From: Candidatus Latescibacterota bacterium
GTDB taxonomy: Bacteria > Latescibacterota > UBA2968 > UBA8231
Assembly: GCA_965215195.1 (NCBI GenBank)
Contig: CBDCDC010000001.1
Span: forward strand, 544,001-608,000
Direction: 5' to 3'
DNA: 64,000 nucleotides
Positions 1 to 64,000 of this stretch are shown in pieces. How positions within the stretch are numbered: position 1 is the first letter of the stretch; every line of letters starts with the position of its first letter. The translations under genes and the position numbers were made by a program. Under the pieces are notes generated by a model. That model saw nothing but the letters and a program-made list of their open reading frames with translations. It did not search any database and was not told the origin of the DNA.

Positions 1-206
1 AAAGCTACGATCACCTCGGGGGCATGGGCGGCTTTGCAGATACCTTTCCGGCGCGCATCAACGCTTGGATCGACGACTTGCGCCGCCAAGTCCCGCCTTC
101 GCAGGTGGATGCCAAAGGCGCGGACGCTTTGCGGGTCCAGCTCGTAATTGAGGCACTCATCGAAAGCTGGGAAACCGGGCAGGTGGTGAAGGTGCCCAAG
201 GGATAG
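1..206 (+). CDS. C-terminal part of a probable Gfo/Idh/MocA oxidoreductase (truncated by window edge)
   Basis: Frame open from the window start; ends DALRVQLVIEALIESWETGQVVKVP, a typical Gfo/Idh/MocA C-terminus. Confidence 0.55.
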   Translation, partial: SYDHLGGMGGFADTFPARINAWIDDLRRQVPPSQVDAKGADALRVQLVIEALIESWETGQVVKVPKG

Positions 207-249
207 GCGATTTACATTCACGCAGTAACGCCAAAAGGAGGACGTAAAC

Positions 250-1983
250 ATGCTTAAAATTCAGCGCAAATTTCTCGATTATCTCGACGAGATAAAAGCG
301 GAATTGGGCAAGACCGATTCGGCCGAGGAGCTGCAAAAAAACATCAAGGCCATAGAGTCGTTGAGACAAGAACTGGCCGAGGCCGAATTGATCGTGCCGG
401 TAGTCGGGGCTTTCAGCGCGGGCAAAACCACGTTGATCAACTCCTTTTTGGGCACCGGACCTCTGCCCGTAGGCATTACCCCGGAAACGGCGTTGGCTAC
501 TGAACTGCGTCATGCCGCTAGCGATTATGGCGAGGCGGTCGCCGAGAATGGCGCGGTGGATCGCTTCGCCATTGGGGAGATCGAGGAGATCAAGGAAAAG
601 GCGTCGCAATATCAATACGCCAAGGTCTTTCTCAACAGCGAGCCGCTCAGGGAGATTCTCCCTCTCGTGCTGGTGGATATGCCGGGGTTTGACTCGCCGC
701 TGGATTTGCATCAGAAGGCCATTTTGACCTATCTCGCCAAGGGGAGTCACTATGCGGTTTTGATCAGCGTGGAGGAGGGCACTGTCACCCGCTCGATCCA
801 GCGGCAGTTGGCTGAATTTCACGAATTTGGCAAGGGGTTTTCCATCTTTTTGAGCAAGGTGGATCTGCGCTCGCCTGCCGATGTAGATGACATTGCCAGC
901 GATATTGCGGAGCGGCTCGAGGACGATTTTGATTTTGGCGATTCCATTGAGCGGGTGGACATGCATGGCGGGCACGGCTTGGCCAAGATGCTTCGTGCCA
1001 TCAATTGCGAAGAGCTGTTCGGCAAGCTGTGGCGTCCCGGCTTGGAGGCGCATTTCTTTGAACTCGATGGCAGCCTGAACACTCGGATTAGCTCCCTGCA
1101 AAAGGACGGGCGGAAAAACCAAGAGGCCATAGACGAACTCGGCGCGGGTTTACAGGAACTACAGCGCAAAAAGGAAGAGATGATTCAAGATATTCACGCG
1201 CGGTATTCCACTAACCGCATCGACACCATCGTAGAGGGGGTCGGCGAGGATATGAGTGCTGCCGTAGAGGAGCTAACGCAGCTTTCTCTGTCTGGTGGAG
1301 AAGACGCCTTGCAGCGCGAATTGTCCGAGCTCGTCCGCACTTCGCTCGTGAGCCGTACGGAATCCGAAATGGAGCGGTTGAACCAACAGATCGCCGGGGA
1401 TTTAGCTAGCAGCCTCACAGGCATCAGCGCTACCCTGTCCTCTTACGCCAACGCGAGCACGGAGCAGCATTTAGAGAAAATCTCAAAGTTGGCTAGAGTG
1501 GGAGAAGTTTTTAGGAACGTAGGCATGGGCGCAAAGGCTGCGAAGGCTGCAAAAGGCGGGCTGACTTTATACCGAGGTGTTACCGCTGCGCTAGCCATTA
1601 CCACCAGTATTGTGATGCCGCTCTTGGAGTTGGTCATCGTATTCCTGCCCGACATCATCAACTTCTTTAGGAAGCGGCAACAAGCAGAGCAGGTTCGCGA
1701 TCAGTTGATTGGCACGGTTATCCCGTCCGTCAAACGCAAAATTCGCAGCGAACTGCCCAAGCACTTCAAAGAGCAGGTGAACGCTCTGATTGAGGAAAAG
1801 GCCGCGGCTCTCGATGAGCACATCAAGGCTAGGCAAGACGAAATCGCCAAAGCCGAAAAGGCCAAGAAGGACGCAGGTCGGAATATCGAGCAGGAGATAG
1901 GCGAACTTACTTCCATTCGGGACAACATTCGCTCGTCGGCAAACCAAGTACTCTTCGCACAAGGAGAAACGAAAAATGGATAA
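250..1983 (+). CDS. Bacterial dynamin-like GTPase 1 (LeoA/DLP-like)
   Basis: G1 GAFSAGKT, G2 ITPET, G3 DMPG, G4 SKVD; coiled-coil trunk; hydrophobic paddle ALAITTSIVMPLLELVIVFLPDII; RBS AGGAGG. Confidence 0.85.
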   Translation: MLKIQRKFLDYLDEIKAELGKTDSAEELQKNIKAIESLRQELAEAELIVPVVGAFSAGKTTLINSFLGTGPLPVGITPETALATELRHAASDYGEAVAENGAVDRFAIGEIEEIKEKASQYQYAKVFLNSEPLREILPLVLVDMPGFDSPLDLHQKAILTYLAKGSHYAVLISVEEGTVTRSIQRQLAEFHEFGKGFSIFLSKVDLRSPADVDDIASDIAERLEDDFDFGDSIERVDMHGGHGLAKMLRAINCEELFGKLWRPGLEAHFFELDGSLNTRISSLQKDGRKNQEAIDELGAGLQELQRKKEEMIQDIHARYSTNRIDTIVEGVGEDMSAAVEELTQLSLSGGEDALQRELSELVRTSLVSRTESEMERLNQQIAGDLASSLTGISATLSSYANASTEQHLEKISKLARVGEVFRNVGMGAKAAKAAKGGLTLYRGVTAALAITTSIVMPLLELVIVFLPDIINFFRKRQQAEQVRDQLIGTVIPSVKRKIRSELPKHFKEQVNALIEEKAAALDEHIKARQDEIAKAEKAKKDAGRNIEQEIGELTSIRDNIRSSANQVLFAQGETKNG

Positions 1984-4171
1984 TCGTGCAATAGCTTCCT
2001 ACCAAGAAAAGCTGGAGCAGGTTGTTGACAAGCATCGCGACTTTCTCGGGGAGGAGGCAGAACGCCTCTGCGTTGAGCACAGCGTTCCCGCGGCCAAGAG
2101 GCTACAAGAAGAATTGGCGGCCATTGCCGACGAGGAACGGCTGCTGAAGATCGGCATCGTGGGGCGGGTCAAGTCCGGGAAATCCTCGCTGCTGAACGCC
2201 CTCATCTTCAAAGGACAGAACGTGTTGCCCAAGGCCGCAACCCCAATGACGGCGGCTTTGACGACCCTTTCCTACGGGGATGTGGTGCAGGCGGAAGTGG
2301 AATTTTTTACGCGCGAGGATATTGGGGATATCGAGGCCAAGGCCGCAGAGTACGAAAGGCAGTTGCAGAAGCACACCGACGCGCTTTTAAAAAAAGAAAA
2401 GAGCAAGCTCAGCCTAAGCGTGTCTCCAGAAAAAAGGGAACGTGTGCAGCGGCGGGCAGCAAGGAAGATGCGCGATGAGCATCCCGTCCTCGCATCCTCC
2501 TATGAGCAACGCGCAAAAATGAAAGACAGCGGAATATCCGCTAGCAGTTTGGGGGAAAGTAAGCTCCTGAATTTGACGGACGATCTTTCAGCGTTGCAAG
2601 GCCAACTAGAGGAATACGTTGGCGCGGACGGCCCATACATGCCTTTTACCAAAAGCGTCAACATCCGGCTGCCGCAAGAGAATCTGAAGGACATAGAGAT
2701 CGTAGATACGCCGGGCATCAATGATCCGGTTCAGTCCAGAGAGGTACGCACCCGAGAGCACTTGGATCGGTGCGATGTGGTGCTCGTGGTTAGCCCGGCG
2801 GGTCAATTCATGAATAAGGTGGATGAGGACTTGATGGATCGCATTACCAGCAAGGAGGGGATTCGGGAACTATTTGTCGTGGCGGCCCAGGCAGATATGC
2901 AACTGTATGGCAGCGCGAAAGAGGAAAACGACGGGCAGTTGGATCGCGTGCTAGGCAGTATCACCGAGGATCTTGGGGGGTACTTGAAAGAGGTCATCGT
3001 CGATCTAAAAAAGAACAATCCCGAGGTGGCAGATACCTATGATCAGTTGCTCGATGGCCAAAACAGAATCATCCATTCTTCGGGCATTTGCGAAAGCCTG
3101 AAGCAACTCTTTGGGGAAAGGGATGGATGGGACGAGGGGATGGAGCATGCGTGGAACCGTTTGCAGGGGAATTATCCCGATTATTTTTCCACTGCGGACG
3201 CGAGCCTATCGAGTATCAATTTGGATAAGCTGTCCAACATATCGGCTATTCGGGACATTGTCGAGAAGGTTCGTGAGAGAAAGGATGACATTCGCGAAAA
3301 GAAAATCGCCGCCTATGTCGATGACAAACGCCGGGCTTTACAGGACCTGAGAACGGGGTTGCTCAAGTTTGCCGAGGATAGGCAGGGCGAAATTGAGAGT
3401 ACGGATATTACAAGGTTTAAGGAAAAGCATAGAAAGATGGATTCGTCTCTCAAAGAGGCTGCTTTGGATATTGAGGATGCGAAGGATGAATCGGTTGATC
3501 GCATCGAAAAATCTATGAAAGATGAATTGGTACGAAGAGTGACGGAAGAGGAGTTAAAAGGAAAGGTACGGGACGAACAGGGAGAGCGAACTGAAGACTA
3601 TACGGAAGGAGTTATTTTTAAGAAAAAACGCACTAGGCGGCATAAAACCATCCGCACACGTGCGGTCGTCAATCACTTATCTGATTTTTCTGAAAATTTA
3701 GTGAAGGAAGTTGCGGAGAAAGCAGAGGAAAAAAAGAAAGATTGGCGGAAGGAACTCAACCGTAGGATGACCAAAATTTTGCGGGATCATTTTGACAACG
3801 ATCTTTTAGAGTCCTCAATGATCCGCCGAGTAATCAGGAGCACCGTTGGGGCCATATCTATGCCAGATTTTAAGTACGACAAACCGCTGCCGCCCGAGCT
3901 GAAAGCCCAAGGCGTATTAGAAGACAAGAAGGCAGAGGCATTTTTTAATGCCGCGTGTGACCATGCCAGTACGCTCTGTAGAGAGCTTAGAAGAGAGACA
4001 ATAGCATACATAAAACGTTTTACTTCAGAGATGAAAAAAATTCCATTGGAAAGGCTACTGCTAGAACAGTTCCAAAAAGAGCTTGACTCGCTTGAGGAGT
4101 CCATTAGAAACAAGGAGATGGAGTTAAATAGAATCAGCTTAATCAAGGGTGAGTTGGAAAGGATCGAGTGA
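1976..4171 (+). CDS. Bacterial dynamin-like GTPase 2
   Basis: G1 GRVKSGKS, ATPMTA, G3 DTPG; long coiled-coil C-terminus; overlaps the previous gene. Confidence 0.85.
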   Translation: MDNRAIASYQEKLEQVVDKHRDFLGEEAERLCVEHSVPAAKRLQEELAAIADEERLLKIGIVGRVKSGKSSLLNALIFKGQNVLPKAATPMTAALTTLSYGDVVQAEVEFFTREDIGDIEAKAAEYERQLQKHTDALLKKEKSKLSLSVSPEKRERVQRRAARKMRDEHPVLASSYEQRAKMKDSGISASSLGESKLLNLTDDLSALQGQLEEYVGADGPYMPFTKSVNIRLPQENLKDIEIVDTPGINDPVQSREVRTREHLDRCDVVLVVSPAGQFMNKVDEDLMDRITSKEGIRELFVVAAQADMQLYGSAKEENDGQLDRVLGSITEDLGGYLKEVIVDLKKNNPEVADTYDQLLDGQNRIIHSSGICESLKQLFGERDGWDEGMEHAWNRLQGNYPDYFSTADASLSSINLDKLSNISAIRDIVEKVRERKDDIREKKIAAYVDDKRRALQDLRTGLLKFAEDRQGEIESTDITRFKEKHRKMDSSLKEAALDIEDAKDESVDRIEKSMKDELVRRVTEEELKGKVRDEQGERTEDYTEGVIFKKKRTRRHKTIRTRAVVNHLSDFSENLVKEVAEKAEEKKKDWRKELNRRMTKILRDHFDNDLLESSMIRRVIRSTVGAISMPDFKYDKPLPPELKAQGVLEDKKAEAFFNAACDHASTLCRELRRETIAYIKRFTSEMKKIPLERLLLEQFQKELDSLEESIRNKEMELNRISLIKGELERIE

Positions 4172-4271
4172 GCCAATGAATCGCCTATTTGACTGGATTC
4201 CGCTTCCGTGGGAAGGACAAAAGAATACCGAAGAGGAAGGGTAGATCTATGTCCGGCAAGCTGTCTAGGAC

Positions 4272-4405
4272 GCAAAAGTGGGATCGGATACAGGCCGACT
4301 TAGCGGCTGTTCAGCAAAAGTGGGATCGGATACAGGCCGACTTAGCGGCTGTTCAGCAAAAGTGGGATCAGACACAGGCCGACTTAGCGGCTGTTCAGCA
4401 AAAGT
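4272..4405 (+). repeat. 42-bp tandem repeat x3 encoding QKWDRIQADLAAVQ
   Basis: gcaaaagtgggatcggatacaggccgacttagcggctgttca repeated near-perfectly. Confidence 0.95.
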
Positions 4406-5807
4406 ACGATTTGGTCTCCACTCTGCTAGCGGCCAAATCCAGTGAAAACGAAGCGTTTGAGCAGTTCAAGAAGGTCTTCAACGAGGACTTCATGGCCTTT
4501 GCCAATAAGGAGTCTTCGCTGGCCGACGAAGCAGCGGCCGTGCAGCGGTTGCAGGCACTCGAAAAGCGCTTGGAACAGATCGTGGCTTCCCCCCACATGT
4601 TTGCGAAGCGGTCTGTTGCCATCGGCGGCGGGTTCAGCAGCGGCAAGTCGGCGTTTGTCAATAGCTTTATTGCCCAGCCCGGCATCCGACTGCCCGTGGG
4701 CATTCAGCCGGTGACGGCCATTCCTTCGTATGTAATGGCCAGTAAAGACGTTTCAATCAAGGGCTATACTCGCACAGGGGCTACAGTGGATATTGCGCAA
4801 GACCTCTACGAGCAACTGTCGCACGGCGCGTTTTCCTTTAACCTCAAGGATCTGATGCCTTCCATCGCCGTGGAAGTGCCGTTGCAGGCGGGCTTTGAGC
4901 ACATCTGTTTGCTCGACACGCCGGGCTATGATCCGGCCGGGGGGCAGACTAGCGAGGACGAGGCCACGGCGGCCGAATTTCTCAAGGATCAAGACGCCTT
5001 AATTTGGATGGTTGATGTGGCAAAAGGCACGGTGGAGCAGGAGGATTTGAATTTCATTGAGGGGCTAGGGCTGAATGGTCGTCCGTTTTACGTGGTCGTG
5101 AACAAGGCCGACAACAGGCCCCCCAATGAATTGGCGGGGGTTCTGGCCGAGGTGAAAGAGACGCTGGAGGACGCTGAGTTGAAACCGCTAGGAATCGGCG
5201 CGTACTGCAGTCTTCGGAACGAGCGCGGTCGGGAATATCCGTCGGAGGGTCTGTCTCTGCCCGATTTTTTCCGTTGCCAAAATCAGCCGGTTGAGAATTT
5301 GGAACCTGAATTGAAAGCGGAGTTAGAAAGCGTCTTTTCCATGTATGAAAAGGCCATAGACAAAGACGAGCAGAGTGCCAAGTTGCTGACGAAAAAACTC
5401 AACAAGCTCGATCTTGATCTAAATGAGAAGGTAGATGAGGATGTAGCGGAGGAGTTTGGCAAAACAATTGACAAAATCAAGCGAGATCAAAACCGCGATT
5501 TTGCTCCGATCAAGCAGGAGTTGGCTCGGGTGAAGAAGGCCATGTTCGCGGCGGTGGAGCAGGTTCTTCGGTCCTTGGTAGATGAGGAGAGTGCCGCCGA
5601 GCTAAGTAAAATCCGGCGGCAACAAGCGCGACCGAGTGAGCGTTCTCAACCTACCCGCCCACGACAACCTGTAGAGGAGCCGGCGCGACGAAGGGCCACA
5701 GGCCGTGCCAAAGACGCCAAAGGTCGCTACGCGCTGCACGAAGCGGCGGCGCACAATAATCACGAGAAAGCTAGCGCATTGCTGCGTGGGGGAGCCGATC
5801 CGAATGC

Positions 5808-6090
5808 CAAAGACAAGCAAGGCCTCACGCCGCTGCACCATGCAGCCAAGCAGAATGCTCGCGAAACAGTCGAGGTGTTGCTCGATGCGAGAGCCTCTCG
5901 CAATCCTAAAGACAAGCAAGGCCTCACGCCGTTGCACCATGCAGCCAAGCAGGGTGCTCGCGAAACAGTCGAGGTGTTGCTCGATGCGGGAGTCTCTCGC
6001 AATCCTAAAGACAAGCAGGGCCTCACGCCGTTGCACCATGCGGCCGAGCAGGATGCTCACAAAACAGTCAAGGTGTTGCTCGACCGCAGG
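5808..6090 (+). repeat. Near-identical 99-bp ankyrin repeat units (x3; more degenerate copies extend over about 5716-6303)
   Basis: aaagacaagcaaggcctcacgccg(c/t)tgcaccatgc recurs with a 99-bp period. Confidence 0.9.
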
Positions 6091-6309
6091 CGAACTTCAA
6101 CAGCAAAGGTCCACTCTATGGACAAGGAGGGCCGGACGCCGTTGCACTATGCGGCTGCACACGATGCTCACCAAGCGGCCAAGGTGTTGCTGACTAAGGG
6201 AGCCGCTCCGAATGTCAAGGATAAAGATGGTTATACGCCGCTGGACTATGCGGCCGAGCAGGATGCACACCAAACGGTCAAGGTGTTGCTGGATGCGGGA
6301 GCCGAACAT

Positions 6310-6410
6310 CGAGATCAGGCGGCGTTGGAGAAGCAGCATCGGGCGCAAGCGGCGTTACGTCGAGATCAGGCGGCGTTGGAGAAGCAGCGTCGGGCGCAAG
6401 CGGCGTTGGC
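6310..6410 (+). repeat. 51-bp tandem repeat x2 (RDQAALEKQxRAQAAL linker)
   Basis: cgagatcaggcggcgttggagaagcagc(a/g)tcgggcgcaagcggcgtt at 6310 and 6361. Confidence 0.9.
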
Positions 6411-6982
6411 CGAAGAGCGCAAGAGGGGCAAGGAGGTTTCGCTTCCGGGGGGGGTGTCGATGACGTTTGTTTGGATTGAGCCGGGGGTGTTTCAGATGGG
6501 GTCGCCGGCTTCGGAGACGAGTCTTTATGGTGATGAAAGGCCGGTGCATGAGGTGTCGATTAGCGAGGGGTTTTGGTTGGGTCAATACGCGGTTACGCAG
6601 GGTCAGTGGGAATCAGTGCTGAGGGATCGGCCTTGGTCTGGTAAGCGGTATGTTGTAGAGAATTCGTCTCATCCGGCGGTGTATATCTCATGGGATGCTG
6701 TGCAAGGGTTTATTGCTAAGCTGAACGCGTTGGCCGGTGCTTCGTTGTATCGGTTGCCTTCGGAGGCGGAGTGGGAGTATGCGTGTCGAGCGGGTACATC
6801 GACTCGTTGGTCGTTTGGGGATGACGAGCGCCACCTGACGGATTATGCGTGGTATAGGGATAATGCTGAGTATGATGCTCGTGCGGTGGGTCTAAAGCGT
6901 CCGAATCCTTGGGGGTTGTATGACATGCATGGGAATGTGCGGGAGTGGGTTCAGGACTGGTATAAGCATAACTATTATAATA

Positions 6983-7867
6983 ACCAATGGTGCTAGTGGG
7001 CTACAAGCTAAATTCCGCGATGGACAAGCGGACGAATCCATTTTCATCGGGTTGCAACCCGTGCCACTGAACCAGCAGGTTGAAGGTGGCCATGGCAAAG
7101 CTCAGATGCGCTCTAAAGTAGGCCCAGGCTCGATGGGTCTGTCGCTTGAAGTGCCCGATGCGGGTCAGCATGGAAAAGACGGTCTCGATGACCATACGCT
7201 CGCCCCACGTTTTGCGGGGACACACTTTCAGATTGGCCGGATCACCGGCTTTGGCATGAAAGCCTTGGTCGCTGAGGAGGATCATCTGCTCTTCGTAGCG
7301 GCCAATCATCGGGTGAAAGACCGTATCGTGGACATTGGCGGTATTACAATCCCAATCGACGATCAAGCCCCATTGGTTGACGATCAAGCCCAGCTTGCCG
7401 CCGACGATCCAGCGGTGATTGGACCGCCCTTTCCGGCCGATAGGGTGAGCGGAGCGGCCTTCGCGTACTGGATGGATCAACTCGATGCCATAGCTATCGA
7501 TCACGCCTAAAGGGGTGGGGTCCGCTCGAAAGCGATCGGTCCAGTCCGCATGGGCGGCAAACAGGCGGAACAAGCGGGTGCGCTCGGGCAGGCGCGGAAA
7601 AAAGGCGCGCCAATCGCGCGCTACCCAGCGATAAAACGCCCGTTTGCCGCCCCCTTTGAGCGCATACAGAACCGCCAAGGTCACCGTTTCGCTGGGATAT
7701 AAGGCGGCTTGGGGGTGTTTGGGCACATCGCCCATCTGGTGGTCGATTCGACAGAACAGGGCTATTATAAACTCGGCCGTGGTCATGGGACGCTCCTTCG
7801 CTGAAAGGGGGGATACCCTCAGCGTAGGAACTACCTTGACCACGGTCAACTCACTAGCACCATTGGT
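6983..7867 (-). mobile_element. IS982-family-like insertion sequence (885 bp) with 16-bp terminal IRs and a 5-bp TAATA target duplication
   Basis: accaatggtgctagtg (6983-6998) / cactagcaccattggt (7852-7867); taata at 6978-6982 and 7868-7872. Confidence 0.9.
7001..7786 (-). CDS. DDE transposase (IS982-like)
   Basis: MTTAEFIIALFCRID..., IDS, SDQGF and RMVIETVFS motifs; lies between the IRs. Confidence 0.85.
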   Translation of the reverse strand: MTTAEFIIALFCRIDHQMGDVPKHPQAALYPSETVTLAVLYALKGGGKRAFYRWVARDWRAFFPRLPERTRLFRLFAAHADWTDRFRADPTPLGVIDSYGIELIHPVREGRSAHPIGRKGRSNHRWIVGGKLGLIVNQWGLIVDWDCNTANVHDTVFHPMIGRYEEQMILLSDQGFHAKAGDPANLKVCPRKTWGERMVIETVFSMLTRIGHFKRQTHRAWAYFRAHLSFAMATFNLLVQWHGLQPDENGFVRLSIAEFSL

Positions 7868-8091
7868 TAATAGCTCGCCTCGGGTTGACCCCCGGGGGCC
7901 TTCATCCGGCTCCTATCGTGTCATTCGGGGCGGCGACGTCGACGCTCCCGCCCGGAAGGTGCGGTCGGCGTTTCGCGGCTCCGAAGGGGACGGCTACCGC
8001 CACGCCCGCATTGGTGTGCGCCTTCTCAGGATTCGTTAACCCTTGATTCCTTTTACCCTTGGCGGGGGTTGAGGGGTATGGGGCCTGCTTT

Positions 8092-8181
8092 TGGGGGGAT
8101 CCTAACAATAGGGGCTGGACGCCGCTGTGCTGTGCAGTGAAAAACAAAGCCCAAGAGACGGTCCGATTATTGCGCCAGTAT
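8092..8181 (+). pseudogene. Single ankyrin-repeat remnant
   Basis: GDPNNRGWTPLCCAVKNKAQETVRLLRQY resembles the ankyrin units of the upstream gene; no proper start. Confidence 0.5.
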
Positions 8182-8216
8182 CTTCCCTTACTTTGGAGAG
8201 GGGAGCGGATTGAAAC
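8178..8216 (+). repeat. Isolated CRISPR-repeat-like sequence; its 3' 18 bp are repeated at 8988-9005
   Basis: gtatcttcccttactttggagaggggagcggattgaaac has an internal hairpin and an ATTGAAAC end; aggggagcggattgaaac is identical at 8199-8216 and 8988-9005. Confidence 0.5.
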
Positions 8217-8274
8217 CAATCAGTCGGTAGAATGGCGGCTAAGAAGGTAGTTTGTTATACTCAGGTCTGAGGAG

Positions 8275-8988
8275 ATGCCGCAGATGAAGCACGCCAAGCA
8301 AAAGTCCGAACTCGGCCAATACCTGTATTCTATATTGACCGTCGTGGGTTTGTTTCTGGTCATTCGCACCAGTGTGGTGCAGGCCTTTTACATCCCTTCC
8401 AGCTCAATGGAAGACACGCTCTTGGTGGGCGATTATCTGCTGGCCAACAAGTTTATCTACGGCGTCCCGGTCGATGTGCCCCTGACGAGCATTTCCCTCT
8501 TCCGCCTGCCCGCGCTCAGGGAACCGCAGCCGGGCGACATCGTCATTTTCCGCTCTCCGCAGGACGAAGGGCGCGACTTGATCAAGCGCTGCGTCGCCGT
8601 TGGGGGGCAGAAAGTGGAAATTATCAACAAGGTGCTCTACGTCGATGGTCAGCGCCAGCAGGACCCGCCACAGACCAAGTACACGGAACGCAGATTGCTC
8701 TCGGCGGCGCGCAGCGCCCGCGACAATTTCGGACCCTATATCGTGCCCGATGGGCATTTCTTTATGATGGGCGACAACCGCGACAACAGTCTCGACAGCC
8801 GCTACTTTCGCGCCGTGCCCAAGCGGTTGATCAAGGGCAAGGCCATGAGCATCTATTGGTCGTGGGCACCCGACACCCGCGGGCCGTACTACAGTGGCTT
8901 GACGTCGCTGCCCGCGGTGGTGGCCAGCTTTGTCTGGCGTTTGCCCAGCCGAGTGCGCTACGAGCGGCTCGGCGACGTGATCTACTAA
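8275..8988 (+). CDS. lepB: Signal peptidase I
   Basis: IPSSSMEDTLLVGD (Ser), LIKRCV (Lys), GDNRDNSLDSRY. Confidence 0.95.
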   Translation: MPQMKHAKQKSELGQYLYSILTVVGLFLVIRTSVVQAFYIPSSSMEDTLLVGDYLLANKFIYGVPVDVPLTSISLFRLPALREPQPGDIVIFRSPQDEGRDLIKRCVAVGGQKVEIINKVLYVDGQRQQDPPQTKYTERRLLSAARSARDNFGPYIVPDGHFFMMGDNRDNSLDSRYFRAVPKRLIKGKAMSIYWSWAPDTRGPYYSGLTSLPAVVASFVWRLPSRVRYERLGDVIY

Positions 8989-8998
8989 GGGGAGCGGA

Positions 8999-10678
8999 TT
9001 GAAACACTACGAACAACGCGACGAGCCAGAGAAGCAGGTCGCCGAGCCCTTGCGCTTGGTCGATCAGCTGCTTGCGCTAGCTCCAGACCGCGACCCGACC
9101 CGGCCCCTGCTGTACCGCCTCCGGCGCCAGCTCATGGAGCGGGAGATTTCCTTTCAGGAGGCGCACCGGGCCCTCGTGGAGATGGAAGCCGCCCTAGAAA
9201 AGGTGACGGCCCCGGCCAACCGCGTCGGCATCTTCCTCGGCATGCCGAGCGAGGGAATTGCCACGGTCTTCGTCGGCAGTGCCGAATACTACGCCAACAT
9301 CGACCCGCGCGTCGATGTGTCCCAGCTCAAGGTCGGCTGCCGGGTGCTGGTAAACGAAGCCTACGCGGTCGTCGGTAACTTGGGGCACAGCCCCTCCGGG
9401 CCGGTGGCCAAGGTCGGCGATCTGCTCGGGGGGGGCCGGTTGCGGATCGCCCAAGCGCACGGTACCCAAGAGGTGGTCGTGGAGCGCGCCGCGGAATTGG
9501 CCGACGCGGATTTGCAAATCGGCGACGAGGTGCGCATGGACCCAGCCTACAAGGTCGCCCTAGAAGTGTTGCAGTCGGCCGAGAGCAAGGAATACTTCAT
9601 TGAGGACGTTCCCCCCACCCCTTGGGAGAGCATCGGCGGCCAAGCCGAAGCGATAGAAGCCATCCGCGACACCATTGAACTGCCCGCATTGCACCCCCAG
9701 CTCTTCGAGCGCTTCGAGTACTCAACGCCCAAGGGCTTCCTGCTCTACGGCCCCCCGGGCTGCGGCAAGACCCTCATCGGTAAGGCCACGGCATACAACT
9801 TGGTGCAGCACATGCGCGAGGTTGAGGGCTTGGAGTTAGAGGAGTATTTCATGCACATCAAGGGGCCGGAGATCCTCAACATGTGGCTCGGCGAGACCGA
9901 GCGCATGGTGCGCGAGGTCTTTGCCCAAGCGCGGCAAAAGCGCAAGGAAGGCTACTTGCCCTTTGTCTTTATCGACGAAGCTGAGTCGATCTTGGGCACT
10001 CGGCGCTCCATGCGCAGCCACAACATCTCCAACACGGTTGTGCCGATGTTTTGCACTGAGATGGACGGCATTGAGTCCCTGCACGACGTGGTGCTGATTT
10101 TGGCCTCTAACCGCCACGATCTAATCGACCCGGCCGTGCTCCGGCCCGGCCGCATCGACCGCAAGATCAAGGTCGCGCGCCCCAACTACGAAGCAGCCGG
10201 CGACATTTTGCGGATTTACCTCAAGCCCGAGCTGCCGCTCGACCGCGCCGAGGTGGAGCAGCACGGCGGCGAGGCGGCGGCGCGCGAGGTCCTGATACAG
10301 GAGGGCCTCAACGAGTTGTTTTCCAAAGGCGAAGAGGCCCGCTTCTTGGAGGTGTCGCTGCGCAGCGGCCGCCAAGAAGTGCTCTATCGCGGCAACCTGA
10401 TTTCCGGGGCCATCATCGCCTCGGTCGTTTCGCGGGCCAAGGAAATGGCAATCAAGCGCGCCATTGCCGAGGGCGACCCGGAAGGCGGGATCCGCGGCGC
10501 GGATCTGCGGCAGGCCACGCGGGCCGAATACCGCGAAAACGAAGTGTTCCCACCCTCGGACAGCGTCGAAGACTGGCTCAAGCTGCTCGACTACGAGCCC
10601 GAGAACGTGGTGCGGGTGACGCCGGTTAGACCCCAGCCGGAAAAGACACCGGAAAAGCGCGTCGGCCAAGTAATCTGA
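8999..10678 (+). CDS. arc: Proteasome-associated AAA ATPase ARC/Mpa
   Basis: Coiled coil plus OB domains, GPPGCGKT, FIDEAE, DPAVLRPGRIDRK; first gene of the proteasome cluster. Confidence 0.92.
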   Translation: MKHYEQRDEPEKQVAEPLRLVDQLLALAPDRDPTRPLLYRLRRQLMEREISFQEAHRALVEMEAALEKVTAPANRVGIFLGMPSEGIATVFVGSAEYYANIDPRVDVSQLKVGCRVLVNEAYAVVGNLGHSPSGPVAKVGDLLGGGRLRIAQAHGTQEVVVERAAELADADLQIGDEVRMDPAYKVALEVLQSAESKEYFIEDVPPTPWESIGGQAEAIEAIRDTIELPALHPQLFERFEYSTPKGFLLYGPPGCGKTLIGKATAYNLVQHMREVEGLELEEYFMHIKGPEILNMWLGETERMVREVFAQARQKRKEGYLPFVFIDEAESILGTRRSMRSHNISNTVVPMFCTEMDGIESLHDVVLILASNRHDLIDPAVLRPGRIDRKIKVARPNYEAAGDILRIYLKPELPLDRAEVEQHGGEAAAREVLIQEGLNELFSKGEEARFLEVSLRSGRQEVLYRGNLISGAIIASVVSRAKEMAIKRAIAEGDPEGGIRGADLRQATRAEYRENEVFPPSDSVEDWLKLLDYEPENVVRVTPVRPQPEKTPEKRVGQVI

Positions 10679-10686
10679 CTCAGCTC

Positions 10687-12231
10687 ATGCAGCGGCTCTG
10701 CGGGGTAGAAACCGAGTACGGCATCCAAGTTGATGAAAGCGAGTCCATGGACGTGGTAGTAGAGTCCATGGAGCTGATCCGCTGCTATGTGCGCCAAGAT
10801 TTTGTCGCTCTCTGGGATTACGCGCTCGAAAACCCCCGGCTCGACATGCGCGGCTTTGAGGTGGCCGCGCTCCGCAACGACAAGGACGAGACCGTCCACT
10901 TGCAAAAGGATCGCCAGCGCCCGATCCAGCTAGCAGACCTCAAGAGCGACCTGATCGTCCACAACGGGGCCCGCCTGTACAACGACCACACCCACCCGGA
11001 ATTTTCCACCCCAGAATGCTATGGCCTCCGCGACTTGGTAGCCGCCGATCGCGCCGGGGAGCGGATCCTCCTCCAGTGTGCGCGTCGGCGCACCGAGGCT
11101 CGCGGCTGCGGCGTGGTGCGTTTGTACAAAAACAACACCGACTTCGAGGGGCACAGCTACGGCTGCCACGAGAATTTTCTGCTCAGCCGCGACATCCCCT
11201 TCGAGCAGGTGATCGACGGGCTGCTGCCCTTTGTGGTGACGCGGCAAATTTTTGCCGGGGCCGGCAAGGTCGGCGTCGAACAGGACGCCCGGGCGCGGGC
11301 CGCCACCTACCAGCTAACCCAGCGTGCGGACTTTTTCGAGGTCATCGCCAGCGTCGATACCATGCACCGCCGTCCGCTGGTCAACACCCGCGACGAACCG
11401 CACGCCGATCCAGCGCACTACCGCCGCCTGCACCTGATCATCGGCGACGCCAACATGTGCGAATACGCGACCGCGCTCAAGGTCGGCACGGCTTCCTTGG
11501 TATTGGACCTGCTAGAGGCCGGCGCATTGCCGGCGTTTGCATTGGCCGATCCCATTGGCGCACTCAAGGCCATTTCCCGCGACGAGTCCCAGCAGTGGCC
11601 GGTGGCCTTGTCTGGAGGAGGGACAAGTTCGGCGCTGGAGATCCAAGCGGCCCTTATGGCGGCGGCGACGCGGGTTTTTCAGGGCCGCGACGAGGAGACA
11701 GATTGGATCCTCGCGGCTTGGCGCGACGTGTTGGACGCACTCGTGCGCGACCCGCAAGAGCTGATTGGACGCCTCGATTGGGTGACCAAGAAGTGGCTTT
11801 TGGATGCGTTTGCCGAGTCCGAGGGTCTCGATTGGGAACGGCCAGACGACCGCGCTTGGCTGCAAAGCCAAGACCTCGAATACCACAACATCGACCCGGC
11901 TGAGGGCCTATACGCGACGCTCGAAGCGGCCGGCCAAGTAGAGCGCGTCGTCTCCGCGGAGGCGGTGTGTCGGGCGGTGGTCGATCCGCCCGGGGACACG
12001 CGGGCCTATTTCCGCGGCAAGATGTTGCAGAAATTTGCCTCCGCCGTGCGCTCGCTCAACTGGGACAGCATTGAGCTGGAACTCAATGGCCGCTCCGAGG
12101 TCATCGACCTCAAGGCTTGTGTTGGCAGGGAGACAGCGGCTTATTATAACCAAGCCTTAGACGCGGCTTTGAGCGTCGAGGATTTGCTCGCCAGATTGGG
12201 TCAAAACCCGAAACCGGAGGTGTCACCATGA
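10687..12231 (+). CDS. dop: Pup/UBact deamidase-depupylase Dop (PafA2 family)
   Basis: GVETEYG, NGARLYNDHTHPEFSTPEC, KNNTD, GCHEN, NTRDEPHAD, RLHLIIGDAN. Confidence 0.9.
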   Translation: MQRLCGVETEYGIQVDESESMDVVVESMELIRCYVRQDFVALWDYALENPRLDMRGFEVAALRNDKDETVHLQKDRQRPIQLADLKSDLIVHNGARLYNDHTHPEFSTPECYGLRDLVAADRAGERILLQCARRRTEARGCGVVRLYKNNTDFEGHSYGCHENFLLSRDIPFEQVIDGLLPFVVTRQIFAGAGKVGVEQDARARAATYQLTQRADFFEVIASVDTMHRRPLVNTRDEPHADPAHYRRLHLIIGDANMCEYATALKVGTASLVLDLLEAGALPAFALADPIGALKAISRDESQQWPVALSGGGTSSALEIQAALMAAATRVFQGRDEETDWILAAWRDVLDALVRDPQELIGRLDWVTKKWLLDAFAESEGLDWERPDDRAWLQSQDLEYHNIDPAEGLYATLEAAGQVERVVSAEAVCRAVVDPPGDTRAYFRGKMLQKFASAVRSLNWDSIELELNGRSEVIDLKACVGRETAAYYNQALDAALSVEDLLARLGQNPKPEVSP

Positions 12232-12416
12232 GCGATTTTATCTACTACCGGGAGCGTGCGCCCCGGCCGACCAAGCCGCTTGACGACGACGATGGGCCAG
12301 ATACCGGCCCGCGCCGGCCAAAGGTCGAGCGCCCTAGCACGGACGACATCCTCAAGCGGATGCGCCGCGTAGATCCGAATCAGGCGCGTCGCTACCGCCA
12401 GCGCACCGGACAGTAG
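12228..12416 (+). CDS. ubact: Ubiquitin-like modifier UBact (Pup analogue)
   Basis: 62 aa, predicted disordered, ending LKRMRRVDPNQARRYRQRTGQ; located between dop and prcB. Confidence 0.92.
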   Translation: MSDFIYYRERAPRPTKPLDDDDGPDTGPRRPKVERPSTDDILKRMRRVDPNQARRYRQRTGQ

Positions 12417-12421
12417 CCGCT

Positions 12422-13180
12422 GTGGAAAGCTGCGACTTCCTCAACTTGCTCAAGGAGCAGGGGCTTTTGCCCGCCGCCCCGACCGTTGCTCCAGAAGCGT
12501 CTTTGCAGCCGGTTGAGGGCACCACGATTGTAGCAGTGCGCTGCGCCGACGGGGTGGTGGTAGCCGGCGACCGCCGCGCCACCATGGGCAACTTGGTGGT
12601 GTACGACCGCGCCGACAAAGTGCTGATCATTGACGACGAAGCGGTCATGGCCATTGCCGGCTCGCCGGCCGTGGCGTGGGACATTGCGCGCATGCTGGAA
12701 ATGTCGGTGCAGTACTATCGCCGCAGCCAGCTCCAAGGGCTGAGTCTCGATGGCAAGGTGCGGACTTTGTCGCGGCTGTTGCGCCAGAACTTGCCGCTGG
12801 CCATGCAGGGGATTGGCGCGGTGGTGCCGATCTTTGCGGCCTTTGACCACGAAGCCGCGGAGGGCAAAATTTTCTTTTACGACCTCTTGGGGGCCGAGTT
12901 CGAGTGCGTGGATTTCTGCGCCACCGGGTCGGGCGCACACATTGTGCGCGGTGCCCTGTACTACCAAAACCGCTGGGGGCCGCAGCCGCTGCGGGAAATG
13001 GCCGGGGACCAAGCTGTCGAGCTGGTGCTCAAGATGCTGGAGACAGCCGCTGAATACGACACGGCTACTGGCGGCTTCCGCGAGGCCGCGCACGTCTTCC
13101 CCCAGGTCGTGCAGGTGACGGCCGCGGGCTTGAGCACCGTGCCCGAAGCGGACTTGGCCGCGCTCTACCAAAGGGCTTGA
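12422..13180 (+). CDS. prcB: 20S proteasome beta subunit
   Basis: Propeptide followed by G|TTIVAVR, AGDRRAT, ATGSG. Confidence 0.9.
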   Translation: MESCDFLNLLKEQGLLPAAPTVAPEASLQPVEGTTIVAVRCADGVVVAGDRRATMGNLVVYDRADKVLIIDDEAVMAIAGSPAVAWDIARMLEMSVQYYRRSQLQGLSLDGKVRTLSRLLRQNLPLAMQGIGAVVPIFAAFDHEAAEGKIFFYDLLGAEFECVDFCATGSGAHIVRGALYYQNRWGPQPLREMAGDQAVELVLKMLETAAEYDTATGGFREAAHVFPQVVQVTAAGLSTVPEADLAALYQRA

Positions 13181-13944
13181 GGCGCATGTTAGAGGAACCT
13201 TATCGCTGGGTCGAAGCCATCAACAACCGCCGCGAGTACGTGGAAGACCAGCTCGCGAGCGGCAGTCCGGTGGTGGGTACGACGTACGCCGACGGGGTGC
13301 TGCTGCTGACGGCTACCCCAGGCCCGCGCAAGCTCTTCGAGGTGTACGACGAGATCGCCTTTGCGGCCGTGGGGCACCCGGCCGACATCGAGAAGCTGCG
13401 CAAAGCCGTCATCGACATTGCCCATGTCGATGGATTCAACCTGTCGGCCAACGACGTGACCTTACAGCGGTTGGTCAGCTTTGGCATTGGCCCGCTGATG
13501 AAGGCGGCTTTCGACGAGATCTTTCGCTCGCCCTTTATCGCCCGCGTGATGATGGCCGAGCTAGACCCGGATGGCGGCGACGCCTTTTTCACCATTGACG
13601 CCGATGGGTCCTTTGCCCAGAGCGGCGGAGCGGCGGCCATCAGCGGTAGCGCAGAGAGCGCACAAGCCATGGCGGCACAACTGCAAGCGGCCAACCCGGA
13701 CCTGCCCCTCGATCAAGCCTTGGGCGCGGCCTTGGAGGTGTGGGGATTGGGCCGGTTGACCCTCGACGCCCGCGATGGAGAGGTGCCCAGCACCGAGGCC
13801 GTGCGCGATTTTCTAAAGGGCGGTTTGCAAGGGCTGACCATTGAGGCTGCAGTACTCGACCGCGACCGCGTCGCCAAGTCGAAGTTCCGCCTGCTCACCG
13901 CGGAACAGCTAGCCGAACCACTCGCTTCCTACTTCGAGGTCTAG
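13177..13944 (+). CDS. prcA: 20S proteasome alpha subunit
   Basis: EEPYRWVEA...GSPVVG, KLFEVYDEIAFAAVG; follows prcB (start may be ATG 13186). Confidence 0.88.
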   Translation: MRRMLEEPYRWVEAINNRREYVEDQLASGSPVVGTTYADGVLLLTATPGPRKLFEVYDEIAFAAVGHPADIEKLRKAVIDIAHVDGFNLSANDVTLQRLVSFGIGPLMKAAFDEIFRSPFIARVMMAELDPDGGDAFFTIDADGSFAQSGGAAAISGSAESAQAMAAQLQAANPDLPLDQALGAALEVWGLGRLTLDARDGEVPSTEAVRDFLKGGLQGLTIEAAVLDRDRVAKSKFRLLTAEQLAEPLASYFEV

Positions 13945-13945
13945 G

Positions 13946-15373
13946 ATGGAAGGTCGCATATTCGGGATAGAAACCGAGTACGGCTGTCTGCCGCCGGCTT
14001 CAGATCCCTTTTTGAGTCCCGATTTCGTGTCGATAAAGGCCAAGGACTGCGTGTTCTATCGCGATGGCTTGGGCATTGTCGATATGCACTATCGGGGCCG
14101 CGACGAGCCGCCCGGCAACGGGGGCTTTCTCTTCAACGGCGGGCGCGTGTACATCGACATGGGCCACGTCGAGTACGCCACCCCGGAATGCACCAAGATT
14201 TTTGATTTGGTCGCGGCCGACCGGGCCGGCGAGCGGTTGGTGCAGCGCGCACTAGACCAGCTTGGCTTGGCCGATAGCGCGGCCTTCTTTAAAAACAATA
14301 TCGACCACTACACCGGGGCTACTTTTGGCTGCCACGAAAATTACCTCGTGCGGCGGGAGGTGCCGTTTTCGCAAGTGCTGCTGCCGACCATGCTGCCCTT
14401 TTTCGTCACTCGCCAGATATTCGCCGGTGCCGGCCGCGTTGGTTGCCACACGGATATTTTCGATTACAACAGTGCCGAGGACGAAAGCGTTGAATTCCAA
14501 CTCTCGCAGCGGGCCGATCACATCGTCACCGAGATTTACCAGTGGATCCAGTTCAGTCGTGCGATCATCAACACCCGCGACGAGCCGCTGGCCGATTGGG
14601 GGCTGTACCGCCGCTTGCACCTGCTGGTGGGCGACTCGAATATGATGGAATACGCCACGGCCCTGAAGGTGGGTACCACGGCCTTGGTGTTGCAACTTTT
14701 GGAAGAGCAGGAGCGCGTGCTCTGCGACGATATCAGGCTCCTCGATCCGGTGCAGGCCATCCGCGACATTTCGCGCGATATGACCTATCGCTGGGAAGTG
14801 CAGCTAGAGGAAGGCCGCTACACCACTGCGACGGAGATCCAGCGCACATATCTCAACTTGGCCGAGCGCTATCTGCGCGGCCGGGACGAAGAGGGCGACT
14901 GGGTGTTGGACGAGTGGCGCTTTGTTATCGACGCCTTAGAACACGACCCCGGATGCTTGGTCGATCGCGTCGATTGGGTAGCCAAGAAGTGGCTGTTGGA
15001 GTACTTCATGCGGGAAGAGGGGTTGGACTGGCAGGATACTTGGATCCAAAGTTTGGATTTGGAATACCACAATCTCAACGCGGCGCGGAGCCTCTATTTC
15101 GATCTGTACGAGCGCGGGATGGTCAAGCGCGTCGTCAGCGACGAACGAATCAACCAAGCCATCACGCATCCCCCGACCAATACCCGCGCTTGTGCCCGCT
15201 CCCGAGTGATGAGGGCACTGACCGACCAGAAGACGCGCTACCAAATTGATTGGGACTCCATTTGCGTGGGCGACAATAAGTTCCTCAGCCTCGACGACCC
15301 CTTTCTCACCTATGGCCGTGAAGCCGAAGTCTTCATTCGCGAATGCCGGCAGACGCCGGTCGATAAGTTTTGA
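13946..15373 (+). CDS. pafA: Pup/UBact-protein ligase PafA
   Basis: GIETEYG, NGGRVYIDMGHVEYATPEC, GCHENY, NTRDEPLAD, RLHLLVGDSN. Confidence 0.9.
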   Translation: MEGRIFGIETEYGCLPPASDPFLSPDFVSIKAKDCVFYRDGLGIVDMHYRGRDEPPGNGGFLFNGGRVYIDMGHVEYATPECTKIFDLVAADRAGERLVQRALDQLGLADSAAFFKNNIDHYTGATFGCHENYLVRREVPFSQVLLPTMLPFFVTRQIFAGAGRVGCHTDIFDYNSAEDESVEFQLSQRADHIVTEIYQWIQFSRAIINTRDEPLADWGLYRRLHLLVGDSNMMEYATALKVGTTALVLQLLEEQERVLCDDIRLLDPVQAIRDISRDMTYRWEVQLEEGRYTTATEIQRTYLNLAERYLRGRDEEGDWVLDEWRFVIDALEHDPGCLVDRVDWVAKKWLLEYFMREEGLDWQDTWIQSLDLEYHNLNAARSLYFDLYERGMVKRVVSDERINQAITHPPTNTRACARSRVMRALTDQKTRYQIDWDSICVGDNKFLSLDDPFLTYGREAEVFIRECRQTPVDKF

Positions 15374-15379
15374 TGTATG

Positions 15380-15852
15380 CTGCCATACTTGAAAAGCTAG
15401 CGGCGCGATTGCTGACCCTGTCAAGTGGCAACGCGCCCTCCGCCGAGATCGCACCTTGCCGGAGCGCGAAGAGTAGTGCTCATTGACAGCAACATTCTCA
15501 TCTATGCGTCCCACCTACACATGCTCACCTGAGACAGTTGATTGTTGAGTGAGTGCCGGCCGTTTCGGCCATCAGTTACGTAGAAGTCCTCGGGTATCAC
15601 CAACTTGATGACGCGGAGCGGCAATACTTGGAGGCATTTTTTTGCTTAGCGCAGGTTCTGCCTCTTTCACAAGACGTCCTCGATCGAGCAGTAGCCCTCC
15701 GACAGCAGCTCGGTGATGCCCTCGTAGCCGGGACTGCGCTAATGCGCGAACTGACGTTGGTAACTCGCAATGTGGAGGATTTTCAGTGGATTCAGGAACT
15801 GTCATTATTGAACCCTTTTGCATCCGAGGCTCTAAAAAAATACACAAATTAA
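15380..15852 (+). pseudogene. Decayed VapBC-type locus: antitoxin C-terminal remnant plus frameshifted PIN toxin
   Basis: IADPVKWQRALRRDRTLPERE* overlaps GTG 15476 LIDSNILIYA; a frameshift and an in-frame TGA precede VSAISYVEVLGY...GDALVAGTAL...LVTRNVEDF. Confidence 0.75.
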
Positions 15853-15898
15853 TAACTGAAGAATATAAAAACTATAACATTATGAGTGCTCTTTACCT

Positions 15899-16954
15899 AT
15901 GAACCTACTCATCCAAGGGGACAATATAAAGGGCTTGAACTACCTCTTGCGAGAGAGAAATCTGCAAGCAAAAATAGACCTAGTGTACATTGACCCCCCC
16001 TTTGCTACGGGTAGTAGTTTTACCATTACAGAAGATCGCGCTGCGACAGTCAGCAACTCGCGCCGCGGTGCCGTGGCGTATTTCGATCGCTTGACAGGTT
16101 TCGAGTTGATCGAGTTTTTGCGGAAGAGGCTGGTATTGTTAAAAGAGCTTCTATCCGCTAGCGGCTCGATTTATCTGCACATTGACTGCAAAATAGGTCA
16201 CTATGTCAAAGTGATGATGGACGAAGTATTTGGCATTGAAAATTTCAGGAACGACATAACTAGAGTAAAATGCAATCCTAAGAACTTTAAGCGGCTTGGC
16301 TATGGCAATGTGAAAGACACGATTCTTTTTTATAGCAAAACATCGCGTCCTATATGGAATGAACCAAAGGAAGAGTACTCGGCAAAAGACCTAGAGAGGC
16401 TCTTTCCAAAAACGGACAAACGAGGAAGGCGCTATACTACGGTGCCGATTCACGCGCCGGGAGAGACTGAACGCGGAAAATCCAATCAGCCGTTTAGAGG
16501 CATGATGCCGCCCAAGGGCCGACATTGGCGAACCGACGTCGAGACGCTGGAACGGTGGGATAGAGACGGCCTGATAGAATGGTCGGCAACGGGCAACCCG
16601 AGAAAAGTAGTATTTGCAGACGAGAGAGAGGGTAAGAGGGTACAAGACATTTGGCAATATAAAGACCCTCAATATCCAGTGTATCCAACGGAGAAAAACG
16701 CTGAATTATTGGACTTGATTATTCGCACTTCTTCCAATCCGCGAAGCCTTGTTTTGGATTGTTTCTGCGGCTCGGGGACGACGCTAAAAGCCGCCCATCA
16801 ACTCAATAGAAACTGGATCGGCATTGACCAATCAGAACACGCCATTAGAGCAACGGTCAAAAAACTTGGAGCCATCGAAGGCGACTTTTTTGCTGGCAAC
16901 CCTGAATACGAGTTTCTGCAACTGACGTCGAAAAATCCCATCAGTAGCCCGTGA
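15899..16954 (+). CDS. Orphan amino-DNA methyltransferase (beta class, Mod-like)
   Basis: IDLVYIDPPF (motif IV) before LDCFCGSGTT (motif I); YPTEK; low GC. Confidence 0.9.
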   Translation: MNLLIQGDNIKGLNYLLRERNLQAKIDLVYIDPPFATGSSFTITEDRAATVSNSRRGAVAYFDRLTGFELIEFLRKRLVLLKELLSASGSIYLHIDCKIGHYVKVMMDEVFGIENFRNDITRVKCNPKNFKRLGYGNVKDTILFYSKTSRPIWNEPKEEYSAKDLERLFPKTDKRGRRYTTVPIHAPGETERGKSNQPFRGMMPPKGRHWRTDVETLERWDRDGLIEWSATGNPRKVVFADEREGKRVQDIWQYKDPQYPVYPTEKNAELLDLIIRTSSNPRSLVLDCFCGSGTTLKAAHQLNRNWIGIDQSEHAIRATVKKLGAIEGDFFAGNPEYEFLQLTSKNPISSP

Positions 16955-17205
16955 ACCGCAGGCATGAACGGACGCTCCGGGCGGTTTTCGCCGATCCGGT
17001 GAACGGCAATATTGAGTGGCGCCGGATCGAGGCCCTGTTTCTCGCGCTCGGCGCGACTCGCACGGAGCGGGCCGGCGCAGCGGTCAGCTTCGCGCTGAAC
17101 GATCAAGTGGCGCAATTCCACCGCCCGCACCCAAGCAAAGCGGCACTGCGCTATCGCGTCAAGGATGCTCGCCGTTTTTTGCAACAAGCAGGAGTCGTAC
17201 CATGA
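16951..17205 (+). CDS. hicA: HicA-family toxin
   Basis: RHERTLRAVFADPV...WRRIEALF...FHRPHP. Confidence 0.88.
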   Translation: MNRRHERTLRAVFADPVNGNIEWRRIEALFLALGATRTERAGAAVSFALNDQVAQFHRPHPSKAALRYRVKDARRFLQQAGVVP

Positions 17206-17537
17206 ACAAGATGCAGTATCGGGGCTACACCGCCCGTATCGAGTTCGACGAGGTCGATCGCATTTTTGTCGGCCATCTGGCCGGCATTAAGGACATCGTC
17301 GGCTTCCACGGGACGACGGTCGATGAGGTCGAGCGCGCCTTTCGCGAGTCCGTCGATCACTACATTGCCATCGGCGAGGCACAAGGTCGGCCCGCGCAAA
17401 AACCGTATTCCGGCCGGCTCATGCTGCGCGTTTCGCCGGAGGTCCACGCCGCCGTCGCCACAGCCGCTGGCGCACGGGGCCAGAGCATCAACCAGTGGGC
17501 TTCCGAAGTGCTGGACAAGGCGGCGTCGCAGCGTTGA
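17202..17537 (+). CDS. hicB: HicB-family antitoxin
   Basis: MQYRGYTARIEFD...GFHG...KPYSGRLMLRVSPEVH...SINQW; ATGA coupling to hicA. Confidence 0.9.
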   Translation: MNKMQYRGYTARIEFDEVDRIFVGHLAGIKDIVGFHGTTVDEVERAFRESVDHYIAIGEAQGRPAQKPYSGRLMLRVSPEVHAAVATAAGARGQSINQWASEVLDKAASQR

Positions 17538-17677
17538 CAGCCCCTTTTCCTCACGTATGGCGTCGTCTGGGCCGACGCTATGCCAAGCACAGGGCACCAA
17601 GCGACACACGCAGATTGAACAGCGGACGCACTTGGTAAAACCGGTTCCCATTTGATCTGGCGATTTGAACATCCCTC

Positions 17678-20600
17678 ATGCCGCAGCGATTGTTCCTTTT
17701 CCTTTTCCTCGTCCTCCCCGCCCAAGTCCTAGCGGCCGAGTTTGCCTGCGCGGCGTTGGAGTCGTCGGCGCGGCAGGTTGTGCAGACGCCGGACCACCTG
17801 AGTGCGTTGGTTATCTTTGCGCAGTTTGCAGATGAGGGTGCCGGCGACTCGGCTCCCTCGTGGGCCAACGACCTTTTCGACGCTGAGTTGCCCGGTAGTT
17901 TTGCCCACTTCTACCGCGAGATGTCGGGCGGGCGGCTCCACGTTGATGGCCAAGTGTTGCCTCGGCGCTATCGCTCTCGCAAAAGTGCCGAAGCCTATCT
18001 GGCCGAGCACCCGGGAAGCCTCGGACAATTCGGGCGCTTCAATTTGGAGGTCCTTACTGCGGCGGATGCAGATGTCGACTTAGGTCTCTTTGACAACGAC
18101 GGCCCCGACCAAGTGCCCAACTCCGGCGACGACGATGGGTACGTGGATATCGTCTTTATCAATCTGCAAACCGCGCCCCGCGACTTTTTTATTGGCGTGG
18201 CCACTGGCATCGCCAGCTTGGGGCTAGAAGCCGATTACATCAGCGGCGATCCGGCGGCCAGTGGCGGCTTTGTGCGGGTGCGGAGTCGCTTCACGGGTTT
18301 CGCTGGGACCACGCAGCGGGGCCACACCTTCAGGGTCACGGCCTCGACGATGTGCCACGAGTTCGCGCACGTGTTGGGGTTGCCCGATCTCTTCGATCAG
18401 ACAGCGTTGACCGTGGCCGAGTTGGATCCGGAAGACGATTCAGCGGGCATTGGCAAGTGGGGAATCATGGGCCGGGGGACGCTCGGTTGGGGCGGGGCAG
18501 ATGGCCCCAACGCATTTTCGGCTTGGCCGCTGGCCACCCTCGGTTGGGTCGAAGTGGTGGAAGTGCAAGGGAGCGTCGAGGGGCTGGAGATCGGAGAAAT
18601 TTTCAGCGACCGGAAGGCGTACAAAATTCCCCTGACCCAAGACGAGTACTTCCTGCTGGAACACCGGCGCACTGACGGCTCGTACTACAACCGCAATATC
18701 CCGCAAGACGGCCTACTCATCTGGCACATAGACGAACAGGCAGACAACGACGAGGAACGCCACAAACAGGTTGATTTGGTCTGCGCTGATGGGCTTTTTG
18801 CCCCCAACGGCGACCCCGATGTCGTGGAGGGACGGGACCATCTCGACTTTTGGGCGCGAGACGCGGCGTACTCCTCGGCGCACAACGGCAATGAAGGCGA
18901 CGCGACCGACCCGTTTGACGGCGTGCGCTTCCGCCGCTTTGCTTGGGACACGAATCCCGCTTTCAGTGGGCACACGGGCTTTGCGCGGAATTTGCCGTTG
19001 GGCGTGGCCATAGACAACATCCGCCCGCACGGCACCGCCATGGTCGTCGACGTGGTCCGGCAGCAACTCGTCGGCCACATTGTCGGCGACGAGACGTGGA
19101 CGGGCCGGGTGGATTTGGACGGGGACGTGGTCGTGGTGCCGGGCGCAACCCTGACCATTGACGCCGGTGCGGAGATCCGCTTTGCCCGCGGCGATGCGCA
19201 GGGCACGGGGTTTGATCCAGACCGCAGCGAGCTGATCGTCTATGGCGATCTCAAAATTGGGGAGGGCGCATCTTTTGCGTCGAGTTCGCCGCGCACTGGC
19301 CCCTTGGATTGGTCGGGCATTTACCTGCTCAACGGCCAAGCGGTCGATCCCGCGGCCATCGCGATTGAACACGCCCATCGCAGGGTCGTCGGCTTCCGCC
19401 TGCCCCCGGGGCGGACGCAGTGGCTGGACGAGTGGGCCGTGTACGCGGATTTGCTGGTGCCAGCCGGGTCCGAACTGCACATCGGCCCGAGCAGTGTGTC
19501 TTTTCCTCGCTTTGATCTCAGCCGGCGCGGCGCGTCCCCGGACTTCGCCGAACTGATCGTGGAGGGCGCGTTGACGATTGAGGGAGCGGCTGGACAGCGG
19601 GCGCAGCTAACCACCGATCCCGGCCCGGACAACGACGGCTTGTGGTACGGCATTCGCGTGTTGCCGGGGGCCCAAGTCGAGGTGCAGTACGCCGAGATAA
19701 CGCGCACGGCTTTTGCCTTTAGCGGCGAGATTGACGAAGAGACCAGCCTGGGTATCGCCGACTCTGCGGTGCGCGAAAGCGGCGGCAACGGCCTGCGGCT
19801 GACGCTCAATGGCCGAGCACAGGTAGATCGGAGCGAATTTACCACTATCGCCGGCCCGGCCGTGCTCGTCGCCGGCAGCGGGCAGCTCGCGCTACGGAAC
19901 ACCACTATTGAGGGCAACGGCCAAGAGGGGATCCTGCTCAACAACGCATCCTTAGAGGCCATCCGCGTCGCCGTAATCGACAACGGCCGCCTCGACCCGA
20001 ACGACCCGCGGGCTGGGGTGCGGGCCCTAGGTGGTCGCGGCCAGCGCATTGAGGTGTGGAAGTCGCAGATTGAGCAAAATACCTCACACGGCATGGATTT
20101 GGAGGCGTGGCTGGGCGAGGTGGAACTGCACGACAGCCGCATCGTCGGCAACCAAGGCGATGGCTTGCGTGCCGGGGGTGCGGCGCGCTTGGTCCTGGCG
20201 CAGGTGCTAGTTGAGCGCAACTTGCGCAGTGGTGCCGAAATCGCCGGATCGCTGGTGGAGATATGGAACTCAACGTTCCGAGCGCATGTTGCCGCGGGCC
20301 TGCGCTTGGGGTTGGGGGCGAGAGGCGTGATTGAGATGAGCGCGTTTGGCGGGGGAAGGGGTTTGGAGCTAGCCGGCGTGGAGTCGCTGGAGATTCGCGC
20401 CAGCGAGTTTGTCCGCGGGACGCCAGCGCTCCAATCCGTAGATTCTGCGCCGCATATCGTCGGCAACCGCTTTGCGGACAATACCGTGGCCATCCGGGTC
20501 GAAGGGCCAAAGGTGCCGACGGCAGTCCGCGGCAACACCTTTGCCAATAATTCCACGGCGATTGAGAACTTGAGCGCCGAGGAGTTGGACGCCCAAGACA

Positions 20601-20965
20601 ACTACTGGAGCGGGGCCGACAGCGCGGCTATTGCCGCGCAGATCAAAGGCGCGGTGGCGTGGGCGGCCAAGGCGGCGATCCTGCCCGCCGACTTTGCACT
20701 GCATCCGGCCTATCCCAATCCCTTCAACGCCGAGGTTGCGCTGTCGTTTGATCTGCCGAAGGCGGCCTCGGTCGCACTGGTGCTCTACGACGCGCTGGGA
20801 CGGCCCGTGCGCGATATAGTAGATGGGCAATTAGCGACTGGCCGCTATCAGTTCGTCTGGGATGGGCGCGACCGAGGCGGGCGGGCGGTGGCCTCGGGGA
20901 TTTACTTTTATCGCTTGGCGGCGGGTTCGTTTGTCGGGGTCGGTCGCTTGGCGTTGGTGCGCTGA
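17678..20965 (+). CDS. Secreted M6-family (immune inhibitor A-like) metalloprotease with beta-helix repeats and a C-terminal FlgD-Ig/T9SS-like domain
   Basis: Signal peptide; HEFAHVLGLPDL; parallel beta-helix repeats; YPNPFN...WDGRDRGGRAVASGIYFYRL. Confidence 0.85.
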   Translation: MPQRLFLFLFLVLPAQVLAAEFACAALESSARQVVQTPDHLSALVIFAQFADEGAGDSAPSWANDLFDAELPGSFAHFYREMSGGRLHVDGQVLPRRYRSRKSAEAYLAEHPGSLGQFGRFNLEVLTAADADVDLGLFDNDGPDQVPNSGDDDGYVDIVFINLQTAPRDFFIGVATGIASLGLEADYISGDPAASGGFVRVRSRFTGFAGTTQRGHTFRVTASTMCHEFAHVLGLPDLFDQTALTVAELDPEDDSAGIGKWGIMGRGTLGWGGADGPNAFSAWPLATLGWVEVVEVQGSVEGLEIGEIFSDRKAYKIPLTQDEYFLLEHRRTDGSYYNRNIPQDGLLIWHIDEQADNDEERHKQVDLVCADGLFAPNGDPDVVEGRDHLDFWARDAAYSSAHNGNEGDATDPFDGVRFRRFAWDTNPAFSGHTGFARNLPLGVAIDNIRPHGTAMVVDVVRQQLVGHIVGDETWTGRVDLDGDVVVVPGATLTIDAGAEIRFARGDAQGTGFDPDRSELIVYGDLKIGEGASFASSSPRTGPLDWSGIYLLNGQAVDPAAIAIEHAHRRVVGFRLPPGRTQWLDEWAVYADLLVPAGSELHIGPSSVSFPRFDLSRRGASPDFAELIVEGALTIEGAAGQRAQLTTDPGPDNDGLWYGIRVLPGAQVEVQYAEITRTAFAFSGEIDEETSLGIADSAVRESGGNGLRLTLNGRAQVDRSEFTTIAGPAVLVAGSGQLALRNTTIEGNGQEGILLNNASLEAIRVAVIDNGRLDPNDPRAGVRALGGRGQRIEVWKSQIEQNTSHGMDLEAWLGEVELHDSRIVGNQGDGLRAGGAARLVLAQVLVERNLRSGAEIAGSLVEIWNSTFRAHVAAGLRLGLGARGVIEMSAFGGGRGLELAGVESLEIRASEFVRGTPALQSVDSAPHIVGNRFADNTVAIRVEGPKVPTAVRGNTFANNSTAIENLSAEELDAQDNYWSGADSAAIAAQIKGAVAWAAKAAILPADFALHPAYPNPFNAEVALSFDLPKAASVALVLYDALGRPVRDIVDGQLATGRYQFVWDGRDRGGRAVASGIYFYRLAAGSFVGVGRLALVR

Positions 20966-20969
20966 GAGG

Positions 20970-21229
20970 TGTGCGTTTGCCAAGCGGGCACGTGAGCTGA
21001 AGAGCTTGCCGTGGTTGGGTACGCGCAGGTGCATCAGCTCGTGGACCATGACGAAGTCTTGGAAGCCTAAGTCCTGATCGGCGAGGGTGATGACGCCCGC
21101 AGCCGAACACGAGCCCCACTTGCGCGTCATGCGCTGCACGCGCACCTGCCGCGGCTGGACGTTCAGCCGCCGCGCCCAAGAGGCGACGCGCTCGCGCATG
21201 ACCTCGCGCTGTTCGTCAGGCGTCCGCAT
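20970..21229 (-). pseudogene. Short M48/YgjP-like metallopeptidase following hsdR, probably frameshifted at the C-terminus
   Basis: RMTRKWGSCS and VHELMHLRVPNHGKLF; the expected tail AHVPAW is in another frame. Confidence 0.7.
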
Positions 21230-24152
21230 CGGCGCATACTCCCAAAATGCCGAGGATGCGTTTTACGACGCGGCTCCGCTCGTCCTTTTGCAGTCGCAGC
21301 AGTGGAACGTAGAGGGCCGTGCGCAGCCGTCGTTGCTCATCGGCGTTGACGGCCGCGTTGGGGAAGCGGTCGAGCAGCATTTCCGCTCGCTGCGCCAACT
21401 CCAAGGTGTCGATGCCAGCGATCTTCAGCTTGGCGTCGTCCTTCAGCACCCAATGGACGGCGAACGTGCGCGGCGATAGCCCGCTGTCCCGTGCGGCCCG
21501 GATGGCTGCATCCTTTTCCGCGGCGAGGTCAGCCAAGCGATTCATGGCCGCTAGCCCGGTCGTCTGGCGATTTTCCAGTTCCTTCAGGATGCTTTCGGCG
21601 CGTTCCTTTAAGGGGAGCAGTGCCGGCTCTTTGTCTGGGCTGCTCTCGACTTCCTGCCGGAGGCCGCGCACGAGGTTGAACACCTTGGTCTCCTGCAAGC
21701 CCGGCTCGCTTTGCAGCGTTTTAAGGGTGGCCACGTCAAACGTCGCGGTCTTCGTCAGACGGCCGAGTCCTTCTTGAGTAGCATTCTCTTGTACCAGAAA
21801 CCGCGTTTTGTTAGCCAAGTCCGCCGCGTAGTTGGTTCCGCTAGCATAGGCGTTGCACACGGTCTCGTAGAGCCGCGCCAGCCGCCCGAAGGTCTTGATG
21901 TGGTCGCGTAGCTCTGGCGAGGGCGACAGGATTTCCCAAAGTGCTTCGATCTCCTTGTAGGCTTCAAAGAACTCCTTGCGCTGCTCTGGTGCTAGAAAAC
22001 GCCCGTAGACGAGCTTCTCCAGTCGTTCATCTGCACCATCGTTTTTCCCACCGGCGAGGTAGGTAGCTGCTGCTCGTCCGAGCTTGTCGAGCAAGTCGCT
22101 TAGCAGAAGATCAAGGTCCTCAACTGCGCCTCTGATGTCGGACGAGTCGAACTGCAATGCCTTTTTCAGTTCGCGCAGTACGCCGACAAAATCGACGACG
22201 AGGCCGATGCGCTTGCGCGTACCGCAAGGGCGGTTCACCCGTGCGATAGCCTGTAGGAGCACGTGATCGCGCATGGGCTTGTCGAGATACAGGCAGTAGA
22301 GGAGCGGCGCGTCGTAGCCGGTTAGCAGTTTGTCAGTGACGATGAGGATCTTCGGATGCGCATCCGCCTTTTTGAACATCAAGCGTACGTCCGCCTCGCG
22401 CTCTGGCGAAAGCTGGTACTCCGCAACGAGCGGGCGATTGACGATGTCGGCGGCGTTCTCGGTATAGACCGGTGCAGTCCATGCGGGCGGCAGGAGTTTG
22501 TCGAGCTCCCGCTTGTACTGGGCGCAGGCTTCGCGGTTTACGCCGACGAGGAACGCCTTGTAATGGAGCGGTGCCACGTTCTCGCGGAAATGCGCGGCGA
22601 CGAACGCGGCAACTTTTTCGATGCGGTCGTCAGCGGTGAGGAAGGTCCGCAGGCCGACGGCGCGGTCGAGGACCTTATTGAGCTCGTCGACATCGGTGAC
22701 GCCCTCCATCGCGGCGAGGGCGAAGAATTCCCGGTTGAGCCGCTCTGCCGGCACTGTCATCTCGCTCGGGGCCATGGTGTGGCGGATCGGCAGTGTGGTC
22801 TCGTCCGCAATCGACTCGGCGATGGAGTACTTGTCGAGGTAGCCTAGCTCGTCGTTGGTGCCGAATATCTTGAAGGTGCCTTCTCCGGACGCGGTCCGGT
22901 CGATCGGCGTGCCGGTGAAGCCGATGATCGTCGCGTTGGGCACGGCCGCCATCAGATAGGTGCCGAGTTCCTTGGCGACCGAGCGGTGCGCCTCGTCGAT
23001 GAACACGTACACATTGTCGCGGGTACTGGCGTCTCTCTCTATCCCCTCAAACTTGTGGATCATGGACAGGATCAGACCGCGCTTGTCGGTTTTGAGCATA
23101 TCTCGCAGCGCGGCCTTAGAGTCTGCGCGCCATACCGCGATGTCCTGCTGCTGCATCTCGCCGAGTAGGCGCTCAACCCAACCCTTGAGTTGCCCTTCGA
23201 GTTCCGTCCGATCTACTACTACGACCACTGTCGGCGTGCGGAACTCATCCTTGCGTTCCAATATCAGACGAGCGGCCGTGAGCAGCGTAAAGGTCTTGCC
23301 GGAGCCTTGGGTGTGCCAGATGAGTCCGCGCTGTTTTGCCGGCTCAGCGCAGCGCTCGACGATGCGCTTGACCGCCCGGCGCTGGTGCTGGCGCAGCACG
23401 GACTTCCGCGTCTCTCCGTCTTCGACGTAGAACAGGATCCAGTCGCGTAGCGTGCGCAGGAAATCGGTCGGCTCGAAGAAAGACTGGACCGCAAAGCGGT
23501 AGGTTTCCTCTGGCCGCTCCTTCCAACGCGCCATAAACCGGCGCGAGGCGTTCCAAGTGACACCATACCAATAGTCGAGGAGGTGCGTAACGTTGAAGAG
23601 CTGCGCCGCCCCCATCAGTTCCGGCGTCTCCTTTTCGTAGCGTCGCAACTGGGTGACGCCCCGCTCAATGGCGTCGGCGTCTTTTGGGTTCTTGTGCTCG
23701 ACGATGGCGACCGGCACGCCGTTGACGACAAACATCACGTCCGCCCGGTTGCCCTTGTGCGCTGGCGGCTTGAGCTTCCATTCCCAAGTGACGTGGAAGA
23801 TGTTGGTGCTGGGCGCATCGAAGTTGATGAGCTGGACGGGTCGAGATCGCTTTTCGGCCTCGTCGTACCACTGCCGCTCCCCGCGCAGCCAAGCGAGCAT
23901 CTCGCGGTTGCCCTCAATCGTCGGTGGGATCGCTTCGAGTCGCTCGACGATGGCGCGGATGGAATCGTCCGCCAGCGAGGGATTGAACTGGCGGATTGCT
24001 CCTTCAAGCTCATCGCGGAATAGCATTCCGGCCTCGCCGCCGCGCTTTTGCAGGGCGTCTCGTGGGGAGAGTGGCGTCCAGCCGATTTCGGCCGCATGGC
24101 GGACCATGGGGAATTGGACGGTGGTGGCTTCGCTGATGTTGAGAGTGGTCAT
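21216..24152 (-). CDS. hsdR: Type I restriction enzyme R subunit
   Basis: [19 protein letters not shown] nuclease motif; [36 protein letters not shown]. Confidence 0.93.
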
Positions 24153-24256
24153 GCCGGGCTCCCGTTGGCCAATGCGCGGGCGGCGACAGAGTGCGGTCGC
24201 GCTTCATTTCTTGCTATTGATATGACATGATATGACAGACATTTGGCCGTAGGATG

Positions 24257-24384
24257 TTCGCTGCTCAATTCTTCGATGGTGCGCTCGCTGACGTGCTGGC
24301 CGCCCACGTCGTCCTTTGGCATCACGCTGAACAGGGGTTGAGCATGGCGTACACCGTCTTGGCTGCCTCGCGGCGCGTCCGGGC
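24257..24384 (-). pseudogene. AlbA_2 (Schlafen-like) domain remnant, downstream fragment
   Basis: Reads TRREAAKTVYAMLN and, after a frameshift, LFSVMPKDDVGGQHVSERTIEELSSE, matching the AlbA_2 pattern ...VCAMLN..GG.VLFGV...G..VG. Confidence 0.55.
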
Positions 24385-24404
24385 GGAACCCGTGTCTAGC
24401 CAAT

Positions 24405-24434
24405 TTGACACGCATTGTTATTAAGTGGTAAATT
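24405..24434 (+). promoter_or_regulatory. Sigma70-like promoter for the structured RNA
   Basis: TTGACA-18 bp-TAAATT with an extended TG; no plausible + strand ORF downstream. Confidence 0.65.
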
Positions 24435-24440
24435 CATCCC

Positions 24441-24518
24441 TAGATTGAAGTCCCCCCCTGATGATAAGGGCCCAAGGGGCCCTCTCCGGTGACGGGGTAG
24501 TCAGGGGGGGCATTTTTT
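24441..24518 (+). ncRNA. Putative DUF3800-associated three-way-junction RNA
   Basis: P1 ccccccctga/tcaggggggg (24452-61/24501-10), P2 agggccc/gggccct, P3 ctccg-GTGA-cgggg (GNRA loop), then T6. Confidence 0.7.
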
Positions 24519-24520
24519 GT

Positions 24521-25168
24521 CTACCTACTGCGGAAGATATCGAATTCGCTGCGGACCGCCGCCCGAATTCGGTCAAAGTAGGTCGTTTCTCCCCGTTCCC
24601 ACTTGCGGAACATCGCCCAGCAGCAATAGTCTGCTAGCTGCAAGCCGTAGTGTGAGCACGATGAGTGGTGGAAGGTTCGGAGCCTTGTGCCGATGGGGAG
24701 CATTCGCGCCAACGTATGCCGCACTACGATCTCCGCCGCGAGTCGCTTGCCGGTGAACGGCAGGGTGTCTGTGATGGCGATGAACTCCTTGGCACCTCTA
24801 TCGACTTCCTTGCGAACGACAAACCTGAGAAGATAGCCCAACATTCTCGGATAAAGATGACTTCCTTGCCGCAAAGAAAGCACTGCTTTGCGTTTCTCGA
24901 CCACTATGCAGTCAATGCGAATCTCGTGGAGATGAGCGGCAACTAAGTCGAAGACTCGCCCGCGCACGTGTCGGTTGTCATTCGCGCAGTGAAACGACTC
25001 CAAGTTCAGTCCGAATTCGAGGCACTCGTGCCGGTACTCATCAAGTAGTCCCGTCACAGGAAACGGCCGCCGGAGGCTGACGCTGGTCAAGACGAAGTAG
25101 CGGGAACCACTCGCACTGAAGTCGAAGTTTCCAGACTCGTCGAGGAAGATGTAGGCGTAGTTGGTCAC
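24521..25168 (-). CDS. DUF3800 (QLAD) family protein, RNase H-like
   Basis: YIFLDESGN, YFVLTSV, GLQLADYCCWA; probable GTG start after AAAGGAAG. Confidence 0.85.
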   Translation of the reverse strand: MTNYAYIFLDESGNFDFSASGSRYFVLTSVSLRRPFPVTGLLDEYRHECLEFGLNLESFHCANDNRHVRGRVFDLVAAHLHEIRIDCIVVEKRKAVLSLRQGSHLYPRMLGYLLRFVVRKEVDRGAKEFIAITDTLPFTGKRLAAEIVVRHTLARMLPIGTRLRTFHHSSCSHYGLQLADYCCWAMFRKWERGETTYFDRIRAAVRSEFDIFRSR

Positions 25169-25265
25169 CGCATAGCTTCCTTTAAGCATCTGCTTGTAGG
25201 GCCGGTAGCGTCGCCAGCGAGATCTGCCGAAGTCTGGAGTTGGGTAGGCCGACCAAGATTGCCAT

Positions 25266-25325
25266 CTAGTCCAGCGTCCTGGATTCGCCGGACGCGGCCA
25301 GCACTGCGATTCGGTCGATGGTCAT
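25266..25325 (-). pseudogene. AlbA_2 gene N-terminal remnant
   Basis: MTIDRIAVLAASGESRTLD* matches the AlbA_2 start ...GES.TLEFK; begins 18 bp after the upstream TIR gene. Confidence 0.5.
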
Positions 25326-25343
25326 GAGCGGGTCCCGCTTACT

Positions 25344-25943
25344 CTAGGAATTGGCTCGCCTCATCTGCCTTCTTAAGTCATACTCGCATCGGGCACGATC
25401 CCTGAATGCTACCTCAACGAGATATTCAAGAGTCACTTCGTTAATTCTGCTCCATGGTATGACAGAAATTATAGCCTCAGGCTTCAGAAGATTGTCGATG
25501 AGGCGATCTGGCATGTAGGGATAGCGATGTTCGTACTCGGCTCTGGACTCGAATGATACCCATGATGTGACATCTGGATAGAGAGCCTTCTCCGACTGTC
25601 CGTGCGCGACGTGAATGGGGCCATAATCTGTCGGTGGCAGCATGATCACCAAGAGCCCTGATTTCTTATTGACTCTCCCATCGTACATACTCGAATATAT
25701 CTCCCAGTCCACGTGCTTCCTGCGTCTCGTTTCGGTTCCGACCAAGACGATCGTAACAGTGGAATCTTTCAAGTATTCGTCTCTGATTATCTCGCGAATA
25801 TCTTGGTCGCTAAGGTGATCGGGGATGTCGCCCGTGTCGACGGACCGATCAATGAAGATTGAATACTGGTAGCCTACCCTCACCAAATAATCTTTGTACC
25901 ACTGATCGTTCTCATGGTGATAGCTAATGAAAACCTTGTGCAT
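25344..25943 (-). CDS. ThsB-like TIR protein (MTH538/DUF1863 type)
   Basis: HKVFISYHH, YLKDSTVTIVLVG, HVDWEI (catalytic Glu). Confidence 0.85.
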   Translation of the reverse strand: MHKVFISYHHENDQWYKDYLVRVGYQYSIFIDRSVDTGDIPDHLSDQDIREIIRDEYLKDSTVTIVLVGTETRRRKHVDWEIYSSMYDGRVNKKSGLLVIMLPPTDYGPIHVAHGQSEKALYPDVTSWVSFESRAEYEHRYPYMPDRLIDNLLKPEAIISVIPWSRINEVTLEYLVEVAFRDRARCEYDLRRQMRRANS

Positions 25944-25945
25944 TT

Positions 25946-26788
25946 CTATTCGCCTTTCTGACCTGAGACGTCGTGAATGCCGCCGCGCAGACGATGAAGC
26001 CCCAACATAACCAGAGTCACGGCTTGGTCTATATGTGGCGTACGGGCAAGAACTTCGTTTTCCTCAACCGATAGCCCGTTGTGCAAATTGTTCGCCGTGT
26101 AGTTTCGGAATTGGCCACGTTCAGGCCAAACCAGACGGGAGCCTGCCCAAGGTTCGACAAGTCCAAGAGTCTCGCAAATGTCCCTCGTGCAGCCCCCGAA
26201 GCCGCCGAGCAAAAATACCGGCTGCTGCGACTGAAGAGACAGAAGCATTTCCTCGGCGATGCCCGGCATGCATCCCTCGTAGCCATCCACTCTCCCACCA
26301 AGTACAATGTGCGCTTGGGTTTCCTGTCGCATCACCGCCCGCATCCTCGTTAGCCCTTCAGCCCACTCGTCATCATCTGGTTCATGCGTCGGAAGTACCA
26401 GCCGTTGCTCGTGATCCAATTGACTACCATCTCGTGCAAGAAAGACGAGGTGCGTAGATTTTTCGTGTCCGGCGGAGAACGCAGCCAGCTCTTCTGCCGT
26501 CATCCGAATATGCACGGGCCATGCCAAGTAGTTGGTCACGGTGATCTTTCCGCTATGGCGCGGGTGATCCTGATACCGCATGAGCAGTTCGAACAACAAT
26601 TCGGTAAAGCCATGTGCGCGTAGATCGCCTCCATAAGCCAAACTCATTCCTGATGAAAGCAAATGCAATGCGATCTCGGCCATTGCATCTTGCAGGTGCC
26701 CATCGCTTAATCCGAGTACGGTCATGTCCGGGCTTTCAGATATCGAAATGGCTACACTTGGCGTCGTCTGGGCCTTCTGAAGTCTCAT
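25946..26788 (-). CDS. Stand-alone SLOG-family nucleotide-binding protein (LD cluster 2-like)
   Basis: VAISISESPD, LAYGGDLR, LTRMR, VLGGR, GCMPGIAEE, PVFLLGGFGG. Confidence 0.8.
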   Translation of the reverse strand: MRLQKAQTTPSVAISISESPDMTVLGLSDGHLQDAMAEIALHLLSSGMSLAYGGDLRAHGFTELLFELLMRYQDHPRHSGKITVTNYLAWPVHIRMTAEELAAFSAGHEKSTHLVFLARDGSQLDHEQRLVLPTHEPDDDEWAEGLTRMRAVMRQETQAHIVLGGRVDGYEGCMPGIAEEMLLSLQSQQPVFLLGGFGGCTRDICETLGLVEPWAGSRLVWPERGQFRNYTANNLHNGLSVEENEVLARTPHIDQAVTLVMLGLHRLRGGIHDVSGQKGE

Positions 26789-27960
26789 TGATTTTCCTCC
26801 ATCCACTCCGTTAGCGTGAGTATAGGCACATCGGGTGCGATCTCTGAGAATAGCCGGGCCTCGTCAGCACTTAAGAGTGGTTCAGGGTACACGATCGCCG
26901 AGCCGGCCTCGCCTTGGTGAACCGGTAGTGTCGCCAGCGAGATCAGTTCAGGCGGACGAGCCGTGAACAGCACGTTGGGGTACGCCTCACGAAATGGCTC
27001 AACGCGGCAGCACCACAGGTAGGTTCGGAAAACTTCGTCAAGTAGGCATCCGGTGAAGGTGCCGATCCGATCCCGCTGATCCGGGCTCATCCTGACAATC
27101 GGTACGTTGCCCATGTATGGAATGCTACGCTGATCAATATCGCGCAGACAATCGACGACGATCATTGGAACATGACGCCGCTTGGCCTCAATGACTTCTC
27201 GACGGCACCACTCGCGGGATGAGTAGGAGTCCGTGTGCAACACTACGACGGCACTAGTTTCGATCTGATGCAGTATAACCTCCCTGAAGGACAACCCGGC
27301 CGGGATATCATAGACATCGAAAAAACTCGACAAAGAACTGTTCTCATGCAGCCAATCACGGATTCTTTGCGCGACAGGTTCACCGTCATCGTCATGCTTC
27401 GAGTGGCTGATAAAAACTTGGATTTTTTGTAAGTAATCTGCAAGAGACGCTTTCGCCTCCTCTGGTTGGCGGATCAGATCGAGATGATGCCGGAGCATTC
27501 GGTTAAATTCATAGGTAAGATCGCAGACGAGGCGCTGTTCCCGTATCGCATTCGATTCTTCCCAAAGATCCCAGCGCAACGCCTGCTCTTCAAGTTGGAG
27601 TTCACGGCCCCTAGGTTCCATCACTACAGGAAAGAGGCAAGTGAGCAGCCCTCTCGTCTGCGCGTTCCGGGAAAGTTCACGAACATAATTCGCCCATTCT
27701 TGATCGCCAGAGAGCGCGGATTCTACCAGCACGACGACTGCGGTCATTTCTGCTTCTTCCCAATCGATCGGTAGCGGGGCAAGTTCGCCAGGCACCGCTT
27801 CACTACGGTAGATGACGCTCAATCCCGGATCCCCAGCAATGTTTTGATGGAGGTCGCGACCAAAATGCCTGCGAATCAGAGCCGCCACTTCGCCACCGCT
27901 TGCGTATGAGGGATGCCAGACGACGTAAAGAGCGAAAAGTGGGCGAGTTGTTGTTTCCAC
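26785..27960 (-). CDS. TIR-domain protein
   Basis: VFISHSKHD, FFDVYDIPAG, TDSYSSREWCRREV (catalytic Glu); ATGA-coupled to the SLOG gene. Confidence 0.85.
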   Translation of the reverse strand: METTTRPLFALYVVWHPSYASGGEVAALIRRHFGRDLHQNIAGDPGLSVIYRSEAVPGELAPLPIDWEEAEMTAVVVLVESALSGDQEWANYVRELSRNAQTRGLLTCLFPVVMEPRGRELQLEEQALRWDLWEESNAIREQRLVCDLTYEFNRMLRHHLDLIRQPEEAKASLADYLQKIQVFISHSKHDDDGEPVAQRIRDWLHENSSLSSFFDVYDIPAGLSFREVILHQIETSAVVVLHTDSYSSREWCRREVIEAKRRHVPMIVVDCLRDIDQRSIPYMGNVPIVRMSPDQRDRIGTFTGCLLDEVFRTYLWCCRVEPFREAYPNVLFTARPPELISLATLPVHQGEAGSAIVYPEPLLSADEARLFSEIAPDVPILTLTEWMEENQ

Positions 27961-27967
27961 GATTGGT

Positions 27968-29210
27968 TTATCTTCTTTTAAGTGATTGTATTACTTCAAA
28001 ATCGAGATCGGCAACCCGAATCTCACCTGTCATCAGCTTGTGCAGCAGTGCTTTGAACAGGTCGTCCAGCACGGTGCGCTTTCTCCGGTGCAGGTCGATC
28101 TTGCGATCAATGGCGTCGAGAATAGTAGCAATCTCTTTCTGCTCATCGATATTCGTAGTCGCTACAACCTCAATCTGTTCAAATGCGCCCTTGCTTAGAA
28201 TCGGAACCGGACTCCACGAAGCGTGTTTCCGAACATGATCGGCCCAAAACGTTAATAAATAAAAGGTGAATAGTGAATCGAATCTGCCGTTCGGTAGAAC
28301 CGAGTTGATTTGCTGATTGGTCGCACAGATTGGAGATATCGTGTACCCGACCTTACCGATAGTCGAGCCGATGCAGACGAAGCAAGCGGTTCCTGCCGTT
28401 ATTGGCCGTGAACACTTTAGCCCTTGGTCGGTGATGAACTTCTCGGTTTTCTCGATCCTGAAGCCATGCTCAATGTCGCCGGGCGCAATGAACGGAACTT
28501 CTCCCTCAGTATAGTTTGCCGGATCTTTAGTCGGTGGTGTGTTGCCTGTTAAGATCTTCCCAAGTGCCGAAATAGGCATCCGCTCCCAACTCTCTGGCAC
28601 CGGCCCGATCTCCGTCTCCTTCTGCGCCTCGCCCCGCAGGCCGCGGGTGAACAGCGTCCGCATCGCGGCGCGTTTTAGAGCGGTTGCGTTCACTTCACAT
28701 TGGGCTTGATGAAGCAAAGCAGTGCGTATGGTGTTGAGGACAGCGGCAATTTCCCGTTGCTCAGGCAACGGCGGCAGTGGAACTACTTGATCCAAAACGT
28801 CAACATCCCGCACCGCCGGATAGCTTGCCCCCGACTCCATGGCGGCGATGCCCTCCATCACGGACCCAAGCTGTGTGGCGAAGTAGAGAAAATCCGCGTC
28901 AATCGCATCGAGGTCGGGTCGCAGGACACAAAAGGCCGTAGAGACTATTTCACCACTTAGAGACGCCGGTATCTGTGCAATCCGCCGTAGAGTGGGGCGG
29001 ACCGTCGCGAAGATCGTATCCCCGGTCTCGACGATTTTGCGCGCCCGGCTCGGGGCATTGTCCGCCGAATATGTTGCCTCGGAGACGATCCTGAGTTCGT
29101 CCCGCGAAATGGCCGAAACGTCTATGTAACGGATTGATGGGCGAGGATCGCGGCGGGGGTTCCACGTCGATGTGGGAACCGTTACCTCACCCAAGCGACA
29201 TTGGTCCCAT

Positions 29211-29227
<17 letters not shown>
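27968..29227 (-). CDS. hsdS: Type I restriction-modification specificity subunit
   Basis: Two TRDs; conserved [10 protein letters not shown] and [16 protein letters not shown]...LMTGEIRV. Confidence 0.92.
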
Positions 29228-31048
<1,821 letters not shown>

Positions 31049-31067
<19 letters not shown>

Positions 31068-31102
31068 GGCTGTTAATATAACAGAATGCCGATTGTCGTC
31101 AA
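31049..31102 (-). promoter_or_regulatory. hsdM promoter overlapping a perfect 13-bp inverted repeat (candidate operator)
   Basis: attctgttatatt (31049-61) / aatataacagaat (31075-87); TTGACG-16-TATATT ending 7 nt before ATG 31067. Confidence 0.65.
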
Positions 31103-31224
31103 TAGCACCAGTATTATAGGATAAATAAACCGTGTCAATGGGTCGTCTTGCCAATCCTTCCTACTCGTTGCGCCATCTGTGGAATAGGATATTTTTGTTG
31201 AAAATCCAATGAGATATAAACGAT

Positions 31225-32382
31225 ATGCAACAATCTATTCCCCGCTCGGCCCTGCTCTCCGAGGCAGTCAGCGGTCTTGAAGAAGCGCCGACTGTGGCCT
31301 TGCTTGGTGCCCGGCAGGTCGGCAAGACGACGTTGGCGCGACAGGTCGCAGCGGCATGGCCGAGGCGATCAACGGTGTTCGACTTGGAAGTCGCAACCGT
31401 CCGCGAAGCGTTGTCGCAAACGCCGGAAATTTTGTTGCGCAACAGCGAGGGCTTGGTCGTCATCGCTGAGGTGCAACGCCTCCCGGTCCTGTTCGAGGTG
31501 CTGCGCCCGGTGTGCGACGATCCGAACCGGCAGGCCGTCTTTCTGCTGCTCGGCAGCGCCTCTTGGGACTTGATTCAAGGCATCTCCGAGACGCTGGCAG
31601 GGCGGATTCTGTTCGTGGATGTGGGAGGCTTTTCGTTGGAAGAGGTGGGGCCGGAGCACCAAGAGCGGCTCTGGATGCGCGGTGGATTTCCGCGTGCGTG
31701 GCTGGCGCGGTCGGCAGCAGCGTGGAAGCGGTGGATGCAGTCGTTTACGCGCACGTTTCTGGAGCGGGACATTCCCGGGCTGGGTTCCAAGGTGTCGCCG
31801 GAAGCATTGGGCCGCTTCTGGCGCATGCTGGCGCATTACCACGGGCAAACTTGGAACGCTGCGGAACTGGGGCGTTCCATGGATGTGAGCGCCACGGCGG
31901 TGAACCACTACCGCGACCTACTAGCCGGTACCTTTATGATTCGGGTGCTGCCGCCGTGGTTGGAGAACTTGGGCAAGCGGATGGTGAAGTCCCCGAAGGT
32001 TTATCTGCGCGACAGCGGTGTCCTACACTTCCTACTGGGGATTGAAGACATGGCGGAACTGCCCATGCACCCGCGCTACGGCACTAGCTGGGAGGGGTTT
32101 GCACTCGAACAGACGTTGCTCGCGCACGGTCAGGACCAAGCCTATTTCTACGCCACTCAACGCGGTGCCGAGCTGGATCTGCTGTTGCTGCGACGGGGAA
32201 AACGCTGGGGTTTCGAGTTCAAATGCACCGACGCTCCGCGCACGACGAAATCCATGCGCATCGTCATCGAGGATTTAGGGCTCGAGCACCTGTGGGTGAT
32301 CTATCCCGGCGACTTGGAGTACCCGCTCGCGCAGGATATAACGGCCCTGCCGTTGAAGAAAGTTGGCGACCTCGCGTTGTAG
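31225..32382 (+). CDS. AAA_14 plus DUF4143 ATP-binding protein
   Basis: GARQVGKT, LLGSAS, RGGFP, KSPKVYLRDSG, ELDLL..GFEFK; Walker B reads VIAE. Confidence 0.88.
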   Translation: MQQSIPRSALLSEAVSGLEEAPTVALLGARQVGKTTLARQVAAAWPRRSTVFDLEVATVREALSQTPEILLRNSEGLVVIAEVQRLPVLFEVLRPVCDDPNRQAVFLLLGSASWDLIQGISETLAGRILFVDVGGFSLEEVGPEHQERLWMRGGFPRAWLARSAAAWKRWMQSFTRTFLERDIPGLGSKVSPEALGRFWRMLAHYHGQTWNAAELGRSMDVSATAVNHYRDLLAGTFMIRVLPPWLENLGKRMVKSPKVYLRDSGVLHFLLGIEDMAELPMHPRYGTSWEGFALEQTLLAHGQDQAYFYATQRGAELDLLLLRRGKRWGFEFKCTDAPRTTKSMRIVIEDLGLEHLWVIYPGDLEYPLAQDITALPLKKVGDLAL

Positions 32383-32418
32383 GCGACGAGGGGTTGCGCC
32401 AAAACCTAGTGGCCGGTT

Positions 32419-33849
32419 TCACATCTCTAGCTGCTGGCGCAACAATTCTTGCACGAGCTGCGGGTTGGCCTTTCCCCGCGTCGCCCGCATCACTTGACCC
32501 ATTAGAAATTGCACGGTTTTGTGGTTGCCGCCCTTGATTTTTGCGACGGCGTCGGGATGCGCGGCGATCACCTCGGCCACCGCTTGGTCGAGTTCCCCGC
32601 TGTCGGAGATTTGCCCTAGGCCGCGTGCAGCGACAATCTCGGCCGGCGAGCCGCCCTGTTCCCACAGTTGGCCAAAGACTTCGCGGGCCGCGTTTTGGTT
32701 GATCGCGCCCCTTTTGACTAAGGAGAGCAACTCCGCGAGCGCGGCTGGCTGGACCTCGACGTCCTCAATCGACCGGCCCTCGGCGTTGAGGCGGCGAAAA
32801 ACTTCCCCGGTGATCCAGTGGCCCACCTGTTTGGGGTCTGCGCCTCGTATCTGTGCGGCCTCTTCGAAATACGCAGCTACGGCTTGGTCTTCGACCAAGT
32901 CGGCGATCTCCTGTGGGTTGAGTTCGTAGGTAGCGGCAAAGCGCACGGCCTTGGCCGCCGGCAGCTCGGGTACGCTGGCGCGGACTCTGGCGATCCACTC
33001 GTCGTCTAACTCCGCGACGAGCAGGTCTGGCTCCGGGAAGTAGCGGTAGTCGTCCGAGGTCTCTTTGCTGCGCTGCGGACGAGTGATATTGGCGCGTTCG
33101 TCCCAGCCCATGGTCTCTTGCTGGACGTGGCCGCCGGCTTCGACAATGCGTTGCTGGCGCTCGGCTTCGCAGGCGATGGCGCTGCGCACGGCGCGGAAGG
33201 AATTGAGGTTTTTGACCTCGACCTTGGTGCCCAATTCGCGGCTTCCCACAGGTCGGATCGAGATGTTGGCCTCGCAGCGCATGGCCCCTTTCTCCATGTC
33301 GCCAGAGGACGCGCCTAGGTAGCGGACGATCTGGCGGATCTGGGTCAGGTACGCATAGCTCTCGTCGGCCGAGCGGAGCGAGGAGTCGGTGACGATTTCC
33401 ATCAGAGGTACGCCGGCGCGGTTGTAGTCTATCAGGCTAGCGCGGCCGGCGTGCTGGAGCTTGCCGGTGTCCTCTTCGAGGTGGACGCGGACGACCCCGA
33501 TCTGCTTGGGGCCGCTCTCGCTGTCGATCTCGATCCAACCGCTCTCGCACAGGGGTTGCTCGTATTGCGAGATCTGGTAGCCCTTGGGCAAGTCGGGATA
33601 GACGTAGTTTTTGCGCGCAAAGACGCTGCGGGGCTTGATTTGGCAATGGAGGGCCATGCCGGTCATAACCGTCAGCTCGACAGCGCGACTGTTGATCGCG
33701 GGCAAGGCACCGGGCTGGCCGGTACACACCGGGCAGATATGGGCGTTGGCCGCCACCTGAAAGTGATCGGCCGCGCAGGCGCAAAACATCTTGGAGGCGG
33801 TTTGCAACTCGACGTGGACTTCCATGCCGATGACGGTTTCGTAGCGCAA
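32419..33849 (-). CDS. gatB: Asp-tRNA(Asn)/Glu-tRNA(Gln) amidotransferase subunit B
   Basis: [52 protein letters not shown]. Confidence 0.97.
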
Positions 33850-33912
33850 GGGGTGCTCCTTGGGGCGTTAGTAGGTTAGGGCGCGTTGATAGGCTCTGTA
33901 TCGTAGCGACCG

Positions 33913-34449
33913 CTATAACAAGCCTTTTTCTTTAATCAGCTCATTGGAAATCCCCGATTTTACTTGAATGCCTTTGTAACTCCAGTTCGTTAGAACCGTA
34001 CGTGCTTTTTTGGGGACTACAATAGCATTCACCGCTTCTCCGTAGCGGCCAGTGGAATTATACTCCCAGATCAAGATAATCATTCGATAGGGCAATTTCC
34101 CCGTTTTTGCTTGCCTTTCAGTCAGTGGCGCAACAGTAAAGGTCAGGGTTGAGCGGTCGCTGCGTACCGTCTTTAGGTCAAAGTTCAAGGGCTCTTCAAA
34201 GTCGGGACTTTGGGAATCGTTCCGAGCAAACTTAAAGTCCTGTTCGATGAAAAATTCTGCCAAGTCTTTTTCCCAGAGCTTGCTATTCCCCTGTCGCTCT
34301 TGGGGGTCTTCTATCTGAATGGTGCGCTTTGCAAGCAAGTATTCGAGAATCAGGTCTTCTAATTTTTTCAATGGAATTTCTGTGTGCTTGGGACGCAAGT
34401 ACTTGAGAATGAGTCTGCCCAATTTTTTGAATGGAATCGCCATTAGCAT
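33913..34449 (-). CDS. Putative small PD-(D/E)XK restriction endonuclease
   Basis: WEK...SPDF..FDLKTV; directly downstream of an MTase; low GC. Confidence 0.55.
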   Translation of the reverse strand: MLMAIPFKKLGRLILKYLRPKHTEIPLKKLEDLILEYLLAKRTIQIEDPQERQGNSKLWEKDLAEFFIEQDFKFARNDSQSPDFEEPLNFDLKTVRSDRSTLTFTVAPLTERQAKTGKLPYRMIILIWEYNSTGRYGEAVNAIVVPKKARTVLTNWSYKGIQVKSGISNELIKEKGLL

Positions 34450-34459
34450 CCCGATCAAT

Positions 34460-36985
34460 TCACTCTGACCCGTTTTTGGACATTTTTGGACGGACTTTAG
34501 TCCAACGAAACATGATCGCCTCATTCAGAGCGGCCTTGATTTCCTTTTGGAAGCTGTGAATTTTATCGCCGCTGTACCCAAACCCTCTTAAAAATAGCTC
34601 GTCAATTTGGTTGATGAGGCGATGGGCTTTTTCGTCTTTTCGGTCTTGAACAGCCAAAATGGGATCCATGATGTTCAGTAATTCTTCTCTTATGTTTGAA
34701 GGAAATGAAGCAAAATCGGGACACGGCAAATTGTTGAGGTGACCAACTTGGATTTTCAACATAAAGCTACCATCAAATCGCGCACGGTGAAGTCCGCTAC
34801 CCTCTAGCAATAGATGGGCAATTCTACTAGAGAGAAACAGAAAGAGGAGCATGTCGAGCTCGTGGTCTCCAGAGGGTTCGATAACTTGAAATTGATCGGT
34901 TGCATAAATGCTAAATTTGTTCCAGAAGACGCCAATGGTTGTATCGACGATACATTGAACAGCAATGGCTGGAGGGTTGGGCAGCGAGAGTGTATACCAC
35001 TCTGGGTAATGGCCTTTAATGGACATTCGATTAGCCAAGTTTTCGGCTCTAGCGCCGTATTCCTGAATGTACTTGAAAACGGGTTCGCTTTCGTTTACTC
35101 GACTGTATAAGTTCAGCAATCTAAAGGGAGTGCGCCGAGGAATGACAAAGCCGCGCAGGCCACGCGAATTTTTTACTGCGGCGACCAAGTGCTTAGGGGA
35201 AACGTTTGCGAAAAAGTTCAGAAATGGCTCGCGATCTTCTCGCAACAGAAAAAAGGCATTCCAACCTGTTTTTACGCCCATTTTAGTTCGAGTATATCGA
35301 GACAATGTAGCAGGGCAAAGGGAAATCAACTCTTTGCGGGTTTGCGTTTGAAAGAAAAGCGTCTCGGTCCAGTTATCAGAGCGTGCGAGTTCCCGCCGTT
35401 TTACGGGGCGGCCCTCAGTTGTACTCAGAGGCTGTTTCCAATCAGAAAGATGACTAAAGAGAAGACTGTCACCATCAGGTTTACCTCGGTTTAAGGTCAG
35501 GATGACGGTATTCGCTTTCGCCTTCATACCCGATTGGGTAAAGGGGTGGGTATGCAGTGTGAATACATGGCGTAAATCGACCTCGTTGGTCAAGTGATGC
35601 CGTATGGATTTTCCGTACTTAGTATCAAAGAAGTTGCGAGACGTGATATACGATAGGACTCCCTCGCGATTGAGGATTTCAATGCCGCGCAATATGAAGA
35701 ACGTGCTTAAGTCCGATGTAGGTTTAAGCGGGTAGGTAGGATTAGCGGCATTCCAATGCTCGATGAATTCGCGTTTGCCGCGAATGCTATTCTGCTGGCT
35801 TAGAGGGACGAAAGGCGGGTTTCCCAGAGAAATATCAAATCCGTCAAACTGGCTCAGAAAAGACCGCACGTCTGCTTGCCTCAGAGCAGCAGGTGCGTCA
35901 TCAAATATGGAGAGTTGGTAACTAGGACTGGAGGACGAAAGCGGGACGAGGGCATTGCCTACTCTTAGGTTGTTCAGAGGTGCTAAGGCGCAATTTGGCG
36001 GCGAGGTGGATAACAGTGCTCGCTCCAGTAGCCACAGACGCAATTTGGCTAAATCGAGGGCTTGGGGCGCAATATCTATCCCGTAGATGTTTTGCTCGAA
36101 TATCTTTCTTATGATAGGTGCCTTAGAACAGTTGTTTGTGTGCAATAGGGAGGTAAACTGAAAAAAGTCCACGAGAACGTTCGCGGCCGCTACCAGAAAG
36201 GCCCCAGCCCCTACTGCCGGGTCAATTATCCGTACGGTTTTCAGCGAGCGCTCGATCCAAACGAGGACATCGGGGTGGCGGTTTGCATAGCTCCGGCGAG
36301 CTGCTTTATCAGTGCGTGAGAAAGCCTGCAAGAGCAGGTCGGCAGTCTTAAATTCTCTGGTATATTTGCTTAGCAACCAGTTTTCAATGGCGTGGCGGGC
36401 AATGTTATAACAAAGGTCGTCGGGCGTAAAATACGTTCCTGTCTCCTTGCGATTGATGCCGCGTTCGTATAGATAACCTAATATCCATGGCTCGATGTTG
36501 GGCAGAAGATTCTCATCGGGTGTTGTATCAGTAGTGGAAAGATGCCAATTGTACTTGGGAAAAACGCCACATATAAGTTGATGTAACCGCTCGCTATTAA
36601 CTGTTGTCGCCGCAGTAAAGGGCAGTGCAAACACCGCTTTGTCCAGATAGGGGAGCCCTTGAAAAAGTGGATGCTCGCTAAACGCCGGCGTTCTGCAATC
36701 GAGAGGAACGGAGAGAATTTGATCGAATAATATCTCGACGAAGTCCTCGTAGAGGTCCTGCCCCTTTGCGAGTATCATTTGCGCGGCGTTCTGAAGATAG
36801 TTTTCCCTCTTTGTTCCCAAGTATCCATTTTCTTGTAAAAACTGTACGAATATCAGACGTGATACGATAGCGACTTCCGCCGCATTCCGCTCGGGTCCCT
36901 GCACAATAAGCCCCGGCGCATGTTTTTTGAGATCGCCAAATAAAAGCAGTGAGCTATCCTGCGTTTCGTTTGCTCGCTGGGGCAT
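34460..36985 (-). CDS. Gamma-class N6-adenine DNA methyltransferase (Eco57I/TaqI-like MTase domain)
   Basis: GTYFTP, IIDPAVGAGAFL, IYGIDI, GNAL, FDISLGNPPF. Confidence 0.88.
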   Translation of the reverse strand: MPQRANETQDSSLLLFGDLKKHAPGLIVQGPERNAAEVAIVSRLIFVQFLQENGYLGTKRENYLQNAAQMILAKGQDLYEDFVEILFDQILSVPLDCRTPAFSEHPLFQGLPYLDKAVFALPFTAATTVNSERLHQLICGVFPKYNWHLSTTDTTPDENLLPNIEPWILGYLYERGINRKETGTYFTPDDLCYNIARHAIENWLLSKYTREFKTADLLLQAFSRTDKAARRSYANRHPDVLVWIERSLKTVRIIDPAVGAGAFLVAAANVLVDFFQFTSLLHTNNCSKAPIIRKIFEQNIYGIDIAPQALDLAKLRLWLLERALLSTSPPNCALAPLNNLRVGNALVPLSSSSPSYQLSIFDDAPAALRQADVRSFLSQFDGFDISLGNPPFVPLSQQNSIRGKREFIEHWNAANPTYPLKPTSDLSTFFILRGIEILNREGVLSYITSRNFFDTKYGKSIRHHLTNEVDLRHVFTLHTHPFTQSGMKAKANTVILTLNRGKPDGDSLLFSHLSDWKQPLSTTEGRPVKRRELARSDNWTETLFFQTQTRKELISLCPATLSRYTRTKMGVKTGWNAFFLLREDREPFLNFFANVSPKHLVAAVKNSRGLRGFVIPRRTPFRLLNLYSRVNESEPVFKYIQEYGARAENLANRMSIKGHYPEWYTLSLPNPPAIAVQCIVDTTIGVFWNKFSIYATDQFQVIEPSGDHELDMLLFLFLSSRIAHLLLEGSGLHRARFDGSFMLKIQVGHLNNLPCPDFASFPSNIREELLNIMDPILAVQDRKDEKAHRLINQIDELFLRGFGYSGDKIHSFQKEIKAALNEAIMFRWTKVRPKMSKNGSE

Positions 36986-36988
36986 TTT

Positions 36989-38866
36989 TCAGGCAAAGAG
37001 GACGTGCTGGCGGAGGAAGGCCTCGCAGGCTTGGTAGAAGGCCCGCACCGTCTCGGGTTTGCGCCAGCCATGGCCCTCGCCTTCGTACAGATGATAGACG
37101 TGCGGTATGTTGCGCCGGCGCAACGAGGCCGCGATCTCCGCGGCTTGGGCCGGGGGCACGACTTGGTCATCGGTCCCCTGAAAGATGGCGATTGGGTCGC
37201 GTAGCTGGTCAGCGGCGTAGATCGGCGAGCGCTCGCGATAGACTTCAGCCGCTTCGGGCAGCGGGCCGATCATGGAGTCGAGGTAGCGGGATTCAAATTT
37301 GTGGGTGTCTGCGGCGAGAGTGAAGAGGTTGGCCACGCCGTACAGGCAGATGCCAGCGCGGAAAAAGCCGGGCCGCGTGGTGAGCGCCCGCAAGACCGTG
37401 TAGCCACCGGCACTGCCGCCCATGATGACGAGGCGCTCCGGGTCGGCGAGGCCGCTGGCGACGAGGTGCTGGGCACCGCCGCTGGCGTCTTCGACATCGA
37501 GGAGGCCCCAACGGGTGCGCAGGGCACTCATGTACGCTCGGCCCCGGCCGGTGCTCCCTCGGTAGTCAATGTCGAGGACGGCAAAGCCACGAGTAGCAAA
37601 AAACTGATTGGTGGCCTCAAAGCCGGTCTCGACTTGGCCGGTGGGGCCGCCGTGGATTACGACGATCAGCGGCGGTCGGCCTTGGCCGGTAAAGCGGCGG
37701 CTGGCCGGAGGATAGTACAGCCCGTGAACTGGCGTGGCGTCTTCGCTGGCCCAAGAAACCGGCTCGGGCGTGGAGAGATCGGCCGGGGCCAGCGACTCGC
37801 TGGCCGAGCGAGCGCGGACTGTTACTTGGGTGGGAGTACCGGCGACAATGCGGGCGGGGATCGCGCTGGCCGCGGCAATGCAGGCCAAACCCTTGCCGCG
37901 CGGGGCCGCAGCGAGCTGTTCGATGTGGGTGTACGCGGCCAGCGCCTCGACCCTGGCGACCGCCCCACTGGCGAAGTCGAGCGCGTAGGCTAGGCGCTGG
38001 GCGTTCTCGCTGCGCACGAAATACAAGGTGCGGCTATCGGCGGCCCACGCGAATGCCCGCAGACCCTGCACCCAAGCAGGACCGGCGACGTCGCTGGCGT
38101 CCTCGCACAGGCAGCGCGTGGCACGGCTGGCGAGGTCGCAGCACCAGAGGTTGCTGTAGCCGCGTTCGTCCGAGGCATAGGCCAGATAGCGGCCATCGGG
38201 CGAAAAACAAGGCTGGGCAATGGCAGTGTCCGCGTCGCCGGCAAGTACCTCGGTTGTGCGCAGGCTGGGCAGCCCGTGGCGGCTGCGCGCAAGCTGGCCC
38301 AGCACTAGGCGGGTGCCGTCCCAAGGCATTTGCGGATGATCCCACTCGATCCAGGCCAAGCGGTCGCCTCTGGGGTGCCAAGCTGGCTGCATGTAGAAGT
38401 CGGCCCCCTCCGCGAGGATTTGCGGCCAAAAGCGCCCGGCCACATCGACGATGGCTAAGGTGTCGCGGCCCTCGTAACTGTGGACGTACGCGAGATGACG
38501 CCCTGTTGGCGCAGGCGCAGGAGACGCAGCGTGGCCAAACTGGGGGGTGATCGACTGGGCTGAGCCGCCGGCTAGCGGCTGGCGGTACAGGCGACCGCCG
38601 TGCTCGACGAAGTACGCGTGGCCGCGGGCTACGGCGAAGTCGCCGCCGCCGTAGCCGACTTGAGCGCGCACCGAGAGTGCGGCGTTGAGGTCGCGCGGGG
38701 CAGTGCCCGGCTCTTGGCAGACGAGCACGCCCTGTGGTCCTCGGCCCTCCAGCCACACGAGGGTGCGGCCGTCGGCATCCCAAGCCACATCGCGGAGGCG
38801 CGTGGAGTTGGCCAACTCGTCGGGCGAGAGTGCGCTCGGCCACAAGCCAAAGGGGCGGACTTCCAC
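36989..38866 (-). CDS. S9-family (prolyl oligopeptidase-like) peptidase
   Basis: HGGPT, GGSAGG, FQGTDDQVVP, GEGHGW; beta-propeller N-terminus. Confidence 0.92.
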   Translation of the reverse strand: MEVRPFGLWPSALSPDELANSTRLRDVAWDADGRTLVWLEGRGPQGVLVCQEPGTAPRDLNAALSVRAQVGYGGGDFAVARGHAYFVEHGGRLYRQPLAGGSAQSITPQFGHAASPAPAPTGRHLAYVHSYEGRDTLAIVDVAGRFWPQILAEGADFYMQPAWHPRGDRLAWIEWDHPQMPWDGTRLVLGQLARSRHGLPSLRTTEVLAGDADTAIAQPCFSPDGRYLAYASDERGYSNLWCCDLASRATRCLCEDASDVAGPAWVQGLRAFAWAADSRTLYFVRSENAQRLAYALDFASGAVARVEALAAYTHIEQLAAAPRGKGLACIAAASAIPARIVAGTPTQVTVRARSASESLAPADLSTPEPVSWASEDATPVHGLYYPPASRRFTGQGRPPLIVVIHGGPTGQVETGFEATNQFFATRGFAVLDIDYRGSTGRGRAYMSALRTRWGLLDVEDASGGAQHLVASGLADPERLVIMGGSAGGYTVLRALTTRPGFFRAGICLYGVANLFTLAADTHKFESRYLDSMIGPLPEAAEVYRERSPIYAADQLRDPIAIFQGTDDQVVPPAQAAEIAASLRRRNIPHVYHLYEGEGHGWRKPETVRAFYQACEAFLRQHVLFA

Positions 38867-39241
38867 TCAGCGTTGCTCCATTAGCTCGATCTTGACGTGG
38901 TCCGGGCCATTGATAAAGACGATGCGGCTGCCGTCATCGAGCGTCACCGGCCCCATCCAGATCTCGACGCCGTGCTCGGCGATGTCGGCGAGGGTTTGAT
39001 CGAAGTCGTCGGAGACGAGCGCAAGGTGGTCATAGCCCTGATAGCGCCCCAATTCCATCGGGGCAAACTCGCGGTCCGTGACCGTGATTTGCACCGCGCC
39101 AATGTGAACCGGGACCCACGTCGCACCGCCGCGCTCAAAGGGCGGATCGCTGGTGGCGCCGAAGAGCTTTTTGTACCAGGCGACCGCGGCCTGGACGTCG
39201 CCGGCCTCGTGGTGGATGTGGTTGAAGGTGTAGTTGGGCAT
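38867..39241 (-). CDS. VOC/glyoxalase family protein
   Basis: FNHIH, YDHLAL, FINGPDHVKIELME. Confidence 0.88.
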   Translation of the reverse strand: MPNYTFNHIHHEAGDVQAAVAWYKKLFGATSDPPFERGGATWVPVHIGAVQITVTDREFAPMELGRYQGYDHLALVSDDFDQTLADIAEHGVEIWMGPVTLDDGSRIVFINGPDHVKIELMEQR

Positions 39242-39312
39242 GGGGAATCCTTTCTTTTGTGCGCCCGAAAGTTCGCAAAAAGGGCACTACTGTCAAGGGA
39301 GCTTAGCTCGCG

Positions 39313-40131
39313 TCACAGGGCGGCGGCAAGGCCCTTGAGGTAGTGCAGGCTGCCGGCGGCAATGGTGCGCGGATCCGGGCTAAAATCGAACACTTCCACC
39401 GAGACGTAGCCCTGATAGTCCAGCTCCGTTAGCGTCCGCAGGACGCTGGCGAAGTCGGTGTTGCCAAAGCCCGGGCCGCGCTTGTTGGCGTCGTTGACGT
39501 GGACGTGATAGAGGTGCTGGCCGGAGTCGCGCAAAAGCTGGGCGAGCGGAATTTCCTCGGTTGAGCCGGAGCACACATCGACCATGGTTTGGAAGTGCGG
39601 GTGGTCGATCTCGGCGACCATTTTGCGCGCTTCCGCACAGGTAGAGACGATGTTCGTCTGTTCCTTGCTCAGGGACTCTATGCACAGATAGACGCCGTGC
39701 TGTTGGGCCAACTCCAAGCTGTCTTCAAACGCCCCGCGCATGCGGTTCCAGCACGCTTGGTAATCCCACCCCTCCTGCACGTTGCGCTGCATGGGCGAGC
39801 CAATGACCATCACTCGGCCGCCGAGGTCGCCGCAAAATTGGACTAACTCCTTGAAGTACGCGCAGGTGCGCTGGTAAATGGCCGGGTCGGGATGGGTGAT
39901 GTACAGCCCGTCGGGGCTGGCTAAAAGCCAGTGCAGACCGGCGATTTCCACGCCAGCGCGTTCGGCGGCCGCGCGGATTTGGGCGCGGCGCACCGCCGGG
40001 ATGTCTTCGACGCTGTCGGCGAGGGTAAAGGGGGCGATTTCCACGGCGGCGTATCCGAGGTCAGCCGCATAGTCGAAGACCTCTTCGATGGGCCAGTCGG
40101 TGAAGTACTCGTTACAAGTGGCGAATTTCAT
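39313..40131 (-). CDS. Sugar phosphate isomerase/epimerase (TIM barrel)
   Basis: GYAAVEIAP, CIESL, HVHVNDANKRGPGFG, YVSVEVF. Confidence 0.88.
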   Translation of the reverse strand: MKFATCNEYFTDWPIEEVFDYAADLGYAAVEIAPFTLADSVEDIPAVRRAQIRAAAERAGVEIAGLHWLLASPDGLYITHPDPAIYQRTCAYFKELVQFCGDLGGRVMVIGSPMQRNVQEGWDYQACWNRMRGAFEDSLELAQQHGVYLCIESLSKEQTNIVSTCAEARKMVAEIDHPHFQTMVDVCSGSTEEIPLAQLLRDSGQHLYHVHVNDANKRGPGFGNTDFASVLRTLTELDYQGYVSVEVFDFSPDPRTIAAGSLHYLKGLAAAL

Positions 40132-40185
40132 GCGGGGTGCTCCTTGGGGGGTTGGGTGCGGCGACGCTTTGGGCCGGATGATGGT

Positions 40186-41088
40186 TTATTCGCATACGAC
40201 GCCGTCGCCATCTGCGTCGTACATAAATGAATAAGCCGAGTGATTGCTTGACACCGGAGCTATGCCATGCTGTCGCGCCTCCGCGCACGTGATGCGCCCG
40301 TTGCCGTCATCGTCATACTCGCTAAGGGCATCTGAGCTTGTCAGCGCAACTTCAGGCGGATCGCCGGGTTGCCAGTTATCGTAAAACTCGCTAAGCGCAT
40401 CTGAGCTTGTCAGCCTAACTTCCGAGACCTCGGACGCACAATCCATAAACTCCATCTCGACCGAGGAACAGGCCGCCAGTATGCGCTCTAGTGCTTCGGC
40501 CTCCCGGCGGTCAATAGTGAGGCCATACTTTTGCCGCACTGCGACGATGCGCTGGGCAAACCAACACTTATTTATAGGCGGTAGCCATTCGGCCCCGTCG
40601 TAGTGCTGCTTATGGCGGCGGTTTAATTCAGGGCTGGCCAGCGTCAGATTGAGCGGATCGGCCGCAAAGGCCCGGCGAGTGGAATCAGGGGCCGCGCACA
40701 GTCCGCTATCGTGCGCCTCGGAAAGCGCGACGATGTGCTCAATGTCCGTTTCCCCCCGGCTAGCAAAACAGCGTTCCGTGTAGGGGCTGTAGATGCTGCC
40801 GAGTTCTTCGATAATAGCAAGCTCGACAGACTGCGGGTAGTGATAGTCGCTACGATCATACGGGGAACATCTGCTTTCGGGCCGAATCTCGATTCCCTGC
40901 CAGTGACTCGCTGCATTCCCAATCGCATGGTCTTGGCCATCGTGCTCCTGTGCAGTAGTGAGTTTCCCCCGTCGATAGCTGTCTGTATTACCAGTATGAT
41001 CTCTACTGCCGTCAATGGGATTGTCATCGTCGCCGCAGGCGATGAACAGGGCATTGGCGAGCAAAATAGTGTATTTGCAGACTCTCAT
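40186..41088 (-). CDS. Lipoprotein with HNH/DUF1524-like nuclease and Excalibur Ca-binding domain
   Basis: Lipobox FIAC; DIEHIVALSEAHDSG...NLTLASPELNR..K; CAEAR...DADGDGVVCE. Confidence 0.85.
   Translation of the reverse strand: MRVCKYTILLANALFIACGDDDNPIDGSRDHTGNTDSYRRGKLTTAQEHDGQDHAIGNAASHWQGIEIRPESRCSPYDRSDYHYPQSVELAIIEELGSIYSPYTERCFASRGETDIEHIVALSEAHDSGLCAAPDSTRRAFAADPLNLTLASPELNRRHKQHYDGAEWLPPINKCWFAQRIVAVRQKYGLTIDRREAEALERILAACSSVEMEFMDCASEVSEVRLTSSDALSEFYDNWQPGDPPEVALTSSDALSEYDDDGNGRITCAEARQHGIAPVSSNHSAYSFMYDADGDGVVCE
40317..40422 (-). repeat. Intragenic 37-bp direct repeat (69-bp period; EVxLTSSDALSE x2)
   Basis: actcgctaag(g/c)gcatctgagcttgtcagc..aacttc at 40317 and 40386. Confidence 0.85.
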
Positions 41089-41149
41089 GTATGATCTCCT
41101 CGTTGGGGGACGGAAACGCCCAATCCGCCTCGGCGACTGACCGCTTGGG

Positions 41150-41198
41150 ACTGTAACCTAAAGGAAACAGAATACTGTAACCTAAAGGAAACAGAATA
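41150..41198. repeat. Perfect 24-bp intergenic tandem duplication
   Basis: actgtaacctaaaggaaacagaat x2. Confidence 0.95.
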
Positions 41199-41289
41199 GG
41201 GAATCAAAGGATACACTAGCCACTGTCTCCTCCACTGACTCGCCTCGTGGCACGGTCATTGCAAGAGTCCAGACAAAGGAGGCAGGACT

Positions 41290-42831
41290 ATGTGGCGACT
41301 GTTGGTGTTGGTGTTGGTCGGCCCGGTGTGGGCCGAGGAGAATTTGGGGGAGGAGGACGCGGGATACTTGGAGCAGCGGTTGGACGACTTGAGAGGGTTA
41401 GACGCGGCGTCCGTGCGGTGGCGGGTGCGCGGGGCCGAGGCGGCTTGGGAGCGGTGGCAGTTGTATCAGCGGGTGGAGGTTTCGCCAGCCAGCGGACAGG
41501 CGTTTTTTGGCTTGGCCGAGCGCGATCCCGGCGAGTCCGGGTGGAGCGATTTTAGGACGTTTTACTACGCAGTGCAGAGCCAGCGATCCGAATGGGTCGT
41601 CGGCGATCTGCGGCCCGGCACGGGCGCGGGCTTGGTGTTTGGACGCAGCCGGCGCGGGAGTATCGCGCCGAGGATGCCGGCCGGAGACAGTCGGCGCTTG
41701 GGCTATCGCTCTAGTGGGGAGAATCATGCCCTGCGCGGCGCGGCGTGGCGCTACGAGGGCCGCGCGTGGGGTGGGATGTTGCTCGGGGGCTGGACGCGCC
41801 GGGACGGGCGTTTGGACGAACAGGGCCGGGTGCGGTCCCTGCCCGAAAGCGGCTATCACGTGACCGCGACCGAGGTGGCCGGCCGCGACCTGCTGGGCCT
41901 CCGCGCTGGCGGCGGTCGGCTGCACTGGCGGGGCGAGCATTGGCAGTGGGGCACGACCTTGCTGGCCTTGGACTTTTCCCATCACATCGACTTGCGTCGG
42001 GACGGGCGGACGCCTTGGGGTTTTGTCGGCAACAAGCAGCGCATGGGGGCCGTGGATGTGCGCGTGGGTTGGGACCGGGGTCGAGCGGCGTTGGAGGTGG
42101 CCGGCGATGGGGTGGAGCACTGGGGGATGGTCGGGGAACTGCGAGTGCGGTATAGAGGTCTGCGGCTGCGGACGCTGGGCCGCTACTACGCGCCGGGGTT
42201 CCACAGCTTCTTTGGCGCGGCCCCGGGGACCTCGGCCATGCAGAACGAACGGGGCGGCGTCGCCGAGGTCAGCGGGCGGGGCTGGCGCGGCTATGTGGAT
42301 GTGTACCGCCGACCTGCGCGCTCCTACTTCATACCCGTGCCGGCCACGTATGCTACTTGGGGAGCCGAGCTAAAGAGGCGGTTGGGACGCGGCTGGGCAA
42401 TGCGCGGGCAGTGGCAGAGACGCCTGCGGCCGCACTGGGCGGACGAGCAGTTGGCCCAAGAGCGCAGCCACAAGTGGCGCGTAGATGTGGAGCGAGGCGC
42501 GTGGCGTTGGCGCAGCGAGGTGGTGCGCTGGCACCGCGCCGCTCGCGCCGAGTGGGGTCTGTTGGGCAGTGTGCGATTCAAGGTGCGCTGGGTCACCTTG
42601 CACGTGAGCCGCTTCCGCACGAATTCGTATGCCTCGCGCATCTACGAGTACGAATACGATCTGCCCGGGGCGGTGAGCATTCGCCCGCTCTACGGCACGG
42701 GCTGGCGCGGCTATGGGATGGTCGCGGTCACTTGGCGGGGATGGGTGCTGAGCGGGCGCTACCGGGTGCAGCGCGACGAGCGGATTAGGCGCTACGGCGG
42801 GGTGCAGGTGGACTGGACGAGGGGCGATTAG
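41290..42831 (+). CDS. Putative outer-membrane beta-barrel (similar to FCB-group helix-hairpin-helix-associated barrel proteins)
   Basis: Signal peptide; G/W/R-rich alternating strands; VVGD..PGTGAGLV; YASRIYEYEYDLPG..SI..LYG. Confidence 0.6.
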   Translation: MWRLLVLVLVGPVWAEENLGEEDAGYLEQRLDDLRGLDAASVRWRVRGAEAAWERWQLYQRVEVSPASGQAFFGLAERDPGESGWSDFRTFYYAVQSQRSEWVVGDLRPGTGAGLVFGRSRRGSIAPRMPAGDSRRLGYRSSGENHALRGAAWRYEGRAWGGMLLGGWTRRDGRLDEQGRVRSLPESGYHVTATEVAGRDLLGLRAGGGRLHWRGEHWQWGTTLLALDFSHHIDLRRDGRTPWGFVGNKQRMGAVDVRVGWDRGRAALEVAGDGVEHWGMVGELRVRYRGLRLRTLGRYYAPGFHSFFGAAPGTSAMQNERGGVAEVSGRGWRGYVDVYRRPARSYFIPVPATYATWGAELKRRLGRGWAMRGQWQRRLRPHWADEQLAQERSHKWRVDVERGAWRWRSEVVRWHRAARAEWGLLGSVRFKVRWVTLHVSRFRTNSYASRIYEYEYDLPGAVSIRPLYGTGWRGYGMVAVTWRGWVLSGRYRVQRDERIRRYGGVQVDWTRGD

Positions 42832-42914
42832 GCCCCTTGCGTCTGAATGGCGTTAAATTGTTTATTAAAGCATATCTAGAGCAACTCAACCGCCGCTTGG
42901 ATCAACCGAGATAA

Positions 42915-43253
42915 ATGGACTGGCATTCGTCGATCAAACCGTATCCGTCCACACTCCGAGCGGTTCGACTGTATTTTAACATTGTTGTCCGAGCGGCGGT
43001 CTTGGCGCTGATTTGGGGTGTTCTATTAGCTATCGGCACATGTCTCAATTGGCTGATAGACTTAGCACTGGGAGCATTCGATGCCTCTGAAAAGGTTAAA
43101 AATGTCTCGCTGCAGATCTCTCTTGGGTACATTATTGCGTTAGGAGTTGCAGCGACTTTGACTAGCCTAAAGGACGTGTGGGATTTGACACTCGCTAGCC
43201 TACGCAAGTCTTCCGCCGACGAAGCGGACGATCATCAGAAAGAAAAAAAATGA
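42915..43253 (+). CDS. Hypothetical membrane protein
   Basis: Two hydrophobic segments; low GC. Confidence 0.55.
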   Translation: MDWHSSIKPYPSTLRAVRLYFNIVVRAAVLALIWGVLLAIGTCLNWLIDLALGAFDASEKVKNVSLQISLGYIIALGVAATLTSLKDVWDLTLASLRKSSADEADDHQKEKK

Positions 43254-43873
43254 AAAAAGCCCTTCTTCCCGTTGGAGATTTCAAGCTGGCAATCGCATAT
43301 ACTACGGGGTGGATGCTCGCGTTTTGGGTGATAGAACATCCCATAGGCGATTGGGCGGTAACGGCGGTCATCTTGTATGGGTCGCTGTGGCTATCGAGAG
43401 AGGTCGTTTCAGCCTTGATACTATTTGTAGAAGAGCACCTGCAAGGGTACGCAAAGCGCATTGGCCAGAAGGCAGGCGTTGAACTTTGCGTGGACTCACC
43501 CCCTGAATACAACCTGCGGGATAAGTTGCTCTTTGTCGCCCTTTTCTTGCTAGCGTGTTTTACTATTATCGGCCTTTCGCTGATCGCCGGGCTCCCTGCA
43601 GTCGGTCTGTATGGACTTACTCCACTGCCTTCCTCTTTTAACTGGATAGCTTGGGGACTCTTTCTCGTTGGGGGGATCGGTGTATCCCTGATATTTGGGA
43701 TTGTGATGTGGCTGTTGTCTTCTGCCGCCGCCGAGCTTGACGTTGCTATTGCCTTCAAACAGGTCCCTGCCGCCGTCAACCGCAAACCGACCGAATTAGA
43801 ATTCCGTCTATTATTTTTGTACTTACTCCTGTTGTATCGCTTTCATCTGCAATTCGGTCGTCGCCAACCGTAA
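43250..43873 (+). CDS. Hypothetical multi-pass membrane protein
   Basis: Four to five hydrophobic segments; ATGA-coupled to the previous ORF; low GC. Confidence 0.55.
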   Translation: MKKALLPVGDFKLAIAYTTGWMLAFWVIEHPIGDWAVTAVILYGSLWLSREVVSALILFVEEHLQGYAKRIGQKAGVELCVDSPPEYNLRDKLLFVALFLLACFTIIGLSLIAGLPAVGLYGLTPLPSSFNWIAWGLFLVGGIGVSLIFGIVMWLLSSAAAELDVAIAFKQVPAAVNRKPTELEFRLLFLYLLLLYRFHLQFGRRQP

Positions 43874-43930
43874 GGTCCGCCCCGCCCTCCCATAGGGCAG
43901 CTACGAGGGGCGATCTTGCAGACTTGTTGC

Positions 43931-46570
43931 ATGAGATACCTTCTATTGCTCCTCGCCGCTTGCTTGGCCGTCGTTGAGGTCGGCGCGGCCCCCCAAACCG
44001 GGCACATCCACGCCCTGACCATCTTCGCGCACTTTGCCGACGAGGGCGGCTTGGGCCGCGAAGCCCCGTCTTTTGCGAAGCGAATTTTCGCCGAGCAGGC
44101 GGGCAGCCTGACCCACTTCTACCGCGAGATGTCGCGCGGGCAGTTCGCGCTCACCGGCGAGGTCCTGCCCCGCTGGTATGCGTCCCGCAGCAATGCCGCC
44201 GCGTACGCGGGCGCCGAGGGCGGTTATGGCCGCTTTGCCCGCGAGGTCATACAGGCCGTTGATGCCGACGTGGATTTTGGCCGCTACGACAACGACGGCC
44301 CCGACCGAGTGCCCAACTCCGGCGACGACGATGGATACGTGGATTTCATTTTTATCGTCTCGGCCTCGGCCCCGACGGGCTTTATAATCGAAGAAGCCAC
44401 GGGCGTCGCCCAGCTCGGGTTGGGCAGCGACTTTGTGAGCCAAGACCGCGCCCAGCGCGGTGGCTTCATCCAGATCCGCTCGAAAAGCGGTGCCGTGCAG
44501 CGCGGGCGGTCTTTTGCCGAAGCTGTGGGCATCATGGCACACGAGTTTGGGCACTTTCTGGGGCTGCCCGACCTGTACGACCGCGAATTTGAGTCCGAGC
44601 CGGACGACGACTCGGGCGGCATTGGCTACTGGGGGTTGATGGGGCACGGCAATCGAGGCTGGGACGAGGTAGATGGCCCCAACCCCTTTTGCGCTTGGAG
44701 CTTGGGGCAGCTCGGTTGGCTGGGGGTAAACAACCAACAACTCAAAGTGCTGAGCGCGGATCGGGACGACGTGGTCTTTGCCGATGTCAACGCCGGCGGC
44801 GACGTGTATTTGCTGCCCGCGTCCGCGCCGGCCGAGCACTTTTTTCTCGTGGAGTTTCGCAGCCGCCAGCACAGCTACTACGAGCGCAATCTGCCCGGCG
44901 AAGGCTTGCTAATCTGGCGCGTAAATCCCAATCGCAACGGCAATAATGCAGAAACCAACAAACAGGTGGATTTAGTCTGCGCCGATGGGCTTTTTGGCGA
45001 TGCGGGCTTCCCCTTGGGCCGCCAGCCATCCCCGTTTAGCGGCCGCGACAACCTCGACTTTTGGGCGCACGACGAGCGCTATCGCACGGATTTTGGCGGC
45101 AATTTAGGCGACGCCACCGACGCGTTTGACGGCGAGCAATTTACCGACTTCTGGGCTGCATCCAATCCGGCTGCTACCCCTGGGGTTAGTGTGACCCGCA
45201 TCCGCCGCGAGGGCGAGCGGATGGTGGCCGACCTCAAGCTGCAAGACCGCCGCCGCGCCGGCCCAATTGCCGACATCGAGGTGTGGGACGACCGCATTGA
45301 GGTGGTCGGCGACGTGACCGTCCTGCCCGCAGGGCACCTCGATGTTCGCGCTGATGCGCAAGTGTTGGTGGGGCCGGACGCGCTGGCTGCGGGCGCGGAT
45401 ACGGCGCGCGTGGAGCTGATGGTGTACGGCGATCTTAGCGTCGGCGTTTCAGGGCGAGGGCAGGCTGTCTTCCGCTCGGCCGCGGCCGAGCCGCAGCCCG
45501 GGGCTTGGCAGGGCATCGTGCTGCACCCAACGGCCTCGGCCTATTTGCGCCGCGCCCGCATCGAAGACGCCCGCTATGGCCTATGGGCCGAAAAGGTCGA
45601 CCACGCCCTGACCTTGGAAGACGTGACAATCCGCCACGTCAGCGCGGACGGCATTCGCTTAGAAAAGGTCGAAGAGGAAATTCTCTTTGACCGCGTGCAG
45701 GTCGAGGAAGCGGGTGGAGTGGGCATTTGGATCGCCGGCTCGGGCTTGACGCGGATAAACCAAGCCGAGTTGCGCGCCAATGGCCGCGCTGGTCTCTGGC
45801 GCGAAGGCGGGTTTTTGTCGTTGCGCGACAGTCGCTTCAATGCCAATGGCTCGGCCGTGCCCGAAGAGGCCAACTTGGTCTTGGGGCGGGGGGCTAGCGG
45901 CGAGGTGGCGGGCAATGCGTTTGCCGGTGGGATCGGGATTTACTGCGTGGAGACGCGAGAAGTCGAAATCGAGGACAACACCCTGCACAACCACGAGGTC
46001 GGCCTTTGGTCAAAAAGCGCACGCCCGCGCATTGTGCGCAATCAATTCTTCCGCAATGCGTTGGCCCTGCGGGTGGAGGGGAGCGCGGTGCCGGCGCGGC
46101 TGGTCTTGAACGGCGTCCAAGGCAGCGAGCAATTGCTCGACAACGAGGCCAACCAACCGCTGCAGGCGATCAACAACTGGTGGGGGGGCGATGACGAGGG
46201 GTGGATCGAGGCCCGGATCAGCGGCGATGTTAGCTGGCGGCCCTTCCTCAACTTCGACCCGCGCCGGCCCTTGGACTTTGCCTTGGGGCAGAATTACCCC
46301 AACCCGTTCAACGAGGCTACGCACATCGACTATCAGATCGGGATCAACGACCCCATCATCGCCGGCCAGACTAGGGTCGAGCTCGAAATCCGCACCTTGA
46401 CCGGCGGCTTGGTGCGGCGCTTGGTCGATGGATTGGCGGCCCCGGGTTTGTACAGCACCTCTTGGGATGGCCGCGACGAGCGGGGCGAGCGCGTGGCCAG
46501 CGGTATGTACTACTATGTGTTGCGCGTCGGGCCGATTGCCCACGCCAAAAAAATGGTCTTTATCAAATGA
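43931..46570 (+). CDS. Second secreted M6-family metalloprotease with beta-helix and FlgD-Ig C-terminal domain
   Basis: Signal peptide; HEFGHFLGLPDLYD; QNYPNPFN...WDGRDERGERVASGMYYY. Confidence 0.85.
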   Translation: MRYLLLLLAACLAVVEVGAAPQTGHIHALTIFAHFADEGGLGREAPSFAKRIFAEQAGSLTHFYREMSRGQFALTGEVLPRWYASRSNAAAYAGAEGGYGRFAREVIQAVDADVDFGRYDNDGPDRVPNSGDDDGYVDFIFIVSASAPTGFIIEEATGVAQLGLGSDFVSQDRAQRGGFIQIRSKSGAVQRGRSFAEAVGIMAHEFGHFLGLPDLYDREFESEPDDDSGGIGYWGLMGHGNRGWDEVDGPNPFCAWSLGQLGWLGVNNQQLKVLSADRDDVVFADVNAGGDVYLLPASAPAEHFFLVEFRSRQHSYYERNLPGEGLLIWRVNPNRNGNNAETNKQVDLVCADGLFGDAGFPLGRQPSPFSGRDNLDFWAHDERYRTDFGGNLGDATDAFDGEQFTDFWAASNPAATPGVSVTRIRREGERMVADLKLQDRRRAGPIADIEVWDDRIEVVGDVTVLPAGHLDVRADAQVLVGPDALAAGADTARVELMVYGDLSVGVSGRGQAVFRSAAAEPQPGAWQGIVLHPTASAYLRRARIEDARYGLWAEKVDHALTLEDVTIRHVSADGIRLEKVEEEILFDRVQVEEAGGVGIWIAGSGLTRINQAELRANGRAGLWREGGFLSLRDSRFNANGSAVPEEANLVLGRGASGEVAGNAFAGGIGIYCVETREVEIEDNTLHNHEVGLWSKSARPRIVRNQFFRNALALRVEGSAVPARLVLNGVQGSEQLLDNEANQPLQAINNWWGGDDEGWIEARISGDVSWRPFLNFDPRRPLDFALGQNYPNPFNEATHIDYQIGINDPIIAGQTRVELEIRTLTGGLVRRLVDGLAAPGLYSTSWDGRDERGERVASGMYYYVLRVGPIAHAKKMVFIK

Positions 46571-48111
46571 AAATCGAGGCGGACTATCTCGTTCTCGGCA
46601 GCGGTATTGCCGGTTTGTTCTTTGCCCTCAAAGCCGCTCAGCGCGGATCCGTGGCCGTGGTGACCAAACGCGAGCGGCGCGAGTCCAATACCCAATACGC
46701 GCAAGGCGGCATTGCCGCGGCCATGGATGCGGCCGATTCAGTAGCCAGCCACGCGCAGGACACGCTCGCGGCGGGCGCTGGCCTGTGCGACTGCGCGATC
46801 GTCGAAGGGGTGGTGGCCGAAGGGCCGGAGGTGGTGGCCGAGCTGCTGGCGATTGGTGCGCAGTTCAACGAATCGCGGTCCGGGGTGTTGGCGTTGGGGC
46901 GCGAGGGGGGCCACGCCCATGCGCGGGTGGTGCATGCGGATGATATGACCGGCCGCGAGGTGACGCGCGCCTTGGTCGCGGCCGTGCAAGCCCTGCCGCA
47001 GGTGACCCTGTACGATCACCACTTGGCCGTGGACTTAATCGTGGACGAGCAACGGCGTTGCCACGGGGCTTGGGTATTGGACTCGCAGCAAGCCGCGCCC
47101 ATCGCCGCCTTGGCACCGGTTACGCTGCTGGCTACGGGCGGCTGCGGGCAGGTCTTTTTGCACACCACCAACCCGTGCGTGGCCTCCGGCGATGGAGTCG
47201 CCATGGCTTGGCGGGCCGGAGCGAGGGTGGGCAACATGGAGTTTATGCAGTTCCACCCGACCATGCTCTACGATCCGGGGCGGCCCTCGTTCCTGATTAC
47301 CGAGGCTTTGCGCGGCTTTGGCGCCGTGCTGATCGACGAGCGCGGCGCGGCCTTCACCGACCCACTGCAGACGCGCGATGTGGTGTCGCGGGCCATTGTC
47401 GCGCAGATGCAGAAAAGCGGTGCCGAGTGCGTCTATTTGGACGTCACCGGCCAAGACGCCCACCAGACCCGCCGCCGCTTTCCCAACATCTATCGGTACT
47501 GTCTGGGGATGGGCGTAGAAATGACCGAGACGCCGATCCCGGTGGTGCCGGCGGCTCACTATAGCTGCGGTGGGGTGTGGACGGGTGTGCATGGCCAGAC
47601 GGATATTGCGGGTCTATACGCGGCTGGCGAGGTGGCGATGAGCGGGTTCCAAGGGGCCAACCGGCTGGCGAGCAATTCGCTGTTGGAAGGCTTGGTCTTT
47701 GCGCGGCGCGCCGTCGAGTACGCTAGGAAAGTCGCGCCCGGGGGCTGGTTCGAGATGGAGCATACGGGCGATTGCGTGGCGTCCGCTGCGCTAAAGGAGC
47801 GGCGGGCGTTGCTGCGGCGCTTGATGTGGGACGACGTGGGGATCGTGCGCAGCGACCGAGGCTTGGCGCAGGCTCAGGAGGCCACCGAGCAGATGGCGCG
47901 AGAAATTGAAGCCTTGTACCGCGAGCACCGGCTCGACGCCGAGCTAGTACAGCTACGCAGCTTGGCGACCGTGGCCGCGCTCATTGCCCGCTCGGCGCGG
48001 CAGCGCTTGGAAAGCCGCGGCGTCCACTACAACCGCGACCATCCCACACGCGACGATGCCGGCTGGCAGCGGCCGACGCTGCTGGTGCGGGACGAGGGAT
48101 CGGGACTTTAG
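46567..48111 (+). CDS. nadB: L-aspartate oxidase
   Basis: GSGIAG, AQGGIAA, REGGH, QFHPT, LITEALRG, GANRLASNSLLE. Confidence 0.95.
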   Translation: MKIEADYLVLGSGIAGLFFALKAAQRGSVAVVTKRERRESNTQYAQGGIAAAMDAADSVASHAQDTLAAGAGLCDCAIVEGVVAEGPEVVAELLAIGAQFNESRSGVLALGREGGHAHARVVHADDMTGREVTRALVAAVQALPQVTLYDHHLAVDLIVDEQRRCHGAWVLDSQQAAPIAALAPVTLLATGGCGQVFLHTTNPCVASGDGVAMAWRAGARVGNMEFMQFHPTMLYDPGRPSFLITEALRGFGAVLIDERGAAFTDPLQTRDVVSRAIVAQMQKSGAECVYLDVTGQDAHQTRRRFPNIYRYCLGMGVEMTETPIPVVPAAHYSCGGVWTGVHGQTDIAGLYAAGEVAMSGFQGANRLASNSLLEGLVFARRAVEYARKVAPGGWFEMEHTGDCVASAALKERRALLRRLMWDDVGIVRSDRGLAQAQEATEQMAREIEALYREHRLDAELVQLRSLATVAALIARSARQRLESRGVHYNRDHPTRDDAGWQRPTLLVRDEGSGL

Positions 48112-48257
48112 CCCGAATGGCACTAAGCGACAAGGCGGCGTCAAAAATACACTAGCGCCGCCCCCTCGAGGACCACTCCCACCTGCTTTTAGAGTCGCGT
48201 TTTTCGCAGCGGCCGCTCAGGCGGATGCGTTGGAAAGCCATGCGCTCATTAGCCACC

Positions 48258-49529
48258 TCACCTAGATTTTGCCACGCGATGCCAACACCAGCCGAGCAAG
48301 AGCAGCCCCAACCCACTGAGCCAGATTGTGCGCTCGACGAAAAACGCCAGCCCGAGGCAGGCGACTAAGCCCACTATGGCTATCCACCGAGGGAAGAGCC
48401 GCTGGGCGGCCGGCAAGCGCAGGGCGCAGAAGTTGGTGATGGCGTAATAGACCAGAATGGAGAAGGCGCTAAAGGACCAAGTGGTCTTGACGTTGCCCAC
48501 GAGGACCAGCCCGGCGATGGCTAGTCCGACGACCACCACGGCAATAGAAGGCGTGGTCTGATCCCGATTGAGGCGGGCAAGCGCCCGGGGCATATCCCCG
48601 CGACGGCCCATGGCCAGCAGGACTCGCGACAGACCGAGGATCAGGTTGAGGAGCACCCCGGCCATGGCGGTGATCGCTCCCAAGGCGAGGATTGAGGAGA
48701 CGCCGGGCGCGCCAAAGGTGCGGGCGATGACCCTTAGGGGAGCGGCCTCGTCCATGGTGGCCGCGTAGAACGCCTCCGACCCGGCGGCAGCTAGGGCGAC
48801 AGCACCGACGCCGATGTAGAGCATCATGGCGATGAGCAGGGCGGCGACGATGGCGCGGGGGATCGTCTTGCCGGGTTGGCGCACTTCTTCGCCAAGCGTG
48901 GCAATGCGACCGTAGCCCGTATAGGCGACGAACATCAGGGCACTGGCTTGCAACAGGGCCGACCCGCCTTGCTCTCCCAAGAAAGGCGTCAGGTGCAGGT
49001 TGTGCAGAGCAGTGGGTGTGCCGGCGACGATGAAGGCGATCAGCGAGCAAAGCGTCGCGGCGACGATGGCGACGTTGACCTTATTGGTGCGGTTGATGCC
49101 CAAGAGGGCGACGAGGGTGAGCGCTAGCACGGCTGCTAAGGCGACCGGGGTGATCAATCCGGTCTGCTCTAGCGCGTTGAGCAGGTAGCCGGCCAACCCC
49201 ATCGCCGCGGTGGCCGCGGTCGCGCTCTTGGCACAGAGGAACATCCACCCGGCAGTAAAGCCAATGGCCGGCGAAGCGTACTCATAGCCGTATTGATACG
49301 TGCCACCGCTGAGCGGATGGCTGGCGGCTAGTTGGGCGCTGGACAGGCCGTTGCAGAGGGCGACTAGCGCGGCAATGGCGATGGCGACCAAGACCGACGG
49401 TCCAGCGATGCCAGCGCCGATGCCAATGCTGACAAAGACGCCGGTGCCGACAATCGAACCCAAACCGAGGGCAATGGTGCCGATTAGGCCCAGTTCGGGG
49501 CGCAGGCGGGGTGGATGTGCGGAGGTCAT
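48258..49529 (-). CDS. APC-family amino acid permease
   Basis: GSIVGTGVF, SGGTY, FVAYTGY; about 12 TM helices. Confidence 0.9.
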   Translation of the reverse strand: MTSAHPPRLRPELGLIGTIALGLGSIVGTGVFVSIGIGAGIAGPSVLVAIAIAALVALCNGLSSAQLAASHPLSGGTYQYGYEYASPAIGFTAGWMFLCAKSATAATAAMGLAGYLLNALEQTGLITPVALAAVLALTLVALLGINRTNKVNVAIVAATLCSLIAFIVAGTPTALHNLHLTPFLGEQGGSALLQASALMFVAYTGYGRIATLGEEVRQPGKTIPRAIVAALLIAMMLYIGVGAVALAAAGSEAFYAATMDEAAPLRVIARTFGAPGVSSILALGAITAMAGVLLNLILGLSRVLLAMGRRGDMPRALARLNRDQTTPSIAVVVVGLAIAGLVLVGNVKTTWSFSAFSILVYYAITNFCALRLPAAQRLFPRWIAIVGLVACLGLAFFVERTIWLSGLGLLLLGWCWHRVAKSR

Positions 49530-49691
49530 GCGACCAAATATAGCTCGGCCGCGTCATTATAGGCAGCGAAAAGACTTCCGCGGCCGCGCTTGACTAGGTG
49601 CCTAAAGCCCCTTTACGTACTACTCATCGCTGAGCGCAGTGCTCATTAGCTGTAATTTACGGCCATCGCCCTTGTTCACTGGAGGTTTCCC

Positions 49692-51482
49692 TTGAGCATC
49701 GTCGTCCTCGACTTCGGCGGACAGTACGCCCACCTAATCGCCAACCGCATTCGCCGCCTCCGCGTCCATGCCGAGATCCGCTCGCCAGAGACTGCGGTTG
49801 CCGATTTGCAGGACGCCGACGGGCTGATTCTGTCGGGTGGCCCGGCCAGCGTCTATGACCCGCAAGCCCCGGCGTACAATCCCTCTATTTTGGCGATGGA
49901 CAAGCCGATGCTGGGCTTGTGCTACGGCCATCAACTGCTCTGCCACCGCTTGGGCGGCCAAGTCGAGCGGGGGGCGACCCACGAATTTGGCGCGGCCTAT
50001 TTGCATGTCCACAAGGCCGAGGGGGTGCTGGCCGGGTTGGACGTGCGCGAGCGAGTGTGGATGAGCCATCGCGACCACGTCGCGGCCCTGCCGCCCGGGT
50101 TTGCCGTCTTGGGCGCGACCGCGGGCTGCCCGGTGGCGGCCATGGGCGACCCCGAGCGCAAGATATACGGCTTGCAGTTCCATCCAGAAGTGACCCACAC
50201 CGTCCGCGGCATGGGAATCCTCGATAACTTCGCCGCGCTCTGCGGCGCGGAGCGCAACTGGACGATGGAGCGCTACACCGAGCAGGCGATAGAGCGAATC
50301 CAAGAGCATGCTAAAGGGCGCAACGTCTTTTTGTTCGTCAGCGGCGGGGTCGATTCGTCGGTGGCGTTTCTCCTGCTCAACCGCGCCTTGGGCGCGGAGC
50401 GGGTGCTGGGCTTGCACATTGACAACGGCTTTATGCGCGCGGGCGAAACCGCGCTGGTCGAGCGGCTGATGAAAGGGGCGGGCCTGCACAATCTGGAGGT
50501 CGTCGATGCCAGCGCGGATTTTCTCGCCGCCACCGAGGGGATTGCCGACCCGGAGGAAAAGCGGCGGCGGATTGGCGAGGAGTTCATCCGCGTCCGCGAC
50601 CGGGCACTGGCGGCACTGGCGCTGGATCCAGACGAGTGGCTGTTGGGCCAAGGGACGCTCTACACGGATACCATCGAGTCCGGCGGCACGGAAAACGCGG
50701 CCGTCATCAAGACCCACCACAACCGCGTCGGCGTCATCGATCAGCTCTTGGCCGAGGGCAAGGTCGTCGAGCCGCTGGACCAGCTCTACAAGGACGAGGC
50801 GCGCACCTTGGGCGAAACGCTCGGCTTGCCGCACCACTTGGTCTGGCGGCATCCGTTCCCCGGGCCGGGGCTGGCGGTGCGGGTTTTGTGCAGCGAAGGG
50901 CCGAGCGCGGAGATAGCACTCGAAACGGTCGTTGAGGCGCAGAAGGTGGCGGCGACATTCGGCCTATCACTCGATGTGCTGCCGTTGCGCAGCGTCGGCG
51001 TACAGGGCGATGCGCGGACCTACGCACATCCAGCGGTGATCTCTGGTCAGAGCGAGTGGAAGACGCTGGAGGCCCTGTCCACTGAATTGACCAATCGCTT
51101 CCCGTCGATCAATCGGGTGATCTACCTGCTGGGGCCCACGCCGCGGCCACAGCAAAACCTCAAGGCCGGGTATTTGACCCGCGACCGGCTCGATCTCCTG
51201 CGCAAGGCCGATGCCATCAGCATGGAGGCGTTGGAGCGCCACGGGCTAATGCGGGAAGTGACCCAGATGCCAACGGTGCTGCTGCCGCTGTCGTCGGATG
51301 GGGTGCAAGAGAGCGTAGTGCTGCGGCCGGTTGCGACCTCCGACTTTATGACCGCACGCTTTTGCCCGTTGCCGCCGGCGTTTTTGGACGATGTGTGCGA
51401 GCGGCTGTTGGCACTAGCCGGGATTGAAGCGGTCTTCTACGACATTACCCACAAGCCGCCGGGCACGGTGGAGTGGGAGTGA
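49692..51482 (+). CDS. guaA: GMP synthase (glutamine-hydrolysing)
   Basis: LDFGGQY, GLCYGHQ, QFHPEV, SGGVDS, IKTHHN, HPFPGPGL, KPPGTVEWE. Confidence 0.96.
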   Translation: MSIVVLDFGGQYAHLIANRIRRLRVHAEIRSPETAVADLQDADGLILSGGPASVYDPQAPAYNPSILAMDKPMLGLCYGHQLLCHRLGGQVERGATHEFGAAYLHVHKAEGVLAGLDVRERVWMSHRDHVAALPPGFAVLGATAGCPVAAMGDPERKIYGLQFHPEVTHTVRGMGILDNFAALCGAERNWTMERYTEQAIERIQEHAKGRNVFLFVSGGVDSSVAFLLLNRALGAERVLGLHIDNGFMRAGETALVERLMKGAGLHNLEVVDASADFLAATEGIADPEEKRRRIGEEFIRVRDRALAALALDPDEWLLGQGTLYTDTIESGGTENAAVIKTHHNRVGVIDQLLAEGKVVEPLDQLYKDEARTLGETLGLPHHLVWRHPFPGPGLAVRVLCSEGPSAEIALETVVEAQKVAATFGLSLDVLPLRSVGVQGDARTYAHPAVISGQSEWKTLEALSTELTNRFPSINRVIYLLGPTPRPQQNLKAGYLTRDRLDLLRKADAISMEALERHGLMREVTQMPTVLLPLSSDGVQESVVLRPVATSDFMTARFCPLPPAFLDDVCERLLALAGIEAVFYDITHKPPGTVEWE

Positions 51483-52660
51483 GGCATCCTTATCTGGAAC
51501 GTCACCCGCACGAACTTACCGCCTTCGTCTTGCACAATTTCTGGCTCGGTGCCATTGAATTCCCGCATCGCTCTCCGCATCACCGGCCAGCCGCGTCCCC
51601 GCTGCTCCATCAAGCGCGCGACGAGGATGGCGTTTGCCATCAACTCGTTGCGGGACCGCGGATTACCGCCGGAGCGCACGTTCTCGACTTTCATGTGATT
51701 GGGGAGAGTTCCGGGGCTGGTCACGTCAATGCGGTCGCTGAATACTTCGAGCAGCACCCGCGAACCGGTAATCGCGTAGTCGCGATGGACGACGGCGTTG
51801 ACGATCGCCTCGCGCAGCGCCTTCTCGGGCACCAACGGCGCGTCCTCCCGGGCGAGCTCGTGGTAGCGCTCGGTCCATCCGAGGCTTCGAACCCATCCGA
51901 CCGACCGGCGTATTTGCTCGTCGAGCCGCCCTTTCCCCTCGCCAGCGAGGATGACATCCGACGCCCGATCCGCGCCCGAGTAGGCGGCGCACTGGACGAA
52001 GAAGCTCGTTGTCTGCGGGTGCGCCTGCGGCTCCTTGCCAAACGCCATCAACCCGTAGAGCGTGGGGTGTAAAACCCCGTCGAACTCGGCTAGGATGCGT
52101 CTATTGCGCAGATCGTCAGCAGTGGCGGGCTGCGGTTCCGCCTCCACGTCAAGCCCCTGAGTACGCAGGAAGGAGCGAAACTCGCCGAGGTCGATATCCT
52201 CTATCCTCGCGGCCGGAATGATTTGCTCTTCCGTCAGAACAAAGCCGAAGGTATTGTACAGCTCCTGGAGTTCGGTCGGCGACGGTTCCACGCTGCTGCG
52301 TTCGCGCCGAATCCAGACGCGCCCTCGATAGTGGATAGGTTCAAAGCCCCGCTGACGAGGCACTTCGATCCAATGCACCCATCCGTTCGGCGCGCTGTAC
52401 CGCCCACAGTGCGCCGGGATCGGCGTACTACACCCCGAATGCAGAAAACTGGTCAGCCGTTCCTGTGCGGTATCCGGATCCTCTCTCACCCCGACAATCG
52501 TCCCCCCATCATCAACCCCTAGGACGATCAGCCCGCCTTCTGCATTTGCAAAGGCGCAGATCGCCCGACCAATTCCCGAGAAGTCTCCAAGGTCGCGTTT
52601 GAATTCGGTTCGCCGACCCTCGCCCGCTTTGATGCGCTTGGTGATGTCATGCCATTCCAT
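51437..52660 (-). CDS. AlbA_2 plus HATPase_c_4 (RecG C-terminal-like) protein
   Basis: GEGRRTEFK, ICAFANAEGGLIVLGV, REAIVNAVVHRDY, SPGTLP, RNE..A, EQRGRG. Confidence 0.88.
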   Translation of the reverse strand: MEWHDITKRIKAGEGRRTEFKRDLGDFSGIGRAICAFANAEGGLIVLGVDDGGTIVGVREDPDTAQERLTSFLHSGCSTPIPAHCGRYSAPNGWVHWIEVPRQRGFEPIHYRGRVWIRRERSSVEPSPTELQELYNTFGFVLTEEQIIPAARIEDIDLGEFRSFLRTQGLDVEAEPQPATADDLRNRRILAEFDGVLHPTLYGLMAFGKEPQAHPQTTSFFVQCAAYSGADRASDVILAGEGKGRLDEQIRRSVGWVRSLGWTERYHELAREDAPLVPEKALREAIVNAVVHRDYAITGSRVLLEVFSDRIDVTSPGTLPNHMKVENVRSGGNPRSRNELMANAILVARLMEQRGRGWPVMRRAMREFNGTEPEIVQDEGGKFVRVTFQIRMPHSHSTVPGGLWVMS

Positions 52661-52919
52661 AGTTCACCTAGTACATTAGCTATAAAAACCACGGAGCGAT
52701 TTCAATTATTTAGTACGGCGTTCACTCCGTCAAGGTTCAGTGGTCAGCAGCCGGCCGCTGAGGTTCAAAGAGGGCGTTATTGTCGGCTCGCTGCGGTCAC
52801 CCCATGTCTTCCGACATTGACGTGGCCGTTGTGCGCGAAATAAGGTGGCGGATTTGGCGGCCAAAGCCGCGTGCATTTTGCGCGATTTTGCGTGGGAAAC
52901 GCTCTTGCGGCCTGAGTAG

Positions 52920-54167
52920 CTAGCAGACAAGAGTGTACTGCTTCTTGCCGCGGCGCACGATTAAGTATTTGCCGTGCAGGCCATGTCGGCGCTGCATTCT
53001 CCGCGCCATGTCCGTGCAGCGCTCGCCGTTGATGTATATTGAACCGTTTTGCACGTCTTGGCGGGCTTGGCGCTTGGAGGGCGAGACGCCGGCCGCGACG
53101 AGCAGATCGACCAGCCCCAGCTCCTCCTGACCCATCGCGTGCGTTGGCACGTCGTCAAAGCCTTCGAGGATTTCGGCCTCGGATAGGTCTTGAAACGCCC
53201 CGTAAAAGAGCGCGTACGAGATGCGTTCGGCCCGGCGAGCAGCGTCGGCCCCATGCACTAGGGTTGTTGCCTCGACAGCAAGGGTGCGCTGGGCCTCGCG
53301 CCGTGCGGGCTGGTCGCGGACGGTCTCGGCGAGCTGGCGGATCGCGTCCTGCTCCAAGAAAGTGTACGTTTTCAGGTAATCGACCACCTTCTGGTCCTCG
53401 GCGTTGATCCAGAACTGGTAAAACTGATAGGCCGAGGTCTTGGCGGCGTCGAGCCAGACCGTCCCCGCCTCGGTCTTGCCGAATTTAGCCCCGTCTGCTT
53501 TGGTCACCAGCGGGCAGGTCAGGCCAAAGGCCCGGTTGCCGGCGGAGCGGCGGATCAGATCGGTGCCGGCGGTGATATTGCCCCACTGGTCAGAGCCGCC
53601 GGTCTGCAATTCGCAGCCGTACTTTTTATTGAGGACCAAGAAGTCATACGCCTGTAGCACCATGTAGCTGAACTCGGTGTAGGAAATACCCGTTTCGAGG
53701 CGCGAGGCGACCGATTCCTTGGCCAACATGTAGGGGACGGGAAAGTGCTTGCCTACGTCGCGCATAAAGTCGATGGCCGCGAGTTGGCCGAGCCAGTCGT
53801 AGTTATCGACCACAATCGCCGGGTTGGGGCCGTCGAATTCGAGGAAGCGCGCTAGCTGGGCTTTGACCTGCTGAGTCCACTCGGCCACCACGTCGGTGGC
53901 ATTGAGCTGGCGCTCCTCGGTCTTGCCCCCTGGATCGCCGATCAGGCCGGTGCCGCCGCCAGCCAAGGCAATGACCTTGTGCCCGGCGAGCTGGAAGCGG
54001 CGCAGGAGCAGGATCGGCACGAGGTTGCCCACCGTCAGGCTGTCGGCGGTCGGGTCAAAGCCGTTGTAGAGCGCGATCGGACCGGCCGCGAGGCGCGCGG
54101 CGAGGCCGTCGAGATCGGTGGCTTGGTAGATCAGGTTGCGGAACTGAAGATCGGGTATGATGTTCAT
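52920..54167 (-). CDS. tyrS: Tyrosine--tRNA ligase
   Basis: GFDPTADSL, GGSDQWGNI, KFGKT, S4 domain. Confidence 0.97.
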   Translation of the reverse strand: MNIIPDLQFRNLIYQATDLDGLAARLAAGPIALYNGFDPTADSLTVGNLVPILLLRRFQLAGHKVIALAGGGTGLIGDPGGKTEERQLNATDVVAEWTQQVKAQLARFLEFDGPNPAIVVDNYDWLGQLAAIDFMRDVGKHFPVPYMLAKESVASRLETGISYTEFSYMVLQAYDFLVLNKKYGCELQTGGSDQWGNITAGTDLIRRSAGNRAFGLTCPLVTKADGAKFGKTEAGTVWLDAAKTSAYQFYQFWINAEDQKVVDYLKTYTFLEQDAIRQLAETVRDQPARREAQRTLAVEATTLVHGADAARRAERISYALFYGAFQDLSEAEILEGFDDVPTHAMGQEELGLVDLLVAAGVSPSKRQARQDVQNGSIYINGERCTDMARRMQRRHGLHGKYLIVRRGKKQYTLVC

Positions 54168-54191
54168 CGCATTTCCTTAATTTATGGGCAT

Positions 54192-54218
54192 AAAAAAAGC
54201 CCCTGTAACCAGGGGCTT
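54192..54218 (-). terminator. Intrinsic terminator in the tyrS leader (attenuator)
   Basis: aagcccctg-gtta-caggggc followed by U7, 24 nt upstream of the tyrS ATG. Confidence 0.85.
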
Positions 54219-54249
54219 GTAACGCGGTTGAGACGACAAAGCGAGCGCA

Positions 54250-54309
54250 CTATCCCCCTTTTTGACGCGAGGTATAATAGTAGTAGCGATCGGCGCGTAG
54301 GGTCTGCAT
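54250..54309 (-). CDS. Tyr-rich leader peptide MQTLRADRYYYYTSRQKGG (19 aa)
   Basis: GGAG RBS, ATG 54309, four tandem Tyr codons TAC TAC TAT TAT, TAG stop; lies upstream of the terminator and tyrS. Confidence 0.85.
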   Translation of the reverse strand: MQTLRADRYYYYTSRQKGG

Positions 54310-54328
54310 GGTTCGTTCTCCGCGCAAA

Positions 54329-54357
54329 AATATAATGGCGACCTCTATCCCCGTCAA
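54329..54357 (-). promoter_or_regulatory. Sigma70-like promoter of the tyrS leader
   Basis: TTGACG-17 bp-TATATT. Confidence 0.7.
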
Positions 54358-54501
54358 TCAGGAGGCTAACCGACGCTAAGAGCCTATACGAAAATTGATT
54401 TCCTGATAATAAAAAGGTCTTGGCAACCTACGTTTTCCTTACCTATTGACCCTCAATCAAGTCCGAATTGTCGACCGTTTGACATAATTTTCGCAGCGGA
54501 A

Positions 54502-55761
54502 TCAATCGCCCAGATAGCCCTGTGCTGCCCAAATTTTCCTCGCCAGCTTTTTAGCCTCGGCGTCCGGTTCGATTGCGCCCAAAATACTGCTCGGCGGCTG
54601 CCCCTGCTTTTTGCGCTCCGGGTCGGGCGACCAGTCGTCTTGGGCGTATTTTCGGCGCACTGACTCGCGGCGGAAGTCGGGTACTTCCATTGGTGCCGAG
54701 TCGTTTAGTGCCGACCGCCACGCTTGGATACCGGCGATGCTCATGTCGAGGCCGCGGTACACGTCGAGATAGGGCGGCTCGCCGGTGCGGATGGCCTCGG
54801 CAAAGTGATAGCTGGTGAAAAAGTCGCCGCCGCCGTGTCCGGTGCGCGTGGCTTGGGTGTGACGCACCGGGAAGTCGGGCCTGTACACCGTTTCAACCGG
54901 ATCGCTCTTGCGCTTTTCCCACGGCTCGTACCACACGCGCAGCCGCTGTTTGTCGCCGTGGCGGCAGTTTTCCATCACGCCCTTGTTGCCGTGGATGCGG
55001 ACGTAGTTGCCGTGGCCGCGCAGCGCACCGTGCAGGGACTTCACCACCGCGTCGTTGTCCATCCGGCAGATGATCACCGCGGCCGTGTCGCCTCGGTACA
55101 CGTGCAGCGTTTGGGTGGGGTCGGCAAAATCAAAGGGGATGACAAAGCCATTCACCTTTACCGGCCGGGTGTCGGTGATGTACATGACCGGGGCGATGGA
55201 ATGGGTGCAGTAGTACGTGGCGGGGATCCAGTTGCGCCAGTGGTCGCGTCCGCAGCTACGCGCCAGTTTCACTTCGGGCGGGTCGGGGTGGACGTACTCT
55301 CCTTCGCCGTATTTGAACTCGCCGACGCGGCCCTTTTGGTAGAGCCGCTTCATCTCTTGGTTGAAGACCATGTAGGGATAGTTCTCGGCGAACATGTAGG
55401 TTTTGCCGCTTTGCTCAACCGCTCGCGCCAGCGCCACGCCTTCGCCCAAGGTGTGGCAGGCGGCGGTTTCGCTCATTACGTGTTTGCCGGCCTTGAGTGC
55501 TTTGATGGCAAACGGGGCGTGTTGGTGGAAGTAGTTGGCCAGCACAACCGCGTCCGTGTCGCAGCCGAGGAATTCGTCGTAATCGACGAACGTCGGCACG
55601 CTGAGTGCCTTGCCTTCTGCGCTGAGGCGCTCTTCCCAAATGTCGCAGATGGCGACCAGTTCCATGCCGGTCGCGGCGGCCGCCTGCATGAAGGAGCGTC
55701 CGCGACCAACGCCGACTACGCCGACGCGGATGGGACGTTGTTTGTTGCGTTTTTTAGTCAT
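54502..55761 (-). CDS. Gfo/Idh/MocA oxidoreductase
   Basis: IRVGVVGVGRG, AGKHVMSE, YMFAENY, YYCTHS, GHGGGD. Confidence 0.9.
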   Translation of the reverse strand: MTKKRNKQRPIRVGVVGVGRGRSFMQAAAATGMELVAICDIWEERLSAEGKALSVPTFVDYDEFLGCDTDAVVLANYFHQHAPFAIKALKAGKHVMSETAACHTLGEGVALARAVEQSGKTYMFAENYPYMVFNQEMKRLYQKGRVGEFKYGEGEYVHPDPPEVKLARSCGRDHWRNWIPATYYCTHSIAPVMYITDTRPVKVNGFVIPFDFADPTQTLHVYRGDTAAVIICRMDNDAVVKSLHGALRGHGNYVRIHGNKGVMENCRHGDKQRLRVWYEPWEKRKSDPVETVYRPDFPVRHTQATRTGHGGGDFFTSYHFAEAIRTGEPPYLDVYRGLDMSIAGIQAWRSALNDSAPMEVPDFRRESVRRKYAQDDWSPDPERKKQGQPPSSILGAIEPDAEAKKLARKIWAAQGYLGD

Positions 55762-55793
55762 GGTTTAAGCCTGTTCCCTTCCCAGCGTCTTCT

Positions 55794-56486
55794 TCAGGTG
55801 TTTTCAACGGATTCACTTGCTGTAGCGATCTCACCAGTCTGAGGGTCAAGCGTAATTTTTACCAAGCCCTGAGACTCTGGATCGCGGATCGCACGCCGCT
55901 TAAAAACTGGCAGGTTGGAACCATTCCCCCGGCGTGCGGAAGGAACGGCCAAACCGTCCAATTCCAACCGGACTGCTGCCGCGCCAATCCGATTACAGAA
56001 CGTGTAGTCAGTATCATGCACCAATTCCGGCCATTCGCTCCGCTTGTCGCGGAGGTCCTTTTCCTCGCCTTCAAACAAACAGGTAAAACGCTGATAGTAG
56101 GCACTGCGTCGACCTTGGGGACGACCTCCAAAACCCTTACTGAACCAATGCGCGGCTTCCGCCTCGGATGTCACAGGATCGAGGGCGCTGTAAAAGACGG
56201 GATAGGAGCCATCCGAATACCTCGTCGCCCTGATCAGGTGGCATTTCGGACGAAATGGCGCATCGCAGAGATCTTCAAGGGAAGTTCTGTAGCCAGCAGC
56301 TACGAGTAGATCTCTCATTTCCCGTTCGCCAAGTGCATCCAATCTCAACTCTGCAAGGAACTCGTCATCCCAATCCAAGGTGGCCAATCGGTATATCCGC
56401 CGAAGGTTGCGTGTGGTAGGAATCTCGTCAAGCAGGTTGTCAACCGATTGGCGGGATTCCCGTACGTCATCGTCCTGCGGCGGCAT
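55794..56486 (-). CDS. RES-domain toxin
   Basis: TRYSDGSYPVFYSA...EAE, DYTFC, VPSAR, NLPVF. Confidence 0.85.
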   Translation of the reverse strand: MPPQDDDVRESRQSVDNLLDEIPTTRNLRRIYRLATLDWDDEFLAELRLDALGEREMRDLLVAAGYRTSLEDLCDAPFRPKCHLIRATRYSDGSYPVFYSALDPVTSEAEAAHWFSKGFGGRPQGRRSAYYQRFTCLFEGEEKDLRDKRSEWPELVHDTDYTFCNRIGAAAVRLELDGLAVPSARRGNGSNLPVFKRRAIRDPESQGLVKITLDPQTGEIATASESVENT

Positions 56487-57102
56487 CCACGTACTCCTTC
56501 ACCAAAAGAAGGTCTTCCATGGAGCCGCCCAACAGCAACTTCAACGGCTCTCGCTCATCCAGCAAAGTGTGCGGTTCGCGCAGCCATTCGTTTTCGACAT
56601 CCAGATCGCGAAAGAGCGATGCCAGCGTCTGCCTGATGTGGAAAAGATGGGCAATCCGATCGCGAACGTCTCGGCCGTGCAAGTCGGCAGTTCCTGCCAG
56701 AACAGCTCGCACGAGATTGTTGTCGGTCTGATCGAATCCCAGCAGGAGGACTGCATCGCCTCTACTCAAGCGCCAACTCTCAAGCAATTTTAAGACAAAC
56801 TGAACCGGTCCGCTGACCCGATTCGGCGCAAAGGCAAGCGATCGCCAACTCACAACGTCGAGACCGATCTCTGAAGAGTGACCTGCGGTAAGTCCCAAAT
56901 TCAGTTCATACGCAGACGAACCGCTAGCGAAGGATGAAAAGGCAGGTTTCGGATTTCGCTGATAAAGGTAGATCGCATGTAAGGCACGGGGATTGTCGGA
57001 ACCGATTTGTGACGGCCCAGTGTAGCCGGACCTCGACATCAAAAGGGAGTCCTCAGCACCTTCTTTAGGAGTTGATCCTAGCACTTCTGTTACAGTCGTC
57101 AT
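56467..57102 (-). CDS. Xre/MbcA/ParS-like antitoxin with a long N-terminal extension
   Basis: DRIAHLFHIRQTLASLF..ENEWLREPH..L...PLKLLLGGSMEDLLLVKEYVD. Confidence 0.8.
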   Translation of the reverse strand: MTTVTEVLGSTPKEGAEDSLLMSRSGYTGPSQIGSDNPRALHAIYLYQRNPKPAFSSFASGSSAYELNLGLTAGHSSEIGLDVVSWRSLAFAPNRVSGPVQFVLKLLESWRLSRGDAVLLLGFDQTDNNLVRAVLAGTADLHGRDVRDRIAHLFHIRQTLASLFRDLDVENEWLREPHTLLDEREPLKLLLGGSMEDLLLVKEYVDAAAGR

Positions 57103-57773
57103 GTTATTTCCACCTGAATCCGCGATAGTATTCCGCCTATCAGACGATACTGTGCATCAATGCGATCACTGACCGATTTTTGGCTGCCAACGTGATGGCT
57201 CTGGCAGAATATCGTAAATTCGTCTTGGTCGGCGGTGACCTTGGTTGACGATCTCCAGCCATCCATCGGATTGCCGAGATCAATGGCGACGACAGGATGT
57301 TCCTTTGTTGCCCCAAACTGAGACGGATCCACACGGACATTCGCGGCGGAAATTTTTTTGAGGTGTCCGGCGGCGTTGCCTTGTCCACTCAATTTGAGCA
57401 AGATGCTGATCGTCTCATCGAGAATGACCACATCGGCGCATGTCTCGTTCAGGGCCACCGTGATTAAGTCGATACATTTCTTGCAAATCTCGACGTCGTT
57501 CTCATTTAAGTTGGAAAAGTCTATGGCCAAGCGCACCGGGGTCAGATGGACCGATGCGTTGCCGCCAAACATCTTGATCCGCAGCCCGGTGTCCGATTGC
57601 ATCCCACCTGTCGAAACGTACATGTCGTCCGCGTTCAATGCGTACGGGTAGATCTCCCGGACGCCCGCGTAAATGCGTACTTGCAGTTTTGGTGCTTGGC
57701 GTATCACATCGAACAACGGAACGGCGAAGTCGGCCTGATAGCCGATGTCCATCCCAGCAAATGGCACTTTCAT
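57099..57773 (-). CDS. Hypothetical protein coupled to the RES-Xre pair
   Basis: 224-aa ORF; stop overlaps the antitoxin ATG (ATGA); same low-GC composition. Confidence 0.7.
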   Translation of the reverse strand: MKVPFAGMDIGYQADFAVPLFDVIRQAPKLQVRIYAGVREIYPYALNADDMYVSTGGMQSDTGLRIKMFGGNASVHLTPVRLAIDFSNLNENDVEICKKCIDLITVALNETCADVVILDETISILLKLSGQGNAAGHLKKISAANVRVDPSQFGATKEHPVVAIDLGNPMDGWRSSTKVTADQDEFTIFCQSHHVGSQKSVSDRIDAQYRLIGGILSRIQVEIT

Positions 57774-57937
57774 TCCGTCACCTTGGTCTCAATTTTCGCC
57801 CGTCAAGGCGGTTCTACGATACCACATTCTGCCTCTCTGACATATTGCAAAATAAGGTACTGTTATCGATGCTCTGTCAACATACCCGACCCGCTAGCGA
57901 CGAATTGCTGACTTACCGCCACAGGTAGCGTATAAAT

Positions 57938-59281
57938 TTAGAACGTCGAGGGTTTGGGCGTTGCCGGGGGCCAGTAGCCGTCGGGATTTTCGTCCCACGC
58001 CGTGCCGCACATCCGCGAGATGACCGCCCATTCAGCCGCGGTCAGGTGGGCGTGATTGTGGAAGAGGAAGCGCTGCAATCCGGCCGCGGCTGAGGCCTGG
58101 AGGATGCGGTAGAGATCGCCGGCGGTCATGGGGTCGCCGCCGTGGGGCATGCGCCCGGTATCGACCCAAGGCAAGATCTTTTGCGGGTCGCCGACCGCGG
58201 CGATGGCGCGGCGCGTCTCTTCTTGTACCACCTCGTCGAAAAACGCCTGCGGAAACCCCAACTCCATGTCGGCGAGGTACGCCACCTCGGGCAGGCGGAT
58301 GCCAAGCCAAGCGCGGAGGACCGTCCAGCACTGCGCCTCGCTCAACGCCGGATTCCACGCCTGAATTTGCCGCACCCAGCGGGCGACCGTGCCGTACATC
58401 CCGTCAAAGCCGCGGTGCCAGAAGTAGTGCTTGACCAAGAGCAGATCCACGATCTGGCCCCAAGCGTGGAAATCGAGCGCGGTCATGCCGGAAAACACAG
58501 CCGAGCGCGGGCCGTTGCCCAAGAGCAGTTGACGCGGCAATTCGTCGAGGGCCTGGCGGAAGGCGCGGCCTTGGCGGATGCCGTCTTCGCGTCGCCAGCG
58601 CAGCCAGTAGAGCGCGTCCTCGTTGATGTCGAAGAGGTTCATCTCCGAGAGCACGCCGTAGGCACCATAGTAATCAACTTCGGCGGGAGTAAAAGACTGG
58701 AAGCGCTGGTGCAAATGCTGACGGCCGCGATCGAGTCGCGCGGCGTCGTAGCCTCTAGCGGTTGCCTCTTGGCGCTGGCCGTCACTGAGCGGGCGAAAGA
58801 CGGCATTGCCGTGGTGATAAGTCAGCTCGTAAGCCGACTCGGTCCAGCCATCGACAATGCCGCCATCGGCTTCTGGAAAAGCCGCGAAGATGTCCTCCCA
58901 GGCCGCAGCGTGTAGCTGGGTGCCGTAGGGATCCTCCGCCAGCGGCAGGCCCTCGGCGGCAATGGTGCCGGAGGCCGGCGCGAAGATCATCAGGGTCCAG
59001 CCGCGCCTTTTGGCGTCGGCCAGCATAGTGTGCAGGCGCTTTTCCTTGTCCGGTTGCAGGGGCGCGTCGCGCAGTTGGGCTTTGAGGCCGCGCCTTTTGT
59101 AGGGCGCGAGATCGCTCTTGAACGCGGGGATGGTACACTGGCCTTGCTCATCGGCAAACAGCAGGCGGCCAAAGACAAGGCCGCGGATGCCGCCTTGTGC
59201 CCAAGCATCGAAGATGCGCTCGTAGTCGGACATGACCGCCTCTAAGGGCTGGCCGATGCGGATCCAAGGGGTCAGAGTCAT
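57938..59281 (-). CDS. Hypothetical protein (possible TIM-barrel/glycoside-hydrolase-like fold)
   Basis: Long ORF with host-like codon usage; GGAG RBS before ATG 59281. Confidence 0.7.
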   Translation of the reverse strand: MTLTPWIRIGQPLEAVMSDYERIFDAWAQGGIRGLVFGRLLFADEQGQCTIPAFKSDLAPYKRRGLKAQLRDAPLQPDKEKRLHTMLADAKRRGWTLMIFAPASGTIAAEGLPLAEDPYGTQLHAAAWEDIFAAFPEADGGIVDGWTESAYELTYHHGNAVFRPLSDGQRQEATARGYDAARLDRGRQHLHQRFQSFTPAEVDYYGAYGVLSEMNLFDINEDALYWLRWRREDGIRQGRAFRQALDELPRQLLLGNGPRSAVFSGMTALDFHAWGQIVDLLLVKHYFWHRGFDGMYGTVARWVRQIQAWNPALSEAQCWTVLRAWLGIRLPEVAYLADMELGFPQAFFDEVVQEETRRAIAAVGDPQKILPWVDTGRMPHGGDPMTAGDLYRILQASAAAGLQRFLFHNHAHLTAAEWAVISRMCGTAWDENPDGYWPPATPKPSTF

Positions 59282-59437
59282 GGCGCGTTCTCCTGTTGGT
59301 GGGCAAGGCAATATATTGCGTCGGTAGGGCGGCGTCCATATCGCTATCAGGTAGTAGTTCAGTCGGCGATAAAAATTGTATATATTCAGCGATTCTGTGG
59401 CTGCCTAAACACCAAACTGGACAAAGGAGGTGCCTAA

Positions 59438-61186
59438 ATGGACCGCGAAACCATGACCAACGAAGAGAATTACTGTTTCGACGTGGCCGGATATTTGCAC
59501 GTGCCCGGGACGCTGACTCGGCCGGAGGTCGAGCGGCTCAATAGGGAGATCGACGCCATGGGAGCGACCGAGGGGATGCTGGGTTGGCCGGGGCCGGCGC
59601 GGGAGCCATTCCGCGACCTGTTGGTACATCCGGCGTTGGTGTGGTATCTCAACCAGCTCGTGGGCGAGGGGTTTATCCTCGACCGCGCACCGGAGATCTG
59701 GGGTGAGGAGACCTGCGACACGAGCGCACCGCTGGTCGGCGGCAACGAGCCTCGGGACCCCGCCATTGCGTACTACTACCAGAACGGGCGGCGCTTCAGC
59801 GAGGGGGTGCGGGTGCTGTGGGCGCTGGAGGATGTCGAGGCCGAGGACGGCGGCTTTGTGCTAGTGCCGTGCAGCCACAAGGGCAATGTGGCGACGCCGG
59901 CAGAAGTTGCGACCGGGGCCGACGATATGGGGCTTGTTTTGCAGCCGGCACTCAAGACCGGGGATTTGCTGATCGCGGCGCTGGCGACTGTGCAGGGGAT
60001 GCGGCCGTGGAAGGGGGAAGGACGTCAGCGGCTGTTGAGTTACGAATTCGTGGGGCGCGGCGTGATCCGCAGCGTCGGGACCGGGCCGAAGACCGCAGTG
60101 GCGCCGCGTCCAGAATGGCACGCCGAATTGAGTGAGGTGCAGCGGGCCTCGCTCTACAAGCCGGGCTACCAAGCCACGTCTCCGCCGCCGACGATTGCGA
60201 CCGACGGCCAGACCACGCGGATGGAGTCCGGGGTCTTTCACCCGTCGCTTTTGCAGATGGACCCCGCCAGCGGCATTGACTACCGGGAATTTTACTTTTG
60301 GGACCTCAACGGCTATCTGGTCTTGCGCGGGGTGATGGACGAGGAGTGGTTGGCCGCGGCCAACGAGGCAGTGGACCGCTTTGAGGAGCGGATCGAAGTC
60401 GGCGCAGAGCTGGCGCGGGGGTCCAAAAGTCTGGCGGGAACCGGGCGGCCCTTATTGCCTGGACTGCTCGAACTGCCCCAGCCCTATTGCGAACCGTTCC
60501 GGCGCATGGTCGCGCATCCAGCGGTCGAGCACCGGCTGAACTGGATGGGCGGCAGCGGCGGGCGGATGGGCGGAGCAACGGGTTTTGTCTCGGTCAAGGG
60601 GACCAGCGGCCACGCCCTGCACGACGCCAACGAGCCGCTCAACCCCGGCCGCGGCTATGTGTACCACAACGGCCGCAGCTATTGCGAGGCCATCACCGTG
60701 ACTTGGCAGCTCCGGGACGTGCGGGCGGGCGACGGGGGTTTTGCCTGCGTGCCGGGCAGCCACAAGGCATACTACCGAATGCCTCCCGGCGTGCGGACCT
60801 GCGACCGCGATATGGGGCTGGTCAAACACGTTGAGATGCAGGCCGGCGATGTGCTGTTCTTTGGCGACGGCGGCACGACCCACGGGGCGTTGGCTTGGAA
60901 GAGCGAGATTGCGCGGCGGGGCATCCTGATCAAGTATTCGTCGCGCAACTTCAACCGCAGCGGTGGCGAGATGGTCCACCCGGAAAACCGCTGGGGCGAA
61001 TGGGTCGAGGGGATGAGCGACGCCCAGCTAGCGGTGATGCGCGGCCCGGACCGCGATGTGTTCAACAACAACGTGCCGCGACTGGACGTGGCCAATGGCG
61101 AGGTGTTCGTGTCGTACGAGCGCGGGTCGTCGCTCTACAGCAAGGAAGCACCGACTGGGCCGTTGGCAAAGGACGAGAAAGGTTAA
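59438..61186 (+). CDS. Tandem phytanoyl-CoA dioxygenase (PhyH)-domain protein
   Basis: Two repeats of FD..GYL...L.DV...DGGF..VP.SHK...GD. Confidence 0.88.
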   Translation: MDRETMTNEENYCFDVAGYLHVPGTLTRPEVERLNREIDAMGATEGMLGWPGPAREPFRDLLVHPALVWYLNQLVGEGFILDRAPEIWGEETCDTSAPLVGGNEPRDPAIAYYYQNGRRFSEGVRVLWALEDVEAEDGGFVLVPCSHKGNVATPAEVATGADDMGLVLQPALKTGDLLIAALATVQGMRPWKGEGRQRLLSYEFVGRGVIRSVGTGPKTAVAPRPEWHAELSEVQRASLYKPGYQATSPPPTIATDGQTTRMESGVFHPSLLQMDPASGIDYREFYFWDLNGYLVLRGVMDEEWLAAANEAVDRFEERIEVGAELARGSKSLAGTGRPLLPGLLELPQPYCEPFRRMVAHPAVEHRLNWMGGSGGRMGGATGFVSVKGTSGHALHDANEPLNPGRGYVYHNGRSYCEAITVTWQLRDVRAGDGGFACVPGSHKAYYRMPPGVRTCDRDMGLVKHVEMQAGDVLFFGDGGTTHGALAWKSEIARRGILIKYSSRNFNRSGGEMVHPENRWGEWVEGMSDAQLAVMRGPDRDVFNNNVPRLDVANGEVFVSYERGSSLYSKEAPTGPLAKDEKG

Positions 61187-61301
61187 TGCCGCTAGCGAAA
61201 TCGGTGAACTGGAACGGGAGAAGGCGACTGCCTGATGAGATAAGAGGGCAGTCTCGGTGGATTCGCCATTCAATGGAGGGCCGTCGCTTCATGCTCGCAG
61301 G

Positions 61302-61868
61302 CTACCAGCCACATGCTTCGCGCAACGGACGCATCGCCTCCGCACTGCCTTTTAGATTGAAAGTACCTTCCACCACGGGTCCGACCTCTGGATCAGTTCT
61401 CACAAACAGCTTTCGGGCACTTGCAATTTTACGCGCCCAAGAAACGCCGTTATAAGCAAAAATCGCCTTACCAGTGGTGGATTGCCTCCAACCCTTTTTT
61501 TCTGCAGGCTCTTGGTCAAAACGGGACCAGACAAAGAGATCCCATCCCCTGATTCGTTCCAAAACCGTATAGTAACCAATGAGCACATCCGTTTTGCCCT
61601 CTAAACAACGGACTATAAGCTGCAGGAGGACGTTGTCCTCTGCTCTTAAAACCATAAATACATTCTGTGAGTCATCGAGCGGCGAGGTTTCCCGCCTCAC
61701 ATACCACTGGCCTGTGTCAGAATCAAGCACGCCATTCTGCGAGTCATCGAGCGGCGAGGTCTCTCGCCTCACATCCCCACTGCCCGTGTCAGAATCAAGC
61801 GAACGACTGCATCCACCGGAAACGAAAAGCAAGCAACTCACGCAAACGGAGAGCATTAATTGTTTCAT
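61302..61868 (-). CDS. Lipoprotein with VasI/EvfG-like domain
   Basis: Lipobox SGGC; W....TSPLDDS, L.VRC.EGKT.V.I, F.L.G......PLREACGW. Confidence 0.65.
   Translation of the reverse strand: MKQLMLSVCVSCLLFVSGGCSRSLDSDTGSGDVRRETSPLDDSQNGVLDSDTGQWYVRRETSPLDDSQNVFMVLRAEDNVLLQLIVRCLEGKTDVLIGYYTVLERIRGWDLFVWSRFDQEPAEKKGWRQSTTGKAIFAYNGVSWARKIASARKLFVRTDPEVGPVVEGTFNLKGSAEAMRPLREACGW
61661..61800 (-). repeat. Intragenic 72-bp-period duplication (LDSDTG..VRRETSPLDDSQN x2)
   Basis: cattctg(t/c)gagtcatcgagcggcgaggt...gtgtcagaatcaagc at 61661 and 61733. Confidence 0.9.
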
Positions 61869-61889
61869 GCTGCGGGTATCCTTTTCTCG

Positions 61890-64000
61890 TCAGCTCTCAT
61901 CGGCAAAGTCGCGCGCATTCTGAAAGAGCTTCAGCCACGGCCCTTCTTCGCCCGTCCACTCGGCCGGACGCCAAGATAGCTGGACATTGCGGAAGACGCG
62001 CTCGGGGTGCGGCATCATAATGGTGGCGCGGCCATCGGCGCTGGTGAAGGCGGTTAGTCCTTCGGGCGAGCCGTTCGGGTTGGACGGATAGCGTTTGGCC
62101 GGGCGGCCGTAGTTATCCACGTAGCGCAGGCAAAGCTGGTTTTGCATCCGCGCTCGTTCTAGTGCCGGCTCGTCGCCAAATTGGACGCGGCCCTCGCCGT
62201 GTGCCACCGCAATGGGCAAGCGCGATCCCTCCATGCCGCGCAAGAGCACCGAGCGGCTCTCCAGCACCTCTACGGCCGCGAGCCGCGCCTCAAACTGCTC
62301 GGAGCGGTTGCGCCCAAATCGCGGCCAGTTGCCCGCGCCCGGGATCAGTTCCACGAGATGCGACAGCATCTGGCAGCCATTGCACACCCCCAAGGAAAAG
62401 GTATCCGGCCGCTCAAAGAAGGCGGCGAATTGCTCGCGCAGGCGGTCGTGAAAGAGGATGGAACGCGCCCAGCCGGCCCCGGCCCCGAGTACGTCGCCGT
62501 AGCTGAAGCCGCCGCAGGCAGCCAGCCCGTGAAACGAACTCAACTCAACGCGGCCTGCCAACAGGTCGGTCATGGTCACGTCAACCGCCTCGCAGGCGGC
62601 GGCGTCAAAGGCCGCGGCCATTTCCACGTGGCCGTTGACGCCCTGCTCGCGCAGTATCGCCACGCGGGGGCGCGCCTTTCCCCCTATGGTCGGGGCGACT
62701 TTGTGCGCCAAGTGAAAATTCAGGCCCGGATTGCGGCCATCGCCAAGGGCCTCGTACTCCTCGCGAGCGCAGTCTGGGTCGTCGCGGTGGGCCTGCATCC
62801 GATACGTCAGCTCAGCCCACGCCGCGTGGAGGTTGAGCAGGGGGGCGGCATAGACGAGATCGCCGCGGCTGGAAACGCGCAGGTGCAAGTCGTCAACGGG
62901 CTGACCCACGCCGTGGACCAAGTCGGCAATGCCTTGGTCCGCAAAGACCTTGTACACGGCTGCCTCATCCTCGGCGCGATATTGGATTACAACGCCCACT
63001 TCCTCGCAAAACAGCGCGGCGAGCGGATCGCGGCCCAGCGTGTTGATCTCCAGCTCCACGCCGCAACGGCCAGCAAACGCCATCTCGGCTACCGCGGCAA
63101 AGAGGCCGCCGTCGGATCGGTCGTGGTACGCAAGCACGAGCTCTTGGTCGAGCAAGGTCTGCACGGCCTCGTACAAGCCGCGCACATCGCCTGCATCTAC
63201 GTCCGGGACCTCGTTGCCGATTTGGTTGAACGCTTGGGCGAGGCAAGAGCCGCCGAGGCGGTTGCGCCCGCGACCCAAATCCACGAGCAGCAGCCGGGTG
63301 TGGCCGCGCTTTAGGTCGGGCGTGACGTGGCGGCGCACATCTTCTACAGGCGCGAAGGCCGAGACGACCAAGCTCAAGGGCGCGACCACTTTGTGCGCTG
63401 TGCCCGCGGCGTCTTCCCACACCGCCCGCATGGACAGCGAGTCTTTGCCCACTGGGATCGACACCCCTACGGCCGGGCAAAACTCCAAACCCACTGCACG
63501 CACTGCGTCGTACAGGGCCGCGTCCTCGCCCTCCTCGCCGCAGGCACACATCCAGTTGCCCGACAGCTTGATGCGGTGGATCGGGCCGATGTGCGCCGCG
63601 GCAATGTTGGCAATGGCCTCGGCAATGGCCACGCGCCCGGACGCCGGCGCATCCACCAAGGCAAGGGGCGTGCGCTCGCCCATGGCCATGGCCGACCCAG
63701 TGTACCCCTGAAAGGAGTGGCAGGTCAGGGCCAGATCCGCGACCGGCACCTGATGGGGGCCAACCATCTGATCGCGGGCCACCAAGCCGGTGACCGTGCG
63801 GTCGGCAATGGCGATGAGGAAGGTCTTGGCCGCTACGGCCGGGAAGCGGAGCACGTGCGCGGCGGCCTCGGCTACCGAGAGGTGCTCTAAGGCGAGGGGC
63901 TGCTGCACGGGCTGGCTGCGCGTTGCGCGGCGCAGCATCTTGGGCGGCTTGCCCAAAATGACCGCTAGGTCGAGGCGGTCGATGGGCTTGCCGCCGAGCA
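61890..64000 (-). CDS. purL: Phosphoribosylformylglycinamidine synthase (large single-chain form), 5'-truncated by the window
   Basis: [49 protein letters not shown]. Confidence 0.96.

Follow-up and report, generated by a model that had tools for sequence, protein, structure and literature searches.

A conserved tyrosine-codon leader and terminator upstream of tyrS in a family of Latescibacterota: a probable ribosome-mediated transcription attenuator

Control of aminoacyl-tRNA synthetase genes by translated leaders has been described for pheST of E. coli and for trpS, leuS, cysS and a hisS paralogue, as set out in the accessible portions of a series of reports (PMC1262725, PMC2659441, PMC13714241, PMC9413887, PMC2965389, PMC4833913, PMC3082878, PMC11802643, PMC8632094, PMC6429828), one of which, in the part at hand, assigns tyrosine control to T-boxes (PMC1262725). 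Tyrosine codons do enter regulatory leaders at genes of aromatic biosynthesis: according to the available sections of these papers, the Phe-Tyr-Phe leader aroR precedes aroF in C. glutamicum, with no reported response to Tyr (PMC11802643), Shewanella aroF is listed as an 'attenuator sensing tyr-tRNA' (PMC2659441), and upstream ORFs rich in Phe and Tyr occur at shikimate genes (PMC6429828). An earlier note on the DNA considered here had pointed both to the ribosome-mediated attenuation of E. coli pheST, which the accessible text of PMC11802643 states, and to the use of T-boxes by tyrS in Firmicutes. Of the 33 loci most distant among our TyrRS matches, 19 have a T-box motif (matched by regular expression), including all 17 from Paenibacillus. 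The earlier note knew of no leader-peptide attenuator of tyrS; full-text searches, in which subscription papers and supplements were thinly covered, likewise found none, and a term search of a supplement of PMC8632094 gave no matches.

The locus lies on the minus strand of a 64,000-nt stretch of a Candidatus Latescibacterota bacterium genome (GCA_965215195.1, CBDCDC010000001.1:544,001-608,000), referred to below as the window, and all positions are numbered within it. Its features, in the order of transcription, are as follows.

54352..54357 (-), TTGACG, the -35 hexamer of a sigma-70-type promoter (pattern scan)
54329..54334 (-), TATATT, the -10 hexamer, 17 nt from the -35 hexamer (pattern scan)
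54318..54321 (-), GGAG, Shine-Dalgarno sequence of the leader ORF, 8 nt 5' of its ATG
54250..54309 (-), leader peptide ORF of 19 codons, MQTLRADRYYYYTSRQKGG* (translation; in-frame conservation in relatives)
54274..54285 (-), the Tyr control codons, four in tandem (TAC TAC TAT TAT), 7 codons before the stop
54269..54281 (-), segment 1, the strand of a protector hairpin, predicted to pair with segment 2 in ribosome-free RNA
54245..54259 (-), segment 2, the predicted switching strand, comprising a G-run, the stop codon and the GCGC that follows
54210..54226 (-), segment 3, CGCGT plus the 5' arm of the terminator, predicted to pair either with segment 2, as the antiterminator, or with segment 4
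54192..54218 (-), intrinsic terminator, with a hairpin at 54218-54197 of 9 bp and a 4-nt loop, U7, about -17 kcal/mol
54198-54192 (-), U tract of the terminator, 7 nt
52920..54167 (-), tyrS, tyrosine--tRNA ligase, 415 aa (TIGR00234, 399 bits)

Each element named in the earlier note, namely the promoter, the ribosome-binding site, the four-Tyr ORF and the strong terminator just before tyrS, was recovered where the list places it. The tyrS gene starts only 24 nt past the U tract, so its transcription must read through the terminator. Both the promoter and the hairpin are the sole sites of their kind in 53500-54700; shuffled sequences yield on average 0.4 promoter-like and 1.5 terminator-like sites, and therefore neither is significant by itself. 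Transcription probably begins near 54323-54321, some 12-14 nt 5' of the leader ATG, and the GGAG is predicted to form the extreme 5' end of the transcript. This tyrS gave the single match, and is thus the only copy found, in a 6.1-Mb assembly that is 95% complete. On the opposite strand, at 54360-54372 (+), lies an AGGAGG with no ATG after it; in many relatives a divergent gene uses the same word as its ribosome site, and here the word looks like the relic of such a gene, now absent from the window. Elsewhere in the neighborhood, a 407-aa ORF without an NCBIfam match (51437-52660, -) runs into the end of an ORF for GMP synthase (596 aa, 49692-51482, +), the last 110 residues of which fall outside the best-scoring matched stretch.

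From its sequence and modelled folds, this leader is very probably a classical ribosome-mediated transcription attenuator tuned to the supply of charged tRNA-Tyr, and its most likely role is to let the cell make more TyrRS when that supply runs short. RNA polymerase would start 12-14 nt or so ahead of the leader ATG with a ribosome trailing behind. Were Tyr-tRNA scarce, the ribosome would wait at the Tyr codons and cover segment 1, and the free G-run could then pair with the 5' arm of the terminator before the 3' arm exists, allowing the polymerase to enter tyrS. With Tyr-tRNA plentiful, the ribosome would reach the stop codon, which lies within segment 2, and would cover that segment; the terminator would then form and the transcript end near 54192. 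If no ribosome were present, segments 1 and 2 would pair with one another, and the terminator should form in that case too.

The mutually exclusive pairings that the earlier note had proposed both appear in predicted folds of the window leader. In the free RNA, the Tyr-codon region pairs with the region of the G-run and stop codon; when the Tyr codons are masked, the G-run, which sits 15 nt past them, pairs with CCCCU of the terminator 5' arm, and GCGC pairs with GCGU (-13.7 kcal/mol). Ribosome positions were modelled by masking 13 nt beyond the A-site codon, a length that reflects the size of the ribosome footprint, and by ending the RNA before the 3' arm of the terminator. Under these conditions, the predicted probability that the terminator C-run of the window is sequestered is 0.76 with the ribosome at the first Tyr codon, 0.99 at the last, 0.16 at the stop and 0.03 with no ribosome. 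Among the 62 family leaders described below, the C-run is predicted to be paired upstream (P>0.5) in 56 for a stall at the first Tyr, in 58 at the last Tyr and in a single leader at the stop, as the alternative states envisaged in the earlier note would entail. The figure without a ribosome is 30 of 62, because of which the protector hairpin, in the model, is not uniform among leaders. The predicted antiterminator thus overlaps the 5' arm of the terminator, being free upon a Tyr stall and covered by a ribosome at the stop. In full-length RNA the terminator of the window wins in every state, including the stalled one (P 1.00); the antiterminator being weaker at equilibrium, the modelled switch would have to be kinetic, and proven attenuators of E. 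coli look alike in this model. For the five that were folded (thrL, trpL, pheM, hisL and pheL), it gives arm sequestration of 0.57-1.0 when the ribosome is stalled; with the ribosome at the stop the value falls to about 0 in all but one, and the terminator is dominant in 9 of 10 stalled states at full length. Under the arm definition used for E. coli, the window leader reaches 0.54-0.66 with a stalled ribosome and 0.30 with the ribosome at the stop.

Conservation of the arrangement was assessed in a family of 76 genomes. A tyrS match was present in 70, one of them limited to the 3' half of the gene, leaving 69 upstream regions. The unit sought before tyrS was an ORF 10-35 codons long that contains Tyr and stops at most 75 nt from a U-tailed hairpin; it was found in 62 of the 69 genomes and in 15 genera (29/29 genomes of the window's genus and 33/40 elsewhere in the family), so that upstream ORFs with Tyr codons do precede tyrS in relatives, the check that the earlier note had asked for. 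For three of the 62 leaders the terminator was re-picked nearer to tyrS, and for one the start codon was re-picked by hand. A sigma-70-type promoter pattern lies upstream of 58 leaders and GGGG occurs near the leader stop in 53, whereas a Shine-Dalgarno-like word is found in 27 of the 29 leaders of the genus and in only 5 of the other 33. The peptides themselves diverge freely across the family and contain from one to six Tyr residues (for example MTRTIAYRYYYYASGG, MKNCYRYYHLEISGG and MESHTPTTVSDRRYRRAEAIRTGGTER). In 28 of the 29 leaders of the genus the last Tyr codon is nevertheless 6-8 codons from the stop, though the number of Tyr codons varies from 2 to 6, a constancy to be expected if the position of the ribosome matters.

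The seven genomes lacking a counted unit are heterogeneous. In G042 the contig begins 101 nt upstream of tyrS and a terminator is visible; G051 has the Tyr frame and the terminator with no in-frame start codon; and G079 retains an Arg-Tyr ORF followed by a hairpin without a U tract. No leader was found upstream of tyrS in G055 and G056, nor before tyrS in G048, in which the tyrS match starts inside the gene. The tyrS of G049 (G049:C18:16967-18211) has three in-frame stops and no leader. A separate irregularity concerns G066, in which some 40 codons are inserted in frame in the middle of tyrS (G066:C1:1164558-1165922), unless this is an assembly error. In a tree of 45 TyrRS proteins, those of the family group in a single clade (100/99); the two genomes without a leader fall within it, a placement that suggests loss of the leader in these two. 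Outside the family, no leader was found directly before tyrS at 18 loci of families f2-f4, nor at the 18 usable loci among 20 others (two being unanchored).

The leader ORF also bears the mark of a coding sequence. Taking one leader per genus (15), Tyr accounts for 48 of 289 in-frame codons; the two remaining frames have 1 of 274 and 5 of 274, a contrast favored by the choice of leaders among Tyr-containing ORFs. Relative to control ORFs, Tyr is enriched 14-fold and every other residue at most 1.7-fold; among 300 control short ORFs before terminators, none has at least four Tyr and ten have at least two. A scan of the whole 6.1-Mb genome for a Shine-Dalgarno sequence, a short ORF with a run of one residue and a U-tailed hairpin gave seven matches, with a Tyr run only at this locus. 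When the leaders of the genus were aligned (28 of 29, one containing N being omitted), every gap within the ORF was of 3 or 6 nt, and every gap past the stop of 1 or 2 nt. Conservation, coding signature, geometry and modelled switching agree with attenuation by a ribosome that would sense Tyr-tRNA, and favor the interpretation of the earlier note.

Other details of codon context raise the question of what precisely would slow the ribosome. The same RNA switch might respond more broadly to decoding speed, through the queuosine modification of tRNA-Tyr, the supply of His, or slow formation of the Arg-Tyr bond. Consistent with this, 16 of the 62 leaders, all in the window's genus, have a His immediately before the Tyr run (RHY); TAT makes up 69 of 96 Tyr codons in leaders of that genus compared with about 30% in the genome, which has one tRNA-Tyr (GUA); and an Arg-Tyr pair occurs in 14 of the 15 genus representatives (shuffle mean 6.6), with 22 of the 32 Arg codons concerned outside the genus being CGA, which makes up about 6% of Arg codons in the window genome. 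Yet Asp and Asn, the other residues with queuosine tRNAs, are not enriched in leaders (0.8-fold and 0.5-fold), the His/Tyr toggle is a single C/T change in which either base can pair with the same G of the segment 1:2 helix, the Arg-Tyr pair may be simply inherited, and the regulated gene is that for TyrRS itself. We regard such broad sensing as improbable, and retain charged tRNA-Tyr as the probable signal.

A related feature is the reduced form of the leader. Only one Tyr codon is present in 7 of the 62 leaders, always in an RRY context: all seven have Arg-Arg-Tyr with the rare CGA codon, six have RRYRR, and the single TAC is invariant within a conserved CGA-TAC. In genus g22, the main source of these one-Tyr forms, the leader ATG lies 7 nt past the -10 box in 10 of 10 cases, which suggests translation from a leaderless mRNA. 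An Arg-Leu-Arg stall motif is described in antibiotic-sensing leaders in the accessible part of PMC8632094; by analogy with the R-X-R motif of such peptides, we speculate that the Arg context may amplify the stall, one Tyr codon then being enough.

The statistical support for the pairings is uneven, and bears on a second alternative, that the terminator is a constitutive dampener which cuts tyrS expression by a fixed ratio, or ends an upstream transcript, the Tyr ORF being incidental to the pairing. All 15 genus representatives have a switch score above the mean of their dinucleotide shuffles, and only 5 of them were matched by no more than 2 shuffles in 100; the combined p of 7e-7 is overstated, as the leaders share ancestry. 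For the window taken alone, neither the switch score, equalled by 7 of 100 shuffles, nor the duplex energy, for which 63 of 300 shuffles were as good, is significant, and two of nine terminators of the genome with a CCCC arm (a set that may include this one) reach the same switch score of 0.8. The whole leader of the window folds no better than shuffles (z -0.29). Across genera, segment 2 prefers its own terminator arm over those of others (18 leaders, permutation p 0.003) and segment 1 its own partner (19 leaders, p 0.008), both values being overstated by shared ancestry and the preference being driven by genera with long stems and not by the window. Within the genus, helices are 86-100% paired over 28 rows (terminator 100%, lower helix of segments 1:2 92%), one inner pair of the antiterminator is broken in 13 of 27 rows, and covariation in the 28-row alignment exceeds column shuffles for neither structure. 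A dampener could draw further on the upstream gene at 55761-54502, which is on the same strand (-). Against it, the gene upstream of the promoter varies among relatives and is often divergent while the unit persists; indels that keep the reading frame, and the in-frame excess of Tyr across 15 genera, would be unexpected of a non-coding element; and cognate leaders stand at four other loci of the genome. Passive dampening is therefore very improbable beside attenuation by a translating ribosome. The narrower proposal that the hairpin is the terminator of the upstream gene was ruled out by its spacing and by the variable upstream context.

An Rfam scan of 53000-55000 returned six matches, all far under their gathering scores (the best being Phe_leader, 21.2 bits versus 55, E 1.6), and the T-box model RF00230 had no match there or in the genome (95% complete; the control was positive in 5 of 14 genomes). 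Hence a T-box-like or protein-bound switch, such as TyrRS autoregulation by tRNA mimicry with UAC as a specifier and not a translated codon, is scarcely credible, for while the seven leaders with one invariant TAC and the T-box motif upstream of tyrS in Bacillota, which are among the nearest non-family TyrRS, could be cited for it, the scan gave nothing above chance, and the leader is only about 130 nt long with a variable number of TAT/TAC codons in frame with a start codon.

In RNA data, small shares were seen in 17 runs classed or guessed as RNA, including sponge metagenomes, which are no proof of habitat, and four RNA runs were represented by assembled contigs of relatives. One contig spans the leader and terminator and continues into tyrS; another, of 160 nt, ends near the U tract but extends into the promoter, and may stem from DNA and not RNA. 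These two were counted neither for nor against attenuation.

The tyrS leader has counterparts in the same genome. Synthetase genes were located by Pfam searches, and of 24 loci inspected for synthetases and amino-acid biosynthesis, four have a cognate leader: thrS, trpE(G), aspS2 and ilvC. That of thrS, a candidate Thr attenuator, combines a promoter, a leader with eight Thr (MISALLTVASASCPSRFPSGLTPTTTTTTTICAG) whose ATG lies 7 nt past the -10 box, and a terminator (G000:C2:3632220-3632420, +, L196). The fused trpE(G) gene has a Trp leader, MKFSSHTRRWWRAWHFPSRERGASIR (RRWWRAWH, 3 Trp), and a terminator (G000:C2:1378050-1378260, +, L190). Before aspS2, the second of two aspS genes, stand an Asn/Asp leader, MMTRHNDRTHNNPLVPLRAF, and a terminator (G000:C2:2293930-2294090, +, L197), and the other aspS has no such leader. 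At ilvC the leader is rich in Leu, Ile and Val (…VWVRLRLLLLDLLIIGRPIK) and a U-tailed terminator is not clear (G000:C1:365150-365400, -, L198). Immediately before the pheS-like gene lies a terminator, unaccompanied by a Phe leader. At a further site, G000:C2:2566800-2566950 (-), a promoter-like sequence, a very basic ORF of 31-38 codons (…RSRRQRRKKRLKRR…) and a terminator precede an oxidoreductase gene.

The sister families show a related arrangement. In f2 and f4, tyrS follows trpE-G-D-C-F, and four of five fetched operons (L183, L185, L186, L187) have a mixed Trp/Phe/Tyr leader and terminator before trpE, one including RYYYY; the fifth stretch began inside trpE. The window genome instead has trpE(G)-trpG-trpD-trpC-trpS, with trpS inside the operon and a Trp-only leader ahead. 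Judged from gene order and leader content, the mixed leader of trpEGDCF-tyrS would correspond to the separate Trp-only and Tyr-only leaders found here. That the family re-specialized its Tyr sensor along with this change of operon, and cut it to its minimum, is a tentative and rather doubtful extension of these observations.

If the proposed mechanism holds, tyrosine would join the amino acids under leader-peptide attenuation, and tyrS, a gene whose known control is the T-box, would join the synthetase genes. It would also imply coupled transcription and translation in an uncultured phylum, together with an attenuation regulon of tyrS, thrS, trpE(G), aspS2 and ilvC. In nature the leader exists in 62 variants that have from one to six Tyr codons and are either Shine-Dalgarno-led or leaderless, a series from which the minimal codon number of such a sensor might be approached, and the leader is a compact candidate for a tyrosine biosensor.

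Among known systems, the T-box of Bacillota tyrS is alike in its target gene and in its logic, uncharged tRNA-Tyr leading to more read-through at an intrinsic terminator; it differs in that a T-box binds tRNA directly, and none was found in the window genome. Leaders of aromatic biosynthesis, as far as the accessible portions of the reports describe them, also place Tyr codons in a regulatory upstream ORF, with mixed codons and biosynthetic targets, whereas the window leader is dominated by Tyr and its target is a synthetase. Synthetase attenuators recognized by comparative genomics share the arrangement of a cognate-codon upstream ORF and terminator before the synthetase gene, although the portions of those studies at hand include no tyrS or Tyr-only leader. 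A further likeness is to pheM-pheST of E. coli, the attenuation of which is stated in PMC11802643. It has a short leader ORF of cognate codons, alternative antiterminator and terminator structures, and a synthetase gene downstream; pheM also gives the same switching pattern under the same folding model. The present locus departs from it in having Tyr for Phe and tyrS for pheST, its own promoter, a place in the phylum Latescibacterota, and a distance from the last control codon to the stop of 7 codons versus 2 in pheM. The mechanism proposed is that of textbook attenuation, and what is gained lies in its scope and not in its principle.
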